From positions 1 through 64,000 of the IMG/VR virus record IMGVR_UViG_2595698524_000001: DNA of 64,000 nt; one strand, written 5' to 3'. Source of the stretch: a virus (lineage: Duplodnaviria; Caudoviricetes). This document shows, piece after piece, positions 1 through 64,000 of this stretch (position 1 is its first letter; every line of letters starts with the position of its first letter). The notes beneath the pieces are model-generated. The model did no database searches. It was not told the origin of the DNA and was given only the letters and a program-made list of their open reading frames with translations. A program made the position numbers and the translations under genes.

Positions 1-495
1 ATGCAATCAGAACTGTTTATCAAACACATGAACGAAACTGCCTACTTTGAAGCGGAGACTGGTGCAGATGCCGTCTCACCACGTGAGGTCCTTCGACAAG
101 CGCTTTCGCGGTGGCACAATGCGAATACTGGAAAGTATCTGCAGACAGTTATCGTTGTTACTACAACTATCAGCGATGTGGCTGATCATGAAGAGCTAGG
201 CTATACTGCCGTATGGCTTGATACAGACGTTGTTGACGAAGAAGACATCACCACCTTACTTATTGGCGGTTTGGTGCCGGCTGACATCAACGGCACCCCC
301 GTCCCGGCGGCAGGCGGTAAATTAATTGCACGCGGATATCTCTGGAACACCGACCTTTGTTTCGTGCAATGTTTAGATAGTACGCAGGATATCAATACAC
401 GACTGCTCACTGCAGACATTCTGAAAGATGCTATCGTGTCCGAATTCGAAAAGATTCTACCCTACGAAGAATATTTGGCTAAAACAGCAGAATAA
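1..495 (+). CDS. hypothetical protein
   Basis: 164-aa ORF starting at base 1; first of a co-oriented run; no recognisable motif. Confidence 0.75.
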   Translation: MQSELFIKHMNETAYFEAETGADAVSPREVLRQALSRWHNANTGKYLQTVIVVTTTISDVADHEELGYTAVWLDTDVVDEEDITTLLIGGLVPADINGTPVPAAGGKLIARGYLWNTDLCFVQCLDSTQDINTRLLTADILKDAIVSEFEKILPYEEYLAKTAE

Positions 496-528
496 ATACC
501 CCACTATCCTTATACTTGGAGACATCAC

Positions 529-1026
529 ATGACCGCAATTTTAACGCATGTTACGCTTGGCGAACAAGAACATGAACTGCTACCTTTCGCTAAACTGCAA
601 GGTAATTACTCTGACCATGAAATCAGCTACCAGTTAGGCCAGCGGATTACCGACAGTATCCACCAAATGCAGGCGAACGGGTTGATGGACTTACGTGGTA
701 CTAACTTCATTTACGTTCACGAATACCGGCGGTGGGATGGGCGCATGATTGAAGACGACCGTTACAACGACGTCTCCATCACCATGTTCAAATCCCCTGA
801 CAGTTTATTCCTTCGCCGTATCTATTCACCGGACGAGGGATATACGTACTCCTTTGAAGAGAACGGTGGGATGGACGGTTCGGTGTGGGGGATGACCTAC
901 CGCAATGGTCAGCCTATTGTCCAGTCTATTCAGCGCGGCGGTAAAATCGACGATGCGTTACCGCACTATTTAAAACAACCTTTCGAGACTTTACTCGGCT
1001 ACATGCAAACGGGGATGAAACTCTAA
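529..1026 (+). CDS. hypothetical protein
   Basis: 165-aa ORF with GGAG RBS; stop overlaps the next start (TAATG). Confidence 0.8.
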   Translation: MTAILTHVTLGEQEHELLPFAKLQGNYSDHEISYQLGQRITDSIHQMQANGLMDLRGTNFIYVHEYRRWDGRMIEDDRYNDVSITMFKSPDSLFLRRIYSPDEGYTYSFEENGGMDGSVWGMTYRNGQPIVQSIQRGGKIDDALPHYLKQPFETLLGYMQTGMKL

Positions 1027-1526
1027 TGGTCGCTATCATCACTAACAACGGCAAGCACAAACTCACAGTAGACTCGTCGGGCGATTTCCGCTCAATGATT
1101 GCACTGGAGAAGAATGCGGTAAACAGCCTTTACCGTGTTCTGCATACCGAACTCGAACGCCAGTGCATGCGTCAACGCGTGGATAATATCCTCGTGCTTG
1201 AAACGATGTCGATGGAACGTTCAGAGACTATCCGGGTTTCTTACAACGTCGGGTTCAACATTCCGATTGAGCTGGCGTCGGATTGTCAGATGGTCGAATA
1301 CTCTACTAACGACCTTGCTGAAATCACAGGACGACTGGAATTCGTTGATAAAGACATGATTCGTTATCGTCGCACCATTCTGATTACCCCTACGCAGATT
1401 AACGCGATGTCTATCGACGGTAATGATTTCGATGAGACGCTGGCCCATGACCTTCAACGTCGCCTGAACGAGTACACGGCGCTGTATCCGCATCGTGGAC
1501 TCTCTGAAGCGACAAAAGCGCTGTAA
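1026..1526 (+). CDS. hypothetical protein
   Basis: 166-aa ORF translationally coupled to the upstream gene. Confidence 0.8.
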   Translation: MVAIITNNGKHKLTVDSSGDFRSMIALEKNAVNSLYRVLHTELERQCMRQRVDNILVLETMSMERSETIRVSYNVGFNIPIELASDCQMVEYSTNDLAEITGRLEFVDKDMIRYRRTILITPTQINAMSIDGNDFDETLAHDLQRRLNEYTALYPHRGLSEATKAL

Positions 1527-1537
1527 GTTTATGGGGG

Positions 1538-1565
1538 TTTTTTACAAGACCCCCGATTGATATAG
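1538..1565 (+). promoter_or_regulatory. putative middle-class promoter (TTTTTAC-N15-TATAG)
   Basis: TTTTTTAC AAGACCCCCGATTGA TATAG; same spacing recurs at several intergenic sites. Confidence 0.6.
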
Positions 1566-1588
1566 ACCCTCTGCTAAAGGTATTGACA

Positions 1589-2503
1589 ATGACACATCTC
1601 GAAGAGCAATTAAAACGCATTCATCTCTCCCCGGCGCAGGAGAACTTTTTTCGTCAGGTCGCCACCATCGATAACGATAAGTATCTTGATGCTACCGACA
1701 CAACTGCGGCAGTCCGCCATGCTGCGGTGCAGTTAGCCAAAGATGTGCTCGAAGGTAAGCCTCTGTATCAGGTATTTATCAACACCGCGGACGAAGAGAA
1801 ATCTTACCGTATTCGCCCACGCCAGTTAAAGCTTGACCTCGGTGGATATGTTTACACTGACAACTGGGCAGTTAATACTTTTGACTTCGCAGTGTTATTC
1901 GGCGTCGCCATGAAAACGGTTTACGTTAATAACGACCTTGTGTTGAACGTATCCCCAGAAGGGGCAATCCTGTTTAACGAGGCGTTATTGTCCGCACAGT
2001 GCAACTACGTCGAATCGGCGTTCGCGATTGCAACCGCTGACAAAGCCCCACTTAACGAATTACTACCGATGATTTTCGCGTACATCAAAGGTGTGCTGCT
2101 CGTTAAGCAGAAAGTCCGCGTCCCAAAAATAGATGGTGAATTCGACGATGTTCGCCGTCGCCTGTCCAAGTATATTCCCAAACGTTCGACTTGGACGGAC
2201 TACCTGCAGTTTTACAGTGTTAAGCTGCCGTTTGACGGTCCGACCGGTCCCGTGGACTTGCTGGCAAGCTTGACCGATATCACCGTCGATTCGTTGCCGG
2301 GTACACAGCTTTACTACAAATCGCTCGGTGGACAGTGTATCTGTTTGCAGACGCTGCAGGAAGTAGAGCAGCCTGCTATCACTGACGGTATCTTCACTGC
2401 CGCGCATGACGCGGCGTTACTCACCCCTGAACTGCTTTATATCGACACGCCTGAGCGTGAGCAAGAGCTGTACAATCTTTTCCAATTCTACCATAAGGGC
2501 TAA
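1589..2503 (+). CDS. hypothetical protein
   Basis: ~304-aa ORF; ATG after AAGG chosen over TTG at 1583. Confidence 0.8.
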   Translation: MTHLEEQLKRIHLSPAQENFFRQVATIDNDKYLDATDTTAAVRHAAVQLAKDVLEGKPLYQVFINTADEEKSYRIRPRQLKLDLGGYVYTDNWAVNTFDFAVLFGVAMKTVYVNNDLVLNVSPEGAILFNEALLSAQCNYVESAFAIATADKAPLNELLPMIFAYIKGVLLVKQKVRVPKIDGEFDDVRRRLSKYIPKRSTWTDYLQFYSVKLPFDGPTGPVDLLASLTDITVDSLPGTQLYYKSLGGQCICLQTLQEVEQPAITDGIFTAAHDAALLTPELLYIDTPEREQELYNLFQFYHKG

Positions 2504-2506
2504 GAC

Positions 2507-3400
2507 ATGTCTGACCGTTTTCATTCTTACTTTAAAGATTACGAACATTCACCTGAGCAACGTGCGTCTATGTTAGCTGCCGCCGCTCGTCTGATGGTCG
2601 CCGTCGTGTTCGACAAACCTATCATCGTAGTGGGTGAAGATTTTGACGGCGTCGAATCACCTGACCGTGAAGGTGAGCTCGATGTCAGCGCGTTAACACC
2701 ACGTTTCCAGAATCGTACTTTCGTCCGCATGATTGACGTACCGTATCTGATTCCGGAAGAAGTCCGTCAGTGGCAGAAACATCCGAACTACAAAGACGTT
2801 GACCTGCGTGCCGCGGTCGAAGAAAGTCATCTGGCTTTCGGCATGCCGTTCTTTGAGCACTTCGGTGAGTTCTTCAAGAAGAACGACGACGGTAGCTGGG
2901 TAGTTGAACTGGGTAAACTGGTTTGCACTGACAAACCGGGTCTGGTTGCTGCGGCGCGTGAATGGCTGCAAGCTTATCGCGAGTCCGAGCATTACGACGC
3001 GGCGCAGGCTGGTCTGAACCTGCAACGTGACGCTACGACCTACATCGGGTTCATTGAGAACGGTGTGCTGGACGAGCATGAACGTACTCACACTCTGAAG
3101 TCGGCGCATCTGTACTTCATGCGTATGTTCCGTTGGCTGCCTCTGCCGGAAGCGGCCGATGGTTATGCGCTCTGGAAACAGACGCTGGAGGAAGACTTCG
3201 AGCACGTTAACGAAATGTCCAGCGACTGGCCTCAGCTGTGGCCGTGCACTGTAGTTGATAACCCAGACGATCTGCTCGACCGTCAGTTCCCTATCGTGCA
3301 AACCGATAAAGACCTCGGCGCTTTCGGTAATGACGCTTACGGCGGGTACTGCATCTACATGCCGCGTTATGTGCTGGCGCAGTATACGTTCGACTGCTAA
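2507..3400 (+). CDS. hypothetical protein
   Basis: 297-aa acidic ORF with typical codon usage; followed by a terminator. Confidence 0.85.
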   Translation: MSDRFHSYFKDYEHSPEQRASMLAAAARLMVAVVFDKPIIVVGEDFDGVESPDREGELDVSALTPRFQNRTFVRMIDVPYLIPEEVRQWQKHPNYKDVDLRAAVEESHLAFGMPFFEHFGEFFKKNDDGSWVVELGKLVCTDKPGLVAAAREWLQAYRESEHYDAAQAGLNLQRDATTYIGFIENGVLDEHERTHTLKSAHLYFMRMFRWLPLPEAADGYALWKQTLEEDFEHVNEMSSDWPQLWPCTVVDNPDDLLDRQFPIVQTDKDLGAFGNDAYGGYCIYMPRYVLAQYTFDC

Positions 3401-3403
3401 GCC

Positions 3404-3438
3404 AAAGACCCCACTTCGGTGGGGTTCTTTATTTTTTT
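3404..3438 (+). terminator. intrinsic terminator
   Basis: GACCCCAC-TTCG-GTGGGGTT followed by a T-tract. Confidence 0.85.
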
Positions 3439-3462
3439 ATGGAATGGCCGTCTAGACTGATA

Positions 3463-3490
3463 TTTTTTACAGTTGACCCGTTTGATATAG
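3463..3490 (+). promoter_or_regulatory. putative middle-class promoter
   Basis: TTTTTTAC AGTTGACCCGTTTGA TATAG. Confidence 0.6.
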
Positions 3491-3507
3491 TGGAAAGGAG
3501 AGATTTC

Positions 3508-3885
3508 GTGAATAAGAACTTTTTTGACTACTTGAGGGCGGGTGAGTTTCCTTGTGAGGTCACCTACGACGGAGGCAAATATAAAACGTTTATCGCGTTC
3601 ATTACCACGACTCCCTACTTCAAGAGTTTCATCGATGAATTTACCGCTGTAGAAGAATGCATCAACTTTGAATTACCGCATACCTTGACCTGTCCGTCCG
3701 CACTGACAGTCGCCGATGTTAAAACCATGATGAAAAATTCAGACCACATGGACTACCTGTTGCGGCATCTGGTTGATAAGTTGCTCCGTGCAGAGGATTC
3801 GTATGAGTCAATCTTCGCGGCGTTGTTTGACTATTACTACATGGTTCGGAACTACACCCAGATACCATTAGACACCGTACACTAA
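3508..3885 (+). CDS. hypothetical protein
   Basis: GTG start after AAGGAG; the ORF-track start at 3439 lies upstream of the promoter motif. Confidence 0.75.
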   Translation: MNKNFFDYLRAGEFPCEVTYDGGKYKTFIAFITTTPYFKSFIDEFTAVEECINFELPHTLTCPSALTVADVKTMMKNSDHMDYLLRHLVDKLLRAEDSYESIFAALFDYYYMVRNYTQIPLDTVH

Positions 3886-3907
3886 CTTCCGAGTGAGGAG
3901 AGAAACA

Positions 3908-4297
3908 ATGGGTAGAAAGATTAGCCCGGTGGACGTAGTTCGACTCCACCCGGACGACCTTGCCAACATCAAGCCGAAGTCTGAGCTGGATAAGAAATTC
4001 TTAACAGGAATTGAGTGGGGTTTTGCCCTACATCCGGATGAGGTTCGTAATACTGAACAACCCCACCTGAAAGGTCCGGTTGAAATCGACTGGCGTACCG
4101 CAGGGGAAGGTTGCGACGACATCGTGTCAGCGATTAATGCGGTTACTGTCAGCAGTGAGGATTTACCGATTGCCGGCCCTGCCGAGCACCTCATCTCCTT
4201 GCGCCGATTTATCAACGCCCAAGCGGAAACGGTACGTAACGGCGATGCGTGGCAGCTGGGGACTTCATTACATCTGAAGTCTGTATTCGGCGGATGA
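3908..4297 (+). CDS. hypothetical protein
   Basis: ATG after GAGGAG. Confidence 0.8.
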   Translation: MGRKISPVDVVRLHPDDLANIKPKSELDKKFLTGIEWGFALHPDEVRNTEQPHLKGPVEIDWRTAGEGCDDIVSAINAVTVSSEDLPIAGPAEHLISLRRFINAQAETVRNGDAWQLGTSLHLKSVFGG

Positions 4298-4350
4298 AAA
4301 AAAGAAGAGACTACTCTCCCCAGCGGGAGAGTAGCTACTTTTATTTTTTT
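4298..4350. terminator. bidirectional terminator
   Basis: A-tract, CTACTCTCCC-CAGC-GGGAGAGTAG, T-tract; lies between convergent genes. Confidence 0.85.
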
Positions 4351-5161
4351 ATACTGCGAAGCGACCACCGCTACGGTAGTTATCACGGTTGCCTTGGTTG
4401 TCGTTGTGGACCAACGCACGCTTAGCAACCAGTAACTGGTCATCGTAGGATTGACCGGCATCGCGATACTCTTCAACGAAGTCTTTGAACTTATCGAACG
4501 ACACACCGTTTTCTAAACGGGCTACGTCCAAGTCCAGTGAGAGTTGGTTGTAGATGTATTGCTTAGTTGCCCACGATGCCAATAATGCAATCGCCGGATA
4601 GAACGGTGGTTTAATCTCGTTCAGTTCCGGGGACAGCTTCGTACGCACCTTCAGTCGGGTTCCGTACTGGAACATACCCGGGTCTTTAACGGACACCGTG
4701 TTCGGACCCAGTACAATCACTTCAGACGACGTCAGGCGAGGCATCGCTGAGTGGGAGTTCACCACTTGCTCAGTGCTGGAAACCACGCCCGATGTTGAAC
4801 CAGTCAGGTACGAACCTGCCGGTGGAAGGGTATACGCTTGTCCCGCAACAGGAGTTCCCACTAAGTGCGCTGCGATGATATCATTACCGCCGGTACGCTC
4901 TTCAGGGATGTAATAAATGCGAGTGAATTGGTCGTGAGGGTCTTGCTCGTAGGATAACGCCGAAAGGTCGATTTCTTTCAACTGGCCGAATTGCGAGAGG
5001 TCGGGGATAACAGTATCCTTTAAGACTTTCTCAACAATCTGGTTCTCAATTGACGCCGGTGCGCCAAACATTCGCATTCCGGGTTCAATGAAAGTAGCAT
5101 CCAGAATCGGTTTCGGGATATTCCGCCGTATCATTCTGAGGCATGCGTCGATGGCACTCAT
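4349..5161 (-). CDS. putative virion structural protein
   Basis: 270 aa with AGGAG RBS; TATG ~30 nt upstream (late-promoter motif known from phiKZ); structural role inferred. Confidence 0.55.
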   Translation of the reverse strand: MSAIDACLRMIRRNIPKPILDATFIEPGMRMFGAPASIENQIVEKVLKDTVIPDLSQFGQLKEIDLSALSYEQDPHDQFTRIYYIPEERTGGNDIIAAHLVGTPVAGQAYTLPPAGSYLTGSTSGVVSSTEQVVNSHSAMPRLTSSEVIVLGPNTVSVKDPGMFQYGTRLKVRTKLSPELNEIKPPFYPAIALLASWATKQYIYNQLSLDLDVARLENGVSFDKFKDFVEEYRDAGQSYDDQLLVAKRALVHNDNQGNRDNYRSGGRFAV

Positions 5162-5280
5162 TATAAGCTCCTAGAAATCATTATGCGGGGTTCATAGCAT
5201 CTGTCTAACCCTACCCTACAGGGGTAAGTTTTTTTACAACACGGACCCATTCTTTGGGGGTTCAATCAATCTAATTAGAA

Positions 5281-5299
5281 ACATATATTATCTGTGGGA
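5281..5299 (+). promoter_or_regulatory. putative early (virion RNAP) promoter
   Basis: ACATATA-TTA-TCTGT-GGGA, matching the window consensus A[TC]A[TG]ATN-TTA-N5-GTGA. Confidence 0.55.
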
Positions 5300-5322
5300 A
5301 GCAGTATACATGTGGAGTTTCT

Positions 5323-5670
5323 ATGTCTGAAATTATCCTGGTCATACCCCCGGTAGACTTATCAGCGTTGGGTCGCGTTTATCAAGTGAATCGTTTGTCA
5401 TTTGTGGAGCTGGCCCGCGCTATCGAGAATTTGATATACCCGGGGCGTCACTTGGACATAAGTGATGCGTACAATACTTTCGCCGAGGCTTTCTTTGCTA
5501 CCGACCTGTGGTTCACTATCTCAACTCTGGGTCAAGAAAAACCTCTGTACTTTAAAGAAATTAACGGAGCATTAGTCGCATGTACAACTTTAAATTCTAC
5601 CCAGCTGACGTTCATGGTTGGTTTTGGGATGCGATCCAAAAGACAGGCTATGCAGACGCGTTACGCATGA
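5323..5670 (+). CDS. hypothetical protein
   Basis: 115 aa with GGAG RBS. Confidence 0.7.
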   Translation: MSEIILVIPPVDLSALGRVYQVNRLSFVELARAIENLIYPGRHLDISDAYNTFAEAFFATDLWFTISTLGQEKPLYFKEINGALVACTTLNSTQLTFMVGFGMRSKRQAMQTRYA

Positions 5671-6188
5671 GAACGCGCGAGCAGGAGCAGATGACTGTCG
5701 ATATGCTCAACTGCGCGTTGTTCTTTACGTTTAAATCCGTCGAAGCAATTCCTGGATTTACGCCGGAAGAGTTGTTGGCTAAATACATTAATCCTGAGCA
5801 GCTATTCGAATTCCTGAATAAGAACGGTGAAGCCCGTCCGGTTCGCCACGCTGTGGTTCGTACTATCCGTCAGAACGTGTTTGACCCACACTCACCTCTG
5901 ATACATGTCCCTGACGTTATCGTCAAACGGCCTCCGGATATCGAGTTAGCGTACATGGCGTACAATGACGCGTTCCGCTCGTTCCGTGACAAAGTCGAAT
6001 TAATGATTCGTCGTGTACTGGGCGATAAATTCAACCGCTATGCTATAGTTGAGCTTACTGCGCTCGCAGACGCCAATGAAATCGTACGTGCGTTGAATTT
6101 GAAAATACACGGCGACATCCGTCACAAATATTACATGGAACAATTCCCAGATGGCCGATTTGACAGCGGAAAGGGTGGTGGGCATTGA
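5580..6188 (+). CDS. hypothetical protein
   Basis: 202 aa with GGAG RBS; overlaps the upstream ORF by 91 nt. Confidence 0.75.
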   Translation: MYNFKFYPADVHGWFWDAIQKTGYADALRMRTREQEQMTVDMLNCALFFTFKSVEAIPGFTPEELLAKYINPEQLFEFLNKNGEARPVRHAVVRTIRQNVFDPHSPLIHVPDVIVKRPPDIELAYMAYNDAFRSFRDKVELMIRRVLGDKFNRYAIVELTALADANEIVRALNLKIHGDIRHKYYMEQFPDGRFDSGKGGGH

Positions 6189-6543
6189 TGTAATTCTAAC
6201 CACCGCATGGACAACCCTTATTTTAGACGATGACGAACGCGACTACCATTTGTTTACGCGTTACCAACGTCACGTGCTTTTGAAAGACATACTTCACGGC
6301 TTATTCCCAAATTACTTACAAAACTACAACGAGTGGGGTGCCATTGACATGGGCTTTACCCACCGTTTAGTTTGCTCGTACATCCGTGAAGCGAAAATGG
6401 ACTTATCCCGACTCATTGGTCTTGAATTAATGCGGGCCATGCGCGGGTGTATGGGCATTGAGAAAGGGTATCGTTTTTACTATCGTATCGACGGAAAGCT
6501 ACTCCGGTATTATCCGCGTCGGTCTAGGAGGTATGATGGTTAA
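6151..6543 (+). CDS. hypothetical protein
   Basis: 130 aa; part of the overlapping chain. Confidence 0.7.
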   Translation: MADLTAERVVGIDVILTTAWTTLILDDDERDYHLFTRYQRHVLLKDILHGLFPNYLQNYNEWGAIDMGFTHRLVCSYIREAKMDLSRLIGLELMRAMRGCMGIEKGYRFYYRIDGKLLRYYPRRSRRYDG

Positions 6544-6931
6544 ACTATCCCATCGTGTAATTTATTTCGACTTGTCTCCCGTCTATCAAGCGTTGCGTAA
6601 GCCGCTCGAGAAAGCGGGTGGGGACAGTGTAGATTTTTACTTGTCCATCGGTGAGTATGACCACCTCGTTCGACAAATTGTTTTGTTGGACCTACTCACC
6701 CGCACTGAGCACATTACCTTCTGTTCAGCGCAGTTAGCATTGAAACGGTATGTGCGGGATATGGATTTCTTAATCTGCTTCCCGCAAGCCGTCAATCTTT
6801 TAGAGAGCGAATTGGGTAATTCACGTGCGGTATTCCATAGCGTGGAAGACGCCATCCCCGTACCCATTAATCCATACACGATGATGGAGCCAGTCAAAGG
6901 CACCATCTGGGCATTTATCACAGGAGCCTAA
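6536..6931 (+). CDS. hypothetical protein
   Basis: ATG after AGGAGG. Confidence 0.7.
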   Translation: MVKLSHRVIYFDLSPVYQALRKPLEKAGGDSVDFYLSIGEYDHLVRQIVLLDLLTRTEHITFCSAQLALKRYVRDMDFLICFPQAVNLLESELGNSRAVFHSVEDAIPVPINPYTMMEPVKGTIWAFITGA

Positions 6932-6932
6932 A

Positions 6933-7436
6933 ATGCAAGACACTCGCGACGAGTATTATCTGATTCCGGACTATCAAAATCTGGTAGGGCAGTTGACGGA
7001 ATTCGACCCGGGCTCGTTACTCTCGGCTGTTTGTGAAGACGTCAACAAGATGCTCAACTATGTGTTGATGCTTCGTGAAGATAACGAAGAAATCCCGACC
7101 ATGATGGAAAGCACCATGCAGTACATCCATCGTGAAATGGCGGAACGTAAAGTTATCCTGACGCAAGAACAAGCGCTGGAGTACGGACGCTTAGTGGGTC
7201 AGTTGGTTCGTGCGTACATCAGCGCCATCACCAGCACCTTCTTCTGGTTTACTCGTCATGCTCAATGGGTTGGTGCGCGCTATACTGGCGACGGCTCTGG
7301 TGGCGTGGAGTTCATTCTGCGTTATGGCGTTGTTAAGCTGCCGGAGTACGAAGACCCTGCGGTCGTGCGTGCCCTGGGTCCTGAAGTCTCCACCAAGCTT
7401 GATTTGCTGGCGGGTCGTTTAGGGGCGAGCTTATGA
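6933..7436 (+). CDS. hypothetical protein
   Basis: 167 aa with AGGAG RBS. Confidence 0.8.
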   Translation: MQDTRDEYYLIPDYQNLVGQLTEFDPGSLLSAVCEDVNKMLNYVLMLREDNEEIPTMMESTMQYIHREMAERKVILTQEQALEYGRLVGQLVRAYISAITSTFFWFTRHAQWVGARYTGDGSGGVEFILRYGVVKLPEYEDPAVVRALGPEVSTKLDLLAGRLGASL

Positions 7437-7981
7437 GTAGACGTGTGCTGTATCCTGTGATGGATGCAATACACGCTTACGGTGTTGAGAGCTTCGCGGC
7501 TCTCATTCGCGAAAACCTCGTGGAAGGACTCGACGGAGTCAACATTGAGGTTTTCGACGACGCCAATTTTTATCGCGTGTTTGCATATGCGTATATCGCG
7601 GGGGCGATGAGCGGCAGTTCTCAGGTGTTCCTTGATGCGTTTGGTGTGGATAACCTTGAACCGTTGGACTTACATCCGAACGTTCCCGGAATCAAAACCG
7701 GACAATTTACGCTTGATGGCGACGATACCGTAAACTTCAGTCTCGACGACGATCCGAACGATTTGATTAACAGCGAAGTTGCCACGTTTATCTTACCGTT
7801 TACAGTAGACTCGTCTGAGGCGGATACGGTGGAAGTGACCAGTCGTTATGTCGATATGCTCAATAAAGAACTGTTTACGCAGACCGGTCTGGTGAGTGTG
7901 ATACGTTCGATGTTCCCGGGCCAATACATTGACTACCGAGGCGACGACCTCCTCTCCATGGTCGTTGTATGTGACGTATGA
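7433..7981 (+). CDS. hypothetical protein
   Basis: 182 aa, acidic; ATGA overlap. Confidence 0.8.
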   Translation: MSRRVLYPVMDAIHAYGVESFAALIRENLVEGLDGVNIEVFDDANFYRVFAYAYIAGAMSGSSQVFLDAFGVDNLEPLDLHPNVPGIKTGQFTLDGDDTVNFSLDDDPNDLINSEVATFILPFTVDSSEADTVEVTSRYVDMLNKELFTQTGLVSVIRSMFPGQYIDYRGDDLLSMVVVCDV

Positions 7982-8415
7982 AATTAATCCTGACCCTTGA
8001 AGACATCATTCCTCGTGAGAATGTCACGAAGACGGTTGACTTCATGCTAAAGGAAGGTATGCGTGAGCCACCGGCTCACGCGCTTATCTTTATTTTAGCG
8101 CAAACGTTTGTTAGCAACCTTACCGTCGACGCACAAGTCGGTGAGGGGGAGTTTGCCATGTTTACAGCACCACCTATTACATGTGGCAGGCTTGCGGTCA
8201 TAATCAAAAGAATGTTTCCGATGGACTCTGTTATCCCGATAAAGATGTGGGGAATGGGATGGGGCGATTTCCAGCCGAGCTATTTTAATTATGATAGACT
8301 CGTTACCATTCTCGGGGCGATGGACATGCTCTATCGCAAAGACGTCGTCATCGGTCAAGTTATCAAAGGACCAGCTGATACCCTTATCACTGTGGAACGC
8401 CCTTTTTCATTATGA
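7978..8415 (+). CDS. hypothetical protein
   Basis: 145 aa; ATGA overlap. Confidence 0.75.
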   Translation: MKLILTLEDIIPRENVTKTVDFMLKEGMREPPAHALIFILAQTFVSNLTVDAQVGEGEFAMFTAPPITCGRLAVIIKRMFPMDSVIPIKMWGMGWGDFQPSYFNYDRLVTILGAMDMLYRKDVVIGQVIKGPADTLITVERPFSL

Positions 8416-8421
8416 CCTAAC

Positions 8422-8448
8422 TTTTTACAATTCATCCAACCTGTATAG
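8422..8448 (+). promoter_or_regulatory. putative middle-class promoter
   Basis: TTTTTAC AATTCATCCAACCTG TATAG. Confidence 0.6.
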
Positions 8449-8472
8449 GCACAGGTTAACTCGAGGTTGAAG

Positions 8473-9084
8473 ATGAGTCAGTACAACATTACAAATGCCG
8501 GGCCGGTTTTGCAGGACCACGGCATTATTGATTACCTGCAGGGGTCTGAGCCGTTCATGCGATTGATGAATGAATGGCAACGAGCGTTACAGGTCTGCGC
8601 TATCAGCCTCACCAAGGAGAACCTGGAGGCAATCGTAAGTGGGGAAGGTGAACCCTACGAAGAGATAGTCGCGCGCTTTTCATGGTCGATTATTGACCAG
8701 TACAATTTCGTCGTTCCGTTTAATCTGCGTGCAGAGTTGCGTGAGTTCATGAAAGCGGTATCGAAAGAATACCGCGTCTGGGAGTTCGACAAGGCGCTGT
8801 CGTCCGATTATCGTGAGGATGAGTACACTGAAGGTATGTGCATCATTCACGGCCTGTACAAAGAAGGGGCGAGTGACACTGCGGACTCTCAGGTGTTGGC
8901 GCAATATTTCGCAGACCGAGTAGCGCGGGGGCTGGCGAAAGCAATTGAAGCGAGTTATAAAACGCCACTGACATTTTTTATGAACCGCCACCCGAAAGAT
9001 TTTAAACGTGGGCTGATGCGCGTAACTTTTAACGACCAGAACCCGTTCGTTAAGTTCCAATTAGCCCTCACAATGGAGGATTAA
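8473..9084 (+). CDS. hypothetical protein
   Basis: ATG after GAGG. Confidence 0.8.
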   Translation: MSQYNITNAGPVLQDHGIIDYLQGSEPFMRLMNEWQRALQVCAISLTKENLEAIVSGEGEPYEEIVARFSWSIIDQYNFVVPFNLRAELREFMKAVSKEYRVWEFDKALSSDYREDEYTEGMCIIHGLYKEGASDTADSQVLAQYFADRVARGLAKAIEASYKTPLTFFMNRHPKDFKRGLMRVTFNDQNPFVKFQLALTMED

Positions 9085-9489
9085 ATGTTCGACATTAATA
9101 CTGTCCCGCATGGGGTTGTCGTAAACATCACCTACGATACGCCCTTGCGCGGGTCTGAGCAGTACGTCGAAGTGCTTGGTACCTGTGGCTACAAAATGGC
9201 CATGGATATCGAAGACGTAAACGCCATTCACCAAAACATCTACTCCTCGCTTGAAGCGCAACCGGCTAACAACCTGCAGGAGTACAACTTCCTCATCTTC
9301 CGTGATAAGGAAGGAATCAAACGCGCGGCTGCCGATGCGTGGATTCGTAATGTGGTTGTGGTGAAGAAGATTAAAGCACAATGCACGATTGCAATTGACA
9401 ATGTCGATGAGATTGAACACATTCGCCGGGCGCTTGCGTCACGTGGTCTGAATGATGTTGAAATCACCGTCATTGAGCAAACAGGTTAA
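9085..9489 (+). CDS. conserved hypothetical protein (possibly phiKZ gp49-like)
   Basis: 134 aa with GGAGG RBS; homology inferred only from its position before the DNA polymerase. Confidence 0.6.
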   Translation: MFDINTVPHGVVVNITYDTPLRGSEQYVEVLGTCGYKMAMDIEDVNAIHQNIYSSLEAQPANNLQEYNFLIFRDKEGIKRAAADAWIRNVVVVKKIKAQCTIAIDNVDEIEHIRRALASRGLNDVEITVIEQTG

Positions 9490-9513
9490 GGGGCTCCGGC
9501 CCCTTTATTTTTT
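9488..9513 (+). terminator. intrinsic terminator
   Basis: AAGGGGC-TCCG-GCCCCTT followed by a T-tract. Confidence 0.85.
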
Positions 9514-9544
9514 GGCACAGACTACAAACAGCAACCGGATAACC

Positions 9545-9841
9545 ATGAATCGTATAGAAGGCGTAGTAAGCGCTTATAATACCGACCCAGAAAACCCCAC
9601 TATCACTGTAACCTCTACCAAGACGGGCCGTGACTACACGGTACGTATTTGGTACGACCGCAAATTCTGGCGCGGCCTTCGCATGGGTGACACCGTAATG
9701 TTACAACTGAACAAGCAAGACGAGTACGGCCTAAAACAACTGCTGAAAGTTGGTGAAGGTGAGGGACTCGACTTTGGCGACAAATTCCCTAAGCCGTTTA
9801 ATCCTGCAGAGGACGGTGTGGGTAAGTGGCTCGTTCAGTGA
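9545..9841 (+). CDS. small beta-rich protein, possible OB fold
   Basis: pattern IEGVVS...ITV...LRMGDTV. Confidence 0.55.
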   Translation: MNRIEGVVSAYNTDPENPTITVTSTKTGRDYTVRIWYDRKFWRGLRMGDTVMLQLNKQDEYGLKQLLKVGEGEGLDFGDKFPKPFNPAEDGVGKWLVQ

Positions 9842-9882
9842 TTTAATATGCAGAGGTACTGATTACTTTGAGATCGGACTCA

Positions 9883-9922
9883 CCCAGATTCCCACGTGGA
9901 GTCTGGGACTTTTTCTTTTTTT
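9883..9922 (+). terminator. intrinsic terminator
   Basis: CCCAGATTCC/GGAGTCTGGG stem followed by a T-tract. Confidence 0.7.
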
Positions 9923-9970
9923 ACGCATCCCGTCGTTAATGTGTCCAATAACAATAACCGCGGTGCCATC

Positions 9971-10441
9971 ATGAAATTTAAAGACATCATTGATTTTCTC
10001 ACACTCGACACGTTTTCAGGCACAGTAGTCGACATCGGTACAACCACTTATCCGATAAAGAATGAGGGTGATGCGGAGGTTGTCTCGTTAGATATCACCA
10101 TCGAATCTGAAGGCGACCCTGAGCGTAAATTCGTTTATCACATGGGGCCCATTGAATTCATGGGCGTCATTAAAGACCACAAACTCGCCGTCGGGGACTT
10201 TATCTCGGTAAGGAAATACCCATTGCAGAAACATTACGGTGTGCGTAAACATCGTAATCTGCAGTACCCCGCGCCGTTAGAACGGGCCGCCGCAAGATAC
10301 ATGCTCACAGCCGGTGTGAAAGTATTATCCCTGCAAGCCCGCGAGCGTAGGGAGTACCATGGCTCTGACGACTTGACCGCTCAGCATTTAGACAACCACG
10401 CGCTTCGTGCAATCTTAATTCGCCAGCGCTTGGAGAAGTAG
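9971..10441 (+). CDS. hypothetical protein, possible OB fold
   Basis: pattern FSGTVVD...LDITI...LAVGDFISV. Confidence 0.6.
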   Translation: MKFKDIIDFLTLDTFSGTVVDIGTTTYPIKNEGDAEVVSLDITIESEGDPERKFVYHMGPIEFMGVIKDHKLAVGDFISVRKYPLQKHYGVRKHRNLQYPAPLERAAARYMLTAGVKVLSLQARERREYHGSDDLTAQHLDNHALRAILIRQRLEK

Positions 10442-10460
10442 ATTTAAAGGGTCCCGGCCC

Positions 10461-10488
10461 TTTTTTACGATTCAGTCCATTAGTTTAG
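10461..10488 (+). promoter_or_regulatory. putative middle-class promoter of the DNA polymerase gene
   Basis: TTTTTTAC GATTCAGTCCATTAG TTTAG; the T-tract is shared with an upstream hairpin terminator. Confidence 0.55.
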
Positions 10489-10516
10489 AGGCTGTAAAAA
10501 GAATTAGAGGGTCGGC

Positions 10517-12718
10517 ATGACTATTGAATACGATTCACCTTTCCGTTTGAACAAGGAAGAGTACGAACGCGACATCGACGTTATTGATGCGTACTTCGAG
10601 CAGATTTTCCATTACGTTGATAACCAAACTGGTCATGAGTACGATATCGAAACCATCCGCATGAACATCAAGGAGATGTTTAAAGAGGGTGGCGAGTTGG
10701 AACACACGTTCCCGAAAGTGCGTATGTTTGTGCGTAACCAGAAAACCGGTGACCGTGAAGAGAAGTTCGTTACTATCGATAAACTTTTCCAGAAGGTGAT
10801 TGAGAAGGAACTGATTAGCGCCCCATCACTGACTTTCTATCTGCCAGAAACTGTTAAGCGCTCTAAGCTGTCTGAGTTCATGGAAAAGAACGTGGCTAAG
10901 CGTGCAGTTATCAAAGGCGAAATGTTTGCTGCGAAAGCTGCGGGTAACTCGGTACTGCACATCAACAAAAAGAACGAGCAGAACGCCGTTAAAACTCTGA
11001 ACAACGGTTCGTCTGGTGCATTCAGCTCACCGTACACCATTCTGTACAACCAGTCTTCACACTCGGTACTGACGTCTACCTGCCGTACTGCAACATCGTT
11101 TGCAAACGCAGCCAACGAACGTCTGTTGGGTGGACGTCGTCACTACGACACACCGAACCGAGTTATCGACCACTTCCTGTCTATCGGTACGCTCACTGAC
11201 TTCCGTGAGTTCGGACAGATTGTGGAAGAATTCAATCTGCACATTCCAACCGTTGATGAAACGATGGAAGTTATCCACTACTCGTCCAACGATTACTGGA
11301 TTAACCCGGAAGCAGATAAGAAAATCCGTCAGTACGTTGAGAACACTCCTGGACTCGAACGTGCGGCATTGGTCTACATGGGCGACATGTTCCATCTGGC
11401 CAAATTCAACGACGGCATGATGCGTGATTTCTTCAAAGCACTTATCAGTAAAGAAGTGTTTGATGAAGAAGTGACCGATTGGGATAAGGCGCTGAAAACG
11501 ATTGACGGCGATATGAAAATCGTTATCTCGCAGTTCCGTACCGATATCGTGCCGGTCGGTAAAGCATTTGGTGACGTTCGCAAGAAAGATGAAGAGACCG
11601 ATAAGTGGCTGCCATGGGATCAACAGGACGATTTCAAACAATTGATTCGTACTGGTCTGTTCCTGCAGAAAACTATTGGTCGTTATTCGAAGTTCATCAA
11701 AGTGCTGCTGACCAATAAAAACCTGCCTGTTAACATTGCACGTATGCCGGACGTGGTACGTAAAGTGGGTGTGGTATCTGATACCGACTCCACAATGATG
11801 ACGGCGCAGTGGTGGGCAACGTGGTTTACTGGTTCGTACTTCGGTGAAGAAGCGACCCGTGTTTCGGACATGATTATCTATTTGGCAACGCAGCACATGC
11901 GTCACCTTATGGCGAGTATGTCTAAGAATATGGGGGTACACACCGATCGTATCTTCTTGTATGCGGCAAAGAACGAGTTTAAGTTTGACTCCTTTGCACT
12001 GACCACCAAAGCTAAGCACTACTTCTCACTCATTACTGCACAGGAAGGTCAGCTGTTGACCGACCCAGAGCTGGAAGTGAAGGGCGTATCCTTACGTACC
12101 TCGAACATCCCGCCAATCGTTATGGATGAGTTTAAGAAAACCATCAAAGGTTTCTGTAAGACGGTAGCGGCGGGCGAGCAGATTGAGATTCTGCCTGTAC
12201 TGCGTCGTGTAGCAGAAATTGAACACGAGGTTGCCTCTACCGTACGTAACGGTCGGGCAGATTACCTCAAAACCACCAACATCAAAGACCGCAGTGCATA
12301 TGCGGACGATGATGAAAAGAACTACCACTATCACCGTATGTATAACGCCATCTTCGGGCCGAAGTATGGTTATCTCGATGAACCTCCTTACGAGGCAGTA
12401 CGTCTGCCGGTAAACCTCGAGAACAAAACCCAAATTGCTGACTGGTTAGCTTCGATTGAAGACCCTATCATTAAAGCGGGTGCGGAGAAGTGGTTTGAAG
12501 AGAACCCAAAACGTAAATATACCTCACTGATGCTGCCGGACTATCTGGTGAGCAACCACGGGATACCGCCTGACCTTATCAAGGCAGCGAACTCTCGTCG
12601 TACAGCCTTTGCTACGGTTGAACCGTATTATCATGTGCTGGAGTGTTTAGGTGTGTTTATGATTGACGAAGATCGTACTCGTCTGTTGAGTGACTACTAC
12701 GGGGAGGCGATTGAATAA
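10517..12718 (+). CDS. family B DNA polymerase, motif B/C subunit (phiKZ gp50-like)
   Basis: 733 aa; motif B-like QNAVKTLNNGSSG, motif C SDTDS, KAKHY and EVKG thumb motifs; no exonuclease motifs or motif A. Confidence 0.9.
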   Translation: MTIEYDSPFRLNKEEYERDIDVIDAYFEQIFHYVDNQTGHEYDIETIRMNIKEMFKEGGELEHTFPKVRMFVRNQKTGDREEKFVTIDKLFQKVIEKELISAPSLTFYLPETVKRSKLSEFMEKNVAKRAVIKGEMFAAKAAGNSVLHINKKNEQNAVKTLNNGSSGAFSSPYTILYNQSSHSVLTSTCRTATSFANAANERLLGGRRHYDTPNRVIDHFLSIGTLTDFREFGQIVEEFNLHIPTVDETMEVIHYSSNDYWINPEADKKIRQYVENTPGLERAALVYMGDMFHLAKFNDGMMRDFFKALISKEVFDEEVTDWDKALKTIDGDMKIVISQFRTDIVPVGKAFGDVRKKDEETDKWLPWDQQDDFKQLIRTGLFLQKTIGRYSKFIKVLLTNKNLPVNIARMPDVVRKVGVVSDTDSTMMTAQWWATWFTGSYFGEEATRVSDMIIYLATQHMRHLMASMSKNMGVHTDRIFLYAAKNEFKFDSFALTTKAKHYFSLITAQEGQLLTDPELEVKGVSLRTSNIPPIVMDEFKKTIKGFCKTVAAGEQIEILPVLRRVAEIEHEVASTVRNGRADYLKTTNIKDRSAYADDDEKNYHYHRMYNAIFGPKYGYLDEPPYEAVRLPVNLENKTQIADWLASIEDPIIKAGAEKWFEENPKRKYTSLMLPDYLVSNHGIPPDLIKAANSRRTAFATVEPYYHVLECLGVFMIDEDRTRLLSDYYGEAIE

Positions 12719-12726
12719 GGAACAAT

Positions 12727-13080
12727 ATGGAAAAGTATTTCTTCTGCAAAGATATTGACGCGGCTGCTCCTGAGTTTGCGTCTACCGCGTACCCGACCGC
12801 AGCAGCTGCGGTCTTAAACTATCTGCTCTACTGTCACCCGACGGTTAAGCACATGTGTAAGCTGTCACGTCGGGCTGATGATAAGCCATATCAGTTGACA
12901 ACCTCTCGCCCTAATGAGAAGTTGTCGATGATGGTGTGTGAAACTGATGTCAAGGTAAGCGATGGTCAAGGTCGTGCTATTTACGGCGATGACCAGACGA
13001 TTACCAAGCCGTTAGTTGACCTGACGATTCGTGAAATCGCTGAAGCCTATCGTCTGCCGCTTATCATCGAAAGACACTAA
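12727..13080 (+). CDS. hypothetical protein
   Basis: 117 aa with AAGGA RBS. Confidence 0.75.
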   Translation: MEKYFFCKDIDAAAPEFASTAYPTAAAAVLNYLLYCHPTVKHMCKLSRRADDKPYQLTTSRPNEKLSMMVCETDVKVSDGQGRAIYGDDQTITKPLVDLTIREIAEAYRLPLIIERH

Positions 13081-13086
13081 AAGGTG

Positions 13087-13119
13087 CCCTATCTCGGTTT
13101 TCCGGGATAGGGATTTTTT
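13087..13119 (+). terminator. intrinsic terminator
   Basis: CCCTATCTCGG-TTTT-CCGGGATAGGG followed by a T-tract. Confidence 0.8.
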
Positions 13120-13345
13120 GGACGAACCCGCGTCATTCCTAGAAAGTGGTTTTTTGGAGTGTTCATTTTAACTCTTATTATATGCAACTTCCCTTCACGG
13201 GGGAGGGGCCTACGGGGGAGGGGGTAATATGTATATATATGGAGATAATTTAGTAATAGTAAATTGATCTATTAATTTAATAAATAATTAGGTTATTAAC
13301 TTAGTAGATCAGATCCGTAGTAAGTAACTAAGATCGATCTAAACT
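13120..13345. other. AT-rich intergenic region with G4 motif and GATC cluster (candidate replication origin)
   Basis: GGGGG-A-GGGG-CCTAC-GGGGG-A-GGGGG at 13199-13224; GATCTATTAATTT at 13266; five GATC in 13266-13339. Confidence 0.4.
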
Positions 13346-13346
13346 T

Positions 13347-13391
13347 AAAAAAGAAAAGTAAACCTACCTACCCTAATGGGTAGGTAGGTAG
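13347..13391 (-). terminator. intrinsic terminator of the minus-strand gene
   Basis: ACCTACCTACCC-TAAT-GGGTAGGTAGGT preceded by an A-tract on +. Confidence 0.85.
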
Positions 13392-14453
13392 TTATGATCC
13401 GATCACTGCATTCAGCTTACTGAATACGTTCTGATCCAAAGTGAGTTTTACTGAGGAAGGTAAACGTTCAGTGAACCGTAACTGGAAGAAGTTCCTTAAC
13501 TCTCTAACCAGTGTTGGGTAGTAACGGGCCATAGCTGGGTTATCGTAGTTTACCACATACGCCATAAAGTTCAGGTTCACCAGTTGGTAGAACCAGCGCT
13601 GTTGGTTTGTACGGGAATACGATTCATCTGCCAGTAACCCTAACGCACTCGGTTTCCCATTGAAATACATGAGGAGGTGGTTCATTACCACACCGGGGAG
13701 CGGACTACCGGATAACAGTCGCTCACGGATAACCTTTGCATTACGGTCTACGAGTGGTGCGAGCATTGGGATAGGATAGTCTCTGAAGTCATCATCCTTT
13801 TCGATAGCTACACCGTTGGCCAAGAACCGATGACGGTTGAATACCGCTAAGTCCATGTACGTAGGGAGCATACGGTAAACGACATACCGCCAGAGGAAGG
13901 TCTGCAGATTTATCCCACCGTGGTTTTTGTTACGCTGGTAATATTTGTAGGCTTGGAAGTATTGCCAAACCAGAGCAACCAGATTAATTTCAATATAGCT
14001 AATACCGCGTCCACCGTTCTTCGTACCCATCTGCCAGTTCAGATTGGTGTAGTCGTGGAACAGGTAGCGGGCAGGCTGTAGTTCTCGCCACGGGGTATTC
14101 GGGTCGATGTGTTCAATAGAGATAGCGATTAACTCCGCTTGTCCCTGAATGAACTCACCTACATGGATTTCTCCAGGGTGACTGGGAGAGACTAAACGCA
14201 TGGCTGCGCCGATGTTGATGAACTTACGTCGGCACGCCCAGTATATGTCGTCGTACGTGGCGTCGGGTTGAAAGCCGATAGCCGAGAGGATACGCACCAG
14301 TAGGTGTTCGGATTTCACTCGGTTCTGCAGGCCCTCTACACGGTTACGAATACGTCTCTGATTATTTTTTACAACAGATGCAATAGTTATGGACGTAGGG
14401 TCAACGTTATGTGACTTTATGATGCTCTGCTGGATATCCGCGTTACTGAACAT
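13392..14453 (-). CDS. conserved protein, probably virion-associated (phiKZ gp52-like)
   Basis: 353 aa with AGGAG RBS; TATG ~23 nt upstream; divergent from chimallin as in phiKZ-like phages. Confidence 0.6.
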   Translation of the reverse strand: MFSNADIQQSIIKSHNVDPTSITIASVVKNNQRRIRNRVEGLQNRVKSEHLLVRILSAIGFQPDATYDDIYWACRRKFINIGAAMRLVSPSHPGEIHVGEFIQGQAELIAISIEHIDPNTPWRELQPARYLFHDYTNLNWQMGTKNGGRGISYIEINLVALVWQYFQAYKYYQRNKNHGGINLQTFLWRYVVYRMLPTYMDLAVFNRHRFLANGVAIEKDDDFRDYPIPMLAPLVDRNAKVIRERLLSGSPLPGVVMNHLLMYFNGKPSALGLLADESYSRTNQQRWFYQLVNLNFMAYVVNYDNPAMARYYPTLVRELRNFFQLRFTERLPSSVKLTLDQNVFSKLNAVIGS

Positions 14454-14511
14454 GTGGAAGTCTCCTAAGGGTGGTCATACTATCCCACCGCGTTACTCTA
14501 AAAAATTACAG

Positions 14512-14607
14512 ATAGATTTTATTGTATTGAACCAGAGCGCTTAAAACCGTTCTACGTGTTTGAGTAATGTTATTGAAAGATTATTCAAACATATTTTATT
14601 CCCGTGA
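14512..14607 (+). promoter_or_regulatory. tandem putative early promoters of the chimallin gene
   Basis: ATAGATT-TTA-TTGTA-TTGA (14512) and ACATATT-TTA-TTCCC-GTGA (14589). Confidence 0.55.
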
Positions 14608-14656
14608 GTTAACTCAAAGTAATCATTTCAATCTCTATAAACAGGAAATAAATACC

Positions 14657-16438
14657 ATGGTAGAATTCTACGACGAAAACAAAAACTCCAACACTTCTAA
14701 AGACTCTAACGCTGCTACTGGCAACGTTCAGGGCTTTTCTGTTGGTACCGCTGCCGAAATGAACATGGCCTTTGAGTGGAGCTCCGTCAACTCTCAGGCT
14801 GGTAAGTTCGTCGAGCTGATTAAAGAAGCGGCGAAAGAGAACAAGTATCTGGCCAACTTCCAGGTCGGTACTGTTGATGCGGTAACCGGTGAATTCGGTT
14901 CTGCGGCTTACGTCGCTGGTGAACTGCGTGGCATCCCGCTGTTCGGTATCGTGTTCTTCGAGAAGGGCCTGTCCCTGCGTCTGGTGGTAAACAACAATCA
15001 GGAAGATTACTACTCTATCGCTTCCCTGATTAACAAAGACGTTATCGCCACTGTTGCGAAAACGCTGAAAACCACCCACAGCCTGTCTCAGGACCCGCGC
15101 TTCATTTCCATCAACACCATCCCGGATCTGGATATCGCCCTGACCCGTGAGCGTGCTCTGTCCATCATGGGCCAGATGATGACCAGCATCTTCGGTCGTG
15201 CTTCTGGCTATCTGGGCAAACTGGTCGTCACCAAAAACGACAAGTTCATCGCACAGGTTGGCAGTATCGGTGAAGGCGCAGTGCTGGACGTAAACGGTCA
15301 CGCACAGCGTGCTGACTTCGGTATCAAACTGTCTCACGTGCCGATGCAGCAGAACACTGCACCGACTCTGATGTCCGGTACCAACGCTCAGCAGTATCCG
15401 AACTGCGCCGCAGCTGGTTACGCTAACCTGCGTTACACCGGTATCGTGAAGAACGCTGACGGTTCCATGAAAGACCGCCGTCAGATTTCTCCTGAGCTGG
15501 TTGTGAGCCTGATGGACTCCTCTACCCTGACTGCGAACGCACCGTTCGAACGTCAGCTTCTGATGCTGGGTGTTGCGGCTAAAACTGCAGCGCTGGGCGG
15601 CTGGATGGAATTCATCAAGAACTCTCTGGACGGTAAGACTCGTAAAATCTCTGCGCTGGCGCAGAACTGCAACTGGGGTGCAGACGTGTCTAACACCGAC
15701 TGGAAAGCGATGGACAAATCTGCAGAAGCGGCTGAACGCTTCCTGCGTGAGTTCTGCTACGAAACCGCTGGTCTGGTAGTTGAGCACCGTGCTGGTAACG
15801 GTATCGGTGGTCTGATTGGTCTGCTGTCCGAAGTGGCACAGAACAAACCTCAGGCGCTGGAAACCCTGCTGGCTCTGCTGGACAACATGTTCCCGGCTGT
15901 AGACAATCTGAAGTTCTCCGATGGTCTGCGTCAGGCATTCGGCGGTAACGTTACACTGAACGCGTCTCACATCGTGTCTGGTGTTGTTCCGACCGTAGCC
16001 GGTGTTTACCGTGGTTCTAACGGCCTGCGTTCATACTCCGATATGGACCTGCTGCGCACCACTACCCACCTGGGTGACGACCGTGCCGAAGTGCTGAAAT
16101 ACTTCCGTGCTCAGTCCTACAAACACCGTAACATGTCTCCGAAACAGCAGCGTATCTATCTGGCGCAGCTGGCTAACAGCATGTTCTCTGGCAACGATCC
16201 GATTCCGACCGGTGAAGCTGTTCAGATTTCCATCAACCCCACTTTCGCTAAGTTCCTGTACGAAGCGATTGATGCACACGGCCTGTTGCAGCTGACTGGC
16301 GTTAACGCTGTGTCTGTTGCGGATTCCGTACCGTTCTACAACAACACTGGCGAACTGTTCGTAATGTCTGGTGTTGGTGGCGTGTCTACCAACAGCGCGT
16401 TCGACTTCGCTCAGCAGTCTGGCTATTTCAGCATGTAA
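14657..16438 (+). CDS. chmA: chimallin, major phage nuclear shell protein (phiKZ gp54-like)
   Basis: ~593 aa; very strong high-expression codon bias; directly upstream of the nvRNAP beta' N-terminal gene, the conserved chmA position; AGGA RBS. Confidence 0.8.
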   Translation: MVEFYDENKNSNTSKDSNAATGNVQGFSVGTAAEMNMAFEWSSVNSQAGKFVELIKEAAKENKYLANFQVGTVDAVTGEFGSAAYVAGELRGIPLFGIVFFEKGLSLRLVVNNNQEDYYSIASLINKDVIATVAKTLKTTHSLSQDPRFISINTIPDLDIALTRERALSIMGQMMTSIFGRASGYLGKLVVTKNDKFIAQVGSIGEGAVLDVNGHAQRADFGIKLSHVPMQQNTAPTLMSGTNAQQYPNCAAAGYANLRYTGIVKNADGSMKDRRQISPELVVSLMDSSTLTANAPFERQLLMLGVAAKTAALGGWMEFIKNSLDGKTRKISALAQNCNWGADVSNTDWKAMDKSAEAAERFLREFCYETAGLVVEHRAGNGIGGLIGLLSEVAQNKPQALETLLALLDNMFPAVDNLKFSDGLRQAFGGNVTLNASHIVSGVVPTVAGVYRGSNGLRSYSDMDLLRTTTHLGDDRAEVLKYFRAQSYKHRNMSPKQQRIYLAQLANSMFSGNDPIPTGEAVQISINPTFAKFLYEAIDAHGLLQLTGVNAVSVADSVPFYNNTGELFVMSGVGGVSTNSAFDFAQQSGYFSM

Positions 16439-16459
16439 TATCCGGCTGTAACTAAAGAC

Positions 16460-16503
16460 GGGAGAGGATAAAACCTCTCCCCCTTTTCAACTGCTATTTT
16501 TTT
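16460..16503 (+). terminator. intrinsic terminator
   Basis: GGGAGAGG-ATAAAA-CCTCTCCC followed by a T-rich tail. Confidence 0.65.
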
Positions 16504-16516
16504 CGTTGGAGTAAGA

Positions 16517-18139
16517 ATGAGTGAGCAAACCACTGAATACTACGGTATTTCAGGCGAGATAGAAAATCTCGACAATTACTACTTTCAGCTCATGCTGGAA
16601 GCGCGTGCAAAGGGTGTTAAACCGCCCGTGGTTATCAACGACATTGCACGTGAGTTCGACAGTAGCGTCGTTACTGAGCACATCGATGCGTTACTGCAGA
16701 ACCGTATTGTCAATGAGAAGTTGAACAACACGCCGATTTGCAGCATTCATTGTGAGCACCCAACCGCGCACCGTTACAACCTTGGCAATAAATGTCCGAG
16801 CTGCGGTTTCGTGGTCACGGAGAACCGACTCGAGTCGGAAGTGTGGCTACAAGCGCCAACCGAAATGCAAGCGTTTATCAATCCGCGTTTCTGGTTATTA
16901 TTCAACGCGAACTTTGGCGGCCTAACGCAGCTGAAGAAGTTCGACCGCACTAACTATACGTTAGAGCGTGGTGCAGATTTGATAATGTGGTTAATTGACC
17001 CTAATTACAAACTGCCCGACCAAGTCCCATCCCGTATGCAGACGACTATCGCAGTTCTGGAAGAGAACTGTTATGTACGTGGGATGGAAAACTTCTACGA
17101 ACACCACGGCCGTGTATTTGAAATCTTAGTCCGTAAGGAGAACTGGGATAAAATCATGAACGTGGGCAGAAATACGAACGGTGAGCCAGAACGTGACCGT
17201 GAGCGTTGGATTAAGTTCTTTGCTGAACAGGCAAACGCAATCTTCTCCCGACACTTGCCAATCATCACGTCGAAGTTTATCGTGGCGGAAGAGACGCAGC
17301 GTGGCTTAAGCGTTGACCCGGTATTTGTAGGGGCGATTGATGCGGTGAAAACCATTGCGTCTATCTATACTCGACAGACCGCGTTAGACGTGCGCTTCTT
17401 GCTGGGTCGTGCTATCAAAGCTAACCGTCAGTTGGCGTATTTCTACAACGACCTGCGAAAAGAAACCTTGTCGCAGAAAACCGGTATCTACCGTTCGAAA
17501 GTCAGTTCGACCTTCATTCCGTTCGGTGGCCGTGCAACAATTTCACCTATCTCCGAGCCACACAGCACCTGGGACTTGCATGCACCTTGGCGTTGGATGG
17601 TAAACTTGATGTCAATCGACATTGAGAATAAACTGATGGGTCGTGGCTATACAGCGCGTGAGTGCGAAACGCGAATCGCATTTGCTTGTATGCAATACGA
17701 CCGTGAGATTGATGAGATTCTGGACGAGCTCATTGCGGAATCGCCGGGTGGCAAAGGTATCATGGTTGTGATGCTGCGTAACCCGACGCTGGTACAGCTT
17801 TCTGTCGAAACCTTCTGGATTACCAAAGTCATCAAAGATGTGAATCAGTGTTCGATTCGTATCTCTGTACGCGCCATCAAGATGATGAACGCCGACTTCG
17901 ATGGTGACCAGTTGATGGTGTGGCGTCCAGTCGATAAGCGCGAAATGGATTTGGCAATGGGTTATCGTCCGGACAACGGTTTTATGTCTGCAACGAACGT
18001 AGACGAAGTAGCCCATGGGATGGTCTTGCACAATGAGGTCATCAGTATGCAAAACAACTTCCTCGCGGATGAGGAAGAAGATGAGCACATGGGTACACCG
18101 CTCGACGCCGTATTATTAGAAGCTCTGGCTAACAATTGA
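16517..18139 (+). CDS. non-virion RNA polymerase beta' N-terminal subunit (phiKZ gp55-like)
   Basis: catalytic NADFDGD, RNPTL motif, GRATISP, Zn-finger CSIHC...CPSC. Confidence 0.92.
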   Translation: MSEQTTEYYGISGEIENLDNYYFQLMLEARAKGVKPPVVINDIAREFDSSVVTEHIDALLQNRIVNEKLNNTPICSIHCEHPTAHRYNLGNKCPSCGFVVTENRLESEVWLQAPTEMQAFINPRFWLLFNANFGGLTQLKKFDRTNYTLERGADLIMWLIDPNYKLPDQVPSRMQTTIAVLEENCYVRGMENFYEHHGRVFEILVRKENWDKIMNVGRNTNGEPERDRERWIKFFAEQANAIFSRHLPIITSKFIVAEETQRGLSVDPVFVGAIDAVKTIASIYTRQTALDVRFLLGRAIKANRQLAYFYNDLRKETLSQKTGIYRSKVSSTFIPFGGRATISPISEPHSTWDLHAPWRWMVNLMSIDIENKLMGRGYTARECETRIAFACMQYDREIDEILDELIAESPGGKGIMVVMLRNPTLVQLSVETFWITKVIKDVNQCSIRISVRAIKMMNADFDGDQLMVWRPVDKREMDLAMGYRPDNGFMSATNVDEVAHGMVLHNEVISMQNNFLADEEEDEHMGTPLDAVLLEALANN

Positions 18140-18149
18140 GGAGTATTGC

Positions 18150-18734
18150 ATGAGTATGTGGGACCAACCCGGGACTGCGTTTACGAAGATCACCGGTGAC
18201 GCCGCTAACTTCCTCAACAGCACGTTCGATATCAATTCGTTCGCGTCTGACTTTGTTGATAAAGTGAAGCAGCAAGTCCAAAAAGTAGCCAGCATTGATT
18301 TGTTCCGTCTGACTTCTGCCGCAGCGCGTAAGATGCGTTTCGCCAGTGGTGCAGATATCGTGCGTCAGTTAGAACAACTCGGCGAATTCCAAATGGCCCC
18401 TCCTGTAATGCAGCCGTTCTTGGTTGCGATGCCGGAGTACCGTACGTTGTATAACAACAACATGGCGGCTGGCTTTGAGAATGGGTTCGCCAAACACGAC
18501 CAGTTCCGTGGGAATGCATATATGCACACCGACGCCAACTATCGTGAAGCGACCGATGGCATGGTAACTGAATACCATCCGACTCACTTGTTTAACTGGG
18601 TGCTGCCGGAAGAGCGTGAAGGTAAATTGTCACGCATCAATAAAGTTGACCTGCAAATCTGCTGGAGTCGTGCGCGTGATTTGGATTGGGAAGATTCTGA
18701 CCCCTACTCCGAATACAACGCGTCCTGCTACTAA
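18150..18734 (+). CDS. conserved hypothetical protein (possibly phiKZ gp59-like)
   Basis: 194 aa with GAGGAG RBS; homology by synteny only. Confidence 0.6.
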   Translation: MSMWDQPGTAFTKITGDAANFLNSTFDINSFASDFVDKVKQQVQKVASIDLFRLTSAAARKMRFASGADIVRQLEQLGEFQMAPPVMQPFLVAMPEYRTLYNNNMAAGFENGFAKHDQFRGNAYMHTDANYREATDGMVTEYHPTHLFNWVLPEEREGKLSRINKVDLQICWSRARDLDWEDSDPYSEYNASCY

Positions 18735-18738
18735 TCAC

Positions 18739-18767
18739 AAGAGGGGCTTTGGGCCCCTCTTTTTTTC
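18739..18767 (+). terminator. intrinsic terminator
   Basis: AAGAGGGGC-TTTG-GGCCCCTCTT followed by a T-tract. Confidence 0.8.
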
Positions 18768-18779
18768 TGAGGTTTCGTT

Positions 18780-19154
18780 ATGACTAATATTGTAGTGGGC
18801 ACGCTCTCTACTCGTGGCTGGGCCACCACCGCAGAAGAAAAAATCCGCGAGGTGATGAACAATTACACCGAAGCAGGTTTCAGTCAGTCAATTATTTATC
18901 AGGGGAATATCAAATCTCTTGAACATGCCCGCTTCCGTACCGAACAAGACCCTGAAGCGCTCCGCTCAGAAGTCAAGAAAGACCTTCTTTCATTGTACGG
19001 TAATATCTTCCCGGATGGAGTACAAGTCAATACATTCATACAGGAAGACCCTGAAAGCGATGTCCGCTTAAAGCTGATTATCGAAGTTCAGGTGACCGAA
19101 GGTACTGAACAGTATTCGATTGAAAAATACGTGGAAGTGGAGAATAAAGAATGA
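18780..19154 (+). CDS. putative virion protein (possible T4 gp25-like baseplate/sheath initiator)
   Basis: 124 aa; helices followed by a C-terminal beta-strand pattern; size fits the gp25 family; inference only. Confidence 0.4.
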   Translation: MTNIVVGTLSTRGWATTAEEKIREVMNNYTEAGFSQSIIYQGNIKSLEHARFRTEQDPEALRSEVKKDLLSLYGNIFPDGVQVNTFIQEDPESDVRLKLIIEVQVTEGTEQYSIEKYVEVENKE

Positions 19155-19774
19155 CCGAACAACAAAAGCCGGTTCGTGAATTAACCGAAATCGAAAAATT
19201 TCAACTGGAGCAGGTGAAAGAGTTGGAAAGCACCTTTGTGAATTTGACTGGCGCGACCCGCTATTCCGACTCGACGTTCCGCCGTCTGGGTCTGCCTATC
19301 CTGACCGGCCTGTTAGACGATACCTTCAACCCGCTGCTGTGGGCTGAGTTCATTGGCTCTAACTACGTGCCACTGGAAATCCTGACTGACGATCTGAGGG
19401 ATGTACTTTTTACATTACCCCCACTCCTTATGCCGGGACCAGCCATCATTGCACGTGACAACCAACAGTCACTTTCGGATGCGTCCACTGAGATTGCCTT
19501 ACAAGGTGAAATCATTGCAGAGAACGGTGGTATTCTGATTAATCAGCTGATTAACAGCACTGCCGGCGCAATTGACCGTGCCATGTACGGTATGAATTTC
19601 GAACGTGCTCGCCAGACTATCGCCACACTGAACGAAGTCTTCGAGCATTACGGTATTGACGGTCGTATTGAGTATCCGGAAGGGTTGTCTGAACCTGACC
19701 CGGCTTCTCGACCTAAAGCCGAGCAACCGAAGGAAAGAGAACGTTATGCCATTGACGATGGAGACGCACTATAG
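19151..19774 (+). CDS. hypothetical protein
   Basis: 207 aa; ATGA overlap. Confidence 0.8.
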   Translation: MTEQQKPVRELTEIEKFQLEQVKELESTFVNLTGATRYSDSTFRRLGLPILTGLLDDTFNPLLWAEFIGSNYVPLEILTDDLRDVLFTLPPLLMPGPAIIARDNQQSLSDASTEIALQGEIIAENGGILINQLINSTAGAIDRAMYGMNFERARQTIATLNEVFEHYGIDGRIEYPEGLSEPDPASRPKAEQPKERERYAIDDGDAL

Positions 19775-20885
19775 TGCGGTAACTAAACTCGTCGGCTGTA
19801 AAAGAGTGGTATTTTTCGGTGATGTGCACCTGCTCCATGGGCGGGTGCCTACCTCTCACATAGCCAACTCGCTCGTGAAGTTGATTACCGAGTTAAAAAA
19901 TACAGCAGATGCCATTTATATAGTAGGGGATTTATTTGACGACTCGAAGCACCTTCGCTCCGATGATACGCACGACGCGTTGGACTTTATTGCATGGCTG
20001 TTGAAGTGGTGCAAAGAGACCGGAACAGCGCTGCGTATCTTGGAGGGAACCCACTCGCATGACCACGGCCAATCAAAGTTTGTGCCGCGTATCAATAAGG
20101 CGATTGGGGCTGATGTGATGTATTTGTCGGGGATTGGGATTCACCATGACCCTGTGCTGGACATGACCGTAGGTTGGGTTCAGGATGACTACAACACAAA
20201 GGCGACAGAGACAGAGCAGGAAATGGCGGAACTGATGAAAACGCGCGGTATCGACAAAGTGGATTTCTTTGTCATGCACGGTTGCTTTCATTTCCAGCTA
20301 CCTGTTTTTAGTGAGAAGTCGTTTAATGAGAGTTTCTGGGTTAAGCGTGCGAAGCGTGCCATCTTTATCGGCCATGACCACCGCCCGAAACTCAATGGCA
20401 TTATCCGCGTCACTGGAAGTCCAGAGCGCCTCGCCATGGGTGAGGAGGAAGAAAAAGGTATTACCATCGCGGACTTTACGGATGAGCATACCCGACTGTA
20501 CTTTCGCGTGAACACCGATGCGTGCATGCAGTTAACCGTGCGCGCAATGGATGACTACGATGCGCATTATCAGGCGTGTCTGGCTGCGTTAAAACGCATT
20601 GACGAATCCCCCGTACCAGAGGTGGGGCGTCTTAAGATTGAATATGCATTCGATAGTCCGATTGCCGAGCATATTGCGCGGTGGAAAAAAGAATACATAT
20701 TTAATATCAAGGGAGACAAACTTCGCGACCCGAAAGTTGAAAAGCTTTTAGTCGAGGCGTTTAGTCACACATCTGAAGTCGAGACCATCGACCCAGATAA
20801 CGTGCAATCTATTATTCTGGCAGAAATGGCCGAGCTAGAATACGACCCGAATATTGTTTCGGAGATTATTGAATCAGTACGATGA
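19746..20885 (+). CDS. sbcD: SbcD/Mre11-family metallophosphoesterase nuclease
   Basis: motifs GDVH, GDLFD, GTHSHD, MHG, GHDH. Confidence 0.85.
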   Translation: MPLTMETHYSAVTKLVGCKRVVFFGDVHLLHGRVPTSHIANSLVKLITELKNTADAIYIVGDLFDDSKHLRSDDTHDALDFIAWLLKWCKETGTALRILEGTHSHDHGQSKFVPRINKAIGADVMYLSGIGIHHDPVLDMTVGWVQDDYNTKATETEQEMAELMKTRGIDKVDFFVMHGCFHFQLPVFSEKSFNESFWVKRAKRAIFIGHDHRPKLNGIIRVTGSPERLAMGEEEEKGITIADFTDEHTRLYFRVNTDACMQLTVRAMDDYDAHYQACLAALKRIDESPVPEVGRLKIEYAFDSPIAEHIARWKKEYIFNIKGDKLRDPKVEKLLVEAFSHTSEVETIDPDNVQSIILAEMAELEYDPNIVSEIIESVR

Positions 20886-20894
20886 GGAGAGCTA

Positions 20895-21716
20895 ATGGCT
20901 CTGTCGACCGTTGATCGGGTTTTTGGGTTAGAATACCCCATGTCCATTGCAACGTCCCTTGCGTTTGAGGGCTTACTCCATACGGGTGAGCATGCAGCTG
21001 ATAAAGGTGAACCCCCGGTTCACAAATTCCGCGCTATCTTTGTGAATGTGCGTACCTTATTTCGCAACGTCTATAATGCGTTCGAAGATAAAAAAGCAGA
21101 ACTTGATGCAGATATTGCTCTTGCAGCAATCGAAGAAGATGTGAAAACCATTCGGGAGACGGTAGCCGCCGTCTCCCCTTCGACCATATGTGTCTTCTAC
21201 CTCTGCCAGTACAAATCAATCAACAAAGAATTCCCTCAGGCCAAGTTTAAAAATCCCACCACCCCGAACCAAACCCATTACAACTCCGTTGAGTTGGATG
21301 TGTATAAGCGCGTGGTGAAAGATGAGTTGTTTGATGTCAAGCTCTTCGATGTGGAGATTTCGAACAACGTGGACACGGTGTGCTTAACGCATTTACCTGT
21401 GGACCTGCTGTGGCAGAAGAATTTCCCTAAACTGATGTTACTGGAATCCCATACCGGGAAAGTGAAAGGCCAACTCGAGTGGTACACTAAGCTGAACGGT
21501 AAGCCAGAAAACGTTCCTTTTAATAAAGCAACCCTACAGCTGTATGGCGATGGGGTTATGTTCTCACCGGAGGATTTGAAGTCTCGTCGTGTATTGGAGA
21601 AGGTGGCTGTGAAGTTTAACTGGAACCAAGCGACGACTATGAGCCGCATTAAATCCACATTGCGCATCGCCAACGAACCGTTCTTAATCGAGTATATCGA
21701 CCGGTTAAGTAAATAA
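20895..21716 (+). CDS. conserved hypothetical protein (phiKZ gp66-like)
   Basis: 273 aa with GAGGAG RBS; synteny. Confidence 0.65.
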   Translation: MALSTVDRVFGLEYPMSIATSLAFEGLLHTGEHAADKGEPPVHKFRAIFVNVRTLFRNVYNAFEDKKAELDADIALAAIEEDVKTIRETVAAVSPSTICVFYLCQYKSINKEFPQAKFKNPTTPNQTHYNSVELDVYKRVVKDELFDVKLFDVEISNNVDTVCLTHLPVDLLWQKNFPKLMLLESHTGKVKGQLEWYTKLNGKPENVPFNKATLQLYGDGVMFSPEDLKSRRVLEKVAVKFNWNQATTMSRIKSTLRIANEPFLIEYIDRLSK

Positions 21717-21723
21717 CTCTTAA

Positions 21724-21750
21724 TTTTTACGTCACCTACAATTGATGTGT
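21724..21750 (+). promoter_or_regulatory. putative middle-class promoter variant
   Basis: TTTTTAC-N15-TGTGT; the same variant occurs at 9916-9944. Confidence 0.45.
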
Positions 21751-21784
21751 AGCGTGACACCAACAACTAAAAGGACCTGTCATC

Positions 21785-22480
21785 ATGGCGTTCAACCATA
21801 AGTTTCTTAAAGACAAATCTATTCTGCCGAAAACCAAACCTGACGCACGTGGCCAGCAAAAATCCATGTCCATTGAGCCGAACATGTTCAATGGTGAGTG
21901 TGAGGGGCTGACCTTCAAATACTTCTTCGGGAAGGGCGAAGGTCTGTACCCGGCAATGAAACTGGGCACCCTGCGCGCAATCTGCGACGCGCTGGAAGAT
22001 GCCCTGCGTAACAAAGAGCAGAGCAAGCTCGAGTTCGAAATCACCAACAGTCAGAACAAACCGGCGACCATTATTACCGTGGGTCGTGGCGAAGATCTGA
22101 TTCCGTTCCTCGGTCTGTCCGGTGATGTTAACGGCCAGAAAAAGGCACAGAAGTTCATGTGGTATGCTGACAAAGGCGTGCGCTTGCTGCGTAACGGTCA
22201 GCCGGTTCCGGATCTGGAAGTGCATGAGCGTATGACCCGTACGTTCGTAAAAGAGTTCGACCTGTTTGTTCGTGCACTGGAAGACGTGTTCAATCCGCGT
22301 GAATGGAACAACAACGGTGGCGGCGGTCAAGCTAGCCGTGGTTCTTATCAGGGTGGTGGTCAGCGTCAAGGTGGTGGCTCTTATCAGGGAGGCGGCTCTT
22401 ATCAAGGCGGTGGTCAGTCTGGCGGTCAAGGCGGCGGTTCTATGGCTGCGGCGACTAACGAATACGACGAAATGTTCTAA
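21785..22480 (+). CDS. chmC: ChmC-like nucleus-associated RNA-binding protein (phiKZ gp67-like)
   Basis: folded N-terminal domain plus Gly/Ser/Tyr/Gln low-complexity tail; directly upstream of the gp68/gp69/gp70-like genes, as described for ChmC. Confidence 0.7.
   Translation: MAFNHKFLKDKSILPKTKPDARGQQKSMSIEPNMFNGECEGLTFKYFFGKGEGLYPAMKLGTLRAICDALEDALRNKEQSKLEFEITNSQNKPATIITVGRGEDLIPFLGLSGDVNGQKKAQKFMWYADKGVRLLRNGQPVPDLEVHERMTRTFVKEFDLFVRALEDVFNPREWNNNGGGGQASRGSYQGGGQRQGGGSYQGGGSYQGGGQSGGQGGGSMAAATNEYDEMF
22338..22412 (+). repeat. coding repeat, 3x GG(T/C)TCTTATCA(G/A)GG (GSYQG)
   Basis: three near-identical units in the ChmC-like tail. Confidence 0.8.
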
Positions 22481-22534
22481 TCGGTGCTGGCACAGGGGTG
22501 GGTTTTCCCACCCCTACACTGAAAGTGGTTTGAA

Positions 22535-22553
22535 ATATATGTTATCGTCGTGA
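22535..22553 (+). promoter_or_regulatory. putative early promoter
   Basis: ATATATG-TTA-TCGTC-GTGA. Confidence 0.6.
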
Positions 22554-22573
22554 ATAACCCGAGGAGCAATCTG

Positions 22574-24214
22574 ATGAACATTGAGAAAATTCGCGAAAGC
22601 GTGGTGATTAGTCGTAACGGCGAAACCATTACTTTTAATAACGTGCCGCACATCAACCGTAAAAAGAACACGGTCAAGATTCGCATGGAAGATGATGGGG
22701 ATTTCCTGTCACGTGACCAACTGCTGTTCCTCGAACTGAATCGTCTCTGGGGTACGTTCTCCGAGAAAGAACTCGACGAAGTTTGGGAGATTTACAAGAA
22801 TGTGCAACTGCTGGTTACTGAACCGGACGATGTACGTTTTGAAGTGTTGCCGGACATGCTGCGTCGTTTGGTTGAGCTGCATTACGTCGACCGTTACATT
22901 GCACTTTACCCGCAAGACAAAGTGTGGATTCCGAAGAAGCTCGAAAACAACTTCGACAACATTTCTCCGAACTACACGGAAGCCATGACGTATCTGGTCT
23001 CTGACTATTATAACCTCATGACTTTCACTCTGGCATTGAAACCACTGATTCCGGTCTTCGCGGCATTCGGTGCGTATCCACCTGTGAAGATGAACTCACA
23101 GTCTGCTCGTCGTAAAATCGTGACCTTGACGAACGATTGCTTCGAAATTCTGCTGACGTCCAAACTGGGCAGTCATCCAGCGATTCAAAAGCTGCGCGAC
23201 TCTTTACCACACACCATCGTGAAAATTCAGAAGGAAGCCGGTTCCCAGAACTCGAATGCTCCGTCACTGACACTGATTGCGGTCGTGGAAGGTTATGGCA
23301 TCGACGCGCTGGAAGAGTACATCACAGCATTTACTGTTGTGAACATTCTGGCACTGCAACCGGTAGGTGCGGATTTCAAAGAAGGTGTGATGGATGAAAA
23401 CTCCATCGTAAGCCGCATCTTCTATGGCATTCGTCCGGAAGTGTTGAATGGGTTTGCTGATAAAATGTCAGCACACCACGTCACCGAGAAACCGCATGCG
23501 TCCACCATGAAACTCAATGGCGAGCGCGGCAAGACCTCCGTGATTGATACCGTGAATGCACGCTCTACAGCACCGATTAAAGAATCGGAACGTACGGCGT
23601 TTTACTTTACGGAGTATCGTCGAGCGTTGAAACGTATCGAAGCAGACATCGCACCAGCCCGATGCAAACAGCACATCGATGGGATTATCGAACATCATCC
23701 ACGTCCGTTCTCTGAACTGCACGAGTGGTTGGTGTCGGTGGTGTTACATCGTCATGCGCACCGCGGTACGTATAAAGATGTCGACCAGAAAGCCTTCATG
23801 CATGGCATGGGCATTGCGCAGGCAATCTGGGCAAGCTATGGAATGTTTTCGGCCGCAGCACTGCTAAGCTGTTCTGCGTTACCGGGTCGTGACGGTTTGG
23901 AATATCCGTTCCTGCCAATCGAATCCGATATCAAAGAAAAGTCGGAAATATATTATCCTCAGGCATACCGTGCGCATAAAGGTACGGAAACCATCAGTCC
24001 TTTACGTGAGTCAGTGATGATTCTGATTCGCGATTACATTAACCCGTACAGCTTCCATCTGAAAACCTCACCTGAGGTCGCAGAGATTCTGGGCGTGCAA
24101 CCGGAAGTGAAAGGTTACATCCCGGGTAAGAATCTCCAAATGGAGTTGTCCGAAATGCTACTGATTCAGGCACGACAGAAACATCGTGAACTGCATCCGT
24201 TGGCCGCCGAATAA
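22574..24214 (+). CDS. non-virion RNAP promoter-specificity (sigma-like) subunit (phiKZ gp68-like)
   Basis: ~546 aa helical protein with GAGGAG RBS; conserved position between ChmC and PicA. Confidence 0.65.
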   Translation: MNIEKIRESVVISRNGETITFNNVPHINRKKNTVKIRMEDDGDFLSRDQLLFLELNRLWGTFSEKELDEVWEIYKNVQLLVTEPDDVRFEVLPDMLRRLVELHYVDRYIALYPQDKVWIPKKLENNFDNISPNYTEAMTYLVSDYYNLMTFTLALKPLIPVFAAFGAYPPVKMNSQSARRKIVTLTNDCFEILLTSKLGSHPAIQKLRDSLPHTIVKIQKEAGSQNSNAPSLTLIAVVEGYGIDALEEYITAFTVVNILALQPVGADFKEGVMDENSIVSRIFYGIRPEVLNGFADKMSAHHVTEKPHASTMKLNGERGKTSVIDTVNARSTAPIKESERTAFYFTEYRRALKRIEADIAPARCKQHIDGIIEHHPRPFSELHEWLVSVVLHRHAHRGTYKDVDQKAFMHGMGIAQAIWASYGMFSAAALLSCSALPGRDGLEYPFLPIESDIKEKSEIYYPQAYRAHKGTETISPLRESVMILIRDYINPYSFHLKTSPEVAEILGVQPEVKGYIPGKNLQMELSEMLLIQARQKHRELHPLAAE

Positions 24215-24252
24215 TTACACGCAACTATAAAGAACATATCGAGGAGTAATCA

Positions 24253-25971
24253 ATGAAACTGCTGCAACTGCAAATGTACCCGGTCTACGAAATCCCTGAG
24301 CAGATTCGTCGCCGAATTGCATTTAACGCAGGTACCGAAGACCTGACCCATCTGAGCGATGTGATTGTTCAGAATGGTGCGGGCGCGACCAGCGCGTTTG
24401 ATTATGGCGAAGCAATGGGTAAGATTGTAGGCTTTGACCCGACCCCGGGCAGCTTCGAGAAACCGATTGTTGATATTTCCGAACAGAACAATACTGTCAC
24501 CCCTTTCCGCTTCGAGCAGCGTAGCCGCATTTATAACTTCGTGGCGGTAGTGGTGGTAAACCCAATCAACGAAACTCGCTCGCAGGAGATTCGTTACATC
24601 CTGACCGGTTACACGTCAGAAGCCGACCCGACGTTGGCGAGCCTGTTGCCTGACGATATGGTGTTGTACATCAACGACATCTATGGCGTGCGTCTGAGCT
24701 ATAAGTACGACGCCGTCGGTAACCGCTATGTTGACCCGAACTCGTTCCAGATGGTAGACAACTATGTACTGTCGAACACACTGGTAACGCAACAGGGTAC
24801 CGAACTGACGCTGGACCCGATTGCGCTGACTAAGGCAGCCAAAACGGTTTCCAATCTGGACGTGAATCCGCTGGCAGGTGAGGAGCTTTCCTTTAGCGTC
24901 AACTCCGATAGCGTACTTGGCCCGTCACTGCAATCTGAAGCGCAACTGCTTACAGCGCAGCTGACTCGTCCGGAGTCGTTCATCGGTGCGATGTCCACGG
25001 GCTTCCTTAACTCATTACTGAATGAGCAGGAGTCTAACTCCCTGACGGGCATCAATGCGTTCTTTGATAACGGCACCATGTCACTGGAAGGTGAGATGCG
25101 TCGTCTGGGCGTAGTGAAGTCGTATAAGAACCACAACTTCGCTAACGCCATGCGTACTGCATTGTCACGTAACAACTTCGTGACCGATGCTTATCGCCAG
25201 TCTCAGGATGCTAAGTTCCGTCTGGGTGACCTGCGTGCTGTGCTGTTCAACCCGGCTGACCTCAACCGTATGCTGCAAGAATCGCTGAGCACCGCTCTGC
25301 GTAACATGCACATGGGTATTGATAAAACCGATAGCTGGACTAGCACCAACGGCTTTGCTACCGAAGCGTCATTGGTAGCGTATGACGTTGGCATGCGCAT
25401 GGGTCAGGTGATGGCTAAGAACCTGATTAATACCGTACGTGTCGTCTTTGACAACCGTATGGCGAACTTCGACACGCAGCCACAGCTGTCGGTGGTGCCG
25501 GGTTCGGCGGAGTCAATTAGTGAAGGGGGTATCCCAGCGCTGATGGCTCGCAACTTCATGCGTGAAATGATGCAGACCTTCATTGCGGCAACTCGTCACA
25601 ATGCGGTTCGTGTCAAAATGGTGGTGATTGCCCGTCTGGGTCAGGTAATCCGTATTGAGATTACGCCGGACGGTGAACCAACCACCGAGTTCTACACCTT
25701 CGCGTCGTTCATGTCTTCCCGTATGCATATCGGCCTGACCTACGACAATACTTACAACAACACCGTTGCGAAAAATACCAGCACGTTGTTCAATACAATC
25801 CAACACGGCTTTGATGAGTATACTCGTCGCGATTCCTCGAACGCGGTGATGGTCTCATTGTCGAATGTTGCTCCGTCTAACGGGTTTACGATTCCGGATT
25901 CACCGGTCTCCCAGCCCGCGTCTGGCGGGTTCTCGTTCGGCAGCGATGACGTTACTGGATTCAAACTCTAA
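24253..25971 (+). CDS. picA: phage-nucleus protein import factor PicA/Imp1 (phiKZ gp69-like)
   Basis: 572 aa; synteny in the ChmC-gp68-gp69-gp70-nvRNAP block. Confidence 0.65.
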   Translation: MKLLQLQMYPVYEIPEQIRRRIAFNAGTEDLTHLSDVIVQNGAGATSAFDYGEAMGKIVGFDPTPGSFEKPIVDISEQNNTVTPFRFEQRSRIYNFVAVVVVNPINETRSQEIRYILTGYTSEADPTLASLLPDDMVLYINDIYGVRLSYKYDAVGNRYVDPNSFQMVDNYVLSNTLVTQQGTELTLDPIALTKAAKTVSNLDVNPLAGEELSFSVNSDSVLGPSLQSEAQLLTAQLTRPESFIGAMSTGFLNSLLNEQESNSLTGINAFFDNGTMSLEGEMRRLGVVKSYKNHNFANAMRTALSRNNFVTDAYRQSQDAKFRLGDLRAVLFNPADLNRMLQESLSTALRNMHMGIDKTDSWTSTNGFATEASLVAYDVGMRMGQVMAKNLINTVRVVFDNRMANFDTQPQLSVVPGSAESISEGGIPALMARNFMREMMQTFIAATRHNAVRVKMVVIARLGQVIRIEITPDGEPTTEFYTFASFMSSRMHIGLTYDNTYNNTVAKNTSTLFNTIQHGFDEYTRRDSSNAVMVSLSNVAPSNGFTIPDSPVSQPASGGFSFGSDDVTGFKL

Positions 25972-25983
25972 AAGGAAACCACG

Positions 25984-27399
25984 ATGAGTACCAAGCTGAA
26001 CATTATTGACTTCTACCGCGCCCAGTTGGATTCACTGGGCTTTGGGGATAAAGATGCGTTCCTCTTCCACAAAGAAGATGGTGAGCTGACTGACCCGGTG
26101 AAGTTCAAGTACGCAGGTGAGGAGCGCCAGATGGTGCTCCCTACTTACCAGATGATTAAAGCTGGTTTGCGTGATGAGTTGGGTAACGATTGCCATGCGT
26201 ATCACCCACTGTGTGAATCGGTCATGACGGGTGAGTCCGGCACCATCCGCTTCCTTAAGCAGGCGATTAAGAATCAGCTGTACGTGAAAGGCATGAGCTT
26301 TATCACGTTCCTGATTAAGGCGCTGGCCGATGGGAAGTCTTCACGTTCCGCAACCTTTAAGAAGTTTGTGGCGGAGATGACCAAAGGCATCAAAGATCCG
26401 AAAATCGATGATAAGTTACTGCGTAGCTGGATGAACGTGGCGACGTATATCAAAGATAAGATGGATAAGAAGCAGCGCATTATGCTGAGCATCCAGCCTG
26501 ACCAGAAAATCGACGGTGCGAAATATCTGCGGGCGGCGAACTACAAGCATGCGTTCAGTGAAGAGCAGGATGACGGTACAGCAACGTACTTCGGTGTCCG
26601 TCTGGAACGTAAGCAGGACAAAGTGATTATTCACAACCTGCTCACCACCGTGTTCGGTTGGTATCCGGAAGAGATGGGGTCAAACGACCAACGTGCCTAT
26701 TACGGTTCGTTGATTCGTGGCTGGGCGGAATTCGTGTTGAAGTTTAATCAACATGCAAAAGGTCTGAAAGATATCGTTCCAGACTACGAGCTGTTGAATG
26801 ACACGTGGCTGCCTGAGCTGGACAACATGCGTGAGTACGACGGGAAAATTCAAACCCTGCCGTACAATACCGGTAGTCGTGATGCCAATGTCGAAACCAC
26901 GCAGAAAGATTTCCGTGTGGGTGGACAACGTAGTTACGAAGAGCCGGTTGCGCAGACTGCGACGGAAATCCGCAAAACGGAGAACGGGTTAATTGACCCT
27001 CTGTCTCTGTTGTCTCCGAAAACGGCACCGAACTCCGGTAACGTGTTTGTGAACGGTACCCGTCAGGTTGACCTGTCACAATACGCACCGATTGAACAGA
27101 AGCTGATTCGCGAAGGCCGTACTCAGGCACAGCCGTCGAAAATCTCTTCTATTCCGTTGTCACAAGCACTGGGTGGTGGTCATACGCCGCGTGCGGGAAG
27201 CGCTGCTGATTTCTTCGGCGGTAACACTGGTAACGTGTTCACCAACACAACCAGTAACAGCAACCCGTTCACCAGTACCACTTCCAGCAATCCGTTTGCA
27301 GCTGCGTCGAATAACAATCCGTTCACCGGGGGTGGTAACAATAACCCATTCGGTGGTGGCGGTAGTAACGACAACAGTTTGTTTAGCGGTATGCTGTAA
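25984..27399 (+). CDS. nucleus-block protein (phiKZ gp70-like) with NPF/FG-rich tail
   Basis: 471 aa; C-terminal N/S/T/G-rich region with 4x NPF, 2x NVF and FFGG. Confidence 0.7.
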   Translation: MSTKLNIIDFYRAQLDSLGFGDKDAFLFHKEDGELTDPVKFKYAGEERQMVLPTYQMIKAGLRDELGNDCHAYHPLCESVMTGESGTIRFLKQAIKNQLYVKGMSFITFLIKALADGKSSRSATFKKFVAEMTKGIKDPKIDDKLLRSWMNVATYIKDKMDKKQRIMLSIQPDQKIDGAKYLRAANYKHAFSEEQDDGTATYFGVRLERKQDKVIIHNLLTTVFGWYPEEMGSNDQRAYYGSLIRGWAEFVLKFNQHAKGLKDIVPDYELLNDTWLPELDNMREYDGKIQTLPYNTGSRDANVETTQKDFRVGGQRSYEEPVAQTATEIRKTENGLIDPLSLLSPKTAPNSGNVFVNGTRQVDLSQYAPIEQKLIREGRTQAQPSKISSIPLSQALGGGHTPRAGSAADFFGGNTGNVFTNTTSNSNPFTSTTSSNPFAAASNNNPFTGGGNNNPFGGGGSNDNSLFSGML

Positions 27400-27401
27400 G
27401 C

Positions 27402-27438
27402 AAAAAATAAATAAGGGGTTAGCACCCCTTATTTTTTT
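27402..27438. terminator. bidirectional terminator
   Basis: AAAAAATAAATAAGGGGT-TAGC-ACCCCTTATTTTTTT. Confidence 0.85.
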
Positions 27439-27760
27439 AAACGACCGCGGAGTCCAAGATGCTGGCTACCACACCGATGTCCGGAATCATCAATGTCTGG
27501 ATATCAGGGGTAAACTCCATCGGGCTTCGCAGATTGTTTAAAAGCATGATTGGGAAGACCAGTTCGCTTGGGATACCGGCCAGTCTGCAATACGCATACA
27601 GGCTGTGCATCTCCGGATACGAGTAGCGTGGGTCTACCGCTACTGCTTTCTTTGTGTCCGGATGGTTCCGCAAGTAGTCGAGATGGTCAATGATGAGTTG
27701 GCGCTCTATTGTGCTAAGGGCAGGAATGGCCGACTCGTAAGTTACAAAGCTATCAAGCAC
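27437..27760 (-). CDS. small LysM-like / T4 gp53-like baseplate protein
   Basis: GTG after AAGGAGG; IMLLNNLRSP...TLMIP resembles the LysM I..lN.l..P...L.IP pattern. Confidence 0.5.
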   Translation of the reverse strand: MLDSFVTYESAIPALSTIERQLIIDHLDYLRNHPDTKKAVAVDPRYSYPEMHSLYAYCRLAGIPSELVFPIMLLNNLRSPMEFTPDIQTLMIPDIGVVASILDSAVV

Positions 27761-27786
27761 AACTTCCTCCTTTAAAATAAATTAAC

Positions 27787-27805
27787 ATATATGTTATCTT
27801 GGTGT
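27787..27805 (+). promoter_or_regulatory. putative early promoter of the nvRNAP operon
   Basis: ATATATG-TTA-TCTTG-GTGT. Confidence 0.6.
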
Positions 27806-27827
27806 AAACCTGTGAGGAGTATTAAGA

Positions 27828-30041
27828 ATGCAATCCTATACCGAGTTAAAGAGCACCCACGCTGACCGTGAAGCTTTGATAGATGAAGTTTCCGGTGCAC
27901 GTGCGGCTATGGTTGGCGGTCATATGAAATCGGCAGTGCCGGTGGATAACCCACACCATACGCTCCATTTCACTGGCGCGGACACCGAGTATGAAAAGTA
28001 TCTGTTTAACCATGTGGTTGAAGACCAAGGTGAGGTCTATCAGTACAACTACAATGGCCGTTTTCTGAGAGCCATCTTTACACGTACCGCGTGTCGTAGT
28101 GACTCCACGCCTCTGCAGCGTGCAATCTTCTTCCGTCGTTCCGCATTAGGCGATGGTGGGCGTCCGGTTATTGATTTGCTGGAGACCACTGGCTATACGG
28201 ACCATGACCACGTATTTACTTCTCTGCAAAAGGAGACGCCGAAACTCCAGCGCCTTCTGCGCGGGGAAACAAACATTCTGGATGTGGGCGACAACCTCAC
28301 TGAACTCAACTGCCAGAAAGATGGGGAATTCGTAGACGGCGTGAATCTGGTCACCGTACCGATTTCCCATCCGGAGAATATTGAGGATGCGTACCTCATC
28401 TCCAAAACCGCAGCAAAGATGATGCATGGCTACGGGTATCGTCGAATTACCATGGTGATGCGTGATGGTGATGTCCTGCTAGACATCATGGGCTATCGCG
28501 CAGCGGATGGTCGCTGGGTACCAAAATATTTCCCGAATGTCGGTGAAGCCATCCCGAACAGTGGTTTGGTTATCGCCAAACGTTTGTACGACCCACTGTA
28601 CGCCGCCATCGACATGTCATCCGGTGAACTGCAACACCCGTCGCCGTTCTTTGACCGTTGTGAATATGTTGATGCGGACCCGGAGTACATGGCAAACCCA
28701 TCTGAGGAGAATGGGTCTCGCGTTATCGATATCAAAGTGTGGCGTAACGATGCACAGGTGAAAAACGGGGTCAATAACATCCGTTGTACTGAAGAGAACA
28801 AACGTCTGTTGGATGAATACGCGCTGGGTCTGAAAGACTACTATGCGAGCATTCTGCGTTTCTACTTCTCAGTAAAAGAAGATGTTATCTGGTCACCGAA
28901 AGCTTCCCTGCTGATTCGTACTGCGCTGGCTTCCGATTGCCACGAAGTGTTCCAAGAGTTCCAGCGAGATATCCGTGATGAACTCACCAAGTCCGTACGT
29001 CGTCATGAAAACAAACCTGACTACGTTGACTCGAACATGAAGAAGCTGCAGGAAGCGCCGGAACGTAACCTGAAAGAAGCGATAACGAATTACACGATTG
29101 AGATTGTGGTGCGTTATCCAATTCCGGTTACGGTTTCATCGAAGATTACTGACCGTTCTGGTACCAAAGGTATTGTCGGCGCAGTGATTGATGATGAAGA
29201 TATGCCGCTTGATGAATTCGGTATGCGTATTCACTGTCTGCGTAGTGCGAACGCCATCATGCGTCGTTCTACTTACTCGGCCCCGTATCACATCTTCTGG
29301 TCGGCTGCTTCTGAGCAGTTGAAAATCCGCATGAAACCAATGCTGGAAGAAAACCGGATAGATGATGCGTGGAAAGAGTTGATGGATTATCTGGATTGCT
29401 ATAACGAGAAGTGGCGTCGTGCAATCGACCTGACCCATCAGACGACCGAACAACGTATCAAGCTGTTCGAGCAGATTTACGAAACCAGTATTCGTATTCA
29501 CCTGCCGCATGAACTGCCGAAGTCGCCTATCGAGCTGTGTGATGGTTTGGGGCGGTTCGAACCGAAACGTACTCGACTGCTGATGACCGACTATAACGGA
29601 AATAAGCAGTGGACGAAAAACACGTTCTATACCGGATACGTGGAAACCTTACGTCTGGATAAAACTGGTCGTGAGTTCTCGTCCATGTCGTCTATGTTTA
29701 CGAACTATCTCGGTGCGATTGACGCCAGCGGTGCCGGCGCCGGTAACTATCCGATGAAGTATAAGGCAATCAAGTTCGGCGGTGAGTCAGAACGCCGACT
29801 GCTCGAAGGTTACCGTAAAGGGACTTTCGATGAGATTCATAACCGTGCGAACTCGCCGGATGTGCATCGTGCTGTGGTACGTGGGTTGTATGAATCCCAC
29901 ACACCGACTTCACCGGGTTATCTGATTGACCGAAAAGAGTTCCCGATGGGCTTCTCGCAGATTGATAAACTGGTGGATAACATTCACCGCTGCGAAGGTT
30001 TCCGATTAGTACGGCCACGTCGCGAGGATGTAACTGAATGA
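27828..30041 (+). CDS. non-virion RNA polymerase beta C-terminal subunit (phiKZ gp71-73-like)
   Basis: NIEDAYLIS, SKITDRSGTKGIV (K..RhG.KG), DMP and KFGGESE motifs. Confidence 0.88.
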   Translation: MQSYTELKSTHADREALIDEVSGARAAMVGGHMKSAVPVDNPHHTLHFTGADTEYEKYLFNHVVEDQGEVYQYNYNGRFLRAIFTRTACRSDSTPLQRAIFFRRSALGDGGRPVIDLLETTGYTDHDHVFTSLQKETPKLQRLLRGETNILDVGDNLTELNCQKDGEFVDGVNLVTVPISHPENIEDAYLISKTAAKMMHGYGYRRITMVMRDGDVLLDIMGYRAADGRWVPKYFPNVGEAIPNSGLVIAKRLYDPLYAAIDMSSGELQHPSPFFDRCEYVDADPEYMANPSEENGSRVIDIKVWRNDAQVKNGVNNIRCTEENKRLLDEYALGLKDYYASILRFYFSVKEDVIWSPKASLLIRTALASDCHEVFQEFQRDIRDELTKSVRRHENKPDYVDSNMKKLQEAPERNLKEAITNYTIEIVVRYPIPVTVSSKITDRSGTKGIVGAVIDDEDMPLDEFGMRIHCLRSANAIMRRSTYSAPYHIFWSAASEQLKIRMKPMLEENRIDDAWKELMDYLDCYNEKWRRAIDLTHQTTEQRIKLFEQIYETSIRIHLPHELPKSPIELCDGLGRFEPKRTRLLMTDYNGNKQWTKNTFYTGYVETLRLDKTGREFSSMSSMFTNYLGAIDASGAGAGNYPMKYKAIKFGGESERRLLEGYRKGTFDEIHNRANSPDVHRAVVRGLYESHTPTSPGYLIDRKEFPMGFSQIDKLVDNIHRCEGFRLVRPRREDVTE

Positions 30042-32149
30042 AAAAGGGCTTAGCTGTACACGTGCGTGACTTGCGTAATCTCACCAAATCGCAGGTCTGG
30101 AAATTGAGTGGCCGTTATGACGTGACGTTTGATGACAACGTGACCCTGCCGATGGCGGGGCGTCACATCAAACTGAGCTGGCCATACTGGGCATTCTCTC
30201 GTCTGTACGATTTTGTCCCCACGCCAAGCTATCTCGCGTATCATCGCGATGAGGTATCCACCGATAAGAAACATCTGGATATGCTGGGCGATATGTTTAA
30301 GCTGGCGAAGCATTACGGGATTCCGATTGCGGATATCCGGTATGTCTTGTCAGAACACGGCTACACGGATGCTTATAACGGTTCCGTGGAAAACCTGATT
30401 CCGTATGTGTCAACGGTGGACGTGGATACCTTCCGCGAAATCTGGCGACACCCGCGTATGGACGTTGTGCGTGAACTGGCTCGTAAGTATCCGGAAGGGT
30501 ACGATGAGGAAGGGAACGACATGGTGGAACTGGCGTATCAGGAAATCGAGATGATTTTCGAAGACCCAGCCATGCGCCGAAATGCGGCAGTGATGTCGGT
30601 ACGCGACAAAACAGTTAAGTCTGATACGATTCTACAGGCGTTTGTCCGTGGGAAACTGTCGGAGATTGACTCGCGCGTATTCAGTAATCAGGTTTGGTCA
30701 GGGTTCTTCACCGGTCTGGATGATGTCGGCCGTGTGAAAGAGTCCTGTTCAACATCCCGTTCGCACCTGTATAACACAGATAACATCGCGGATGCTGAAT
30801 ATACCAGCCGTAAATTCCAGTTGGTCGCCAACGTGCTGATGAACTTCACCACTGGCGATTGCGGAACGACCCATGCGCACCGTAAGACCTTTACGGATAC
30901 CCGTGGCTCCGAAGCTGCGTGGAATGCAATGGTCGGGATGTACTTTAAACTGGAAGGTCATCAAGACCGACCGTGGCAACGCTTTAATAAAGGTGAGTTC
31001 AAGCAGTATGTGAACAAACCGCTCATCTTCCGTTCAGCCATGACCTGTAAACTGTTACACCGCCAGTCCATCTGTTCGGTGTGTATGGGCGATATGGTCG
31101 ATAACATGTCTGAAGGGACTGCGCCGGGTCATCTGGCCTCGACTTCCATTTCGGAAAAGGGGTCACAGGGGATTCTGTCCACGAAGCACTTGGACTTCCT
31201 GCGCAAAGTTCTCCAACTGGTGTTCACCACCACGATGGAACGTTACATCACACTGTTTAAACACAGCACGGTGAAAGCGGTTCGTCTGCAGAATAAACCT
31301 CTGGTTGGTAAATGGGACGATTACGAGCTGACCATTCAGGATAAGATTCACTCCGAGCTTATCCAGATTGCGTACCACGGCTCGTTGTCGGACTTAGATG
31401 AAACTGCGTTGCCCGACATCAATGCGTTGACCTTTGTGCGCGTAGATAAAGAAGGGAATATCCTCGATGAAGAATCCATCAACGTGCGTATGGGCGTCTG
31501 TGGGAACTTCTCACCAGACTTCCTGAAACACTATCTGCGCAACAAAGATAAACTGCGCATTGTGGGTAAATCTGTCCACATCCCTCTCGCCGGTTGGAAC
31601 GTGAACCGTCCTCTGTTAGTTTATACAAATCGGTCAGAAAGTATGGCAGAGTTTGTATCCGCAATGGAGGCGAAAATCCGTTCTGCGTCTGTCGATGGTG
31701 AAGACCGTTTAGTGAAGTCGAAGAAGATGGAAGGCAATCAGCGTTCTGCATTCTTCAAGAACAAAAACGGTGTGGTTAAGTCCATTTCACTGGTGGACCA
31801 ACGGGGTGCAACAGAGCAGCAATGTACCGATGCGATGTTCGACATGTATCAGTTCATTGACCGTAAGCTCAAGGGTATTCCGATGTCCCATATCGGCATT
31901 ATGCTGGCCGTCTCTCGTGTGGAATCACCGACCAACTCCTTCCCAGCAGTTGGCTTTGATAACGAAGACTTTAACCAGCAATCCGGTAAACGGTTCTGTG
32001 ACCACAACACCATCATAGGTCGTCGTTCTGCTGTCCCAATGTTTTTCTATGAGGGCCAGCAAGATTACCTTGACAACATCGGCTTTTGGACCGACCGTGT
32101 GCGTCCTGCGTCTCTGTATGACGGGGCGATGCCGGCGGTTAAGAAATAA
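30038..32149 (+). CDS. non-virion RNA polymerase beta' C-terminal subunit (phiKZ gp74-like)
   Basis: bridge helix EYTSRK, DCGT, RSAMTC...ICSVCMG Zn site, trigger-loop-like STSISEKGSQGILSTKH. Confidence 0.88.
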   Translation: MKKGLAVHVRDLRNLTKSQVWKLSGRYDVTFDDNVTLPMAGRHIKLSWPYWAFSRLYDFVPTPSYLAYHRDEVSTDKKHLDMLGDMFKLAKHYGIPIADIRYVLSEHGYTDAYNGSVENLIPYVSTVDVDTFREIWRHPRMDVVRELARKYPEGYDEEGNDMVELAYQEIEMIFEDPAMRRNAAVMSVRDKTVKSDTILQAFVRGKLSEIDSRVFSNQVWSGFFTGLDDVGRVKESCSTSRSHLYNTDNIADAEYTSRKFQLVANVLMNFTTGDCGTTHAHRKTFTDTRGSEAAWNAMVGMYFKLEGHQDRPWQRFNKGEFKQYVNKPLIFRSAMTCKLLHRQSICSVCMGDMVDNMSEGTAPGHLASTSISEKGSQGILSTKHLDFLRKVLQLVFTTTMERYITLFKHSTVKAVRLQNKPLVGKWDDYELTIQDKIHSELIQIAYHGSLSDLDETALPDINALTFVRVDKEGNILDEESINVRMGVCGNFSPDFLKHYLRNKDKLRIVGKSVHIPLAGWNVNRPLLVYTNRSESMAEFVSAMEAKIRSASVDGEDRLVKSKKMEGNQRSAFFKNKNGVVKSISLVDQRGATEQQCTDAMFDMYQFIDRKLKGIPMSHIGIMLAVSRVESPTNSFPAVGFDNEDFNQQSGKRFCDHNTIIGRRSAVPMFFYEGQQDYLDNIGFWTDRVRPASLYDGAMPAVKK

Positions 32150-32152
32150 ACT

Positions 32153-32178
32153 GAGGGGCTCCGGCCCCTCTCTTTTTT
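32153..32178 (+). terminator. intrinsic terminator
   Basis: GAGGGGC-TCCG-GCCCCTC followed by a T-tract. Confidence 0.8.
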
Positions 32179-32190
32179 GTGAGGGGCAAG

Positions 32191-33891
32191 ATGTTCGTCA
32201 TTAACGTTATGCATACCAGCATGGGCTTTCGAATAGAAGTGCCCGTGAGGGTTATCGAATTAGCCATTTTAAAGTTCGCTGAAGATAACTTGCATGCGCC
32301 CAAGATGGGGCGCGACCATGGGAGAATTACCGTCGAAAAGGGGGACGCCTATTACGTACACGTTCCTTCGATGAACTGGTTCTACTTCCACAAGGACTAC
32401 TTCCATCGCATTAAGCAGATTGTTCTGAACACTGCGATTGAGTACAACAAGCAAGTGGAGGTGAAGGAACACACCTACCAACGCGGTGAGCCGTACAAGT
32501 GCGAATTCGATAACTATGGATTTCAGATGGAAGTGACCGACCCTGAGTCGCGTTTCTACTATCAGAATGAAGTGGTAGAAAAAGCACTTGACCCGCTGTA
32601 CCTGCAGATTATCTTTGCCATCCAGACAGGGAGAGGTAAGACAAAATCAGCACAAAAGGTCATGGTGAAACGCGGTGTTCGCACCGTATTAATCCATCGC
32701 CCCACTTACGTAGCCAAGTGGAAGTTCGACTGTATCGACGATGAAACCGGTCTGCGTGTGGATGAGAAGCACGTGTACGTTGCGCAGGGAACGCAAGGTA
32801 TTTATGACCTGATTGAAGACGGTCGAACCGGCAAGCTCGACAAAATGGGTATAAAGGTGGTTATCCTCCCGACGGTGTCACTGTTTAACTTCATGAAGGA
32901 AGCGATTGCAACCATGGCGTCAAGCCCGGTGAACTTCGAGTCTTTCTACGACGATATCGGTGCCGGTCAGGTGGTGTACGACGAAGTGCACGAACACTTC
33001 CTGTTGGTGTACCTCAGTGGGATTTTGTTGAACCCGCCGTACTCACTGGAGATGTCTGCTACCTTGAAGCCGGGCGCTGCGAAGAAGTTTATCGCTGACC
33101 GTTATCTGGAACGTTTCCCGATGCGCTTCCGCGTCAGTGTTCCTTATATCCCAGTGGTGGATATCCGTGGCCTGTACTACAGCATTGATGACCCAAGCTT
33201 TATCAGGCGTGTGGGTCGCATGTCGCCGTATAACCACAAGTTGTTCGAGCAGCAACTTATTAAACACAAGCTTGAAGATTCGTACTTCTCGATGGTGTTT
33301 GATATCATGAAGCGGTCCTTCCTCGATAAGTATGAGCCGGGTCAAAAAGCGTTGGTATTCTTCTCCTTAGTAGAAATGTGCGTCGCGTTCACAAAGTATG
33401 TGAAGCACCGACTGCGTAACGGAGATGGGCCAAGCGGACTGACCGTGGCGAAGTACAATGCGGGGGACAGCTACGACGAGTTCATTGCTGCAGATATCGG
33501 GGTCTCGACTCCGGGGAAAGCAGGTACCGCAATTGACATACCCGGTTTGGTGGTGGCTATTGTTACCATTGCAATCGATGACCGTCAGTTGAATGAGCAG
33601 ATTGCTGGTCGTCCACGTGAAGTGACTAAGTGGGACTTAACACCAAAAGTGTTTTTCCTGCATTGCAGTGAAATGCCAAAGCACTTGCAGTATTTGGCGT
33701 CACGGCAAGAGTCGCTGAAGGAAGTAGTGAAGTCGTTCCTGACTTCATTCTCCCCTTACGTTATAAGGAAAACGCATGCTAGCTCCTCCTTCTCCGGCAG
33801 TGCCCCTACCGCCGTATCAAGGTTTAAGTCTATCAAGCCTTCTCGAAAAGGTTTTACGGGCTTACCCGGCCGTCGAGGACGCCGTCGTTAA
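32191..33891 (+). CDS. SF2 DExH helicase (UvsW/phiKZ gp75-like)
   Basis: TGRGKT, DEVH, SAT and QIAGRPRE motifs. Confidence 0.9.
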   Translation: MFVINVMHTSMGFRIEVPVRVIELAILKFAEDNLHAPKMGRDHGRITVEKGDAYYVHVPSMNWFYFHKDYFHRIKQIVLNTAIEYNKQVEVKEHTYQRGEPYKCEFDNYGFQMEVTDPESRFYYQNEVVEKALDPLYLQIIFAIQTGRGKTKSAQKVMVKRGVRTVLIHRPTYVAKWKFDCIDDETGLRVDEKHVYVAQGTQGIYDLIEDGRTGKLDKMGIKVVILPTVSLFNFMKEAIATMASSPVNFESFYDDIGAGQVVYDEVHEHFLLVYLSGILLNPPYSLEMSATLKPGAAKKFIADRYLERFPMRFRVSVPYIPVVDIRGLYYSIDDPSFIRRVGRMSPYNHKLFEQQLIKHKLEDSYFSMVFDIMKRSFLDKYEPGQKALVFFSLVEMCVAFTKYVKHRLRNGDGPSGLTVAKYNAGDSYDEFIAADIGVSTPGKAGTAIDIPGLVVAIVTIAIDDRQLNEQIAGRPREVTKWDLTPKVFFLHCSEMPKHLQYLASRQESLKEVVKSFLTSFSPYVIRKTHASSSFSGSAPTAVSRFKSIKPSRKGFTGLPGRRGRRR

Positions 33892-34153
33892 GTTATGTGA
33901 AGACTCGGTGACTCGCCGAGCTTTCCATTACTACATGGTGACCGAGCATTACGCTGGAATGTTTATCACCCAACGCGGAAAGACGTACTACGTAACTCGT
34001 GTTAGCAGCATCCGCAATACCGCCTCGTATGAGCAGTATAGTTGGGTACTCTGGCACGATGACCAATCCGGTACGTCGGTAGACGAGAACCCGAAAGTGG
34101 CCTATCGCTTGTATTCACACAAGTGGATGGACTGGGTTACCGTTAAACATTAA
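33776..34153 (+). CDS. hypothetical protein overlapping the helicase 3' end
   Basis: AAGGA RBS; 116-nt out-of-frame overlap. Confidence 0.65.
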   Translation: MLAPPSPAVPLPPYQGLSLSSLLEKVLRAYPAVEDAVVKLCEDSVTRRAFHYYMVTEHYAGMFITQRGKTYYVTRVSSIRNTASYEQYSWVLWHDDQSGTSVDENPKVAYRLYSHKWMDWVTVKH

Positions 34154-34219
34154 TAACAAGGGGGACATTCATTATGTCCCCCACTACCCTTATTTTTTTG
34201 ATAAAAGGAAATAACGAAC

Positions 34220-34840
34220 ATGTCTCGTCGTAAAAAGAAACCGTCCTATAATCCGCGCTCTGGCGGTCGTAAAGAGATCTTCGGTGCGGTACAAAACATC
34301 CTGCGCTGCGAAGACAAGTGGAAAGACCACGCCGAGCGTGTAGGTCTCATGATTGAGCAAGAGCGCGAAGCTGTTGCTAAACTGGAAGACGAACAGAAAA
34401 AAGCGATCGCTGAACCGGCACTGGAACGTATGTACGCCGCTTTTGTTGGCTGGTTGGACCATTACAACAAAGTGTACGCTGACGCCAGTGTGCGCGCTGA
34501 CCAAATCGGTACAACCGCGCTGGAAATGGTGAACACCAAAGACGTTAAGTGGAAAGACATTGAGCTGATGCTTATTGAACCGACCGCTTCACTGGCGGAA
34601 CTGGATGCAGAAATGACCAACATGCTGCTGACCGCTACCTCTTCTATTCTTCCTGCGATTGCTGAATACCAGCTGAAAACTGGCGACGGTAAAGACAATG
34701 CCGACATCGCCGCGGTGCTGGAAGCTATTCAGGCCAACGCAGCACCTCTTCCGGAGCCGGCCTTCGAAGCTGTTGACGAAGACACCACCCGTGAAGATCG
34801 CGCCGAAGACGCGTTCGAGCGCGCATCCGCCCAGTCTTAA
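34220..34840 (+). CDS. hypothetical helical protein with basic N-terminus
   Basis: 206 aa with AAGGA RBS. Confidence 0.85.
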   Translation: MSRRKKKPSYNPRSGGRKEIFGAVQNILRCEDKWKDHAERVGLMIEQEREAVAKLEDEQKKAIAEPALERMYAAFVGWLDHYNKVYADASVRADQIGTTALEMVNTKDVKWKDIELMLIEPTASLAELDAEMTNMLLTATSSILPAIAEYQLKTGDGKDNADIAAVLEAIQANAAPLPEPAFEAVDEDTTREDRAEDAFERASAQS

Positions 34841-34860
34841 TCTGTAGGGGTATCTGACCA

Positions 34861-37023
34861 ATGAGTCAAGAAACTGAAAACCAAGGTCGCCCATTTATGG
34901 GTGGCCCTGCTCACCATGTGGACGAAGCACTGCCGTCCGCTGAAGACCATGGCTTCAAAAAGATTGATGAAGAGGATTACGATCCGGAAGCCGCCCGTAA
35001 ACTGTGGTTAGAAACACGTGAGCGTGAGCGCAAAGCCGCACTGGAGGCAGGGAATGGTGGTGAAAGTGGCAATAGTGGGGGGCATGCCTCTCCGACTGCG
35101 CGCGTTATCAATCCAAGCGCTCCTGCTGGCGGGCGTGCAGATAGCGAGCGAGCAGGAAGTGGAACAGGACAGGAAGTCGAGACAGCCGTTCACCGACACG
35201 TCGATCCTACCCCTGTGCAAATCCCTGTTCAGCAGCCCGTGGAACGGCAAGTTTCCACAGCACCCGCCGCACGAGCTGCATCCGAAGCAGTTCCACACGT
35301 TGACGCTGCCCCGGCACAGCCGCAGCATGCGCCGACCCAAACGCAGGAAGTGACGCATGGCATCAAGCAAGAAACCACGCAAGCGCAAGGCGCGGAAAGC
35401 GTTTTACAACGACCAGCGTCTGGCGGACAGGAACGAGGACATGTCCAACAACCTGTCTCGCCAGTCAGCCCAGCTCAACAGCCAGCTGCAGATGCTGCGC
35501 CGGCCGCAGCAGCGGATGACTCAGCTACGGACAAGACGCGTCGCATAGCGTCCCTGCTGGAATCTCCGGTACCGCGTGGTGAACGTAGCGAGTTGATGAA
35601 ACTCGATGACGATGACCCGGTTGGTATGTTGTCGGGTATGGCACTGGTCGGTGGTCTGCGTAATCTGGCGCAGTCATCCAAAAGCTTCAATGCGTTCTTC
35701 CGTACGCTGGAGCGTAATCAGGAAGGTCATCCGGTCTTCCGTTCGCCGCAAGAAGAGGATATCTACAACCGCATCCTGCAGATTATGCAGATCGCGTCCC
35801 CTTCTATGCAGAACGGTAATCAGGCTCAGTCCGAAGCTGCGCTGCGTGAAGACATCCAATGGCGTCAGGAACTCGATACCGGTTCAGATGAGAAGTTCGT
35901 CATCAAGAACCATCCGAAACAAGCGCACGGTTTGATGAAGTCTATCTACCGTCGTCAGAACTCGGGTGCGCCGGTTACGGTATTCCTACCTGCGTCGGGT
36001 TTCTTTATCACGTCGAAAGCGCCGCATGAAAACGATTTCTGCGACTACGACGTGGCGCAGACCATGGATACCAATCAGGTAGGTCTGTCGACCTTCGGTA
36101 TTCTGCTGTCCGCATCGTCTGGCCTGTATCTGAAGCACATGGTTAACTTCGCCCTGAAATTCGTCGTGGATACCACGCTCGATATCGGCGACGGTGACAT
36201 GCATCAGACGCTGTATGCGAAAATCGATGAACGTGACTACTGGCTGGTTGTCATGGCATGCACCATTGCGAAATACCCAGGCGGTATTCCGTGGCTGATG
36301 TCATGTACTGAACCGCAGTGTACGTTTGAAGAAGAGCAGAAGCTGAACATCGCCCGCTGCATTCGTTACGCGAACGGGATTCTGTCGCCGACTCAGCTGG
36401 CCATCATTAACCGCCAGCGTGAAGGTGAACCGTTAACCTTCGACCAGCAGAACGAGTATCGTCGTCAGCACGTGGTTGACCCATCCTCCAAATGGGAAGA
36501 CAACGACCTGACCTTCCGCTTTGCTCACGCGTCAATTGCTCGTTATATTGACACGTCTGAAGAGTGGGTGGCGGACATTAACCAGTCCACGACCGATGCG
36601 TTGGGTAACTATGCGACAGAGCAAGAGCGTAACAGCTACATGCGTACTGCCGCAGAGACCCGTCGTCTGACTCGTTACCTGCACTTCATCGAATCCATCA
36701 CTGCGAAAGCAGAAGGTGATGATGAGCCGTACGTTGAACGCGACCCGATTAAAATCCGTGAAGCGCTGGTTGCATTGTCTTCTGACCGTGCATTCGTTTC
36801 ACGCTTTGAAGCGGCTATCGAGAAGTTCAACGAGCGCAGTCGTCTGGCCATCTTTGGCTACATGTCCCATCGCTGTCCGCAGTGTGGTGCACAGACGGGT
36901 GAGAAAGATGGCGCGTTCCGTGGTATCGTTGAGATTTCACCGGACAGACTTTTTTTCGTGCTCTCTCGAGTGGTGTACGAGATTCAGAAACTCTTAACCG
37001 ATCAATACGAAAATATTGGTTAG
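34861..37023 (+). CDS. putative tail/baseplate-hub assembly chaperone (G-like, zero-frame product)
   Basis: 720 aa; disordered N-terminal ~220 aa; CTEPQC and CPQC Cys pairs; slippery site near the 3' end. Confidence 0.6.
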   Translation: MSQETENQGRPFMGGPAHHVDEALPSAEDHGFKKIDEEDYDPEAARKLWLETRERERKAALEAGNGGESGNSGGHASPTARVINPSAPAGGRADSERAGSGTGQEVETAVHRHVDPTPVQIPVQQPVERQVSTAPAARAASEAVPHVDAAPAQPQHAPTQTQEVTHGIKQETTQAQGAESVLQRPASGGQERGHVQQPVSPVSPAQQPAADAAPAAAADDSATDKTRRIASLLESPVPRGERSELMKLDDDDPVGMLSGMALVGGLRNLAQSSKSFNAFFRTLERNQEGHPVFRSPQEEDIYNRILQIMQIASPSMQNGNQAQSEAALREDIQWRQELDTGSDEKFVIKNHPKQAHGLMKSIYRRQNSGAPVTVFLPASGFFITSKAPHENDFCDYDVAQTMDTNQVGLSTFGILLSASSGLYLKHMVNFALKFVVDTTLDIGDGDMHQTLYAKIDERDYWLVVMACTIAKYPGGIPWLMSCTEPQCTFEEEQKLNIARCIRYANGILSPTQLAIINRQREGEPLTFDQQNEYRRQHVVDPSSKWEDNDLTFRFAHASIARYIDTSEEWVADINQSTTDALGNYATEQERNSYMRTAAETRRLTRYLHFIESITAKAEGDDEPYVERDPIKIREALVALSSDRAFVSRFEAAIEKFNERSRLAIFGYMSHRCPQCGAQTGEKDGAFRGIVEISPDRLFFVLSRVVYEIQKLLTDQYENIG
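36951..36982 (+). promoter_or_regulatory. putative -1 ribosomal frameshift signal
   Basis: in-frame T TTT TTC heptamer; TCTCG/CGAGA hairpin 6 nt downstream; -1 frame open from 36933 to 37412. Confidence 0.7.
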
Positions 37024-37412
37024 ACAACGTCGGCTTAAGCCATGAAACCCTGATTAACACGCTTAAGCTTGACACCACCTCTCTGTTTAAGCGTCGCGAT
37101 CATCGGGCCGTGACCTACCAAGAAGCGTTTGACGAGCTGATGGCCTCGTACGACGCCTCCTTGGAATTAGACACGGGGCGGTTTCACGTGGGGATGTCCA
37201 GTCAGGAAGACCCACTTGCTAACTCGCTGTACCAGATATGGGTGGAGACGTTCATTCGTGAGGATGTTTTCAAGTATACCGGGATGAACCTTGACCAGTT
37301 CTTAGACCAGCCGCGTTGGAAGATTGAGATGCAGTTAAAAGCTATCAAGCGTCGCCATCAGGACGAGAACGCACTGGCCACCGAAATACAGAACAGCCTA
37401 CCGAAAGACTAA
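36957..37412 (+). CDS. frameshift extension (T-like), including ORF 37110-37412
   Basis: 151 stop-free codons in the -1 frame after the slippery site; GTG at 37110 has no clear RBS. Confidence 0.65.
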   Translation, partial: RALSSGVRDSETLNRSIRKYWLDNVGLSHETLINTLKLDTTSLFKRRDHRAVTYQEAFDELMASYDASLELDTGRFHVGMSSQEDPLANSLYQIWVETFIREDVFKYTGMNLDQFLDQPRWKIEMQLKAIKRRHQDENALATEIQNSLPKD

Positions 37413-37414
37413 AC

Positions 37415-37445
37415 GGGTGCCCTTCGGGGCACCTTTCTTTTTTTG
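37415..37445 (+). terminator. intrinsic terminator
   Basis: GGTGCCC-TTCG-GGGCACC followed by a T-tract. Confidence 0.85.
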
Positions 37446-37483
37446 TCGCAATCGTATGTATCCACCATTAGGACCTTACAGTC

Positions 37484-38347
37484 ATGAACGAACTATACAA
37501 CTTCTACGCCAACTGCTTAATCGAGGTGCGCCATCCTGAGCGCGCTGCGCCGTTGTGCGAGTTGGTGATGATGGCCATCGACAACGATTACGAACCTGCA
37601 CTGGAGCAGATTTATAATCTGGAAATGGATGACGTTGCTACGCACATCGACACGCTGGAAGGTTGGATTATCAGCTGCGTAGTAGGGTTAGGTCATCGAC
37701 TGGGTATCGCTTTTGATGCCGACACCTGCTACCGCAATCCGCGTATTCCGCTGTTGGTATTAAAAGCCGTACTGGAAGACCTCGAGAACTTCGAGGACTA
37801 TGAACATTTGCAAGCGATTGCTGAATCGGGCGAGCCGGAAGTGATTGTGTTGGAAAACATGATTCGCTACGTGCGCGGGGATGATTTCTTTGAGATTGGT
37901 TCCGCGATTACGCTGGTAGAGCCACGCATCATGAACGTCATCGGCAACTTCCTGAACGCACGGGCAATCACTGACCAGGCGACGGCAATTGACGATGCTG
38001 AACTGCAACGTTTGGCTAAGTACATTCTGCTGTACCCTGAGAACCCATCCGTCTGGGCTTTCCAGAACGCTGCGCGTACCACTGAGCCGAATGTGTTGGC
38101 AACCACGCTTGTGTTTGAGAACACCGGTGTGCCAGAAGAACGCCTGCTGGAGATTTACGCGGTCGGGATGTCCATTTACAACAACGACACCTTTGACGGG
38201 GCGTATGCCGCACTGGAACAGCGTCTGGCAATTATCAATAACGATGCATTACCTGCCATGCCTATTCTTAAATCGGCGGTAGAGTCACTGCGCGCGATTT
38301 ACGAGGTCACGAATGGACAAGCTTCATTACCTGATAGCGGCGTGTAA
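37484..38347 (+). CDS. conserved protein (phiKZ gp79-like), probably virion-associated
   Basis: 287 aa; TATG at 37455; co-transcribed with the vRNAP subunit. Confidence 0.6.
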   Translation: MNELYNFYANCLIEVRHPERAAPLCELVMMAIDNDYEPALEQIYNLEMDDVATHIDTLEGWIISCVVGLGHRLGIAFDADTCYRNPRIPLLVLKAVLEDLENFEDYEHLQAIAESGEPEVIVLENMIRYVRGDDFFEIGSAITLVEPRIMNVIGNFLNARAITDQATAIDDAELQRLAKYILLYPENPSVWAFQNAARTTEPNVLATTLVFENTGVPEERLLEIYAVGMSIYNNDTFDGAYAALEQRLAIINNDALPAMPILKSAVESLRAIYEVTNGQASLPDSGV

Positions 38348-39608
38348 CAGTCACGCGTGGAAGCGACTGACGTGGCGCATGTCTATCTTTAACGTGTGCC
38401 GGTTTCCGGAGAACGTGGAGCCGAAAGCATACGACCTGAATTTCATTGACGGCATTCCGCACTTCTGGAACGTGGATGAAGATTCGTTGGGGAACTGGGA
38501 AGCGATTGCCGGAACGAAAAAGGATGAAGAACTGTTCTGGCCGGAAGAAGAAATCGCGATTAAGGCGGGGGATTATCCGGGACTGAATAAAGACCTGATA
38601 ACCTCAGCGGGTCGCTATGTCGCCAACTGGATTGTGGTGTACTTCTCAGTGGGCACTCGCTTACCTTATCTGGAAGACGGCACTTCGTTCTTGGTTTATG
38701 AGAACGAACTGTATAGCCGTTGTCTGGAATACGGCACGGATAAGCCGGACGACACGGAAGCGTTGCGCCCGAGCCATGTAGCCGCGTTTATACAGGGCCT
38801 GAGCGAGCTTTCTCCAATGTGTAAGGCGATTGCACCGACAGGCACGTTGCGTTCGTTAGAGACGCATCCAGACCTGTATAAGGTACGTGATGCTTTGCTG
38901 GAGAAGCACAAGGATGAGCTGGATGACCCGGCTGTCGTGGTGAAGATTCAGAAGATTCTGGATGACATGGATACCGAATGGTTGCAGGGCGACCAGTCAA
39001 TCGAGTTCTATAAGTCCAAGAAATCCCGCATGCGTCGTCGTAAGCTGCTTATCATGCACGGGATTGAAGCCGCCTTTAAAGAAGGCGGTGATTATACGCT
39101 GATTCCGACATCGCTGATTGAGGGCGGTGACCTGACCAAACTCGTTGAGAAGTTCAACGGGGTGCGTGAGGGTTCCTTCTCCCGTGGTGCCGAAACAGCA
39201 AAAGGTGGTGAACAGGTTCGAATCATCCAGATGATTTTCCAGAACCACCGTATCACCTCTGACGATTGCGGTACGAAGCTTACACATCTCGTCTTTATTA
39301 ATGAGGCGAATGTCACTCGCTATATCGGCATGAACATGGTTGAGACAGGGAAGCTTGTCCCGTTAACCAAGTCGATGCTGAACGGTATGGTGGGCAAAGC
39401 TATCCGCATTCGACGTCCTATCTTATGCCAACGAGGTCACGTTGACACTTGTGCCGGCTGCTCCAGCGTTGCAAAGTCGAAAGAAGAACGAGCGATTGCC
39501 GCGGATATTTCCGGGGCGATGTCGAACGTTATGTTGAACGCAATGGGTGCAATGCATGGCCGAGATACCGTGGTGGCCGAATTCAAACCCCGATTCCACA
39601 TTACCTAA
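38313..39608 (+). CDS. virion RNA polymerase beta' middle subunit (phiKZ gp80-like)
   Basis: REGSFSRGAETAKGG (bridge helix), DDCGT, RRPILC...CAGC, MGAMH. Confidence 0.85.
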   Translation: MDKLHYLIAACNSHAWKRLTWRMSIFNVCRFPENVEPKAYDLNFIDGIPHFWNVDEDSLGNWEAIAGTKKDEELFWPEEEIAIKAGDYPGLNKDLITSAGRYVANWIVVYFSVGTRLPYLEDGTSFLVYENELYSRCLEYGTDKPDDTEALRPSHVAAFIQGLSELSPMCKAIAPTGTLRSLETHPDLYKVRDALLEKHKDELDDPAVVVKIQKILDDMDTEWLQGDQSIEFYKSKKSRMRRRKLLIMHGIEAAFKEGGDYTLIPTSLIEGGDLTKLVEKFNGVREGSFSRGAETAKGGEQVRIIQMIFQNHRITSDDCGTKLTHLVFINEANVTRYIGMNMVETGKLVPLTKSMLNGMVGKAIRIRRPILCQRGHVDTCAGCSSVAKSKEERAIAADISGAMSNVMLNAMGAMHGRDTVVAEFKPRFHIT

Positions 39609-39618
39609 GGAACTAGTC

Positions 39619-40200
39619 ATGGGAAACCAAGATAAGAACAAACGGCAGTCTACCGCTGAACAGTCCACCGTTGTAGAAACCACCGGTGTGTCACAGGACG
39701 CTGCCCGCCCGGAACTGACCTCTGCCGCGGCTGCTGACCCGCAGACCATCGCGCCTGCTGGTACTATCAACGCCGAAGAGCAGAACGACCTGAAACTGCT
39801 GGGTCAGTTGCTGGAAGAGTACAGCGCAAACTCCGGTATGCATGTTGACCTCAACAGCTCGAAGTCCAAAACGGCGTTCACCAAACTGCACCACGCTTTC
39901 CGCCTGCTGTTCAAACAGCGCGGCACCGCATTCAAACAAGCCTTCGCCCTGTTCGTGAAGTCTGTGGTTGAAGCGAAAACCAAAGCGTACCATCCGAAAG
40001 TGGTTAACTACCATCTGGATAACCTGAACGCTGACGAGCAGACCGCGTTTATCGTGTTCATCAACCTCGTCACCCGCTTTGCCCGTTTCGACAACAAGGC
40101 GAAGTTCGCGAAGAACACCAACGTGTCTCGCCTGACCGAACTGGTTTCCGATCCGGAACTGAAAGGTCTGCTGGACGAAGTGTTCCTCGTCAAGCACTAA
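39619..40200 (+). CDS. hypothetical protein
   Basis: ATG after AAGGA; strong codon bias. Confidence 0.8.
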   Translation: MGNQDKNKRQSTAEQSTVVETTGVSQDAARPELTSAAAADPQTIAPAGTINAEEQNDLKLLGQLLEEYSANSGMHVDLNSSKSKTAFTKLHHAFRLLFKQRGTAFKQAFALFVKSVVEAKTKAYHPKVVNYHLDNLNADEQTAFIVFINLVTRFARFDNKAKFAKNTNVSRLTELVSDPELKGLLDEVFLVKH

Positions 40201-40256
40201 AAAATAAAAGGCACCCTACCTTCCCTCGCGGGAAGGTAGGACCTTTATCTTTTTTT
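40201..40256. terminator. terminator with bidirectional architecture
   Basis: CCTACCTTCCC-TCGC-GGGAAGGTAGG with A and T flanks. Confidence 0.85.
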
Positions 40257-40335
40257 GGATAGATATCATCAGGGTGACAGAACAATCCCGTCTCTGTTTG
40301 AGGTTAACACCTTACAATGGTTGAAAGGAGTGAGA

Positions 40336-40464
40336 ATGAAAAGTCCTACACCCAAGACGATACCTGTCCGCCAGCCTTCGTTGGCCGACACAATTAAACT
40401 GATGGCTAGTCTGACAGGACGACCATCACGTGTTCCCGTTTCTGCAAAATCAAAGGAGTTTTAA
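40336..40464 (+). CDS. 42-aa basic microprotein
   Basis: AAGGAG RBS; own early-type motif at 40259-40277; downstream hairpin terminator. Confidence 0.55.
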   Translation: MKSPTPKTIPVRQPSLADTIKLMASLTGRPSRVPVSAKSKEF

Positions 40465-40468
40465 TTTA

Positions 40469-40521
40469 ATAGGGTGGTGTTAGCGCACCACCCTACTACT
40501 CCATATAATACTTATTTTTTT
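40469..40521. terminator. terminator between convergent genes
   Basis: TAGGGTGGTG-TTAGCG-CACCACCCTA. Confidence 0.7.
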
Positions 40522-40523
40522 GT

Positions 40524-42326
40524 TTACGCGGCTTCTTCGTCGATAGTGGTAACCACTTCTTCGTTAGCTGCGTTCATGCGTTTCAAGAATGCTTCTAACA
40601 CCACATCTTTATCTGGCATCAGGAACAACTCGTTCGCAATTTCCATGGCGTTGACACGGCCGGCGGTCAGGTTAACACCTGCACGACGACGAACTTCTTC
40701 ACTTACCCCTTCGATAGAAATCAATTCGATGATAGTGGTCTCACGAGACTGGTTTGCCATGTTCGTACAAGACGGGTATGCCTGTGTTAAGTCCGCATCC
40801 GCCGTTTGACCACGGAAGGCAGTCAACAGCGATGGTACTTCTTTAACCACATGCAGACCGTTCTCAGCGTTCATGTGTGCCGGCAGGGTAACAATCCAGC
40901 CATCTGTCCCGATAACCTCTTCATCAAAGTCATTCTTAATCGCATTACCCACTGAACCGATAACCAGACCCTGCTCCCAGAGGAAGTAGGTGAACTCGTT
41001 ACAGATACGTTTAGGTAATGACGGGAAGATATCGTACATCGATACACCCGAAAGAATCGTAAGTGCTGAAGACAGGTCGTTCGTCTGTTCATCCAACAAC
41101 ACAATGAGCAAGTTATCCATTATGTTGTATGCGCAGTATTCGAGCGGGAAGTCTCTCTGCGCTTGTATGTGCCAGTCGACGTTGTCTTTATACTCGAGTC
41201 CCGGGATATCTAACTTACCCACCCCCACTTCGGTTTCCAGAATGGCGGAAAGTCGATAGGTCGGGCGGTTACCTTCGTGCGTACGGATTTTCTTAAACAG
41301 ACACATGGCATCTACAGCGTAGAAAGATGCCTGGCAGTACAACACGTGCCACTGGTCAGCAGGTGACTTGGTCAGTGTCTTCGATTCGGTTTTCTTCGAA
41401 GCCTGGTCGCGCTTATACCACACGTTGCGGTATTTGTGCGGCACATCCGGATGGCAGAAGACGTCTTCGTACGGAATACCTTCGGCGTCCAGCTCCTTCA
41501 TCATGATTGTTAAGTCGTAGTCGATGTTCCACGCTACCAGTAAGTCAGGCAACAGTCGGTGAACTTCATGGAACATGGCCACGATACATTGCGCAGGCGT
41601 TGCACAACGGTGAACGAACAGCTCGTACCCGTTTTCCTTAATCAGGTCGCGGTATTCGATTTGCCCTTTCGGGAGTTTCTTGCCCTTTTTATTTTTTGTG
41701 AACGGAACCCGACTTAACAGTTCAATCGTTTTCTTTTCAATGGCCTCATGACCGCCCTTAATACGGTCAAAGTATTCTGCATGCGCAAAGAAGTGAATCT
41801 CTTTGTCACAAACAAATGAGACCATCTCCATACGTTTCGAACCGTCGTCTTCTTTGGTTTCGACGTCGAATACGCAGGAGCGGTTAAGTGATTGTGCATT
41901 CGGATACTTCTCTTTGTACTTCTGTTTAATCCAACTGGTGACCGGTAAGTCTGCCCAATACACAAACGGGCTGCGACATGCCATTTTCAGCGACAGTTTT
42001 GGATTCGGGAAATTGTGCCCCAGCGCCATTTGAATGGTCTGTGACATCTTAACATCCGTCGTGTGGTACTCAACGCACTTCTCACGCAGTTCGAACTCTT
42101 TCTTTTCCTGATGGTTACGGAAAGAAGGTCCTTCGCGGGTAACAAAAATCGGTCGTTTTACGTTCTCACGCATTACCAGTCGCGGGATTTGACGCCCATC
42201 TTTAGTATGGACGACCTCCTTTATGACGACCAAGTCGTTTTGCTTTTCGGCATCGGTCGAGTAGGCGACGGACTTACATTCTTTGCCAACGACATCTTCG
42301 GGGTTAAAGTGTAAGTTGCTTACCAT
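40524..42326 (-). CDS. family B DNA polymerase, 3'-5' exonuclease plus motif A subunit (phiKZ gp82-like)
   Basis: ExoI FDVET, ExoII AWNIDYD, ExoIII YNIMD, motif A DADLTQAYPS. Confidence 0.88.
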   Translation of the reverse strand: MVSNLHFNPEDVVGKECKSVAYSTDAEKQNDLVVIKEVVHTKDGRQIPRLVMRENVKRPIFVTREGPSFRNHQEKKEFELREKCVEYHTTDVKMSQTIQMALGHNFPNPKLSLKMACRSPFVYWADLPVTSWIKQKYKEKYPNAQSLNRSCVFDVETKEDDGSKRMEMVSFVCDKEIHFFAHAEYFDRIKGGHEAIEKKTIELLSRVPFTKNKKGKKLPKGQIEYRDLIKENGYELFVHRCATPAQCIVAMFHEVHRLLPDLLVAWNIDYDLTIMMKELDAEGIPYEDVFCHPDVPHKYRNVWYKRDQASKKTESKTLTKSPADQWHVLYCQASFYAVDAMCLFKKIRTHEGNRPTYRLSAILETEVGVGKLDIPGLEYKDNVDWHIQAQRDFPLEYCAYNIMDNLLIVLLDEQTNDLSSALTILSGVSMYDIFPSLPKRICNEFTYFLWEQGLVIGSVGNAIKNDFDEEVIGTDGWIVTLPAHMNAENGLHVVKEVPSLLTAFRGQTADADLTQAYPSCTNMANQSRETTIIELISIEGVSEEVRRRAGVNLTAGRVNAMEIANELFLMPDKDVVLEAFLKRMNAANEEVVTTIDEEAA

Positions 42327-42371
42327 AGCGGCCCTTCTTATTCGGTTGCTCGATTCTGGATTCTTAGGTAT

Positions 42372-42399
42372 CTATACTAGAGCATTCAATTGTAAAAAA
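42372..42399 (-). promoter_or_regulatory. putative middle-class promoter
   Basis: minus strand reads TTTTTTAC AATTGAATGCTCTAG TATAG. Confidence 0.6.
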
Positions 42400-42413
42400 T
42401 TCTGAGGACTCCC

Positions 42414-43754
42414 ATGGGACACTGGTTAAACCTTGCTGCACGTCTCGCGAACGGACAGCATGTAGCTACGGAATCTATCCGATTCCAAAACCGCGACAAA
42501 TTTGAGAAGGTCACTGCTGCCGTAGCCGAAATGCGTAAGACCGATTATAGCCGTACGGCGTATGAAACGTCGACCATTCCTGCGGTGATTAAGGAATGCT
42601 TCGGTATCACCGTGCGACTGTGCGATGCGTCGGAGCTGGGTCTGGCTGACCAACGTCTGGCTGCCGTGCACCCGCCTGAACTCGACAAGAACCACCCGTT
42701 GGTTCCTGAGTTCCAACGCATTACCTACAAAGGTAACAACGATTTAGGGATTTACAGCAAGTTCGCGAAAGACGGTGTTATCATCGGCGAAGTGAACGAC
42801 CTCGAAGCAACCGTGGGTGGCGATTACAGCAAAGTTATTTGTCAGCTGTACGTCACCCCTGCGCTTTTTGCTGACGAATCTTTCACAGATGAAGAGCTCG
42901 GGGCCATCATTCTGCACGAAGTGGGTCACATCTACACCTACTTCAAACTCATTGGTCGTACGCTGCTGACGAACATGATTGCGGACGCTGCTGCCAACCG
43001 TCTGATGAAAATCGAAGACCCGAAAGAGAAAATGAAGGTTGTGGCTGACGTTGAGAAACTCCTCAACACCAAAATTGCCCAGCCGGAAACTCTGCTGGAA
43101 GAGTACCGCAAAGAGCCTCTGTATCTGCACTTGGTGACCGAGCTGTCACAAACGCGTGTCAATGCGGTGGCGTCTAACGGTTACGTCAACCGTAACTGGG
43201 AACGTCTGGCCGATGACTTTGCCGCCCGTTGTGGTGCCGCTCAGCATCTGGCAACCGGTCTGTACAAACTCGAAACGTCGCCAATGTATCTGGCACGCAA
43301 CAATTCGTTTGTAGACTATGGTACCCACATCGTTGTACAGGCTGCCATCCTGAGCTTTTATATTTACAATGCTGTGTACATGCCGTTCATCACCGCGGGC
43401 TGCTTTATCTTCGGGCTGATTATCACCGACCCGCAGGATTACATCTACGATCAGCCGCATGAGCGTTTCGCCACCATGCGCCGTACGATGATTGAAGAAC
43501 TGCGTATTTACGAAGGTGTAAACAGTAAAGAAGCCAACGAGTACCGCAAGCGTGTATTGCGCGAAATCGCTGTGGTTGATGACCTGTTGTCTCAGGTAAA
43601 CGATAAGTCGAACATCTTCAAACTGTTCCACGATTACCTGACCCCGTCAGGCCGTCGTGAGAAGAAGGCCATCGACTTCCAGCAGGACATTGAGAAATTC
43701 TTGACGTCCGATTTGGCCGTGGCTTCCGCTCGACTGAGCGCCGGGGCGAAATAA
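42414..43754 (+). CDS. internal head/ejection protein with zincin HExxH motif
   Basis: ILHEVGH...ERLADDFA; hydrophobic segment; N-terminal ATE-S candidate maturation site. Confidence 0.7.
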   Translation: MGHWLNLAARLANGQHVATESIRFQNRDKFEKVTAAVAEMRKTDYSRTAYETSTIPAVIKECFGITVRLCDASELGLADQRLAAVHPPELDKNHPLVPEFQRITYKGNNDLGIYSKFAKDGVIIGEVNDLEATVGGDYSKVICQLYVTPALFADESFTDEELGAIILHEVGHIYTYFKLIGRTLLTNMIADAAANRLMKIEDPKEKMKVVADVEKLLNTKIAQPETLLEEYRKEPLYLHLVTELSQTRVNAVASNGYVNRNWERLADDFAARCGAAQHLATGLYKLETSPMYLARNNSFVDYGTHIVVQAAILSFYIYNAVYMPFITAGCFIFGLIITDPQDYIYDQPHERFATMRRTMIEELRIYEGVNSKEANEYRKRVLREIAVVDDLLSQVNDKSNIFKLFHDYLTPSGRREKKAIDFQQDIEKFLTSDLAVASARLSAGAK

Positions 43755-43772
43755 CTTTAACGAGGAACTATC

Positions 43773-44213
43773 ATGACACACAAAGTTACCATGGGTGCGT
43801 TGATTTATGATTTCAAACGCAAGAATGAAGGTAAAGGCGTTCAGGCTACACAGGCGCTGACCACACTTGTTGCAATCACGCTGGCCTATAATGCCCCGCT
43901 GCCGAATAACGGCCCGACCGGTGGTCAGGAAGCCGCTCGTACAACCCTGCGCCCGTACATCACTGATATCGCTTCGCGTATCAACGAAATCATGCACATT
44001 GATTTCACCTCCATTGACTCGCTGTCGATTGCGCTGTACTGCAACCGCTACGAGCAAGCGTGGAACCCGCGTGGCGCTATCGACGCGTTCTCTATCCAGC
44101 AGATTGTCCACGAAGGCATCGGGTCGGACATCTGGGAAACCGTGAAACTGTGGCTGGACCGCTTTATGGACGCCATCAGCTTCTATCAGTTGGAACAACG
44201 CGAAGAGGGCTAA
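43773..44213 (+). CDS. putative head protein
   Basis: 146 aa with GAGGA RBS; in the head-protein cluster. Confidence 0.6.
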   Translation: MTHKVTMGALIYDFKRKNEGKGVQATQALTTLVAITLAYNAPLPNNGPTGGQEAARTTLRPYITDIASRINEIMHIDFTSIDSLSIALYCNRYEQAWNPRGAIDAFSIQQIVHEGIGSDIWETVKLWLDRFMDAISFYQLEQREEG

Positions 44214-44216
44214 GCC

Positions 44217-45917
44217 ATGACCGGAACTACTGGTTTAGTTTCTAACCCTCGCTACCGTTTAGGCGAACTGGGCGAACTGGCTCGCCAGCAAGCGCAGATT
44301 GATGTCAACTCCACGCAGGAAGTCGTTGACTTTCTGAAGAAGACTGACCTCGTTGCTAACCACAATCTGAAAGTGCTGGAAGCACTGGAAGACGTGATTG
44401 CAGAGATTCGCAATTACGGGATGAACACAGACACGTTCATCGCAGTCGAATCTATCCGCCCGGGGACTATCCCTCAGGCGGTACGCAATGTGCTGACCAG
44501 CAACTACTCTCGCACCCATCGTGAAGAAACGGTGGTTGCACTGGAGTCGTACGCACAGGTTGGTAAATACGGCATCCTGCTTCTGCTCGTGGGCGCGGTT
44601 ATCAAAATTCTGTCGTGGATTGTCGGTAACGCTTCTGCGGCTGCCGGTGGTGCAGGTTCAGAAGGTGATGACTATAAGTCCGATGCTGACGGTCGTGTTG
44701 AAGGGGCAGAGCTGGGTGATAACTCGATTCTTGAGTCCCTGAAGTCCAGTTCGGTACGTGATGCTTACGTTACCGTGTTCCCGCAGGCGAAGGATGACAA
44801 GTCGAAGAAAGCGCTGAACGATGTGGCGGCGATTCTTGATGCTCGTGTGCAAGAAGCACAGGGCGAGAATTACTTCAACGACTTGTCTGCAGCGGCCATG
44901 GGCGGTAAGTCATTCTTCGGACCTATCCTCAAGAAAGCGGCCGATGGTGATATCAGTCAACGTGAAGCAACGCTCGAACTGATTACCCAAATCGTGGCAA
45001 CCGGTGCACCGTCTGCTATCTTCAATGACCGTGCCGCACAAAGTGCGTGGGCTGTTCTGCCGAAAGGGGCTAAAGAGTGCGGGGTGCGTTATGCAACTGG
45101 CTCTCTGTTCAAGCGTTATGCGAATAACCTGAACAACTTGAACGGTGATGCGGATAAGCTCACGAAGACTATTGAGAAGGTGGTGTCTAACCTGCTGTCT
45201 AATGCAGCTTCCGACGAACGTGAGGCCGCAAACCTCGCGCTGGACTTCGTACAAGAAGTCTCCACTATCTCAGCGGTGGTCTTCTCCATGCTGGAACGCG
45301 ATGGCAGTGGTAACCCAACGATGTCGACTGAATTGTCGTCTGTTGGCTTCCGTATCAAACCGGACTTCGCTAAGAAGTTGATTGGTTATACCGAAGCGAC
45401 GGGTACCACCGGGTCGTATGAGTTCCGTTACGTGACGTCCTCAGCGTTCATGTGCACAGAACTGTTGACTGACCTTGTGAAGGATTCCGGTATCTCCGAT
45501 ACTGACCATCCGGCACTGTTGCGCTCACTGGTCATGCTCGGCCCAAGCGAGCTGGAATCGAACCCACGTACCGATATTGAGAAATACTCGGCACTGCAGA
45601 AACGTTTCCAGTCGCTGTACGATCAAATCGACACGCTCGGTAAGAAGTTTACCAAAGCGAGTAAGAACCCGCCGCTGTTTACTAAGTTTGAAGAAAACAT
45701 CTTTGACATGATTTCTAAGAACAAGCAGACCGCGGCCATCGGTAAAGACACGGGTCTGTACGAAGTGGGTGCAGCCAGTGACGAACCGGGTTCGAGCTTC
45801 TTCAAGGGTACCAAGGCAGTCTTGGCAGTGTGCCGTGACTTTGCCAAGGTAGGCGGGGCGTTAACGAAGGTTGTTGACCGCCACAACAAATGCCCGTGGA
45901 CGAAGATGAAAAAATAA
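44217..45917 (+). CDS. internal head/ejection protein
   Basis: 566 aa; AVE-S and ALE-S sites followed by a hydrophobic helix. Confidence 0.65.
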   Translation: MTGTTGLVSNPRYRLGELGELARQQAQIDVNSTQEVVDFLKKTDLVANHNLKVLEALEDVIAEIRNYGMNTDTFIAVESIRPGTIPQAVRNVLTSNYSRTHREETVVALESYAQVGKYGILLLLVGAVIKILSWIVGNASAAAGGAGSEGDDYKSDADGRVEGAELGDNSILESLKSSSVRDAYVTVFPQAKDDKSKKALNDVAAILDARVQEAQGENYFNDLSAAAMGGKSFFGPILKKAADGDISQREATLELITQIVATGAPSAIFNDRAAQSAWAVLPKGAKECGVRYATGSLFKRYANNLNNLNGDADKLTKTIEKVVSNLLSNAASDEREAANLALDFVQEVSTISAVVFSMLERDGSGNPTMSTELSSVGFRIKPDFAKKLIGYTEATGTTGSYEFRYVTSSAFMCTELLTDLVKDSGISDTDHPALLRSLVMLGPSELESNPRTDIEKYSALQKRFQSLYDQIDTLGKKFTKASKNPPLFTKFEENIFDMISKNKQTAAIGKDTGLYEVGAASDEPGSSFFKGTKAVLAVCRDFAKVGGALTKVVDRHNKCPWTKMKK

Positions 45918-45958
45918 AGTAAGGCCCTACCCCATCGGGGTAGGGTACCTTTTATTTT
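45909..45958. terminator. bidirectional terminator
   Basis: CCCTACCCC-ATC-GGGGTAGGG with A and T flanks. Confidence 0.85.
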
Positions 45959-48876
45959 GTTTGGTCGTGACGGTTGTAGCTCAGCACCACATCGTCCTTC
46001 AGACCGATACTGCCATCCGGTTCGATTTCCAGTTTCTTACCAAGCGTCGCACGTGCAGCAGGACTGAGTACCGTAAAGATACGCATGTCTTTGTCCACAC
46101 CCATCCCTTCCATCTCCGCAGAGATAATCGAACCTTGCAGCGCGGTTTTCAATGCTTCGGTGATGTCGGAGGTGGATACCGTTTGGTTCGATGCCAGCCA
46201 GTCGGTAATCACCAGACGGGTTTGCTCGCGGATTGCCTTAATCAGGTCAGAGTTCTGACGGTTAGACGCGGTCAGGTAGTAGTTAATGCTGAAGCGATTC
46301 TCGGCTTTAATCGGTGCCACAGTACCGTCGCCCAGACGAGCGTCGATATAACCCATGGTCGTTTGCGGCACGAAGTACCCGGTGGTACGTTCAAGCAGCT
46401 CGCTTTGAATCTTCGGCAATACTTCCGTCACGGTCTCAACGACAAAGTCTGTTACCTTATCGCGGTACGCCCGCACCTCTTTCGTGGTGGAGAACAGGTA
46501 ACGTGCGTCAAACACACCCATCTCACAGCGGAAGCGAACTTTACGCGGCTCAGCAATGATGGAGTTCCCTTGCGGGTCTTTCACCAGTTCGCCGGCTTTG
46601 TATTTCACTTTCTGTTTACCAGTCAGCTCGTCAATAACCGGGTCACCTTTACGGTGTAGGTATTGGAAGACAATCGGCGGGTCTTGTGTTTCGTCGATGG
46701 TGTATTTCGGCACACCACGCTCGTTACGGTCATAGACATCGTACTCCCATGTCGCCAGCACGTCTTGCGTGTAACGCAGGTAGTTAATCGAGTCAGTGAC
46801 TGGACGAGACTTACACCAGTACGCAGACAGGGATTTACCCAGTACCAGCTCCAGCGATTCATGGGTAATACCAATCGCGTCACGAGAAGGCGGGGTAATG
46901 TAAGTGTCCAGCGTTGCGCGTTCGTAATCCCGCGGGAAGTAGTTCGAGCAACCGTAGAACACGCTCATATCCACCGTCAGTGCCATCGGTAGCATTAACG
47001 TGTTTTCACCGACGTTGAAATTAGTCATAATCATTTCGTGATTACGGTCAACGTCAAGGTTGGTTTTCAGTTCAAACTCGAACACACGCTCATCATCTAA
47101 GTAACCGACCAGTTTACCGTTGACATACGCACGGTCTGTCCCGTACCCACGCGGGGTAAAGGAAATCTGTGCCCAGCACTGGTCATCCGCTAACGCTTTG
47201 TACGCTTCTGAGGAACGAGTCACCACACGCAGTTTGTACCCTTCTTCCGTACGCACCACCTCGTAGTTCTCGGTTACCACCTGCAGTTCCGTTGTCGGGT
47301 TGGTCGACATAAAGCGCTTCGACTCAATCGCTGGTTTTGCCAGATGGTAAACACGGACACTTAACGCGTCGTTGTTTCGGTCAACCACGTAATGGAACGG
47401 CGTGTAGTAGTAACTCGCTGCGTTAGCTGCGGCCACCAAATCACGGCTGGTCATAAAACGCTGACCTTCCGTCATCGCAGGGTCAACATACAACCCGGTA
47501 CCGTCTGACTTATAAATAGTCTCCGGCAGGATGGTTGCGCGGTTACCATTGAATCGCACTGTCGAAAGGGCTTCCAGCTCTTCCCACGTAAAGTACAGTG
47601 GGGCTGCTAACGTACCAATCGGCGAACTGACTTCTTTCAGTGTGGACTCCGGCATCGGCGATGACAAGTGATACGTCCGCGAGGTAACGTAGTCAATTGG
47701 CTTGGTCAGGCTGAGACCGTACATCGTGTCGACAGTTGAACGCAGTTGTGCTTCACTGATAGGGGCCTTACGCGCACCAATCGAGTTATCGATAACGCGA
47801 GCACGGAACTCTTCCAGCGTCAACGGGTTACGCCCACCGACAGTCGTCGCCTGTGAAATCACACGACGCACTGAGAGCGATTTAAACGGGTTGGAGTAGT
47901 TCTCGTCCGTCTCTTCGTTCAAGTCCGCCATGTACATCTGGAAGTCGTCAGCAGGATAGTTGCTGAGGTCAATCGACAACGGCCCCAATGTGGTATACAC
48001 GTCAATGCGCACATCGCCGGTCACTTGCCCACTATTGATGTACACTTCTGGAATCTTCACCGAGAGGACATTCGACCCCAGTTCCATGACCGCGGTAGGA
48101 ACAGATGGGTCATAGACTTCTTTCGAGAAAGTCTGTGCCAGCTCTTTCCATTTATTCCCGGTTGCGGTGTTACGCATCCACGCACGAGCATAGAAGAACT
48201 TGTTGTTGAACGGGAAGGTACGCTTCCAGCCGGTGTCCGGCAAAATCACATCGGTCGCAGTCGAGATAGCATACTGCATCATCGGGATTTTGATACGCAG
48301 CAAGTTGACACCGCTGTCGGCCGTCGTGACCATCCAGTCCAAGGCGTTGGTGTCAACCTCTTTTACTGGGTTGGCCGGTTCTGTGACCCACAGCACTTCG
48401 AAAGAGTCAAACGGCAGCACCTGAATCTCGATAGCGTACTGTAATGTGAACGTGTAGCCCGCCACTTTAACGTACGAGTCACGAGGAATAATGATACGAC
48501 GAATCCCTTGTGTCTCCAGCGGCATCGCACGGGTACGTAAGGAGTCAACGTCCACGTAAAGTAGCATGTGCGTGGTAGAAGGCTGGGCAAAGATGTCCAC
48601 AGCATCGCGGTCGGACATGTGGCGGTACAAGTCTTCCCACGACGTTGCCATCGATGCGTACATCTTCGGCAGTAACTGACGCATACCTTCAATCGTCGAG
48701 TGGCTCAGCATCACACCCATCTCGGCAATGAATGCAACCGGGTCAGTTGGGTCGGCCAACGTCATTCCCGGTTTAGCAACGGCCTGACGCAGGGTGTTCA
48801 GCGACAACGTTTGCATTAAAGCGGGGTTGTGTGCCACGGTGAGCACTTTACCAGAGAGGTCCTGAATTGTTTCCAT
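45952..48876 (-). CDS. baseplate wedge protein (baseplate J/T4 gp6-like; phiKZ gp87-like)
   Basis: ~974 aa; TVGGRNPLTLEEFRAR resembles the baseplate-J GG.d.e..e..r.R motif; start coupled to the upstream stop. Confidence 0.65.
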   Translation of the reverse strand: METIQDLSGKVLTVAHNPALMQTLSLNTLRQAVAKPGMTLADPTDPVAFIAEMGVMLSHSTIEGMRQLLPKMYASMATSWEDLYRHMSDRDAVDIFAQPSTTHMLLYVDVDSLRTRAMPLETQGIRRIIIPRDSYVKVAGYTFTLQYAIEIQVLPFDSFEVLWVTEPANPVKEVDTNALDWMVTTADSGVNLLRIKIPMMQYAISTATDVILPDTGWKRTFPFNNKFFYARAWMRNTATGNKWKELAQTFSKEVYDPSVPTAVMELGSNVLSVKIPEVYINSGQVTGDVRIDVYTTLGPLSIDLSNYPADDFQMYMADLNEETDENYSNPFKSLSVRRVISQATTVGGRNPLTLEEFRARVIDNSIGARKAPISEAQLRSTVDTMYGLSLTKPIDYVTSRTYHLSSPMPESTLKEVSSPIGTLAAPLYFTWEELEALSTVRFNGNRATILPETIYKSDGTGLYVDPAMTEGQRFMTSRDLVAAANAASYYYTPFHYVVDRNNDALSVRVYHLAKPAIESKRFMSTNPTTELQVVTENYEVVRTEEGYKLRVVTRSSEAYKALADDQCWAQISFTPRGYGTDRAYVNGKLVGYLDDERVFEFELKTNLDVDRNHEMIMTNFNVGENTLMLPMALTVDMSVFYGCSNYFPRDYERATLDTYITPPSRDAIGITHESLELVLGKSLSAYWCKSRPVTDSINYLRYTQDVLATWEYDVYDRNERGVPKYTIDETQDPPIVFQYLHRKGDPVIDELTGKQKVKYKAGELVKDPQGNSIIAEPRKVRFRCEMGVFDARYLFSTTKEVRAYRDKVTDFVVETVTEVLPKIQSELLERTTGYFVPQTTMGYIDARLGDGTVAPIKAENRFSINYYLTASNRQNSDLIKAIREQTRLVITDWLASNQTVSTSDITEALKTALQGSIISAEMEGMGVDKDMRIFTVLSPAARATLGKKLEIEPDGSIGLKDDVVLSYNRHDQTK

Positions 48877-50096
48877 TATAAAAGTCCTGCTTGTTTCAGC
48901 ACGTACTCGTAATCGGTCTGATAGACCCACCACGACAGTTGCCGACGGATGGTATCGATGTGCGGATAGCCGTAGTAGTTGAACAGCGGCAGTTCATGAA
49001 CTTCGAGTTTGCGAAGGAAGCTCGCCCCGATAGGCATAAACTCATCGTAGTTCGGGTCCGGAATCATATCCGGGTTAAAGATGGCGACCGTACGGTTGAA
49101 CATGTCCATGTAAAGCGGGTCATCGTAACGTGCCCCAATCATCTGCCATTGAATGGTGATGGTCACATCGTCGTTAAGCTGTGGCTTGGTGTTGTCGACA
49201 CTGGCCATGGCCCCGGCGTTGTTATTGGTCGGCCACATGATGCAGCCACACGTAAAGCGCTGGATGTTACCGAGAGAATCGTAGTTGATGGTGTAGATAC
49301 GAGACTGGTAATCGATACGGCGCTGAATGGAGTTAATGATACGTGGCTTAAACTTGCCTTTACGTACCCCCGCCATATACTCGAGCCATACCGTCATCAT
49401 TTTCATAATCGGGTTACCGACCATGTTGTTGAAAGTAGTCGAGCCACTGTAGGCGTAGTTCACTTCCCACGTCGAATCGACAATACCCCACTGCTCACGT
49501 TCAATACCTTCGTTCGATAACCAGCTGTCAACCGAGTTGTCTGGCGGGCCTGAGAAACTCACCAGCGAGGAGCTGAGTAATGGTATGAAGGCCTGCAAGT
49601 TGTCAAACGGCACTTCCGGGCGAAACGGTTTACCCAAAGCGGGTTCATCGCTGGCAGCAAAGCCAAATGGGAACAAGGGGTCAAGGGCCGCAAGGATAGA
49701 GTAATCCAGCGACGCGGTGTCCTGCGCACACATATTCGCAAACCGTCGGGATTGCGAGATATTGTTGTAATCGAGGTTTAAATCGGGCCTTACGATAAAC
49801 GACACCCCGCCGTATTCGCGGTTCACGGGAACTGGGTTGTTCGCCATCCTATGGTTGAACCCCATTAAGGGGTTAGTGAGCCTTTGAGCCGCTAAGCCCA
49901 TACCCTTTGACAACCCGATACGGTTTTTCCACGTGGTCAATTCATCGTTGAGATTGTACGGAGTTACCGGGTTAGTGGTAGACGTACGACTGTCTAAGTA
50001 ACTCGCGAGAGATGGGATTTCCGCCCCTTCACCGGTGGCGTCGGATGTTTCTTTTCTTAACGCTTCAATCTCTGCCTGTTGTTTATAATCGGCCAT
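48876..50096 (-). CDS. virion structural protein (tail-tube-like baseplate component; phiKZ gp88-like)
   Basis: 406 aa; synteny; fold assignment is inference. Confidence 0.5.
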   Translation of the reverse strand: MADYKQQAEIEALRKETSDATGEGAEIPSLASYLDSRTSTTNPVTPYNLNDELTTWKNRIGLSKGMGLAAQRLTNPLMGFNHRMANNPVPVNREYGGVSFIVRPDLNLDYNNISQSRRFANMCAQDTASLDYSILAALDPLFPFGFAASDEPALGKPFRPEVPFDNLQAFIPLLSSSLVSFSGPPDNSVDSWLSNEGIEREQWGIVDSTWEVNYAYSGSTTFNNMVGNPIMKMMTVWLEYMAGVRKGKFKPRIINSIQRRIDYQSRIYTINYDSLGNIQRFTCGCIMWPTNNNAGAMASVDNTKPQLNDDVTITIQWQMIGARYDDPLYMDMFNRTVAIFNPDMIPDPNYDEFMPIGASFLRKLEVHELPLFNYYGYPHIDTIRRQLSWWVYQTDYEYVLKQAGLL

Positions 50097-50117
50097 TTTT
50101 CAACTCCGGAGTTAAAA

Positions 50118-51266
50118 ATGAAAAAAGATGTTGAGACAACTCTTGTCTCTTTCTTAACTAAGTTCCCTGATTTTATCAGGCAGCGCCATGATAGCCTCGA
50201 AGAGTTCAATGCGCAGCTGTATAACGAATATCTGACCATGGTCGAACAGTCGTTGTCCTCGCTGGACTATCTGCCGGGCATTCTGGACTCTATCCAAACC
50301 TTGCTGGCAGCCAACCAATTGACGGCGATATCGCTGTTGGTCGGTGTACCTGATGTGGACATCGTGGGGACGCTGGATAAGATTTCTACTAAGCGCTCAC
50401 CGCTTGACGCGGCCGCACGTACCGGTTCACGCTTAGGTGCAGCGTTCGCTGCTGGTGAATCGACCCGTCTGGGACTGCCGTCATACGATAAACTCATCCC
50501 TGCGGTTGAGTCTACTCGTCCGGGACGTCGCGTTGCTCGTGAATCTACCGAGAACGTAGAAGACATCCTGCTGAACGGCGACAAGACCGCCAACGCGGGT
50601 TACGGCAAAGACACGCTGAAACAGATTAACGACATGGACAAATTGTCCACCGGTAAGATGTTCTCCTGTGTGTTCGAGCGCGACGGTAACAAAGCTGAGC
50701 TGATGCTCCGCCTGCGTCTGGCTGTTAAGTCTGCGCCGACGGCTGCTATGCGTACCTTCATCGCTTTCAGCGACCAAACCAAAACCTTCTCTGAGCGCTG
50801 GATTAAAGCCGGTGTGGGTCAGCTGGGTTATGCGAAGGATATCTTCTTCTCTAACGACCTGATTGACGAGTACCGTAAAAATCGCTACCGCGACAAGACC
50901 GGCTACTACAAGCAGCTCATGGAACGCCGCAACGGTAACTGGCTGTCTGGCCTGCTGAGCTTCTCCCCGTCTATCAACAACGCTTCGGCTGTGATGATTG
51001 TGTCTCGTGACACTCTCGATGGCCTGCAGGCTGAACTGGGCGGTGACTTCGACGATTACAACGTTCGTAAGCGCGTCTTTGAAGATACGCTGACCGTGTA
51101 CTTCGTGGTAGTCGATACCCAGTGGAACCGCGTGGTGATTTACACCCGTGGCATGGACGGCGCAATGGAGTTGGATAAGTCTGACTTCGCGAAATCCAGC
51201 AAGGGCGGTTCAAACGTGAACCAGATTATCGAAGCATATCGTTCTGGCGCACAGCCGGTACTGTAA
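50118..51266 (+). CDS. internal head protein (phiKZ gp89-like)
   Basis: clustered AGE-S, AVE-S and ARE-S sites; ATG after GGAG. Confidence 0.65.
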   Translation: MKKDVETTLVSFLTKFPDFIRQRHDSLEEFNAQLYNEYLTMVEQSLSSLDYLPGILDSIQTLLAANQLTAISLLVGVPDVDIVGTLDKISTKRSPLDAAARTGSRLGAAFAAGESTRLGLPSYDKLIPAVESTRPGRRVARESTENVEDILLNGDKTANAGYGKDTLKQINDMDKLSTGKMFSCVFERDGNKAELMLRLRLAVKSAPTAAMRTFIAFSDQTKTFSERWIKAGVGQLGYAKDIFFSNDLIDEYRKNRYRDKTGYYKQLMERRNGNWLSGLLSFSPSINNASAVMIVSRDTLDGLQAELGGDFDDYNVRKRVFEDTLTVYFVVVDTQWNRVVIYTRGMDGAMELDKSDFAKSSKGGSNVNQIIEAYRSGAQPVL

Positions 51267-51276
51267 GGGCGGTGAA

Positions 51277-52197
51277 ATGAACATTTCGAATGTATTAAGC
51301 ACCATGCTGCCGAGCTTTGAAAGCTCCCAGCTGAAAGACAGCGTCCGTGACAACACGGCGGCTATCACCAACGAACTGCTGCCGCAGTACCAAACACTGC
51401 GTGAAGTCGTCGGTGTTGATTTCAAATCCGCAGATGTGAAGAAGATGTCGAAAGATATCACCGGCTATCTGCGCGATACTAAACTCGAACTGAAGGGTGT
51501 GCATAACGCCACGATGGTCGACTACATTATCGAAGTCATGAAAAACATCGGCACGCTGCAGGGCTTCCTGATTGAGCGTATCGATGCGGACATCGGTAAA
51601 AAGGTGATGACGGCCCAGCTGTCATTTAACAAACAAACCCTGCTGCACCTGATTGACCTGATTGAGTTCTATGGTCAGTACACTGCGACGTTGATTAACT
51701 GGCTGACGCACGAAGAGCTGCAAGCCGTTGACACCAACATCAAAACGCAGGGTGTGGCACCGACTGACCTGAAATACCTGCAGATGCGTATGGCGACCTT
51801 TGGTGTGGCCACCCGTATTCTGGGTACGCCGGTCAACAAACTCAAAGCGGACTACGGTGAGATCCCGGATGCGATGTTCACGGAAGAAACCTTCTATGAA
51901 CTGACCCGCGCTTTCGGTCAGGAAAAGACTGACCCGATGGGGATGTCCTCCGTTCCGTTCCCGCTGTCTGTTATCTTCCGCATTCGCCTGAACATGGCTG
52001 AGCGTCAGATGGACCACCTCGATGAGCTGACCACTGCTGCAAAAGCCACCGAGCTGCGTCTGATGCTTTACCGTCGCCAGCTGGCCGAAGGTACGGGTGA
52101 TGCGTACACCGAAGACCTCATCGAAGCACAAGAGAAACGTCTGAACGATCTCAAGTACAAACGTGAGCGTCTGGAGAAGAAGTATGGATTACAATAA
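51277..52197 (+). CDS. head protein (phiKZ gp90-like)
   Basis: 306 aa helical protein in the head cluster. Confidence 0.6.
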   Translation: MNISNVLSTMLPSFESSQLKDSVRDNTAAITNELLPQYQTLREVVGVDFKSADVKKMSKDITGYLRDTKLELKGVHNATMVDYIIEVMKNIGTLQGFLIERIDADIGKKVMTAQLSFNKQTLLHLIDLIEFYGQYTATLINWLTHEELQAVDTNIKTQGVAPTDLKYLQMRMATFGVATRILGTPVNKLKADYGEIPDAMFTEETFYELTRAFGQEKTDPMGMSSVPFPLSVIFRIRLNMAERQMDHLDELTTAAKATELRLMLYRRQLAEGTGDAYTEDLIEAQEKRLNDLKYKRERLEKKYGLQ

Positions 52198-52741
52198 CCC
52201 AGATTACAGTGCTGCCGTACGAGTCATTGACGATTATATGGAGAAGCTGCAAAAGAACCCGATTATGGTCCATGACGACACCGTTATCCATGGGGTTCTC
52301 GCGGCTGCTGCTGTCATTCTCCCGCGGTTTAAACTGATGTGTGTTGAATCCGTTCAACGCGTATTATATGACGACTTCAAACAGTTGGGATATACGTTCA
52401 ATGCGTTTTATAATGAAACGATTGCGTTTGTCTTAGACGGGAAGCGTCGCCAATCGGGAACAGGCAGCTACGCGTCGATAATTCAGGCGTACCTGAACGA
52501 CATTACCAGCACCGTGCATGCCGACGATTTCGGTAGCCTGGGTGCGGCGATTTTGAACTCGACGTTTGGACGCTCAGGAACGGTACGTTCAATGGGTCCG
52601 GTGAATTACTCCATCAAGCCGGACATGCGCGCATTATCTTATGCAGACCACGAATTACTGGCACAATGGATTACGCGTGTAAACGGTCTTTCCGACATGG
52701 TTACATCGTTATCTGTTTTCTTGAAGATCGCACGTCCCTAA
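52184..52741 (+). CDS. putative head protein
   Basis: ATG after GGAG; overlaps the upstream stop. Confidence 0.6.
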   Translation: MDYNNPDYSAAVRVIDDYMEKLQKNPIMVHDDTVIHGVLAAAAVILPRFKLMCVESVQRVLYDDFKQLGYTFNAFYNETIAFVLDGKRRQSGTGSYASIIQAYLNDITSTVHADDFGSLGAAILNSTFGRSGTVRSMGPVNYSIKPDMRALSYADHELLAQWITRVNGLSDMVTSLSVFLKIARP

Positions 52742-52801
52742 GGGGGCCCCTTTCTAGGGGCGTGTAGTTTACATGGTTAACCAAAAACAGGAACCACAAA
52801 T

Positions 52802-54097
52802 ATGAACTTTATGCAAAAACGGGCAGCTCGTGAGTCTATCGAAGACGGCGCTACCGACGCAGGTATCAGCAACATCTCTACCGGCGAAGACAACCTGGAC
52901 GTCCAACTGACCGAAGTTGCTCCGCTGGATCAACAGATGGATCAGCTGGCGGGCGATGCTGAAGTCCTGGCTGCCGACACCGAGCGTACCGAAGCTGCGA
53001 TCGACAACGCTGATGAAGCGCTGGCCGCTGGCGAAGAACTGCCAGAAGAAGAACTGGCACCGGCAATCGTTGCTGGTGAGAGCATCCGTCGCCGCTGGCG
53101 TCTGGAGACCCCGCAGGTTGCTCGTGAAAGCTTCCGCCGTGGTCGTGGCCTGACTCGTTCTGCCTGCGAAGGCTGGAAAGAGAACCTGAAAAAACTGTGG
53201 CAGGCGTTCATCGAAATGGTGCGCACTGTTATCCGTAAAGCGAAAGAGCTGAAGCTGAAATATTTCAACGTCGGCAAATCTGCGGTCAAGCGTGCGAAAG
53301 CGTACGAAGAGCGCATGAAAAAGCTGGGCACCAAGAAAGAGAAAGACGAAATCTCTGGTAGCTTCGTAGACAAACTGTCTATCGAAGGCAAATTCGATCC
53401 GGAAGCGTCTGCCTCTATCGCGAAAGAAGCGACCCAGGGTAAAGCCAAAGGCGCGATCAGCAAACTGGCTGCTCAGGCTGACAAAGCTGCTGCATTCGTT
53501 GTTTCTGCTTCTGAAGGCGGCGAAACTTCCTTCTCCGATCCAGCTGGCGGTAAAGTTGAGCTGTTCGGTACTGCCGGTTCTAAACTGCGCGTGCTGCCTC
53601 AGTTCGATGACGCTACTGGCGTCGATGCGATGCAGACCATCATGGCTCTGCCGGGTAACGCCTATATCCAGTGCGCTACCAAAAAGCTCAGCACCAAAGA
53701 CGGTGAATCTACTCTGACCGTTGTTGCGTTCACCACTACTGGTGATGCGAACGATGAGAAGAACGTCCCGACTCCGGACGCGGGCAAACTGCGTGCCGCT
53801 ATCTCCAGCCTGAAAGCTGTCGGCGAAGGCTTCGAAAAAGTCCTGAAAGACTTCGATGCGTATGACCGTGAGCTGGACAAACTGGAAAAAGCTGCTGATA
53901 AAGCATCCAAAGCGTTCGATAAAGCGACCGACGAAGGTGACCGCACTCTGCTGTCTAACTCTCGTACCATCGCTGATCAGGCGGTTCGTAACTATCAGGC
54001 TCTGAACCGTGGCGTACAGCACGTTGGTCGTACTGTTATCGCTGGTCTGTCCGGTTACATCGGTGCCGGCATCGGCGCGTACGGCAACAGCAAGTAA
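52802..54097 (+). CDS. abundant internal head protein, paralog A (phiKZ gp93 family; SPN3US gp53-like)
   Basis: 431 aa; acidic propeptide with ARE-S, AGE-S and ARE-S sites; high-expression codon bias. Confidence 0.8.
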   Translation: MNFMQKRAARESIEDGATDAGISNISTGEDNLDVQLTEVAPLDQQMDQLAGDAEVLAADTERTEAAIDNADEALAAGEELPEEELAPAIVAGESIRRRWRLETPQVARESFRRGRGLTRSACEGWKENLKKLWQAFIEMVRTVIRKAKELKLKYFNVGKSAVKRAKAYEERMKKLGTKKEKDEISGSFVDKLSIEGKFDPEASASIAKEATQGKAKGAISKLAAQADKAAAFVVSASEGGETSFSDPAGGKVELFGTAGSKLRVLPQFDDATGVDAMQTIMALPGNAYIQCATKKLSTKDGESTLTVVAFTTTGDANDEKNVPTPDAGKLRAAISSLKAVGEGFEKVLKDFDAYDRELDKLEKAADKASKAFDKATDEGDRTLLSNSRTIADQAVRNYQALNRGVQHVGRTVIAGLSGYIGAGIGAYGNSK

Positions 54098-54168
54098 TTG
54101 CTGAGCTGGTAAGATAACCGTCCAACTTCTTTAACGAGGGGCCAGGTGGCCCCTTAGAGGAATCGATA

Positions 54169-55443
54169 ATGAACTTTATGCAACAACGTGCTGCGCGCGA
54201 ATCTATCGCCGACGACATCATCCTGGTTGACGCAGTAGACCTGCCGCAGGATTCTGTTGAAGGTATTCTGTCTGACGTACAGTCTGACACCAAGCAGATC
54301 GACAGCCTCGACGCTGACGGTCAGCTGATGGCTGAAGATGGCGACGAAACCGAAGCAACTCTGGGCGTGCTGGACGAAGCTCAGGCGGCTGCTGACGGCG
54401 AAACGCCGGAAGACGGTTCTGACCCGATGGAAGTTGAAGACGACATGAGCGAAGATGCTGCGGAAGCGGTTGAAGTGGCTCAGGAGTCTATCCGTCGTCG
54501 CTGGTTCCCGCACAAAGCTTCTGTAGCGCAGGAAAGCTTCGGTGCTCGTCACCGTCGTACTGCGGTTCGTGAAAGCCTGTGGGATACCATCAAACAGTTC
54601 CTGCGTAACGCAGTTGAGTGGATCAAAGCACAGTTCCGCAAACTGAAAGACCGCTGGCTGAAATTCAGCAACAAAGGTAAATCCATCCAGAAAAAATCTA
54701 AAGCTTTCGACGCGGCTATCCGTAAACTGGGTACCAAGAAAAAAGACGAGATCTCTGGTGGCTTTATCAAACAGCTGTCTGTCGGTAAATCCTTCAAAGG
54801 TAACGACACTGCGTTCCTGAACGAGCAGCTTTCTGGCGTGATCGGCTTCCAGTCCTTCCAGGCTGGTGTGCTGGACGGCATCTCCGGTATCGTTGAGAAA
54901 GCGGCTGCAGGTACTGTAACGGCTGAGCAGGTTCGTTCTGCTATGGCAGAGCAGAGCAAAGACGCTGAGAAAGAAGTCGGCGGCAACGGTGAAGAAAGCA
55001 TCATCGGCGGCAAGTTCATCAAAGTTGAAGCATCTGAGTCTGATGCAGAGATGGCTACCATCTCCCTGATCGACGACGAAGCTGAAGCTGAATCCGAAGT
55101 TCCGACTCCGGCTATTCCGCAGATGAACAACGTCAACACCTTCTTCAACAAGCTGGGCATCGAGATCGAGAAACGCGTTAAAGCGTATCACTCTAACGAA
55201 CAGAAAGCTGAAAAATACCGTAGCGGTATTGAAAAGGTTCTGCGTAAAGTTGACAACATCAAAGTCGGCGAAGACAAAGAGCTGGAAGAAGCTGTACGTC
55301 AGCTGCGCGTAGCGGTTAACGGCGCGAACTCCTTCGTGTCCTTCACTGAGCGTGTTGCTGCACACGTGCTGGTCTCTCTGACCGCGGGTGTGAACGGCTA
55401 CCTGGCTGCAGGTATCGCTGCGTACGACAAATCCAAAAGCTAA
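54169..55443 (+). CDS. abundant internal head protein, paralog B (SPN3US gp54-like)
   Basis: 424 aa; shares MNFMQ.RAARESI, ESIRRRW and KLGTKK.KDEISG with the upstream gene. Confidence 0.8.
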   Translation: MNFMQQRAARESIADDIILVDAVDLPQDSVEGILSDVQSDTKQIDSLDADGQLMAEDGDETEATLGVLDEAQAAADGETPEDGSDPMEVEDDMSEDAAEAVEVAQESIRRRWFPHKASVAQESFGARHRRTAVRESLWDTIKQFLRNAVEWIKAQFRKLKDRWLKFSNKGKSIQKKSKAFDAAIRKLGTKKKDEISGGFIKQLSVGKSFKGNDTAFLNEQLSGVIGFQSFQAGVLDGISGIVEKAAAGTVTAEQVRSAMAEQSKDAEKEVGGNGEESIIGGKFIKVEASESDAEMATISLIDDEAEAESEVPTPAIPQMNNVNTFFNKLGIEIEKRVKAYHSNEQKAEKYRSGIEKVLRKVDNIKVGEDKELEEAVRQLRVAVNGANSFVSFTERVAAHVLVSLTAGVNGYLAAGIAAYDKSKS

Positions 55444-55466
55444 TCATTGATTAGTCGATGGTGAGT

Positions 55467-55498
55467 AATGGGGCCTTCGGGCCCCATTTCTTTTTTTT
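55467..55498 (+). terminator. intrinsic terminator
   Basis: AATGGGGCC-TTCG-GGCCCCATT followed by a T-tract. Confidence 0.9.
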
Positions 55499-55510
55499 AA
55501 TTTTTTACGG

Positions 55511-55529
55511 ATATATGTAATCGTAGTGA
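55511..55529 (+). promoter_or_regulatory. putative early promoter
   Basis: ATATATG-TAA-TCGTA-GTGA. Confidence 0.5.
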
Positions 55530-55547
55530 TAACCACGAGGAGAAATC

Positions 55548-56021
55548 ATGAAAGAATTACACATTTTGAATCTGTCCGGCGTCAAAGAAGCCGAGCACGA
55601 TAAAGATTATCTGTTCCTTACCTTCCACGGCGAGAGCGGGAACTACTTGGTTCACAAGGTAGTGGCTGAAGGTATTGTGACGTGGATGCTCGCGAACGAA
55701 GACCAAGGCGGTTACTATCCGCTCGTGTTTGGCGACTTTAAACTCAACGCAGGCCGCCCGTACAAACACCACCACAAAACGCACAAAGAACGTCTGCGTA
55801 ACAAACGTTATTACTTCCGCGAATGGTTTGCTTGTGAAGCGGAAGTAAATCGCACGAAAACGGAACATCCGGGTATTGCGATTTCCATACCGGGTGGTAA
55901 TGTCCGTGTTCGCCGTAATAGTACCCCTGGCTGGGATAAAGGCCCACACGACTGGCATTTAGAGTGGCGCATCTTCATGCCCGTTGCTAACTTCACCATT
56001 AAACCAACTACTGACTTCTAA
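55548..56021 (+). CDS. hypothetical protein, tandem family member 1
   Basis: GAGGAG RBS; similar to the next ORF. Confidence 0.8.
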   Translation: MKELHILNLSGVKEAEHDKDYLFLTFHGESGNYLVHKVVAEGIVTWMLANEDQGGYYPLVFGDFKLNAGRPYKHHHKTHKERLRNKRYYFREWFACEAEVNRTKTEHPGIAISIPGGNVRVRRNSTPGWDKGPHDWHLEWRIFMPVANFTIKPTTDF

Positions 56022-56046
56022 TTCTATTTATACTGAGGAATCAATC

Positions 56047-56574
56047 ATGACCGTTCGTCAATCTAAAGGCCGTAAAGAAAAACTGTCCCTGCACGTTCTG
56101 GATATCGCCAACGTGTATACCGATGCCAATGGCCAAATCGTACTGGAGTTCGAAGGGAAAAACGCCCGTGAAGTGCGCCTTATCAAAGAAACCGCTTACG
56201 GCATTCTGGCGTGGCTGTCTGGCTGGACTGAAGACAACCAGCAGGTTAATCTGGAATTCAACGATGTGATTCTGGATGCCTCTCGTCCGAAAAGCAAACG
56301 CACCGAAAAGCACTATGACCGTCTGCGCGAAGTAATGGCGCTGATTAACACCGCTACCCGTATCAATATCGACAGCGGTAGCTTTGCCTGCTACTTCACC
56401 GTGGGTGATGTTGACCCCGAACTGGAGCCGCATGTGGTCCACCGTCTGTTGGTCGACGATGCTGACATTCGCGTTGACTTCACGGAAGAAGTGGCCAACA
56501 TCTACGTTTATAAGCCGGTGCGTCAGGCGTTCCTGTCGCAGTACACTCGTACTCCTGTAGAGGAAACAGAATAA
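56047..56574 (+). CDS. hypothetical protein, tandem family member 2
   Basis: ATG after GAGGA. Confidence 0.8.
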   Translation: MTVRQSKGRKEKLSLHVLDIANVYTDANGQIVLEFEGKNAREVRLIKETAYGILAWLSGWTEDNQQVNLEFNDVILDASRPKSKRTEKHYDRLREVMALINTATRINIDSGSFACYFTVGDVDPELEPHVVHRLLVDDADIRVDFTEEVANIYVYKPVRQAFLSQYTRTPVEETE

Positions 56575-57131
56575 TGTTGACCGAACAACAAAAAGACAGT
56601 CTGCGTAAAGCAGGTAATCGTCTGCACAATCTGATGGACTACCATGTCGAACATCGTCCTGCGATGCAGTTGCAGCAATATTTCTTCTTAAAAGACTCCC
56701 GGCCATTTATCTACGTTCACTCGCGTGTCCATTTGGCGATTTTAACGTGGTACGCGATGTTGCGTAAAGGCGACGAGAGCGGGTTCCGCGATGGGCCGTT
56801 GCAACTTGATACGCACGACATGGTTCTATTCGAGGAGCTCACCGGCAACCATAAAACCTTCTTTGAAGGCATGCTTGCTGGTACCATTTTACTGGAATTA
56901 GAAAAGGGCGACATGGAGACCGCCTTTATTCTTGGCCGCACACAGGAAAATCCTGGGTTCGATTTGGCAGAAGACGATACGGACCCGTTCTACTTGCCAT
57001 TGCAATTCGAAGGACGTTATGTGGGGGTTGAGGCTATCGGTTTGGGGAATAATGAGGTGGTATACGTCCCATTCATCACCGCGCCTACTGGTGAAACCCA
57101 GATAAATGTGCGCGAAGCCCACAAGCTGTAA
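56574..57131 (+). CDS. hypothetical protein, possible tandem family member 3
   Basis: TAATG coupling; weak motif similarity. Confidence 0.75.
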   Translation: MLTEQQKDSLRKAGNRLHNLMDYHVEHRPAMQLQQYFFLKDSRPFIYVHSRVHLAILTWYAMLRKGDESGFRDGPLQLDTHDMVLFEELTGNHKTFFEGMLAGTILLELEKGDMETAFILGRTQENPGFDLAEDDTDPFYLPLQFEGRYVGVEAIGLGNNEVVYVPFITAPTGETQINVREAHKL

Positions 57132-57132
57132 T

Positions 57133-57164
57133 AATAACCACCCTTCGGGGTGGTTGTTTTTTTT
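57133..57164 (+). terminator. intrinsic terminator
   Basis: AACCACCC-TTCG-GGGTGGTT followed by a T-tract. Confidence 0.85.
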
Positions 57165-57206
57165 CGTTTCAAATGGTATGAGGCGCTTATCCAGAGGACA
57201 CTCCCC

Positions 57207-58694
57207 ATGCTCCAGTATTTTGAAATACCGTCATTGGACGCTACCATGCGTAAGTCCATGGCTGATGGTATCATATCTCGCGTCCTCTTAGAGTCCGGCA
57301 TCGACCCTAAGAAAGTCATCTACACAGATGACCTCGACAACGCGCAACAACCCGGTGCCACTGTCGGCGACCAGACAGAGATTCTGTACGCATCGCCCGA
57401 TTTGATTGAAGTGGAAATTGTCGAAGAACGAGACGAGATGGAACGTATCGCACGGGGTGTGGGTCTGCATCGTGAGCGCTACTTCTTTGAGAACAAACAT
57501 GACCACGTGAGAGCGTGGGCTACTCGTGTCTTTTATAATGTCACGGTGAACATCAAACGTCGTTCTAAGTCACGTACAGACTTGCATCGTTGGTGTAACC
57601 GTCTGAACTCCCTGATTGACATGGGGCGTTATTCGACCAAGATGGAATCCGAATCGTACTTCCTGATTCCGATGGAAGCACTGCGTTTACTGAACGCCTG
57701 TTACGTCGCGGCCGAAACCCGTGTACCACGTCACGCCAGCTTTAAGGATTACCTCAAAGCGTATTTCAGTGACGAGATTACCGTTACTACCGACGTTGCT
57801 GGCCAGAAGAACCGTTTAGCGGTTCGTCACTCCCCAACCCGTGTGGAAGTGGTGTACGACGTTAACGGGCCGCAGACCGGTAAGGATGAAAACGATTGGA
57901 GCGCAACGTTCAGCTTCAACTACCGTTATCAGCGCCCTGAAGAGGTACTGATTGAACATCCGTACATCTTAAACCAGACCCCGATTGCCAAAGAGTATTT
58001 CCCGCAGCCTGAACCACCCTTCTTATCTAACGAAGAGATGGTTGACCGTGGGATTGTACAGTCTCTGCAAGATGCGCTGGCCTATGAAGGTACTCGCCCC
58101 CCATTACTGCAACTGCCGTATTTGTTGTCGGATGAAGAGCAGTATCTGAAGCTCCATCGTGTCCGCCGTGCCTACGAGATTCCTATCTTTGGCACCGACG
58201 TCGCCTTCGGACCTGAGAACATGTCAAACCCTGACGTGCTCAGTATCGACCAAGTGCCGTACACGTGGGTTGAGCCGATTAAGGAGTACATCCAATATTG
58301 TCGTGACCGCGACCCAACAGGCCAGTGCTGCATCTTCCAGTTCCAGCTGTACAAAAACACGTTCTATATCGAACCGTCGAAATACCGTTGGGATGGTGAG
58401 TGGTTGATTCTCGAAGATGAGATTGATGTCACTGCGCAGTATTACGCTATGGAAGTTCTGCGTACCGACTGGGGTAACTTCCCGAAACAGTGTTTGTCTA
58501 TCATCGACAAATTCCCGGGTGTTATCGACTGGATTATTGATTGGCTGATTCCGGGTCGTGTTAACCCGCGCCCTGTTAAACCGACCGTACCGGATGTCAT
58601 TGACCACATCGACAAAGACCGCCCTGATAACGGTTACTGGCTGACCATCTTCAACACGAGCATTATCGACGCTCGCAAAATGGGAGAACGTTAA
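57207..58694 (+). CDS. virion structural protein (phiKZ gp98-like)
   Basis: ATG after GAGGA; TATG at 57177; synteny. Confidence 0.55.
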   Translation: MLQYFEIPSLDATMRKSMADGIISRVLLESGIDPKKVIYTDDLDNAQQPGATVGDQTEILYASPDLIEVEIVEERDEMERIARGVGLHRERYFFENKHDHVRAWATRVFYNVTVNIKRRSKSRTDLHRWCNRLNSLIDMGRYSTKMESESYFLIPMEALRLLNACYVAAETRVPRHASFKDYLKAYFSDEITVTTDVAGQKNRLAVRHSPTRVEVVYDVNGPQTGKDENDWSATFSFNYRYQRPEEVLIEHPYILNQTPIAKEYFPQPEPPFLSNEEMVDRGIVQSLQDALAYEGTRPPLLQLPYLLSDEEQYLKLHRVRRAYEIPIFGTDVAFGPENMSNPDVLSIDQVPYTWVEPIKEYIQYCRDRDPTGQCCIFQFQLYKNTFYIEPSKYRWDGEWLILEDEIDVTAQYYAMEVLRTDWGNFPKQCLSIIDKFPGVIDWIIDWLIPGRVNPRPVKPTVPDVIDHIDKDRPDNGYWLTIFNTSIIDARKMGER

Positions 58695-60028
58695 TGCAGT
58701 TCATTCAAGCAGGTGGACGCCAAAAGTCCGAAGTCGTGACGGTCGAACCGCCCCGTCCCGAGATTACCAAAGCCAAAGACGGCGTGGTCGAAAAGACGAA
58801 CATCACCACCGAGCCTTCACGTACGACGGTAGTGGACTTGGAGCGTATCCCCAAGAGACACTTGTTGCAGTATACGTCAGGCTCGCCTTGGCCGGTGGAT
58901 TACTACCACCGACTGTCTGGGATAAATGACCCGAAGGCGTTCTTTGACCCGTCGGTGGACAACGCCACCCAGCAGTTCGAAGAAATCAAAGGGCAGATTC
59001 TTCGTGTTGGTTCTGCGTTAAGCTGGAATCAGGACTCCAAGAGTAAGGAGTTCACAATTACCGGTGAAGCAACGTTGGCCAACAGTATTATCCCGACCGA
59101 AGGTGATATCTTCATTGCTGACATCGGGGATGCACGTCGCGGCATCTTTGCGGTCAACAGCACCCAACGTAACGCCTACAACAAAATCGCCACGTACCAG
59201 ATTACGTACACAATGCTTTACGAGACCACACCGGAAACGGACAGGGCTTTACAGGCAGCGATTAAACGTACGTTCTTCTACGTGGCTGACCGGGCGTGGG
59301 TATCTGAAGACACGCTGTTAACGCAAGACGAGTATAACACGTTCCTGAGCGTGCGTGCTGAGCTGGAGTATCTGGAGAATATGTACGTTCGCATGTTCTA
59401 CGACCAAGAGATTGGTTCACTCCGCCTGCCAGTTACAGCCCGCAAGAACTACGATGTCTTCCTGACGCAGTTTGTGCGTGATATTGGCCTCAACCGTACC
59501 CCGGATGAGTTAACCATTTATCCACACACGCCATATCGTCATGATGACATGTTCACGGTCTGGAAAGCGCTCATCTGGCATAACGCGTCGATGTTACCGC
59601 AATGTCACAAAGACGGGAAGTGGTTCCAAGTCCAGACTTTCCGAACCTATCAGGTGCCGAACACCGTAGGGTGGTCACGCGTCCAATCCACCGTTTTCTT
59701 TGAGGGTCATTTACGACTGAAGAACATCCCGGACAACGTACCGGACTTCGACGCCGTAGAGGACCGTAGAAGCGATTTTACGGGCACTGTGCTTAAAGAC
59801 CTACCCTTGTTCGTTAAACCGTCGTTAACGCCGTATGTGTTCTCTGAGGCGTTTTACGGGGGGTCTTACGCATCGGTACTAGAATATGCAATCCAACTCT
59901 ATCTGAAGAAAGATAAACTGCGTGCGGATATCCCGTTAAAACTGGCAGAAGAATGTAAGCGACTCCCGCTGACTGCCCAGTTCTATTACGCACCGGTGGT
60001 TTATCTCCTGCTTAAATACGTGAGGTAA
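58694..60028 (+). CDS. virion structural protein (phiKZ gp99-like)
   Basis: 444 aa; TAATG coupling; synteny. Confidence 0.55.
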   Translation: MQFIQAGGRQKSEVVTVEPPRPEITKAKDGVVEKTNITTEPSRTTVVDLERIPKRHLLQYTSGSPWPVDYYHRLSGINDPKAFFDPSVDNATQQFEEIKGQILRVGSALSWNQDSKSKEFTITGEATLANSIIPTEGDIFIADIGDARRGIFAVNSTQRNAYNKIATYQITYTMLYETTPETDRALQAAIKRTFFYVADRAWVSEDTLLTQDEYNTFLSVRAELEYLENMYVRMFYDQEIGSLRLPVTARKNYDVFLTQFVRDIGLNRTPDELTIYPHTPYRHDDMFTVWKALIWHNASMLPQCHKDGKWFQVQTFRTYQVPNTVGWSRVQSTVFFEGHLRLKNIPDNVPDFDAVEDRRSDFTGTVLKDLPLFVKPSLTPYVFSEAFYGGSYASVLEYAIQLYLKKDKLRADIPLKLAEECKRLPLTAQFYYAPVVYLLLKYVR

Positions 60029-60579
60029 TGATGAAGAAGTCGCCTGCTTTCTACCTGTTCCATTCGTGGTACGGCTGGCGTGTGCCCGAGTATGCCACGC
60101 TTACCCGCTATGCTCGTGAAGAGCACGGGTTGTTTCTGCCAGAAGATCGCAACAAAGCGAAAGCAATTCTGCTGAACAAAAAGACGGTATTCTTAACCGT
60201 CGCGCAGGCGGCTGAGTACCTCAAGGATGGCGGGTCTTTAGATATCAACGACCCCGATAACGATGCGTTGCCGGTGTATCAGTTAATCATGGAACATCTG
60301 AACAACTGGTACATGTACCTGACACAACCCTCGTTGATTGTGCGTAAGGTGCCTATTGAGGGATTGCGTGAGTTTAATAAACTGGCGGGCGACCTCTTCC
60401 CGGTGGCCAACCGCAAAGGGTATTTCAAAAAGCCGGAAATCACCATGTCCATGCAGCTGGCGTCGTTCTTCGAAGACATTAAGCCGACGGCTCAACAGCA
60501 TCGCTTTAATGACCAGCTGATGTTGATGATTGAAAGCGCTTACCGCAAACGTGGGGGTGGTTATGTTCGCTCGGTTTAA
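60028..60579 (+). CDS. conserved hypothetical protein (phiKZ gp100-like)
   Basis: 183 aa; translationally coupled. Confidence 0.6.
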   Translation: MMKKSPAFYLFHSWYGWRVPEYATLTRYAREEHGLFLPEDRNKAKAILLNKKTVFLTVAQAAEYLKDGGSLDINDPDNDALPVYQLIMEHLNNWYMYLTQPSLIVRKVPIEGLREFNKLAGDLFPVANRKGYFKKPEITMSMQLASFFEDIKPTAQQHRFNDQLMLMIESAYRKRGGGYVRSV

Positions 60580-61852
60580 AGCGATTGTAGGCAAACACAT
60601 CGCAAAAGCCGTCGGTAGTCCAAAGCTTACGTACACTGTGGTTTTGAAAGCAAACGGAATTGCGGTCAAAGCCATGAAAGTGCACTCCATTACCCGACGT
60701 TCGGAATTCGTTCGCACGATGGGTACCACCACGTTCATCACAATCCTTGTTCCAATGACGCAGTTGCGTCTGTTGCTGTCAAAGACCTACGGGAACCTGA
60801 CGTGTACGCTCGGCACGTTCTCGCAAGGCAAGCTGTTACGTCGTGAGGTGTTGTACGGTGTGGTTCAAAACGCACAAGACCTTGACATGACCGCGCCGAC
60901 AAAGAACATGGGTCTTGGTGATGAAATCGATTTCTCGGTGGTCACACTGGAGTTGATGAACGAGGCTATCTGGAAACTGCGATTGGTGCAGCAGGGTCTT
61001 AACGTGCAGCGTAACGACCCGTTAACGGTATGTCGATTTCTCTTAGCACGTACGACGAGGGCACAGGATGCACAGAAGGGCGAGACGGAAGGGTTACAGT
61101 ATGCTGAGGAGCCGCAGACGCCATATTCATCGATTGTGGTTCCTGACGGCACCCCATTCCGCGGTATCTTCGATTACCTCCAAAACCGATACGGTGTGTA
61201 TGCCCAAGGGTTGGGCGTGTTCAACTATGAAGATGTGTGGTTTCTCTTTAGACCGTGGAATAAAGCCCGGTTTCAGGAAGACGACTATCGGTTGGTTGTC
61301 TACGCTGTAGCGGCCGATGACATGGCACAGCCTGACCACACGTTCCGTATCGAAGGGAAGACGTATTACGTCGTTGTAGCGGGCGATAATCGCCTCGTCG
61401 ACCAGCGTGACCAGTCAGCCCTTAATGAGGGCACAGGATACCGTGTAGCCTCTGTGCGTGCGTTAGATGGCCGTACTATCGACCAGACCGAGAACGGGCC
61501 CACACAGACCGTCTCAGACGCGTTTGTAAGCACCGCTAACCCGTCACCGCATAACTCTGGGTTAACCAATGCTAACTTCGGCGAGAAACGCTTTGCAGAC
61601 AGCGATAAAGCGATACGTAGCGAGCTTGCTCGAAAAGCAGGTCGTTATCTGACCGTACGCTGGTCACACGCAATGTTTGGGGCAGTACGTCCGGGTATGG
61701 GTGTGCAGTACAACTATGCCAACGACGGTGGTATGTTCACCAAACACGGGACGGTTATTGGGGAAGTCTACCACACGGCATTAGACGGTGGGGGTGCTGC
61801 TGGCGAACAGTACGTTTCGTCATCAGACATCATGCTCTGGATTGCTGACTGA
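60563..61852 (+). CDS. baseplate hub-like protein (T4 gp27-like; phiKZ gp101-like)
   Basis: beta-rich; C-terminal VRPGMGV...GTVIGEVYH pattern resembles hub proteins; inference. Confidence 0.5.
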   Translation: MFARFKAIVGKHIAKAVGSPKLTYTVVLKANGIAVKAMKVHSITRRSEFVRTMGTTTFITILVPMTQLRLLLSKTYGNLTCTLGTFSQGKLLRREVLYGVVQNAQDLDMTAPTKNMGLGDEIDFSVVTLELMNEAIWKLRLVQQGLNVQRNDPLTVCRFLLARTTRAQDAQKGETEGLQYAEEPQTPYSSIVVPDGTPFRGIFDYLQNRYGVYAQGLGVFNYEDVWFLFRPWNKARFQEDDYRLVVYAVAADDMAQPDHTFRIEGKTYYVVVAGDNRLVDQRDQSALNEGTGYRVASVRALDGRTIDQTENGPTQTVSDAFVSTANPSPHNSGLTNANFGEKRFADSDKAIRSELARKAGRYLTVRWSHAMFGAVRPGMGVQYNYANDGGMFTKHGTVIGEVYHTALDGGGAAGEQYVSSSDIMLWIAD

Positions 61853-61880
61853 TTTTTTACAACTGAAAGATTAGATATAG
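61853..61880 (+). promoter_or_regulatory. putative middle-class promoter driving a non-coding unit
   Basis: TTTTTTAC AACTGAAAGATTAGA TATAG. Confidence 0.6.
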
Positions 61881-62025
61881 GCAGCCAGGGGATACCTGAG
61901 TTGGGGAGGGGGTTTTTTAACGAGTGATGAGCGTAGCGAATCACGACTTCCTTATTCCTAAGTAATCCTCTCTAAGGATTACGCTCAGTAAGTGTGCTCT
62001 CCCTTCGGGGAGAGTCCTTATTTTT
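61881..62025 (+). ncRNA. candidate structured small RNA
   Basis: bounded by a promoter motif and a UUCG terminator; nested stems; no ORF longer than 13 codons. Confidence 0.5.
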
Positions 62026-62030
62026 CTTTT
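61996..62030 (+). terminator. intrinsic terminator
   Basis: GCTCTCCC-TTCG-GGGAGAGT followed by a T-rich tail. Confidence 0.8.
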
Positions 62031-62084
62031 ACGTCATTTTCTAATCCTATGCTAACAAACACCTCTTTAACAAGGAATTATTCG

Positions 62085-62828
62085 ATGAACGAAATTATCC
62101 GTTACATGCTCTCCGCCGATGTCATTCTGAAGATTGACGAATACGAGAAAGCAACGTTCGGTAAAAAAGCCACCAAGCTCTGGGACCGTATCATCAAAGT
62201 CCTGCCGCACGGTGAGCAGATTGAAATTCTGGGTGTGCAGGCAACCAACCGCGATACCACCATTGCTATCCTCTATAAAGTCGATGGCGTGGAAGGCGGT
62301 AAAAACCTGCCTATCGCTGACGAAGGTTCACTGGGCAACCTGCTGTTCATGCACTGCGTAGCGTTTGCTACCCCGTACCAGATTTTGCATACGCTGTATA
62401 GCTTCGACTATATCTACGCGATTGCAAACATCATCTCGGGCCGTATTAAGCCGGGCGACTCCGACACTTATCCGCAATACGTTAAGCGTATCCGTCCGGA
62501 AGACTTCGACGACGAAGTTTCGCTGGATGTGTTCCGCTTTGAGCTGATTGGTGAAAACCGCACCGACGACTTCGTGACCTACCTGAAAGCGATCGTGCGC
62601 TACCATGCGCAGATGTCGACTGACGATATGTCCAACAACCACAACGAGCTGTATCCGGTTCTGATGTACGGTAACCGTGTAGCCTTCGGTACGTACATTC
62701 CGTTCCCAGCCCGTATCCTCGCACCGTACCACGACAGCACTATCCTGCCCGAGCCGGAAGAGCTGGGTCTGTTGTTCAGTGATGCGGTCAATGTGATTAG
62801 CGAACAGCGTCACCATCTGCAGCATTAA
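62085..62828 (+). CDS. hypothetical protein
   Basis: ATG after AAGGA; preceded by TTTTAC-N15-TATG. Confidence 0.8.
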   Translation: MNEIIRYMLSADVILKIDEYEKATFGKKATKLWDRIIKVLPHGEQIEILGVQATNRDTTIAILYKVDGVEGGKNLPIADEGSLGNLLFMHCVAFATPYQILHTLYSFDYIYAIANIISGRIKPGDSDTYPQYVKRIRPEDFDDEVSLDVFRFELIGENRTDDFVTYLKAIVRYHAQMSTDDMSNNHNELYPVLMYGNRVAFGTYIPFPARILAPYHDSTILPEPEELGLLFSDAVNVISEQRHHLQH

Positions 62829-62880
62829 AAATAAAGCCGACTACTACCCTTCGGGGTAGTAGCGGTTATTTTCTTTTTTT
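62827..62880. terminator. terminator with bidirectional architecture
   Basis: CTACTACCC-TTCG-GGGTAGTAG with A and T flanks. Confidence 0.85.
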
Positions 62881-62900
62881 CCTAACGAAAAATATTTCAG

Positions 62901-62919
62901 ATATATATTACTTTTGTGA
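62901..62919 (+). promoter_or_regulatory. putative early promoter
   Basis: ATATATA-TTA-CTTTT-GTGA; contains TATATTAC, the published phiKZ early motif. Confidence 0.7.
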
Positions 62920-62965
62920 ACGAGATACATTATCTCTTAATCTAATACACTGTGGAGCTATTCAA

Positions 62966-63241
62966 ATGTCTATTATTCGTGTTCTGATTCATACCCTCGC
63001 TATTCTGGCTGTCGCTGTATTCTTCATCCTGTCTCCATTCGCAGTAATGGATTTGCTGGGTGGTCAAGAGAATGCAATCGTTGCTGGTTTAGGTGGCGCG
63101 CTTTACATCGTCACCGCTTTAGGTTTCCTCTTCAGCGATGCTTTAGAATTGAACTTCGGTCCATTCCGCTGGTACCGCAATCTCGTTGAAAAGAACCGTT
63201 ACGTGGCTCCAGTGTGGAACTACATCTTCGGCAACGAATAA
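62966..63241 (+). CDS. small membrane protein (two TM helices)
   Basis: 91 aa with two hydrophobic segments; GGAG RBS. Confidence 0.8.
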   Translation: MSIIRVLIHTLAILAVAVFFILSPFAVMDLLGGQENAIVAGLGGALYIVTALGFLFSDALELNFGPFRWYRNLVEKNRYVAPVWNYIFGNE

Positions 63242-63290
63242 CCCCAACTCTTAACTGACTCACAACAACTCATTTATAAGGAATACTATT

Positions 63291-63464
63291 ATGCGCAACG
63301 ACAACCTCGACGCCCTGCTGAAACTCTCTGGTAAAGAACTGGCTGCTGTAATGGCTCAGGTTAAAGCTGAAAAGGCAGCGGGTCAACGCCTGGCGTCTGT
63401 TAATCCGGTAAAGGCGTACCTGTCTACCGATTCCCATCCTAACCGTATCATCAATAAGGTGTAA
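63291..63464 (+). CDS. 57-aa hypothetical protein (absent from the ORF track)
   Basis: AAGGA RBS; MRNDNLDALLKLSGKELAAV...NRIINKV*; fills the gap between flanking genes. Confidence 0.75.
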   Translation: MRNDNLDALLKLSGKELAAVMAQVKAEKAAGQRLASVNPVKAYLSTDSHPNRIINKV

Positions 63465-63466
63465 CC

Positions 63467-63916
63467 ATGTACGTACTGAATGACAAAGGCGCAGCACGCG
63501 TCGCTGAACTGAAAATTCTCTCCGGCGTTGAACTGACGCCGGTACATGGCAAACAAACCATCCAACGTGACGGAGGCATCTACCGTAAATTTAAATTGAC
63601 TAACCACGGACGGGTGCACTTCGTCGAACTGGAGCTTGATGAATACAGTCTGACACATCCGGCTGACATTCAACCAATCACGCTCGACGATGAAGAACCT
63701 ATCGTGTTCGAAACCATGCACAACTGTTCACGTGGTGCACGCTACAAAGTCGAGCTGTGTCGTGACGGCGGACGTGGGTTCATCAAAGTGAAAACACTGG
63801 CAGGCATCAACCCGAGCGATTTCAGCTTTGCCATTAACCACATCATCCAAGACCTGTTAACGAGCGCTGCTCAAAACATGCGGATGAAAATTAACTCTTT
63901 CCCTCAAATTTCTTAA
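63467..63916 (+). CDS. hypothetical protein
   Basis: 149 aa with AAGG RBS. Confidence 0.8.
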   Translation: MYVLNDKGAARVAELKILSGVELTPVHGKQTIQRDGGIYRKFKLTNHGRVHFVELELDEYSLTHPADIQPITLDDEEPIVFETMHNCSRGARYKVELCRDGGRGFIKVKTLAGINPSDFSFAINHIIQDLLTSAAQNMRMKINSFPQIS

Positions 63917-63930
63917 TAAGGATTTCCAAC

Positions 63931-64000
63931 ATGAAAGCTTACTTCAATACTCGCGTTCTGGCTGTTTTCATCATCGCAACCCTGCTGGGTACTCTGGGTG
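63931..64000 (+). CDS. partial membrane or secreted protein (runs off the window)
   Basis: AAGGA RBS; MKAYFNTRVLAVFIIATLLGTLG. Confidence 0.65.
   Translation, partial: MKAYFNTRVLAVFIIATLLGTLG

Follow-up and report, generated by a model that had tools for sequence, protein, structure and literature searches.

The low-complexity C-terminal tails of two neighbouring chimallivirus proteins, the gp70-like protein and the PicA/Imp1-like protein, change their sticker chemistry together from one viral lineage to another. This is the new result of our analysis of a 64,000-nucleotide stretch of viral DNA (the window), in which the gp70-like protein ends in regularly spaced Phe residues set in a polar, nearly uncharged spacer. 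An earlier note on this DNA had likened such tails to those of FG-nucleoporins and proposed a convergent FG-type barrier or a multivalent docking mesh at the phage nuclear shell. Our literature search, in which the Imp1 work was represented by its preprint, found no paper on such tails in PicA/Imp1 or on FG repeats in jumbo phages, and the accessible part of the gp70/gp64 literature held no description of the tail or of its match to the PicA tail.

Judged by protein family and gene order, the locus is the gp67-gp70 block of chimalliviruses. Window proteins fall into the same PHROGs as phiKZ gp67, gp68, gp69 (PicA/Imp1) and gp70, and the order of genes (SbcD-like, gp66-like, ChmC-like, gp68-like, PicA-like, gp70-like, RNA polymerase, helicase) is identical to that of phiKZ, which bears out the import-locus identity assigned in the earlier note. 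The gp68-PicA-gp70-polymerase core was present in all 10 other named phages read, the RTH11 record ending before the upstream genes. The features considered here are as follows.

14567..16438, + strand: chimallin-like shell protein (phrog_8316, E 4e-285, and position)
16286..16435, + strand: C-terminal tail of the chimallin-like protein (its final 50 residues), bearing several aromatic pegs (from sequence)
21785..22480, + strand: ChmC/Imp6-like protein (phrog_3284, family of phiKZ gp67)
22550..24214, + strand: gp68-like non-virion RNA polymerase subunit (phrog_3209, family of phiKZ gp68)
24253..25863, + strand: PicA/Imp1-like protein, predicted folded part, residues 1-537 (phrog_3141, gene order, AlphaFold2)
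25864..25968, + strand: PicA-like predicted disordered tail, residues 538-572 (pLDDT <50)
25984..26853, + strand: gp70-like protein, predicted folded N-terminal domain, residues 1-290 (phrog_3520, AlphaFold2)
26854..27183, + strand: gp70-like predicted disordered linker, residues 291-400 (AlphaFold2 pLDDT, alignment)
27184..27396, + strand: gp70-like uncharged N/S/T/G tail, residues 401-471 (composition, spacing, shuffles, pLDDT)

The gp70-like protein (ORF 25984-27399, + strand, 471 aa) is encoded directly after the PicA/Imp1 gene and ahead of the non-virion RNA polymerase genes, the place also held by phiKZ gp70, PhiPA3 gp64 and 201phi2-1 gp126, and by sequence it belongs to their family, phrog_3520 (E 1.7e-132, compared with 4.1e-122 for phiKZ gp70 itself). 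BLASTP aligned it with phiKZ gp70 at E 4e-9, with 24% identity over 234 residues. The PicA-like protein (ORF 24253-25971, + strand) matched phrog_3141 at E 1.2e-146 and phiKZ gp69 matched the same family at 2.7e-179; since pairwise BLASTP between the two found nothing (best E 0.33), this link rests on profile and gene order. PDB sequence searches gave one chance-level match for the PicA-like protein (E 0.52) and none for the gp70-like protein, and Pfam returned no families for the six locus proteins or for P0233, a further protein introduced below. An identity of gp70 with the RNase H-clamp protein Rhc was rejected because Rhc is phiKZ gp155 (PMC13648698).

Within the AlphaFold2 model of the gp70-like protein, residues 1-290 appear folded, with a mean pLDDT of at least 80 in 25 of 29 ten-residue blocks and of 78, 69, 68 and 74 in the remaining four. 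We assign no fold to this domain, as none known was found for the model: Foldseek gave no matches at E<=0.001, the best VIA match, a designed helical protein, scored Z 6.0, below the tool's own noise guide, and the top ESM Atlas score of 0.81 lay in the chance range. The pLDDT falls below 50 at residues 291-361, at 379-390 and from 397 onward; the linker also contains a short helix (369-376) and a conserved motif around S391, a residue present in at least 90% of 29 aligned relatives. Residues 401-471 are modelled as disordered (pLDDT 30-42) and consist of N14 G12 S10 T9 F8 A6 P5 D2 L2 R1 V1 M1, so that 45 of the 71 residues are N, G, S or T and only 3 are charged. Eight Phe fall in this tail, compared with 17 in residues 1-400.

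The eight Phe stand at positions 410, 411, 419, 429, 438, 447, 456 and 467, within the motifs DFFGG (409-413), GNVFT (416-420), SNPFT (426-430), SNPFA (435-439), NNPFT (444-448), NNPFGG (453-458) and SLFSG (465-469), and the protein ends in the hydrophobic tip LFSGML. In residues 414-471, successive Phe are separated by 10, 9, 9, 9 and 11 residues, a regularity equalled in 2 of 20000 shuffles, and at least four NPF units, the number in the tail, were reached in none of 20000. The earlier description of an almost charge-free N/S/T/G tail with regular Phe was thus confirmed, including every motif it had quoted. The repeat unit, however, is NPF and not FG, of which there are just two dipeptides (FFGG, PFGG). 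At the DNA level, Tandem Repeats Finder detected no repeats in the tail, synonymous codons vary from one NPF unit to another, and the two NPF regions share no exact match longer than 12 nt; the repeat is therefore not explained by recent duplication or by gene conversion.

Conservation of this tail differs sharply between the window's clade and the wider family. Among six clade members, down to ~69% identity, all 8 Phe columns were 100% conserved, compared with a mean of 68% for the other tail columns in the same sequences, supporting selection on the tail Phe within the clade. A profile search of the whole family found 388 representatives at E<=1e-10, and we surveyed the tails of 145 full-length representatives. 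A clearly low-complexity C-terminal tail was present in 137 of these 145. In chemistry, 101 tails were uncharged polar, 36 Arg/Asp-rich and 8 mixed. Phe was the main hydrophobic residue (the sticker) in only 19 of the 145; the others carried Tyr, Met, Val, Leu or Trp instead or were Arg/Asp-rich, and the tail of phiKZ gp70 itself is of Met/Gln/Pro type. At least four FG dipeptides occurred in 8 of 145 representatives. Sister lineages (P0089, P0092, P0146, P0227) have fuller FG-type repeats, their final 100 residues containing 9-14 Phe. The check suggested in the earlier note, conservation of the Phe repeats across homologues, thus showed them to be conserved within the clade but not across the gp70 family as a whole, of which Phe is not a hallmark.

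What persists over longer distances is architecture, with a folded N-terminal domain followed by a low-complexity tail in the gp70 of all 25 lineages read. An alignment of 66 sequences from the broad family contained no conserved stretch, and the sister-clade alignment added one viral and three metagenome loci. A single linear motif, S-[ILVM]-x-[DE]-[LIVM]-[LIVMAG], was enriched in the family's disordered region (12 of 145 representatives, against 0.7 expected), yet this is far from universal and it was rejected as a motif conserved throughout.

The neighbouring PicA-like protein ends in a shorter tail. Its AlphaFold2 model (mean pLDDT 77) is folded up to residue 537, and the last 35 residues (538-572) have pLDDT below 50. 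The motifs NGFTI, GGFSFG and TGFKL were all found as first quoted, and the four Phe they hold (GFT, GFSFG, GFKL, with one FSFG) are present in P0044-P0047 as well, in an alignment judged by eye. This tail contains three Asp and one Lys and hence is not charge-free. The window's own two tails share just one 3-mer, with a composition cosine of 0.81, so their likeness is one of type only (small residue, Phe, Ser/Thr).

Across lineages, however, the two tails co-vary. We compared the tails in 25 lineages, using 20000 permutations and three measures: shared 3-mers, composition cosine and the C-terminal tip. The gp70 and PicA tails shared 77 3-mers, against 43.0 +/- 7.4 when permuted, and had a summed cosine of 18.6, against 16.2 +/- 0.5, values reached in 0 of 20000 permutations in each case; similarity of the last six residues was 7, against -106 +/- 29 (p 2e-4). 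Among the matched tails, some pairs have NSLLD, SFG or GGLGG in common, one pairs MFG with LFG, and in PhiPA3 both proteins end in LGLL. The control proteins were the gp68-like protein, which has no low-complexity tail, and the ChmC/Imp6-like protein, whose tail is rich in G/S/Y/Q/R with an acidic-aromatic tip. Neither 3-mers nor cosine was significant for gp70-gp68 (p 0.48 and 0.88), gp70-ChmC (p 0.97 and 0.61) or PicA-ChmC (p 0.27 and 0.37), although the tip score for gp70-gp68 gave p 0.012. The permutations ignore phylogeny, and with the signal coming from about ten distinct motif types the effective sample is below 25. Moreover, five of the 25 lineages (L025-L029) combine a gp70 that retains its low-complexity tail with a PicA that lacks one, and the pairing therefore cannot be universal.

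A third protein, P0233, carries an NPF repeat as well. It is encoded outside the window, beside a DNA polymerase gene, and is possibly nuclear cargo; the ESM Atlas offered no usable match for it. Of the 13 NPF in the 234 greedy ORFs of the genome, 8 fall in the gp70-like protein (4) and P0233 (4). Over 11 lineages the low-complexity region of P0233 tracked the gp70 tail (3-mers p 0.007, cosine p 0.002), with no shared 3-mers in two of them (L008, L012), and showed no co-variation with PicA (p 0.08 and 0.70). In a genome with SLLGG-type tails (G007), clusters of this motif were found only in the gp70 tail (3 matches) and the P0233 homologue (2 matches); the other 6 SLLGG matches were all singles, against 6 control matches. 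Candidate third carriers of NSLLD in two genomes were discarded as unrelated proteins, one match lying inside a folded region and the other, early in a small L046 ORF, perhaps being due to chance.

These observations may be explained by matched sticker-and-spacer tails that associate weakly, multivalently and in a lineage-specific manner, uniting proteins associated with the shell, and we tentatively favour this explanation. The gp70-like protein comprises a predicted folded domain of ~290 residues and a predicted disordered C-terminal region, whose last 70 residues supply, in this lineage, the spacer, the Phe stickers and the hydrophobic tip. The tail would bring it together with phage proteins bearing like stickers, namely PicA/Imp1 next door and P0233, so that these would gather in one assembly at the shell of the phage nucleus, with the tails presumably binding each other or a common partner at the import site. 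Placement at the shell is by analogy with the PhiPA3 homologue gp64: this protein and gp63 are both shell-localised and were both recovered with ChmB (PMC10643120); the accessible phiKZ preprint text lists gp70 among nuclear rather than shell proteins (10.1101/2024.03.27.586873). The docking mesh of the earlier note fits the co-variation of the gp70 and PicA tails, but the same preprint text reports no co-purification of gp70, which was FLAG-tagged, with Imp1 from E. coli. A more specific version seems to us quite unlikely. In it, PicA/Imp1, gp70 and one or more replication-linked proteins would associate through tails with the same sticker (Phe with Phe, Leu with Leu and so on) in a small, lineage-coded cohesive patch at the import site; there, the right repeat would cause a protein to be concentrated at, or passed through, that site. 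If true, it would reproduce the FG-nucleoporin principle convergently and in miniature, with a sticker code differing by phage lineage, which could keep the proteins of co-infecting relatives apart. The finding bears on how proteins cross the chimallin shell, and the tail chemistry provides a concrete handle on gp70; should the sticker code contribute to recognition, species-specific import between related phages would be explained as well.

With respect to the SbcD-like and RNA polymerase genes, the chimallin-like ORF occupies the place of phiKZ gp54. Its match to phrog_4795 ('nuclear shell protein') was weak (E 1.2e-8, residues 417-596), a PDB sequence search gave no matches, and there was no pairwise similarity to phiKZ gp54. 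It is ~44% identical to an ORF of SPN3US, a phage with a described diverged chimallin homologue (PMC9365700) that may be this ORF. The C-terminal end of the chimallin-like protein in the window reads as the earlier note had quoted it, and the peg pattern was present in all loci that tblastn reached (14 of 22 related loci). The NTS, CTS1 and CTS2 of chimallin are flexible tails whose short hydrophobic pegs dock on other protomers, CTS1 and CTS2 linking the shell protomers of 201phi2-1 and Goslar (PMC9365700). The pegged tail in the window, judging from its position, is probably the counterpart of CTS1/CTS2, and on that correspondence with lattice-linking segments the FG-type reading given to it is not needed. 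Unlike the gp70 and PicA tails, these segments are part of the shell protein and their motifs stay constant across lineages that switch sticker.

In an alternative reading, a folded receptor co-evolves with the NPF, SLLGG or NSLLD units and binds each of them as a linear motif. The receptor might be a ChmB-like protein, the domain of PicA or of gp70, or a groove in the chimallin lattice; repeats would give avidity, and motif-bearing proteins would compete for or share it. We consider this somewhat unlikely. The motifs are indeed short, sharply defined and repeated, a phage can carry one unit in as many as three of its proteins, the gp70 and PicA tips match, and chimallin offers the precedent of assembly by tail docking. 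The PicA tip also resembles the chimallin tip in 4 of 12 lineages (L002, L004, L010, L016; 5-residue score >=7). However, chimallin tips did not co-vary with those of PicA or gp70 (p 0.14-0.44 at 4, 5 and 6 residues, n=12), and the chimallin tail retains its Phe pegs even in Leu-type lineages. Lineage-wise mimicry of the chimallin tip was accordingly rejected, which leaves the tips alike in general class and no more.

Very unlikely, in our view, is a true analogue of FG-nucleoporins, with the tails of gp70, PicA and other proteins filling an opening in the shell as a cohesive selective phase that excludes inert proteins and admits those with matching surfaces or repeats. As in cohesive GLFG-type nucleoporin domains, the gp70-like tail is predicted to be disordered, its spacer is nearly uncharged N/S/T/G and Phe recurs every ~9-11 residues, so disorder, low charge and polar spacers all agree with the earlier comparison; the family is likewise associated with a selective nuclear boundary, the import factor bears a similar tail, P0233 bears a like repeat, and the sister lineages rich in Phe point the same way. 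Yet nucleoporin FG domains hold tens of repeats over hundreds of residues, whereas the gp70-like tail is short, with NPF units, 8 Phe in ~60 residues and two FG, and the PicA-like tail has a single FSFG; there is no homology, and gp70 relatives replace Phe with Leu, Met, Tyr, Trp or highly charged Arg/Asp repeats. The absence of a PicA tail from five lineages also weighs against it, and we know of no pore or transport receptors in the phage nucleus. To our knowledge, PicA/Imp1 is the sole central import factor. In phiKZ it is required for selective protein import and forms a punctum at the shell, selectivity mapping to folded surfaces of PicA/Imp1 and cargo and not to repeats, and gp70 is absent from the import selections in the accessible text of both studies (PMC11087766, 10.1101/2024.03.27.586873).

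It is similarly improbable that the tail lacks a specific partner and acts passively, as a flexible spacer, an entropic bristle or a solubility tag, the likeness between proteins reflecting mutational or compositional drift shared within each genome. The wide variation of tail chemistry over the family is typical of weak sequence constraint, but the Phe columns are invariant while the spacers drift, the concentration of NPF in two proteins came without DNA-level homogenisation, and the motifs and composition of ChmC tails and gp68 ends in the same genomes do not track those of the gp70 tail. ChmC/Imp6 shares with gp70 a disordered low-complexity C-terminal tail and the gene block, and its N/G-rich disordered tail drives condensates with RNA (PMC11077065); in the 22 lineages that yielded it, though, that tail is G/N/Q/Y/R-rich with an acidic tip and ignores the lineage's sticker. 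Least probable of all is that the repeats bind a host protein, for instance a cytoskeletal factor, a chaperone or the adaptor of a protease. Host machinery commonly recognises proteins by a hydrophobic C-terminal tip or by short motifs in repeats, but phages all listed with the host Erwinia amylovora differ in sticker: GGLGG in Asesino (P0031), SLLGG in pEa_SNUABM_11 (P0029), NSLL/RLGG in ChrisDB (P0016) and Caitlin (P0026), and Phe in the PicA of Derbicus (P0045). One host partner would not explain the switches, nor their matching in two to three proteins. Like sticker-and-spacer (prion-like) domains in general, the tails set aromatic, aliphatic or Met residues at intervals in polar spacers, or consist of Arg/Asp repeats of mixed charge; they differ from these in that the sticker is matched in two to three proteins of one virus and switches in them together between lineages.

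The gp70-like protein encoded in the window is an unexceptional representative of a shell-associated family that is known but uncharacterised. The source genome is that of a jumbo phage of ~224 kb, whose nearest named relatives are the Erwinia phages Derbicus, EarlPhillipIV and pEa_SNUABM_38 (~82% nucleotide identity across the locus). From 14.5 to 34 kb the gene order runs chimallin-like, RNA polymerase beta-like, SbcD-like, gp66-like, ChmC-like, gp68-like, PicA-like, gp70-like, two RNA polymerase subunits and helicase, the same as the gp54-gp75 order of phiKZ. The gp68-PicA-gp70-polymerase core was present in 10 of 10 other named chimalliviruses, the RTH11 record ending before the upstream genes. 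Family assignments were as follows:

21785-22480, ChmC-like protein: phrog_3284, the PHROG common to phiKZ gp67 (ChmC/Imp6)
22550-24214, gp68-like protein: phrog_3209, the PHROG common to phiKZ gp68
24253-25971, PicA-like protein: phrog_3141 (E 1.2e-146; phiKZ gp69, PicA/Imp1, 2.7e-179)
25984-27399, gp70-like protein: phrog_3520 (E 1.7e-132; phiKZ gp70, 4.1e-122)

The gp70-like protein also matched phiKZ gp70 pairwise (E 4e-9). No pairwise similarity was found between the PicA-like protein and phiKZ PicA, or between the chimallin-like protein and phiKZ chimallin. Gene order, weak similarity to the PHROG annotated 'nuclear shell protein' (1.2e-8) and ~44% identity to an SPN3US ORF suggest that the ORF at 14567-16438 encodes a chimallin-like protein.

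The earlier note described a nearly charge-free gp70-like tail with spaced phenylalanines, and this is correct: residues 401-471 contain eight Phe and just three charged residues, with N, G, S and T making up 45 of the 71. Six successive Phe are separated by 10, 9, 9, 9 and 11 residues, a regularity equalled in 2 of 20,000 shuffles of the same residues; four NPF arose in none of 20,000. The repeat is NPF with T, A or G in the next position; there are just two FG dipeptides. No DNA-level repeat was found on searching this tail, and synonymous codons differ among the four NPF units. In an AlphaFold2 model (29-sequence alignment), residues 1-290 were predicted mostly with high confidence (mean pLDDT at least 80 in 25 of 29 ten-residue blocks), and residues 291-471 had pLDDT below 50 except for short stretches at 362-378 and 391-396. 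Directly before the Phe tail, in the disordered region, lies a motif of the type I-S-x-x-x-L-x-x-A-L-G-G (residues 386-397; window 27139-27174, +). Its S391 is conserved in 90% or more of 29 relatives, and 12 of the 145 family representatives have a stricter form, frequently at the extreme C-terminus of Arg/Asp-rich tails.

How far the Phe repeats are conserved depends on the depth of the comparison. Within the window's clade (six sequences, to ~69% identity) all eight Phe columns are invariant, with other tail columns averaging 68% identity. Searching 1.84 billion representatives with a profile returned 388 gp70 family members at E<=1e-10, and tails were classed from the last 70 residues of the 145 full-length proteins among the best 150 of these. 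Tails were present in the gp70 homologues, contrary to the first outcome that the earlier note had named as refuting its idea, their absence from most homologues. In 101 of the 145 the tail is polar and uncharged and one hydrophobic residue predominates, 36 are Arg/Asp-rich and 8 mixed; at least four FG dipeptides occurred in 8. The dominant residue of the 101 was Tyr in 36, Met in 27, Phe in 19, Val in 9, Leu in 6 and Trp in 4. When the folded domain is placed on a tree, Phe tails occupy the window's clade and three sister lineages, and a large sister group around SPN3US-like phages has Leu tails (SLLGG, GGLGG, NSLL). The phiKZ gp70 tail, unlike that of the window's protein, is built of Met, Gln and Pro. 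What is retained across the family is a disordered tail of "stickers" and spacers, not phenylalanine itself; low-complexity tails are family-wide, and the Phe-studded form is one version of them. Three database records that their sources name as Salmonella phage SPFM proteins (P0042, P0043 and P0087) match gp70 or PicA profiles as many short scrambled pieces (15 stretches in P0042); these resemble artefacts of assembly or annotation and were excluded from all counts.

The PicA-like protein also ends in a predicted disordered tail, being folded in the model through residue 537 with its last 35 residues at pLDDT below 50; this tail has four Phe, three Asp and one Lys. We gathered loci with both a gp70 and a PicA gene from named phages and from viral and metagenome contigs, and examined the gp70, PicA, gp68 and ChmC tails of each. 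Units in gp70 and PicA tails of the same phage match (NSLLD/NSLLD, SFG/SFG, GGLGG/GGLGG, SLLGG/GSLL, MFG/LFG, Arg/Ser-rich/charged), and in PhiPA3, 201phi2-1 and Halocynthia phage JM-2012 the final residues of the two proteins are nearly identical. In the window the likeness is one of type rather than of exact words. For statistics, 25 lineages were represented by one locus each; 7 of 32 loci with a gp70 match were left out as near-duplicates of kept lineages (L003, L005, L011, L014, L015, L018) or as the same record as L019 (L022), and L021, with a cut gp70, was unpaired. Against permutations that ignore phylogeny, and with the signal carried by roughly ten motif types, own-phage gp70 and PicA tails shared 77 3-mers (permuted 43.0 +/- 7.4) and had a summed composition cosine of 18.6 (permuted 16.2 +/- 0.5), values reached in 0 of 20,000 permutations each. 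Similarity over the last six residues was 7 (permuted -106 +/- 29, p 2e-4). The gp70-gp68 end, gp70-ChmC and PicA-ChmC controls were flat on 3-mers and cosine (p 0.27-0.97), and the gp70-gp68 tip score (p 0.012) was the sole control measure to reach significance. The flat gp68 and ChmC controls argue against genome-wide compositional drift as the cause. PicA had no low-complexity tail in 5 of the 25 lineages (L025-L029).

A third protein takes part in this pattern. In a genome-wide scan of 234 greedily chosen ORFs, 8 of 13 NPF fell in two proteins, the gp70-like protein and P0233, a 514-residue member of phrog_8185 (unknown function) encoded outside the window by a gene with a DNA polymerase gene on one side and a virion gene on the other (G000:C1:72665-74209 of the source genome, equal to L033:2666-4210). 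Its four NPF units lie in an uncharged N/S/G linker (residues 106-175) joining two domains, and a low-complexity linker occupies the equivalent place in every one of its homologues from ten related genomes. This linker tracks the gp70 tail of its own phage (67 shared 3-mers versus 47.9 +/- 7.0, p 0.007; cosine p 0.002; n=11), although lineages L008 and L012 share none; it co-varied with neither the gp68 end nor the PicA tail (p 0.08 and 0.70). A degenerate DNA pattern for SLLGG gave, in genome G007, three matches in the gp70 tail, two in the P0233 homologue and six single ones elsewhere, versus six control matches. NSLLD matched twice in the PicA tail in both G004 and G008, and once each in the PicA and gp70 tails in G010. 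In the window's genome, the gp70-like and P0233 NPF regions have no exact DNA match longer than 12 nt, so it is at the protein level that their likeness is maintained.

The most economical explanation is that the tails come together, because a sticker common to two or three proteins switches jointly between lineages and other tails in the same genomes do not. We prefer, tentatively, co-assembly of these proteins through lineage-matched tails. The tails may bind directly to tails of their own kind or to a single co-evolving common partner, and the meeting place would be the nuclear shell, where published work localises homologues, possibly the PicA punctum. PhiPA3 gp64, the gp70 homologue, and PhiPA3 gp63 were localised to that shell and were recovered with ChmB (available text of PMC10643120). 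In the available text of PMC11087766, 10.1101/2024.03.27.586873 and the review PMC12908238, PicA/Imp1 is needed for selective import, forms 1-2 puncta on the shell and selects cargo via folded surfaces; the available preprint text (10.1101/2024.03.27.586873) lists phiKZ gp70 as a nuclear protein and reports that gp67, but not gp70, co-purified with Imp1 from E. coli. As far as our searches reach, a sticker code matched across three proteins, gp70, PicA and P0233, is new. They found no paper on disordered PicA/Imp1 tails of the phage nucleus or on phenylalanine-glycine in jumbo phages, and the journal version or supplements of the Imp1 study may describe such tails. In the available text, 'disordered' and 'nucleoporin' are absent from PMC11087766 and PMC12908238, and 'disordered' from the Imp1 preprint and the interaction-network paper PMC10643120. 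With the matched code, the gathering of proteins at the phage nuclear shell becomes open to direct experiments.

The main rival to co-assembly is docking of the motifs on a folded receptor, which is possible but doubtful; for one version of it, in which each lineage's tips mimic its own chimallin tip, co-variation was looked for and not found. The earlier note had proposed a nucleoporin-like FG barrier or docking mesh. The disordered tails and co-varying gp70-PicA stickers uphold part of that proposal, but the barrier itself is thin and improbable, since the gp70-like tail is short, most of the family uses a non-Phe sticker, a quarter has charged tails and PicA can do without one. The chimallin-like protein ends as that note described, and its aromatic C-terminus is explained without an FG reading, because the NTS, CTS1 and CTS2 tails of chimallin dock on adjacent protomers and are required for self-assembly (available text of PMC9365700). 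A passive spacer is just as improbable, being hard to reconcile with invariant Phe and flat controls, and a tail that engages a host partner is very unlikely, since sticker types differ among phages of one host species.

ChmC has an N/G-rich disordered tail and forms condensates with RNA (available text of PMC11077065). The ChmC-like tail of the window (22307-22477, +) is rich in G, S, Y, Q and R and ends in an acidic-aromatic tip, EYDEMF; tips in other loci are mostly Asp/Glu followed by [IL]-P-F or similar. The acidic tip is reminiscent of that of bacterial SSB. In locus L046 (G004:C1:57800-60800), a small ORF containing position 59295 starts with a basic stretch and then TGNSLLD, the unit of that lineage's PicA tail, a single match that may be chance. 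Three adjoining small ORFs (69, 147 and 130 residues) lie outside the window at G000:C1:136011-137038 (-), the two larger consisting almost entirely of Cys, Ser, Gly and Thr arranged as C-S-G-x repeats. Directly 3' of the gp70-like gene, on the opposite strand, is a 107-residue gene of phrog_3455 (window 27437-27760, -). In ten named phage loci a reverse-strand gene of ~110-120 residues is annotated between the gp70 and polymerase genes, with two small forward genes intervening in JM-2012.

Follow-up and report, generated by a model that had tools for sequence, protein, structure and literature searches.

The locus analysed here raises the question of whether the gene for a 720-residue phage protein yields one product or two, that is, the protein encoded by its own reading frame and a longer form made by a -1 shift near its 3' end into a small ORF called as a separate gene. 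In the window, the whole 64,000-nucleotide stretch of phage DNA that was analysed, the 0-frame ORF (P0001) lies on the plus strand at positions 34861 to 37023, as do all the features described below. Near its 3' end, 22 codons ahead of the 0-frame stop, it reads AGA CTT TTT TTC, with a T7 run at 36950-36956 and the slippery heptamer T_TTT_TTC at 36951-36957 (0-frame CTT TTT TTC, Leu-Phe-Phe). The 5' limit of the open -1 frame is a TGA at 36930-36932, kept in four Derbicusvirus relatives; six codons separate it from the TTT with which the -1 frame enters the slip site. The -1 frame then stays open as far as a TAA at 37410-37412, and its part after the slip site is an extension of 151 codons plus stop that spans 36957-37412. 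Across the dual-frame overlap at 36957-37023, the 0-frame tail reads VLSRVVYEIQKLLTDQYENIG up to its stop and the -1 frame begins RALSSGVRDSETLNRSIRKYWL.

The small ORF, called from a GTG at 37110, corresponds to the last 100 codons of this extension. The 51 codons between the slip site and that GTG (36957-37109) are free of ATG, GTG and TTG, making it the first start in the frame, and no purine-rich ribosome-binding site could be read in the sequence ahead of it. Directly 3' of the -1 stop sits a hairpin resembling an intrinsic terminator, followed by a T tract (37415-37444; hairpin 37415-37434, eight pairs, six of them G-C); only the second of the two ORFs has one. Shifting at the heptamer is predicted to join 699 and 151 residues into a fusion of 850 aa with the junction ...SPDRLFF-RALSSGVR, as against the 720-aa unshifted product, and the unannotated -1 codons of this phage would contribute peptides such as YWLDNVGLSHETLINTLK. 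On re-reading, the original prediction was right about the coordinates, the heptamer, the TGA and the open -1 frame leading into ORF 37110-37412, as it was about the GTG without a clear ribosome-binding site, the terminator behind the second ORF only and products of 720 and about 850 aa.

The 720-aa protein is a member of the phiKZ gp77 family, together with PhiPA3 gp074 and 201phi2-1 gp136. It matches phrog_8054 (E 1.5e-290) and phrog_4585 (E 4.4e-72), both PHROG families of unknown function, and this HMM match is accompanied by synteny, with a gp78-like gene upstream and gp79/gp80-like genes nearby. Its neighbours are a helicase gene, the gp78-like gene, a gp79-like gene and a gene for a beta-like subunit of the virion RNA polymerase. 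Family record notes call phiKZ gp077 and EL gp47 similar, and tblastn with the 720-aa protein returned 209 phage records. The original prediction had placed the equivalent site at the phiKZ gp77/78 junction; the large gene is indeed a gp77 homologue, but its partner corresponds to PHIKZ076.4, the gp78 homologue being the upstream gene.

Taken alone, a T7 run is not unusual, as the window holds 18 against 14.1 +/- 4.9 in shuffled sequences, and the chance of about 59 open codons alone is roughly (61/64)^59 = 6%. The site stands far above chance because it is conserved across phages. About 20 jumbo-phage lineages retain the T-run together with the open -1 frame (among them phiKZ, PhiPA3, 201phi2-1 and SPN3US, phages of Ralstonia, Vibrio, Aeromonas and Serratia, and one Bacillus phage), a count that does not represent independent events because these lineages share ancestry. 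In every lineage examined, the T-run falls at the homologous Phe-Phe motif, and the same -1 relation links the orthologous pairs PHIKZ077/PHIKZ076.4, PhiPA3 gp074/gp073, 201phi2-1 gp136/gp135 and SPN3US gp39/gp40, each of which is filed as two hypothetical proteins whose start codons are arbitrary. Parsing the codon phases partly by hand, we found the heptamer to be invariant in 14 of 14 SPN3US-group sequences and its phase, NNT TTT TTN, to be present in 16 of the approximately 20 lineages. The four lineages that lack a canonical heptamer have GTG TTT TTT (PhiPA3), ACG TTT TTT (Phabio), ACA TTT TTT (RVTF4) and CTT TTT ACG, a T5 run (JHP1101). The Pseudomonas jumbo phages differ from this phage in having T TTT TTT or N TTT TTT in place of T TTT TTC, and shorter 0-frame tails, of 8-13 codons after Phe-Phe versus 21 here.

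Translated together, 16 diverse lineages all show a -1 frame with no stop between the T-run and the end of the small ORF, as does Vibrio phage JHP1101. A tblastn search with the -1 peptide of this phage found 62 phage records, of which 60 align in one piece over at least 80% of the query, starting from residue 1-4, that is, from the slip site; with a phiKZ-type extension as query, 67 of 68 records are covered to at least 80% from residue 1-2. Similarly, the match of the extension to the profile phrog_7580 (E 1.7e-45) begins 14 codons 5' of GTG 37110. The conservation of heptamer and open -1 frame expected by the original prediction is found in about 20 lineages, with no conserved start codon for the small ORF.

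This last point bears on an alternative in which there is no fusion at all, the -1 ORF is a separate gene that uses a non-canonical or lineage-specific start or termination-reinitiation, and the T-run merely encodes Phe-Phe. Since the Phe-Phe motif is itself conserved, the T-run and its phase do in part follow from protein conservation. However, the codon that precedes TTT TTN has T as its last base whichever of five amino acids it encodes (CTT, GTT, ACT, AGT and GGT), and 24 of 25 annotated records have their small ORF in the -1 frame, not in +1 or 0. The annotated starts themselves are not conserved across phages: EarlPhillipIV, Derbicus and SNUABM_38 have GTA in place of the GTG of this phage, the TTG start of Phobos is CTG or CTT in other relatives, EarlPhillipIV is annotated from an internal ATG, and in Pseudomonas phages the annotated starts lie 10 to 87 codons past the T-run. 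All 26 annotated records nonetheless give two separate CDS, none of them with an annotated slippage join, and in several lineages the 0-frame stop has an ATG or TTG on it or within 12-27 nt. Where a start lies this close, as in 201phi2-1 (TTG overlapping the TGA), RP12 (ATG overlapping the TGA), and RSF1 and Asesino (12 nt after the stop), the small ORF could thus be initiated independently or by coupling; by contrast, the 51 codons of this phage offer no ATG, GTG or TTG.

The pattern of substitution argues further against separate initiation, since the synonymous pattern of the -1 frame reaches upstream of every candidate start. In five Derbicusvirus-like phages, which elsewhere are 77-81% identical, an unbroken stretch of 53 nucleotides around and beyond the heptamer does not vary. 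Over the 26 unannotated codons ahead of GTG 37110, past the 0-frame stop, all 13 variable sites in these five phages are synonymous in the -1 frame, 12 of them at codon position 3 and one a C/T change at position 1 of a Leu codon. Within the overlap itself, where the two frames can be set against each other, inspection of the SPN3US group by eye showed the first -1 codon (CGT/CGA/CGC) always to be Arg while the 0-frame (GTG/GAG/GCG) reads V, E or A; likewise, GTA/GTC/GTT keeps Val in the -1 frame while the 0-frame TAC/TCC/TTC reads Y, S or F. The 0-frame tail and its stop are also conserved. Judged by these substitutions, purifying selection acts on the -1 frame starting with the codon directly behind the slip site, and we regard two separately initiated genes as very unlikely.

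Could the T-run instead be misread? If the true sequence were one T longer, as after a homopolymer miscall, the locus would be a single ORF of 850 codons; alternatively, it might be a recent pseudogene. Homopolymers are error-prone in some sequencing chemistries, and two sequences related to this locus do show frame breaks that look like indels. One is the RVTF4 record, with extra frame breaks resembling indel errors. The other is a 312-aa protein (P0017), considered as a natural fusion and set aside, in which the frame switches about 33 codons 5' of the T-run in a manner that looks like an assembly indel. Against an artefact stand some 130 independent phage records from different years, with T5 to T8 and the same -1 relation throughout, together with the conserved 0-frame tail and stop. 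The in-frame version was found nowhere: there were no matches among longer proteins, and the ten close homologues of the 720-aa protein measure 652-721 aa, none of them fused. When the extension was searched against 1.84 billion representatives, 25 of the 28 matches were stand-alone calls of 80-147 aa, and the other three were the 312-aa indel artefact, a scrambled 165-aa sequence and a weak match in a 5309-aa protein. RNA-library contigs from four studies that cover a phiKZ-identical locus also carry an unchanged T7. The T7 is accordingly taken to be real, because independent genomes hold T5-T8 in the same frame relation and the RNA-library contigs agree, which answers the concern in the original prediction that the run might be a sequencing error. 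We consider the explanation as an artefact barely credible and close to refuted.

The same contigs bear on a different way of reaching the same product. In transcriptional slippage, the RNA polymerase, which these phages encode themselves, would add one U or drop two on the T-run in some transcripts and so give rise to the same 850-aa fusion. Hybrids of rU with dA are prone to slippage, and the conserved element can be described as a homopolymer of T5 to T8, in which a T ahead of the six both completes a heptamer and extends the run. In addition, the N TTT TTT of three lineages suits tandem tRNA slippage less well. Known bacterial slippage sites, however, are about 9 nt or more in length, and the T-runs here are short by comparison. 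Furthermore, the phiKZ site is T7 without an indel in the contigs from four libraries of four studies, a result that describes the dominant form, since minority variants would be hidden and DNA may be present.

An RNA stimulator of ribosomal shifting, whose apparent lack also speaks for polymerase slippage, was sought on both sides of the heptamer. Stimulatory RNA structures usually, though not obligatorily, lie 5-9 nt after a heptamer. At this site, a TCTCG/CGAGA inverted repeat (36964-36982; TCTCG 36964-36968, CGAGA 36978-36982) with a 5-bp stem and a 9-nt loop starts 6 nt after the heptamer. The original prediction had pointed to this hairpin, and it is present, but we rejected it as a candidate stimulator: its folding z score is 0.0 to 0.4 (0.03 to 0.39), the stem is disrupted in 4 of 14 relatives, and there are no compensatory pairs. 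More generally, the 70 nt downstream of the slip site gave a mean z of about -0.5 over 16 lineages, with z < -2 in only one of the 16, and no Shine-Dalgarno-like motif was seen by eye upstream. Since the search for a stimulator came up empty, shifting may be inefficient, or it may need some factor that the sequence does not reveal. On balance, transcriptional slippage appears unlikely, though it might make a minor contribution.

We favour a programmed -1 ribosomal frameshift, conserved and unannotated, near the end of the gp77-like gene, a reading that the strong comparative sequence evidence makes probable. It retains the core of the original prediction, in which programmed slippage by -1 at the T-run joins the small ORF onto the 720-aa ORF; its grounds are that about 20 lineages have the heptamer and an open -1 frame but no conserved start. 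That the shift is ribosomal, and how efficient it is, we infer. On this programmed-frameshift reading, tRNA-Phe would occupy UUU in the P site and UUC in the A site within the U_UUU_UUC of the gp77-like mRNA, and in a fraction of passes both tRNAs would slip back by one base and re-pair with UUU_UUU. Decoding would resume at CGU (Arg) in the -1 frame and run past the 0-frame stop to the TAA at 37410, ahead of the terminator. The short form would have 720 aa, ending ...LFFVLSRVVYEIQKLLTDQYENIG. In the 850-aa long form (...LFF-RALSSGVR...LPKD), the C-terminal helix of the short form would be swapped for a 151-residue, mostly helical extension. Such an extension might, very tentatively, provide a fixed fraction of the molecules with an interaction or oligomerisation module.

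As for what the shared body might do, the N-terminal approximately 240 aa of the 720-aa protein are of low complexity and are followed by a conserved C-terminal domain with invariant cysteines C243, C248, C433 and C436 (numbered in the aligned domain). The body is a four-Cys protein and, at low confidence, a probable zinc binder. Neither ORF matched a Pfam family at E <= 0.1 or any NCBIfam family. A sequence search for relatives of the body with solved structures returned nothing below E = 0.63. An AlphaFold model of the body (pLDDT 78.8, pTM 0.80) had no Foldseek match in the PDB at E <= 0.001, and its best VIA Z of 5.3 is not meaningful. In BFVD, which holds predicted models only, it matched entries named 'baseplate hub assembly protein, T4-like' or 'baseplate hub subunit' (Foldseek E 1e-4 to 1e-2, target-normalised TM about 0.5), and ESM Atlas returned PF12322 on 24% of members at rank 24 with a score of 0.89. 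Some submitters label orthologues 'T4 gp26 like'.

At the level of sequence, PF12322 gives 215 bits for T4 gp26 and 177 bits for gp51. The same Pfam family found no match in the 720-aa protein, none above its gathering score in any of 22 gp77-family members, and none at E <= 10 in the whole 223,989-bp genome; as the control genomes came up empty too, the genome-wide result carries no information. Comparison of the gp77 family with the T4 gp26/gp51 family by hhalign gave a probability of 1-6%. On the predicted fold, and at low confidence, the gp77-family body might act in assembly as a remote counterpart of T4 gp26/gp51. For the extension, the best hits to solved structures were at Foldseek E = 5 and VIA Z = 4.7 (MerR-type C-terminal helices), and are not meaningful. 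Two ESM Atlas leads for it, P2 GpE (0.84) and T4 Gp51_C (0.83), of a kind flagged as often due to chance, were discarded, as none of 28 extension members match those families.

We found no published report of a frameshift in the gp77 family in the passages and titles covered of the literature on phiKZ, PHIKZ077, 201phi2-1, SPN3US, Chimalliviridae and jumbo phages. Neither gp76 nor gp77 is named in the main text of the phiKZ structural atlas or of the phiKZ interaction-proteomics paper, and the main texts of the core-genome and antisense-oligomer papers do not mention the frameshift; the text seen of the Erwinia RisingSun/Joad paper contains none of 'frameshift', 'gp41' or 'gp42'. In the parts of the literature covered, matches to 'gp77' in the phiKZ context and to 201phi2-1 'gp136' refer to other genes, and the Chimalliviridae frameshifts are engineered mutants.

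Should the reading hold, at least about 130 jumbo-phage genomes, with the model phages phiKZ, PhiPA3, 201phi2-1 and SPN3US among them, would lack a protein of some 850 aa in their annotation, and small downstream ORFs such as PHIKZ076.4 and SPN3US gp40 would be fragments with arbitrary starts. The junction peptide and 50-90 'intergenic' codons would be invisible to proteomic databases, because these are built from current annotations. The site has been retained although the extensions of different lineages are only 11-20% identical, and therefore both products would be expected to matter. This marks gp77, widely conserved and of unknown function, as worth study. A U-rich slip site that occurs naturally and for which no stimulator was detected could also serve as a model for frameshifting or polymerase slippage in phage-remodelled cells.

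Among known systems, E. coli dnaX likewise has a bacterial-type tandem-slippage heptamer within a long gene and two products with a common N-terminal part. In dnaX (tau/gamma), the -1 shift leads into a stop and gives the shorter product, with the help of an SD-like element before the slip site and a strong hairpin after it; at the gp77 locus, the shifted product would be the longer one, and neither of these stimulators was detected. T4 gp26 (208 aa, body only) and gp51 (249 aa, longer) are paralogues of the PF12322 (T4_baseplate) family whose likeness to the gp77 family is one of predicted fold, and weak. The gp77-family protein is about three times larger, and its extension shows no similarity to gp51 (hhalign probability 0.15%).

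The comparison drawn by the original prediction was with the lambda G/GT chaperones. A -1 frameshift is conserved in tail assembly chaperones (lambda gpG/gpGT, P2 E/E+E'), and the gp77 locus resembles them in that a -1 heptamer shift near the 3' end of the first ORF would give a C-terminally extended second product on a common N-terminal body, in an arrangement kept across very divergent, barely alignable phages. As a statement of homology, however, the label 'G/GT-type chaperone' has to be given up: there is no sequence or HMM relation, the sizes of 720 and 850 aa are wrong (the lambda body has about 140 aa), and the gp77 gene lies not between tail-tube and tape-measure genes but among genes for a helicase and virion RNA polymerase subunits. 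The heptamer is U-rich here versus G GGA AAG in lambda. Nor did the proposed T-type domain survive, as the extension has no Pfam match and none of its 28 homologues match a tail-chaperone family. A functional analogy, with two forms of an assembly factor at a fixed ratio, is conceivable, its basis being the weak likeness of predicted fold to T4 gp26/gp51-like baseplate-hub assembly proteins. In its broadest form, which we consider fairly unlikely, gp77 recoding would be a family-wide core feature of the phiKZ-like (nucleus-forming) jumbo phages and their relatives, including the Bacillus phage, and would supply body-only and body-plus-extension forms at a fixed ratio. With no RNA stimulator in cis, the shift would perhaps be supplied by phage-modified ribosomes or the phage RNA polymerase, and the pair of products would be the jumbo-myovirus counterpart of lambda G/GT or T4 gp26/gp51.

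The window derives from a Derbicusvirus-like Erwinia jumbo phage (genome record, 223,989 bp), with nucleotide identities of 81% to EarlPhillipIV, Derbicus and pEa_SNUABM_38, and of 77.5% to Phobos. Near its 3' end, the 720-aa ORF (34861-37023, +) reads AGA CTT TTT TTC, which contains a T7 run (36950-36956, +) and the heptamer T_TTT_TTC (36951-36957, +). Upstream of this site the -1 frame has a TGA (36930-36932, +), beyond which its next stop is a TAA (37410-37412, +); the GTG at 37110 (+) is the earliest ATG, GTG or TTG in this open stretch, and a terminator-like hairpin (37415-37434) with a T tract is found only 3' of this second ORF. On re-reading of the sequence, all coordinates in the original prediction, which proposed that a -1 frameshift fuses the two ORFs, proved correct; a shift at the heptamer is predicted to give a product of 699 + 151 = 850 aa. 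A T7 run alone is nothing unusual here, as the window holds 18 such runs compared with 14.1 expected.

An alignment of five Derbicusvirus-like phages, which diverge at about 20% of genomic sites, revealed 53 consecutive invariant nucleotides around and after the heptamer. The stop of the 0 frame is followed by a short variable linker and then by 26 codons leading up to the window's GTG, in which 13 of 13 variable sites are synonymous in the -1 frame (12 third codon positions and one C/T change at the first position of a Leu codon). Annotated starts of the small ORF are not conserved among these phages: EarlPhillipIV, Derbicus and SNUABM_38 have GTA in place of the window's GTG, the TTG annotated as the start in Phobos is CTG or CTT in other relatives, and in the EarlPhillipIV and Derbicus annotation the start is an internal ATG. 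The synonymous sites, the unconserved starts and the alignment of the small ORF's family, phrog_7580, which begins 14 codons upstream of the GTG, indicate that the codons left unannotated encode protein in the -1 frame, without a conserved site of initiation.

Within the two-frame overlap, we read by eye the codons of a 14-sequence alignment of the SPN3US group, all 14 of which keep the T7 followed by C. The first -1 codon after the slip site is CGT, CGA or CGC, encoding Arg in every case, while the 0-frame codon that overlaps it is GTG, GAG or GCG (Val, Glu or Ala). Likewise, a -1 Val codon (GTA, GTC or GTT) lies across 0-frame TAC, TCC or TTC (Tyr, Ser or Phe), and two more Arg codons show the same pattern. 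Changes that are synonymous in the 0 frame are also present (CTC/CTA, CGA/CGT, ATT/ATA), and both frames are therefore under constraint.

The arrangement extends well beyond these relatives. Using the stop-to-stop -1 peptide as a tblastn query, we matched 62 phage records, 60 of which carry it as one uninterrupted piece covering at least 80% of the query and starting from residue 1-4, i.e. the slip site. SPN3US (gp39/gp40), Asesino, Huxley and pEa_SNUABM_43 share GTT TTT TTC, with a 0-frame stop about 21 codons after the T-run and an open -1 frame. The conserved C-domain of the large ORF belongs to the phiKZ gp77 / PhiPA3 gp074 / 201phi2-1 gp136 family, which tblastn detected in 209 phage records; notes in the database records support the assignment. 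In phiKZ (KTN4), 201phi2-1, PhiPA3 and Bacillus phage AgentSmith, the homologous Phe-Phe motif is encoded by a T-run, from which the -1 frame continues without a stop into the small ORF that follows (4/4 for each); the phiKZ pair is PHIKZ077 and PHIKZ076.4, separated by a 218-nt 'gap'. Of 68 Pseudomonas phage records, 67 carry the phiKZ-type extension as a single piece starting at residue 1-2. Together with twelve further lineages, whose T-run codons we read by eye, the 0-frame codons are ACT TTT TTT (phiKZ, 201phi2-1, RP12), GTT TTT TTT (RSF1, AH06, Deimos-Minion), GTT TTT TTA (AgentSmith), GGT TTT TTT (Moabite, KpLz-2_45), ACT TTT TTC (Aeromonas D3), AGT TTT TTC (Vibrio VP4B) and CTT TTT ACG (Vibrio JHP1101), the codon before the T-run ending in T regardless of whether it encodes Leu, Val, Thr, Ser or Gly; they are GTG TTT TTT in PhiPA3, ACG TTT TTT in Phabio and ACA TTT TTT in RVTF4. 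In 16/16 lineages translated together, no stop interrupts the -1 frame between the T-run and the end of the small ORF, and the same holds for JHP1101. In Pseudomonas phage RVTF4, the conserved -1 peptide runs for about 45 codons before a record-specific extra frame break (at about 2755-2800 of locus L033, inside the extension), beyond which the peptide continues in another frame, the one annotated as the small CDS; the probable cause is a 1-nt indel in the sequence deposited. Arithmetic on annotation tables shows that 24 of 25 records have the small ORF in the -1 frame, and none of 26 tables contains a joined CDS. The conserved T-run and open -1 frame are thus found from Derbicusvirus-like phages to phiKZ and a Bacillus phage, and this comparison makes it very probable that recoding yields a fusion protein.

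How the shift would occur is a separate matter. The TCTCG/CGAGA hairpin put forward as a stimulator did not hold up: the downstream 70-73 nt fold no better than shuffles (z = 0.03 to 0.39), 4 of 14 relatives lack an intact stem, and no compensatory pairs were found by RNAalifold. Over 16 lineages the mean z for the 70 nt downstream was about -0.5, with only RP12 below -2. Double coding would better explain the strong nucleotide conservation than the hairpin. The main rival mechanism is polymerase slippage on the T-run, which we probed at L013, a phiKZ-identical IMG/VR locus. RNA-library contigs (four libraries, four studies) span the T7 run there and carry no insertion or deletion in it, which excludes a dominant edited RNA; a minority form may exist, and DNA may have been carried over into the libraries. 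Contigs of two of these libraries have an extra A after position 3632, the end of the PHIKZ076.4-type ORF, and those of the other two do not, probably reflecting a strain difference. With no dominant edited RNA seen, we favour tandem tRNA-Phe slippage on U_UUU_UUY as the route into the -1 frame, and the shift is likely to be ribosomal.

A search for the extension within proteins of 280-2000 aa found no fused form, and ten close homologues of the body measure 652-721 aa. Among 1.84 billion representatives the extension had 28 matches, all stand-alone calls of 80-147 aa except for three: a 312-aa fragment with a change of frame some 33 codons before the T-run, a weak match in a 5309-aa protein, and a scrambled 165-aa sequence. 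The last (library protein P0024) consists of roughly 20-residue blocks of an SPN3US-type extension in reversed order, includes the overlap peptide (GQGFFRAL, SGVRDSEILAGSIRRYWLDQ), and looks synthetic or mis-assembled.

Pfam, NCBIfam and PDB sequence searches with the protein returned no matches. Four cysteines, arranged as two pairs, are invariant in the body, whose AlphaFold model is good (pLDDT 78.8, pTM 0.80), with the 0-frame tail forming the last helix. The N-terminal ~240 residues (34861-35580, +) form a low-complexity stretch with much Pro, Ala and Gln that is absent or unalignable outside Derbicusvirus, tblastn matches in relatives beginning at residue 238-246 or later. Structure searches found no solved relative of the body; among predicted viral structures (BFVD) it matched its orthologues and, with less strength, models of T4-like 'baseplate hub assembly' or 'hub subunit' proteins (E 1e-4 to 1e-2, TMt about 0.5). 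T4 gp26 and gp51 are both PF12322, and membership of the body in that family is supported neither by profile comparison with them (probability 1-6%) nor by Pfam scans. In the model of the extension (pLDDT 73), the C-terminal part is helical and confidently predicted, with a long helix at its end, and no meaningful structural match was found; the extension's motifs TYxEA..EL..AYD, SLY..W and FDxFLDxPR are conserved out to the Bacillus phage. P2 GpE and T4 Gp51_C, suggested as its relatives by Atlas leads, were not confirmed on checking.

The neighbours are a helicase, gp78-like and gp79-like genes and a virion-RNA-polymerase-like subunit, with no tail module. Two other overlaps lie nearby. A small ORF (33776-34153, +), in the +1 frame relative to the helicase ORF (32179-33891, +), shares 116 nt with its 3' end. 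Annotation of relatives is inconsistent here: the overlap is present in EarlPhillipIV, Derbicus, SPN3US, Asesino and Huxley, and in Phobos and SNUABM_38 the small ORF begins after the helicase stop. The start may have been set wrongly, or the two ORFs may be another pair that overlaps or is recoded. The gp79-like ORF (37484-38347, +) and the RNA-polymerase beta-like subunit ORF (38313-39608, +) overlap by 35 nt, annotated alike in EarlPhillipIV, Derbicus and Phobos, with a later start of the second gene in SNUABM_38.

The literature searched, taken without supplements, yielded no earlier report of a frameshift in the gp77 family. The proposed identity as a G/GT-type chaperone was not borne out, since sequence, size and position all speak against membership in those families. 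Unlike lambda G/GT and P2 E/E+E' in these respects, the gp77-family pair is like them in that a single gene is predicted to give a short protein and a second one extended at the C-terminus, so that a known type of mechanism, -1 frameshifting, is now predicted in a widely conserved jumbo-phage gene.
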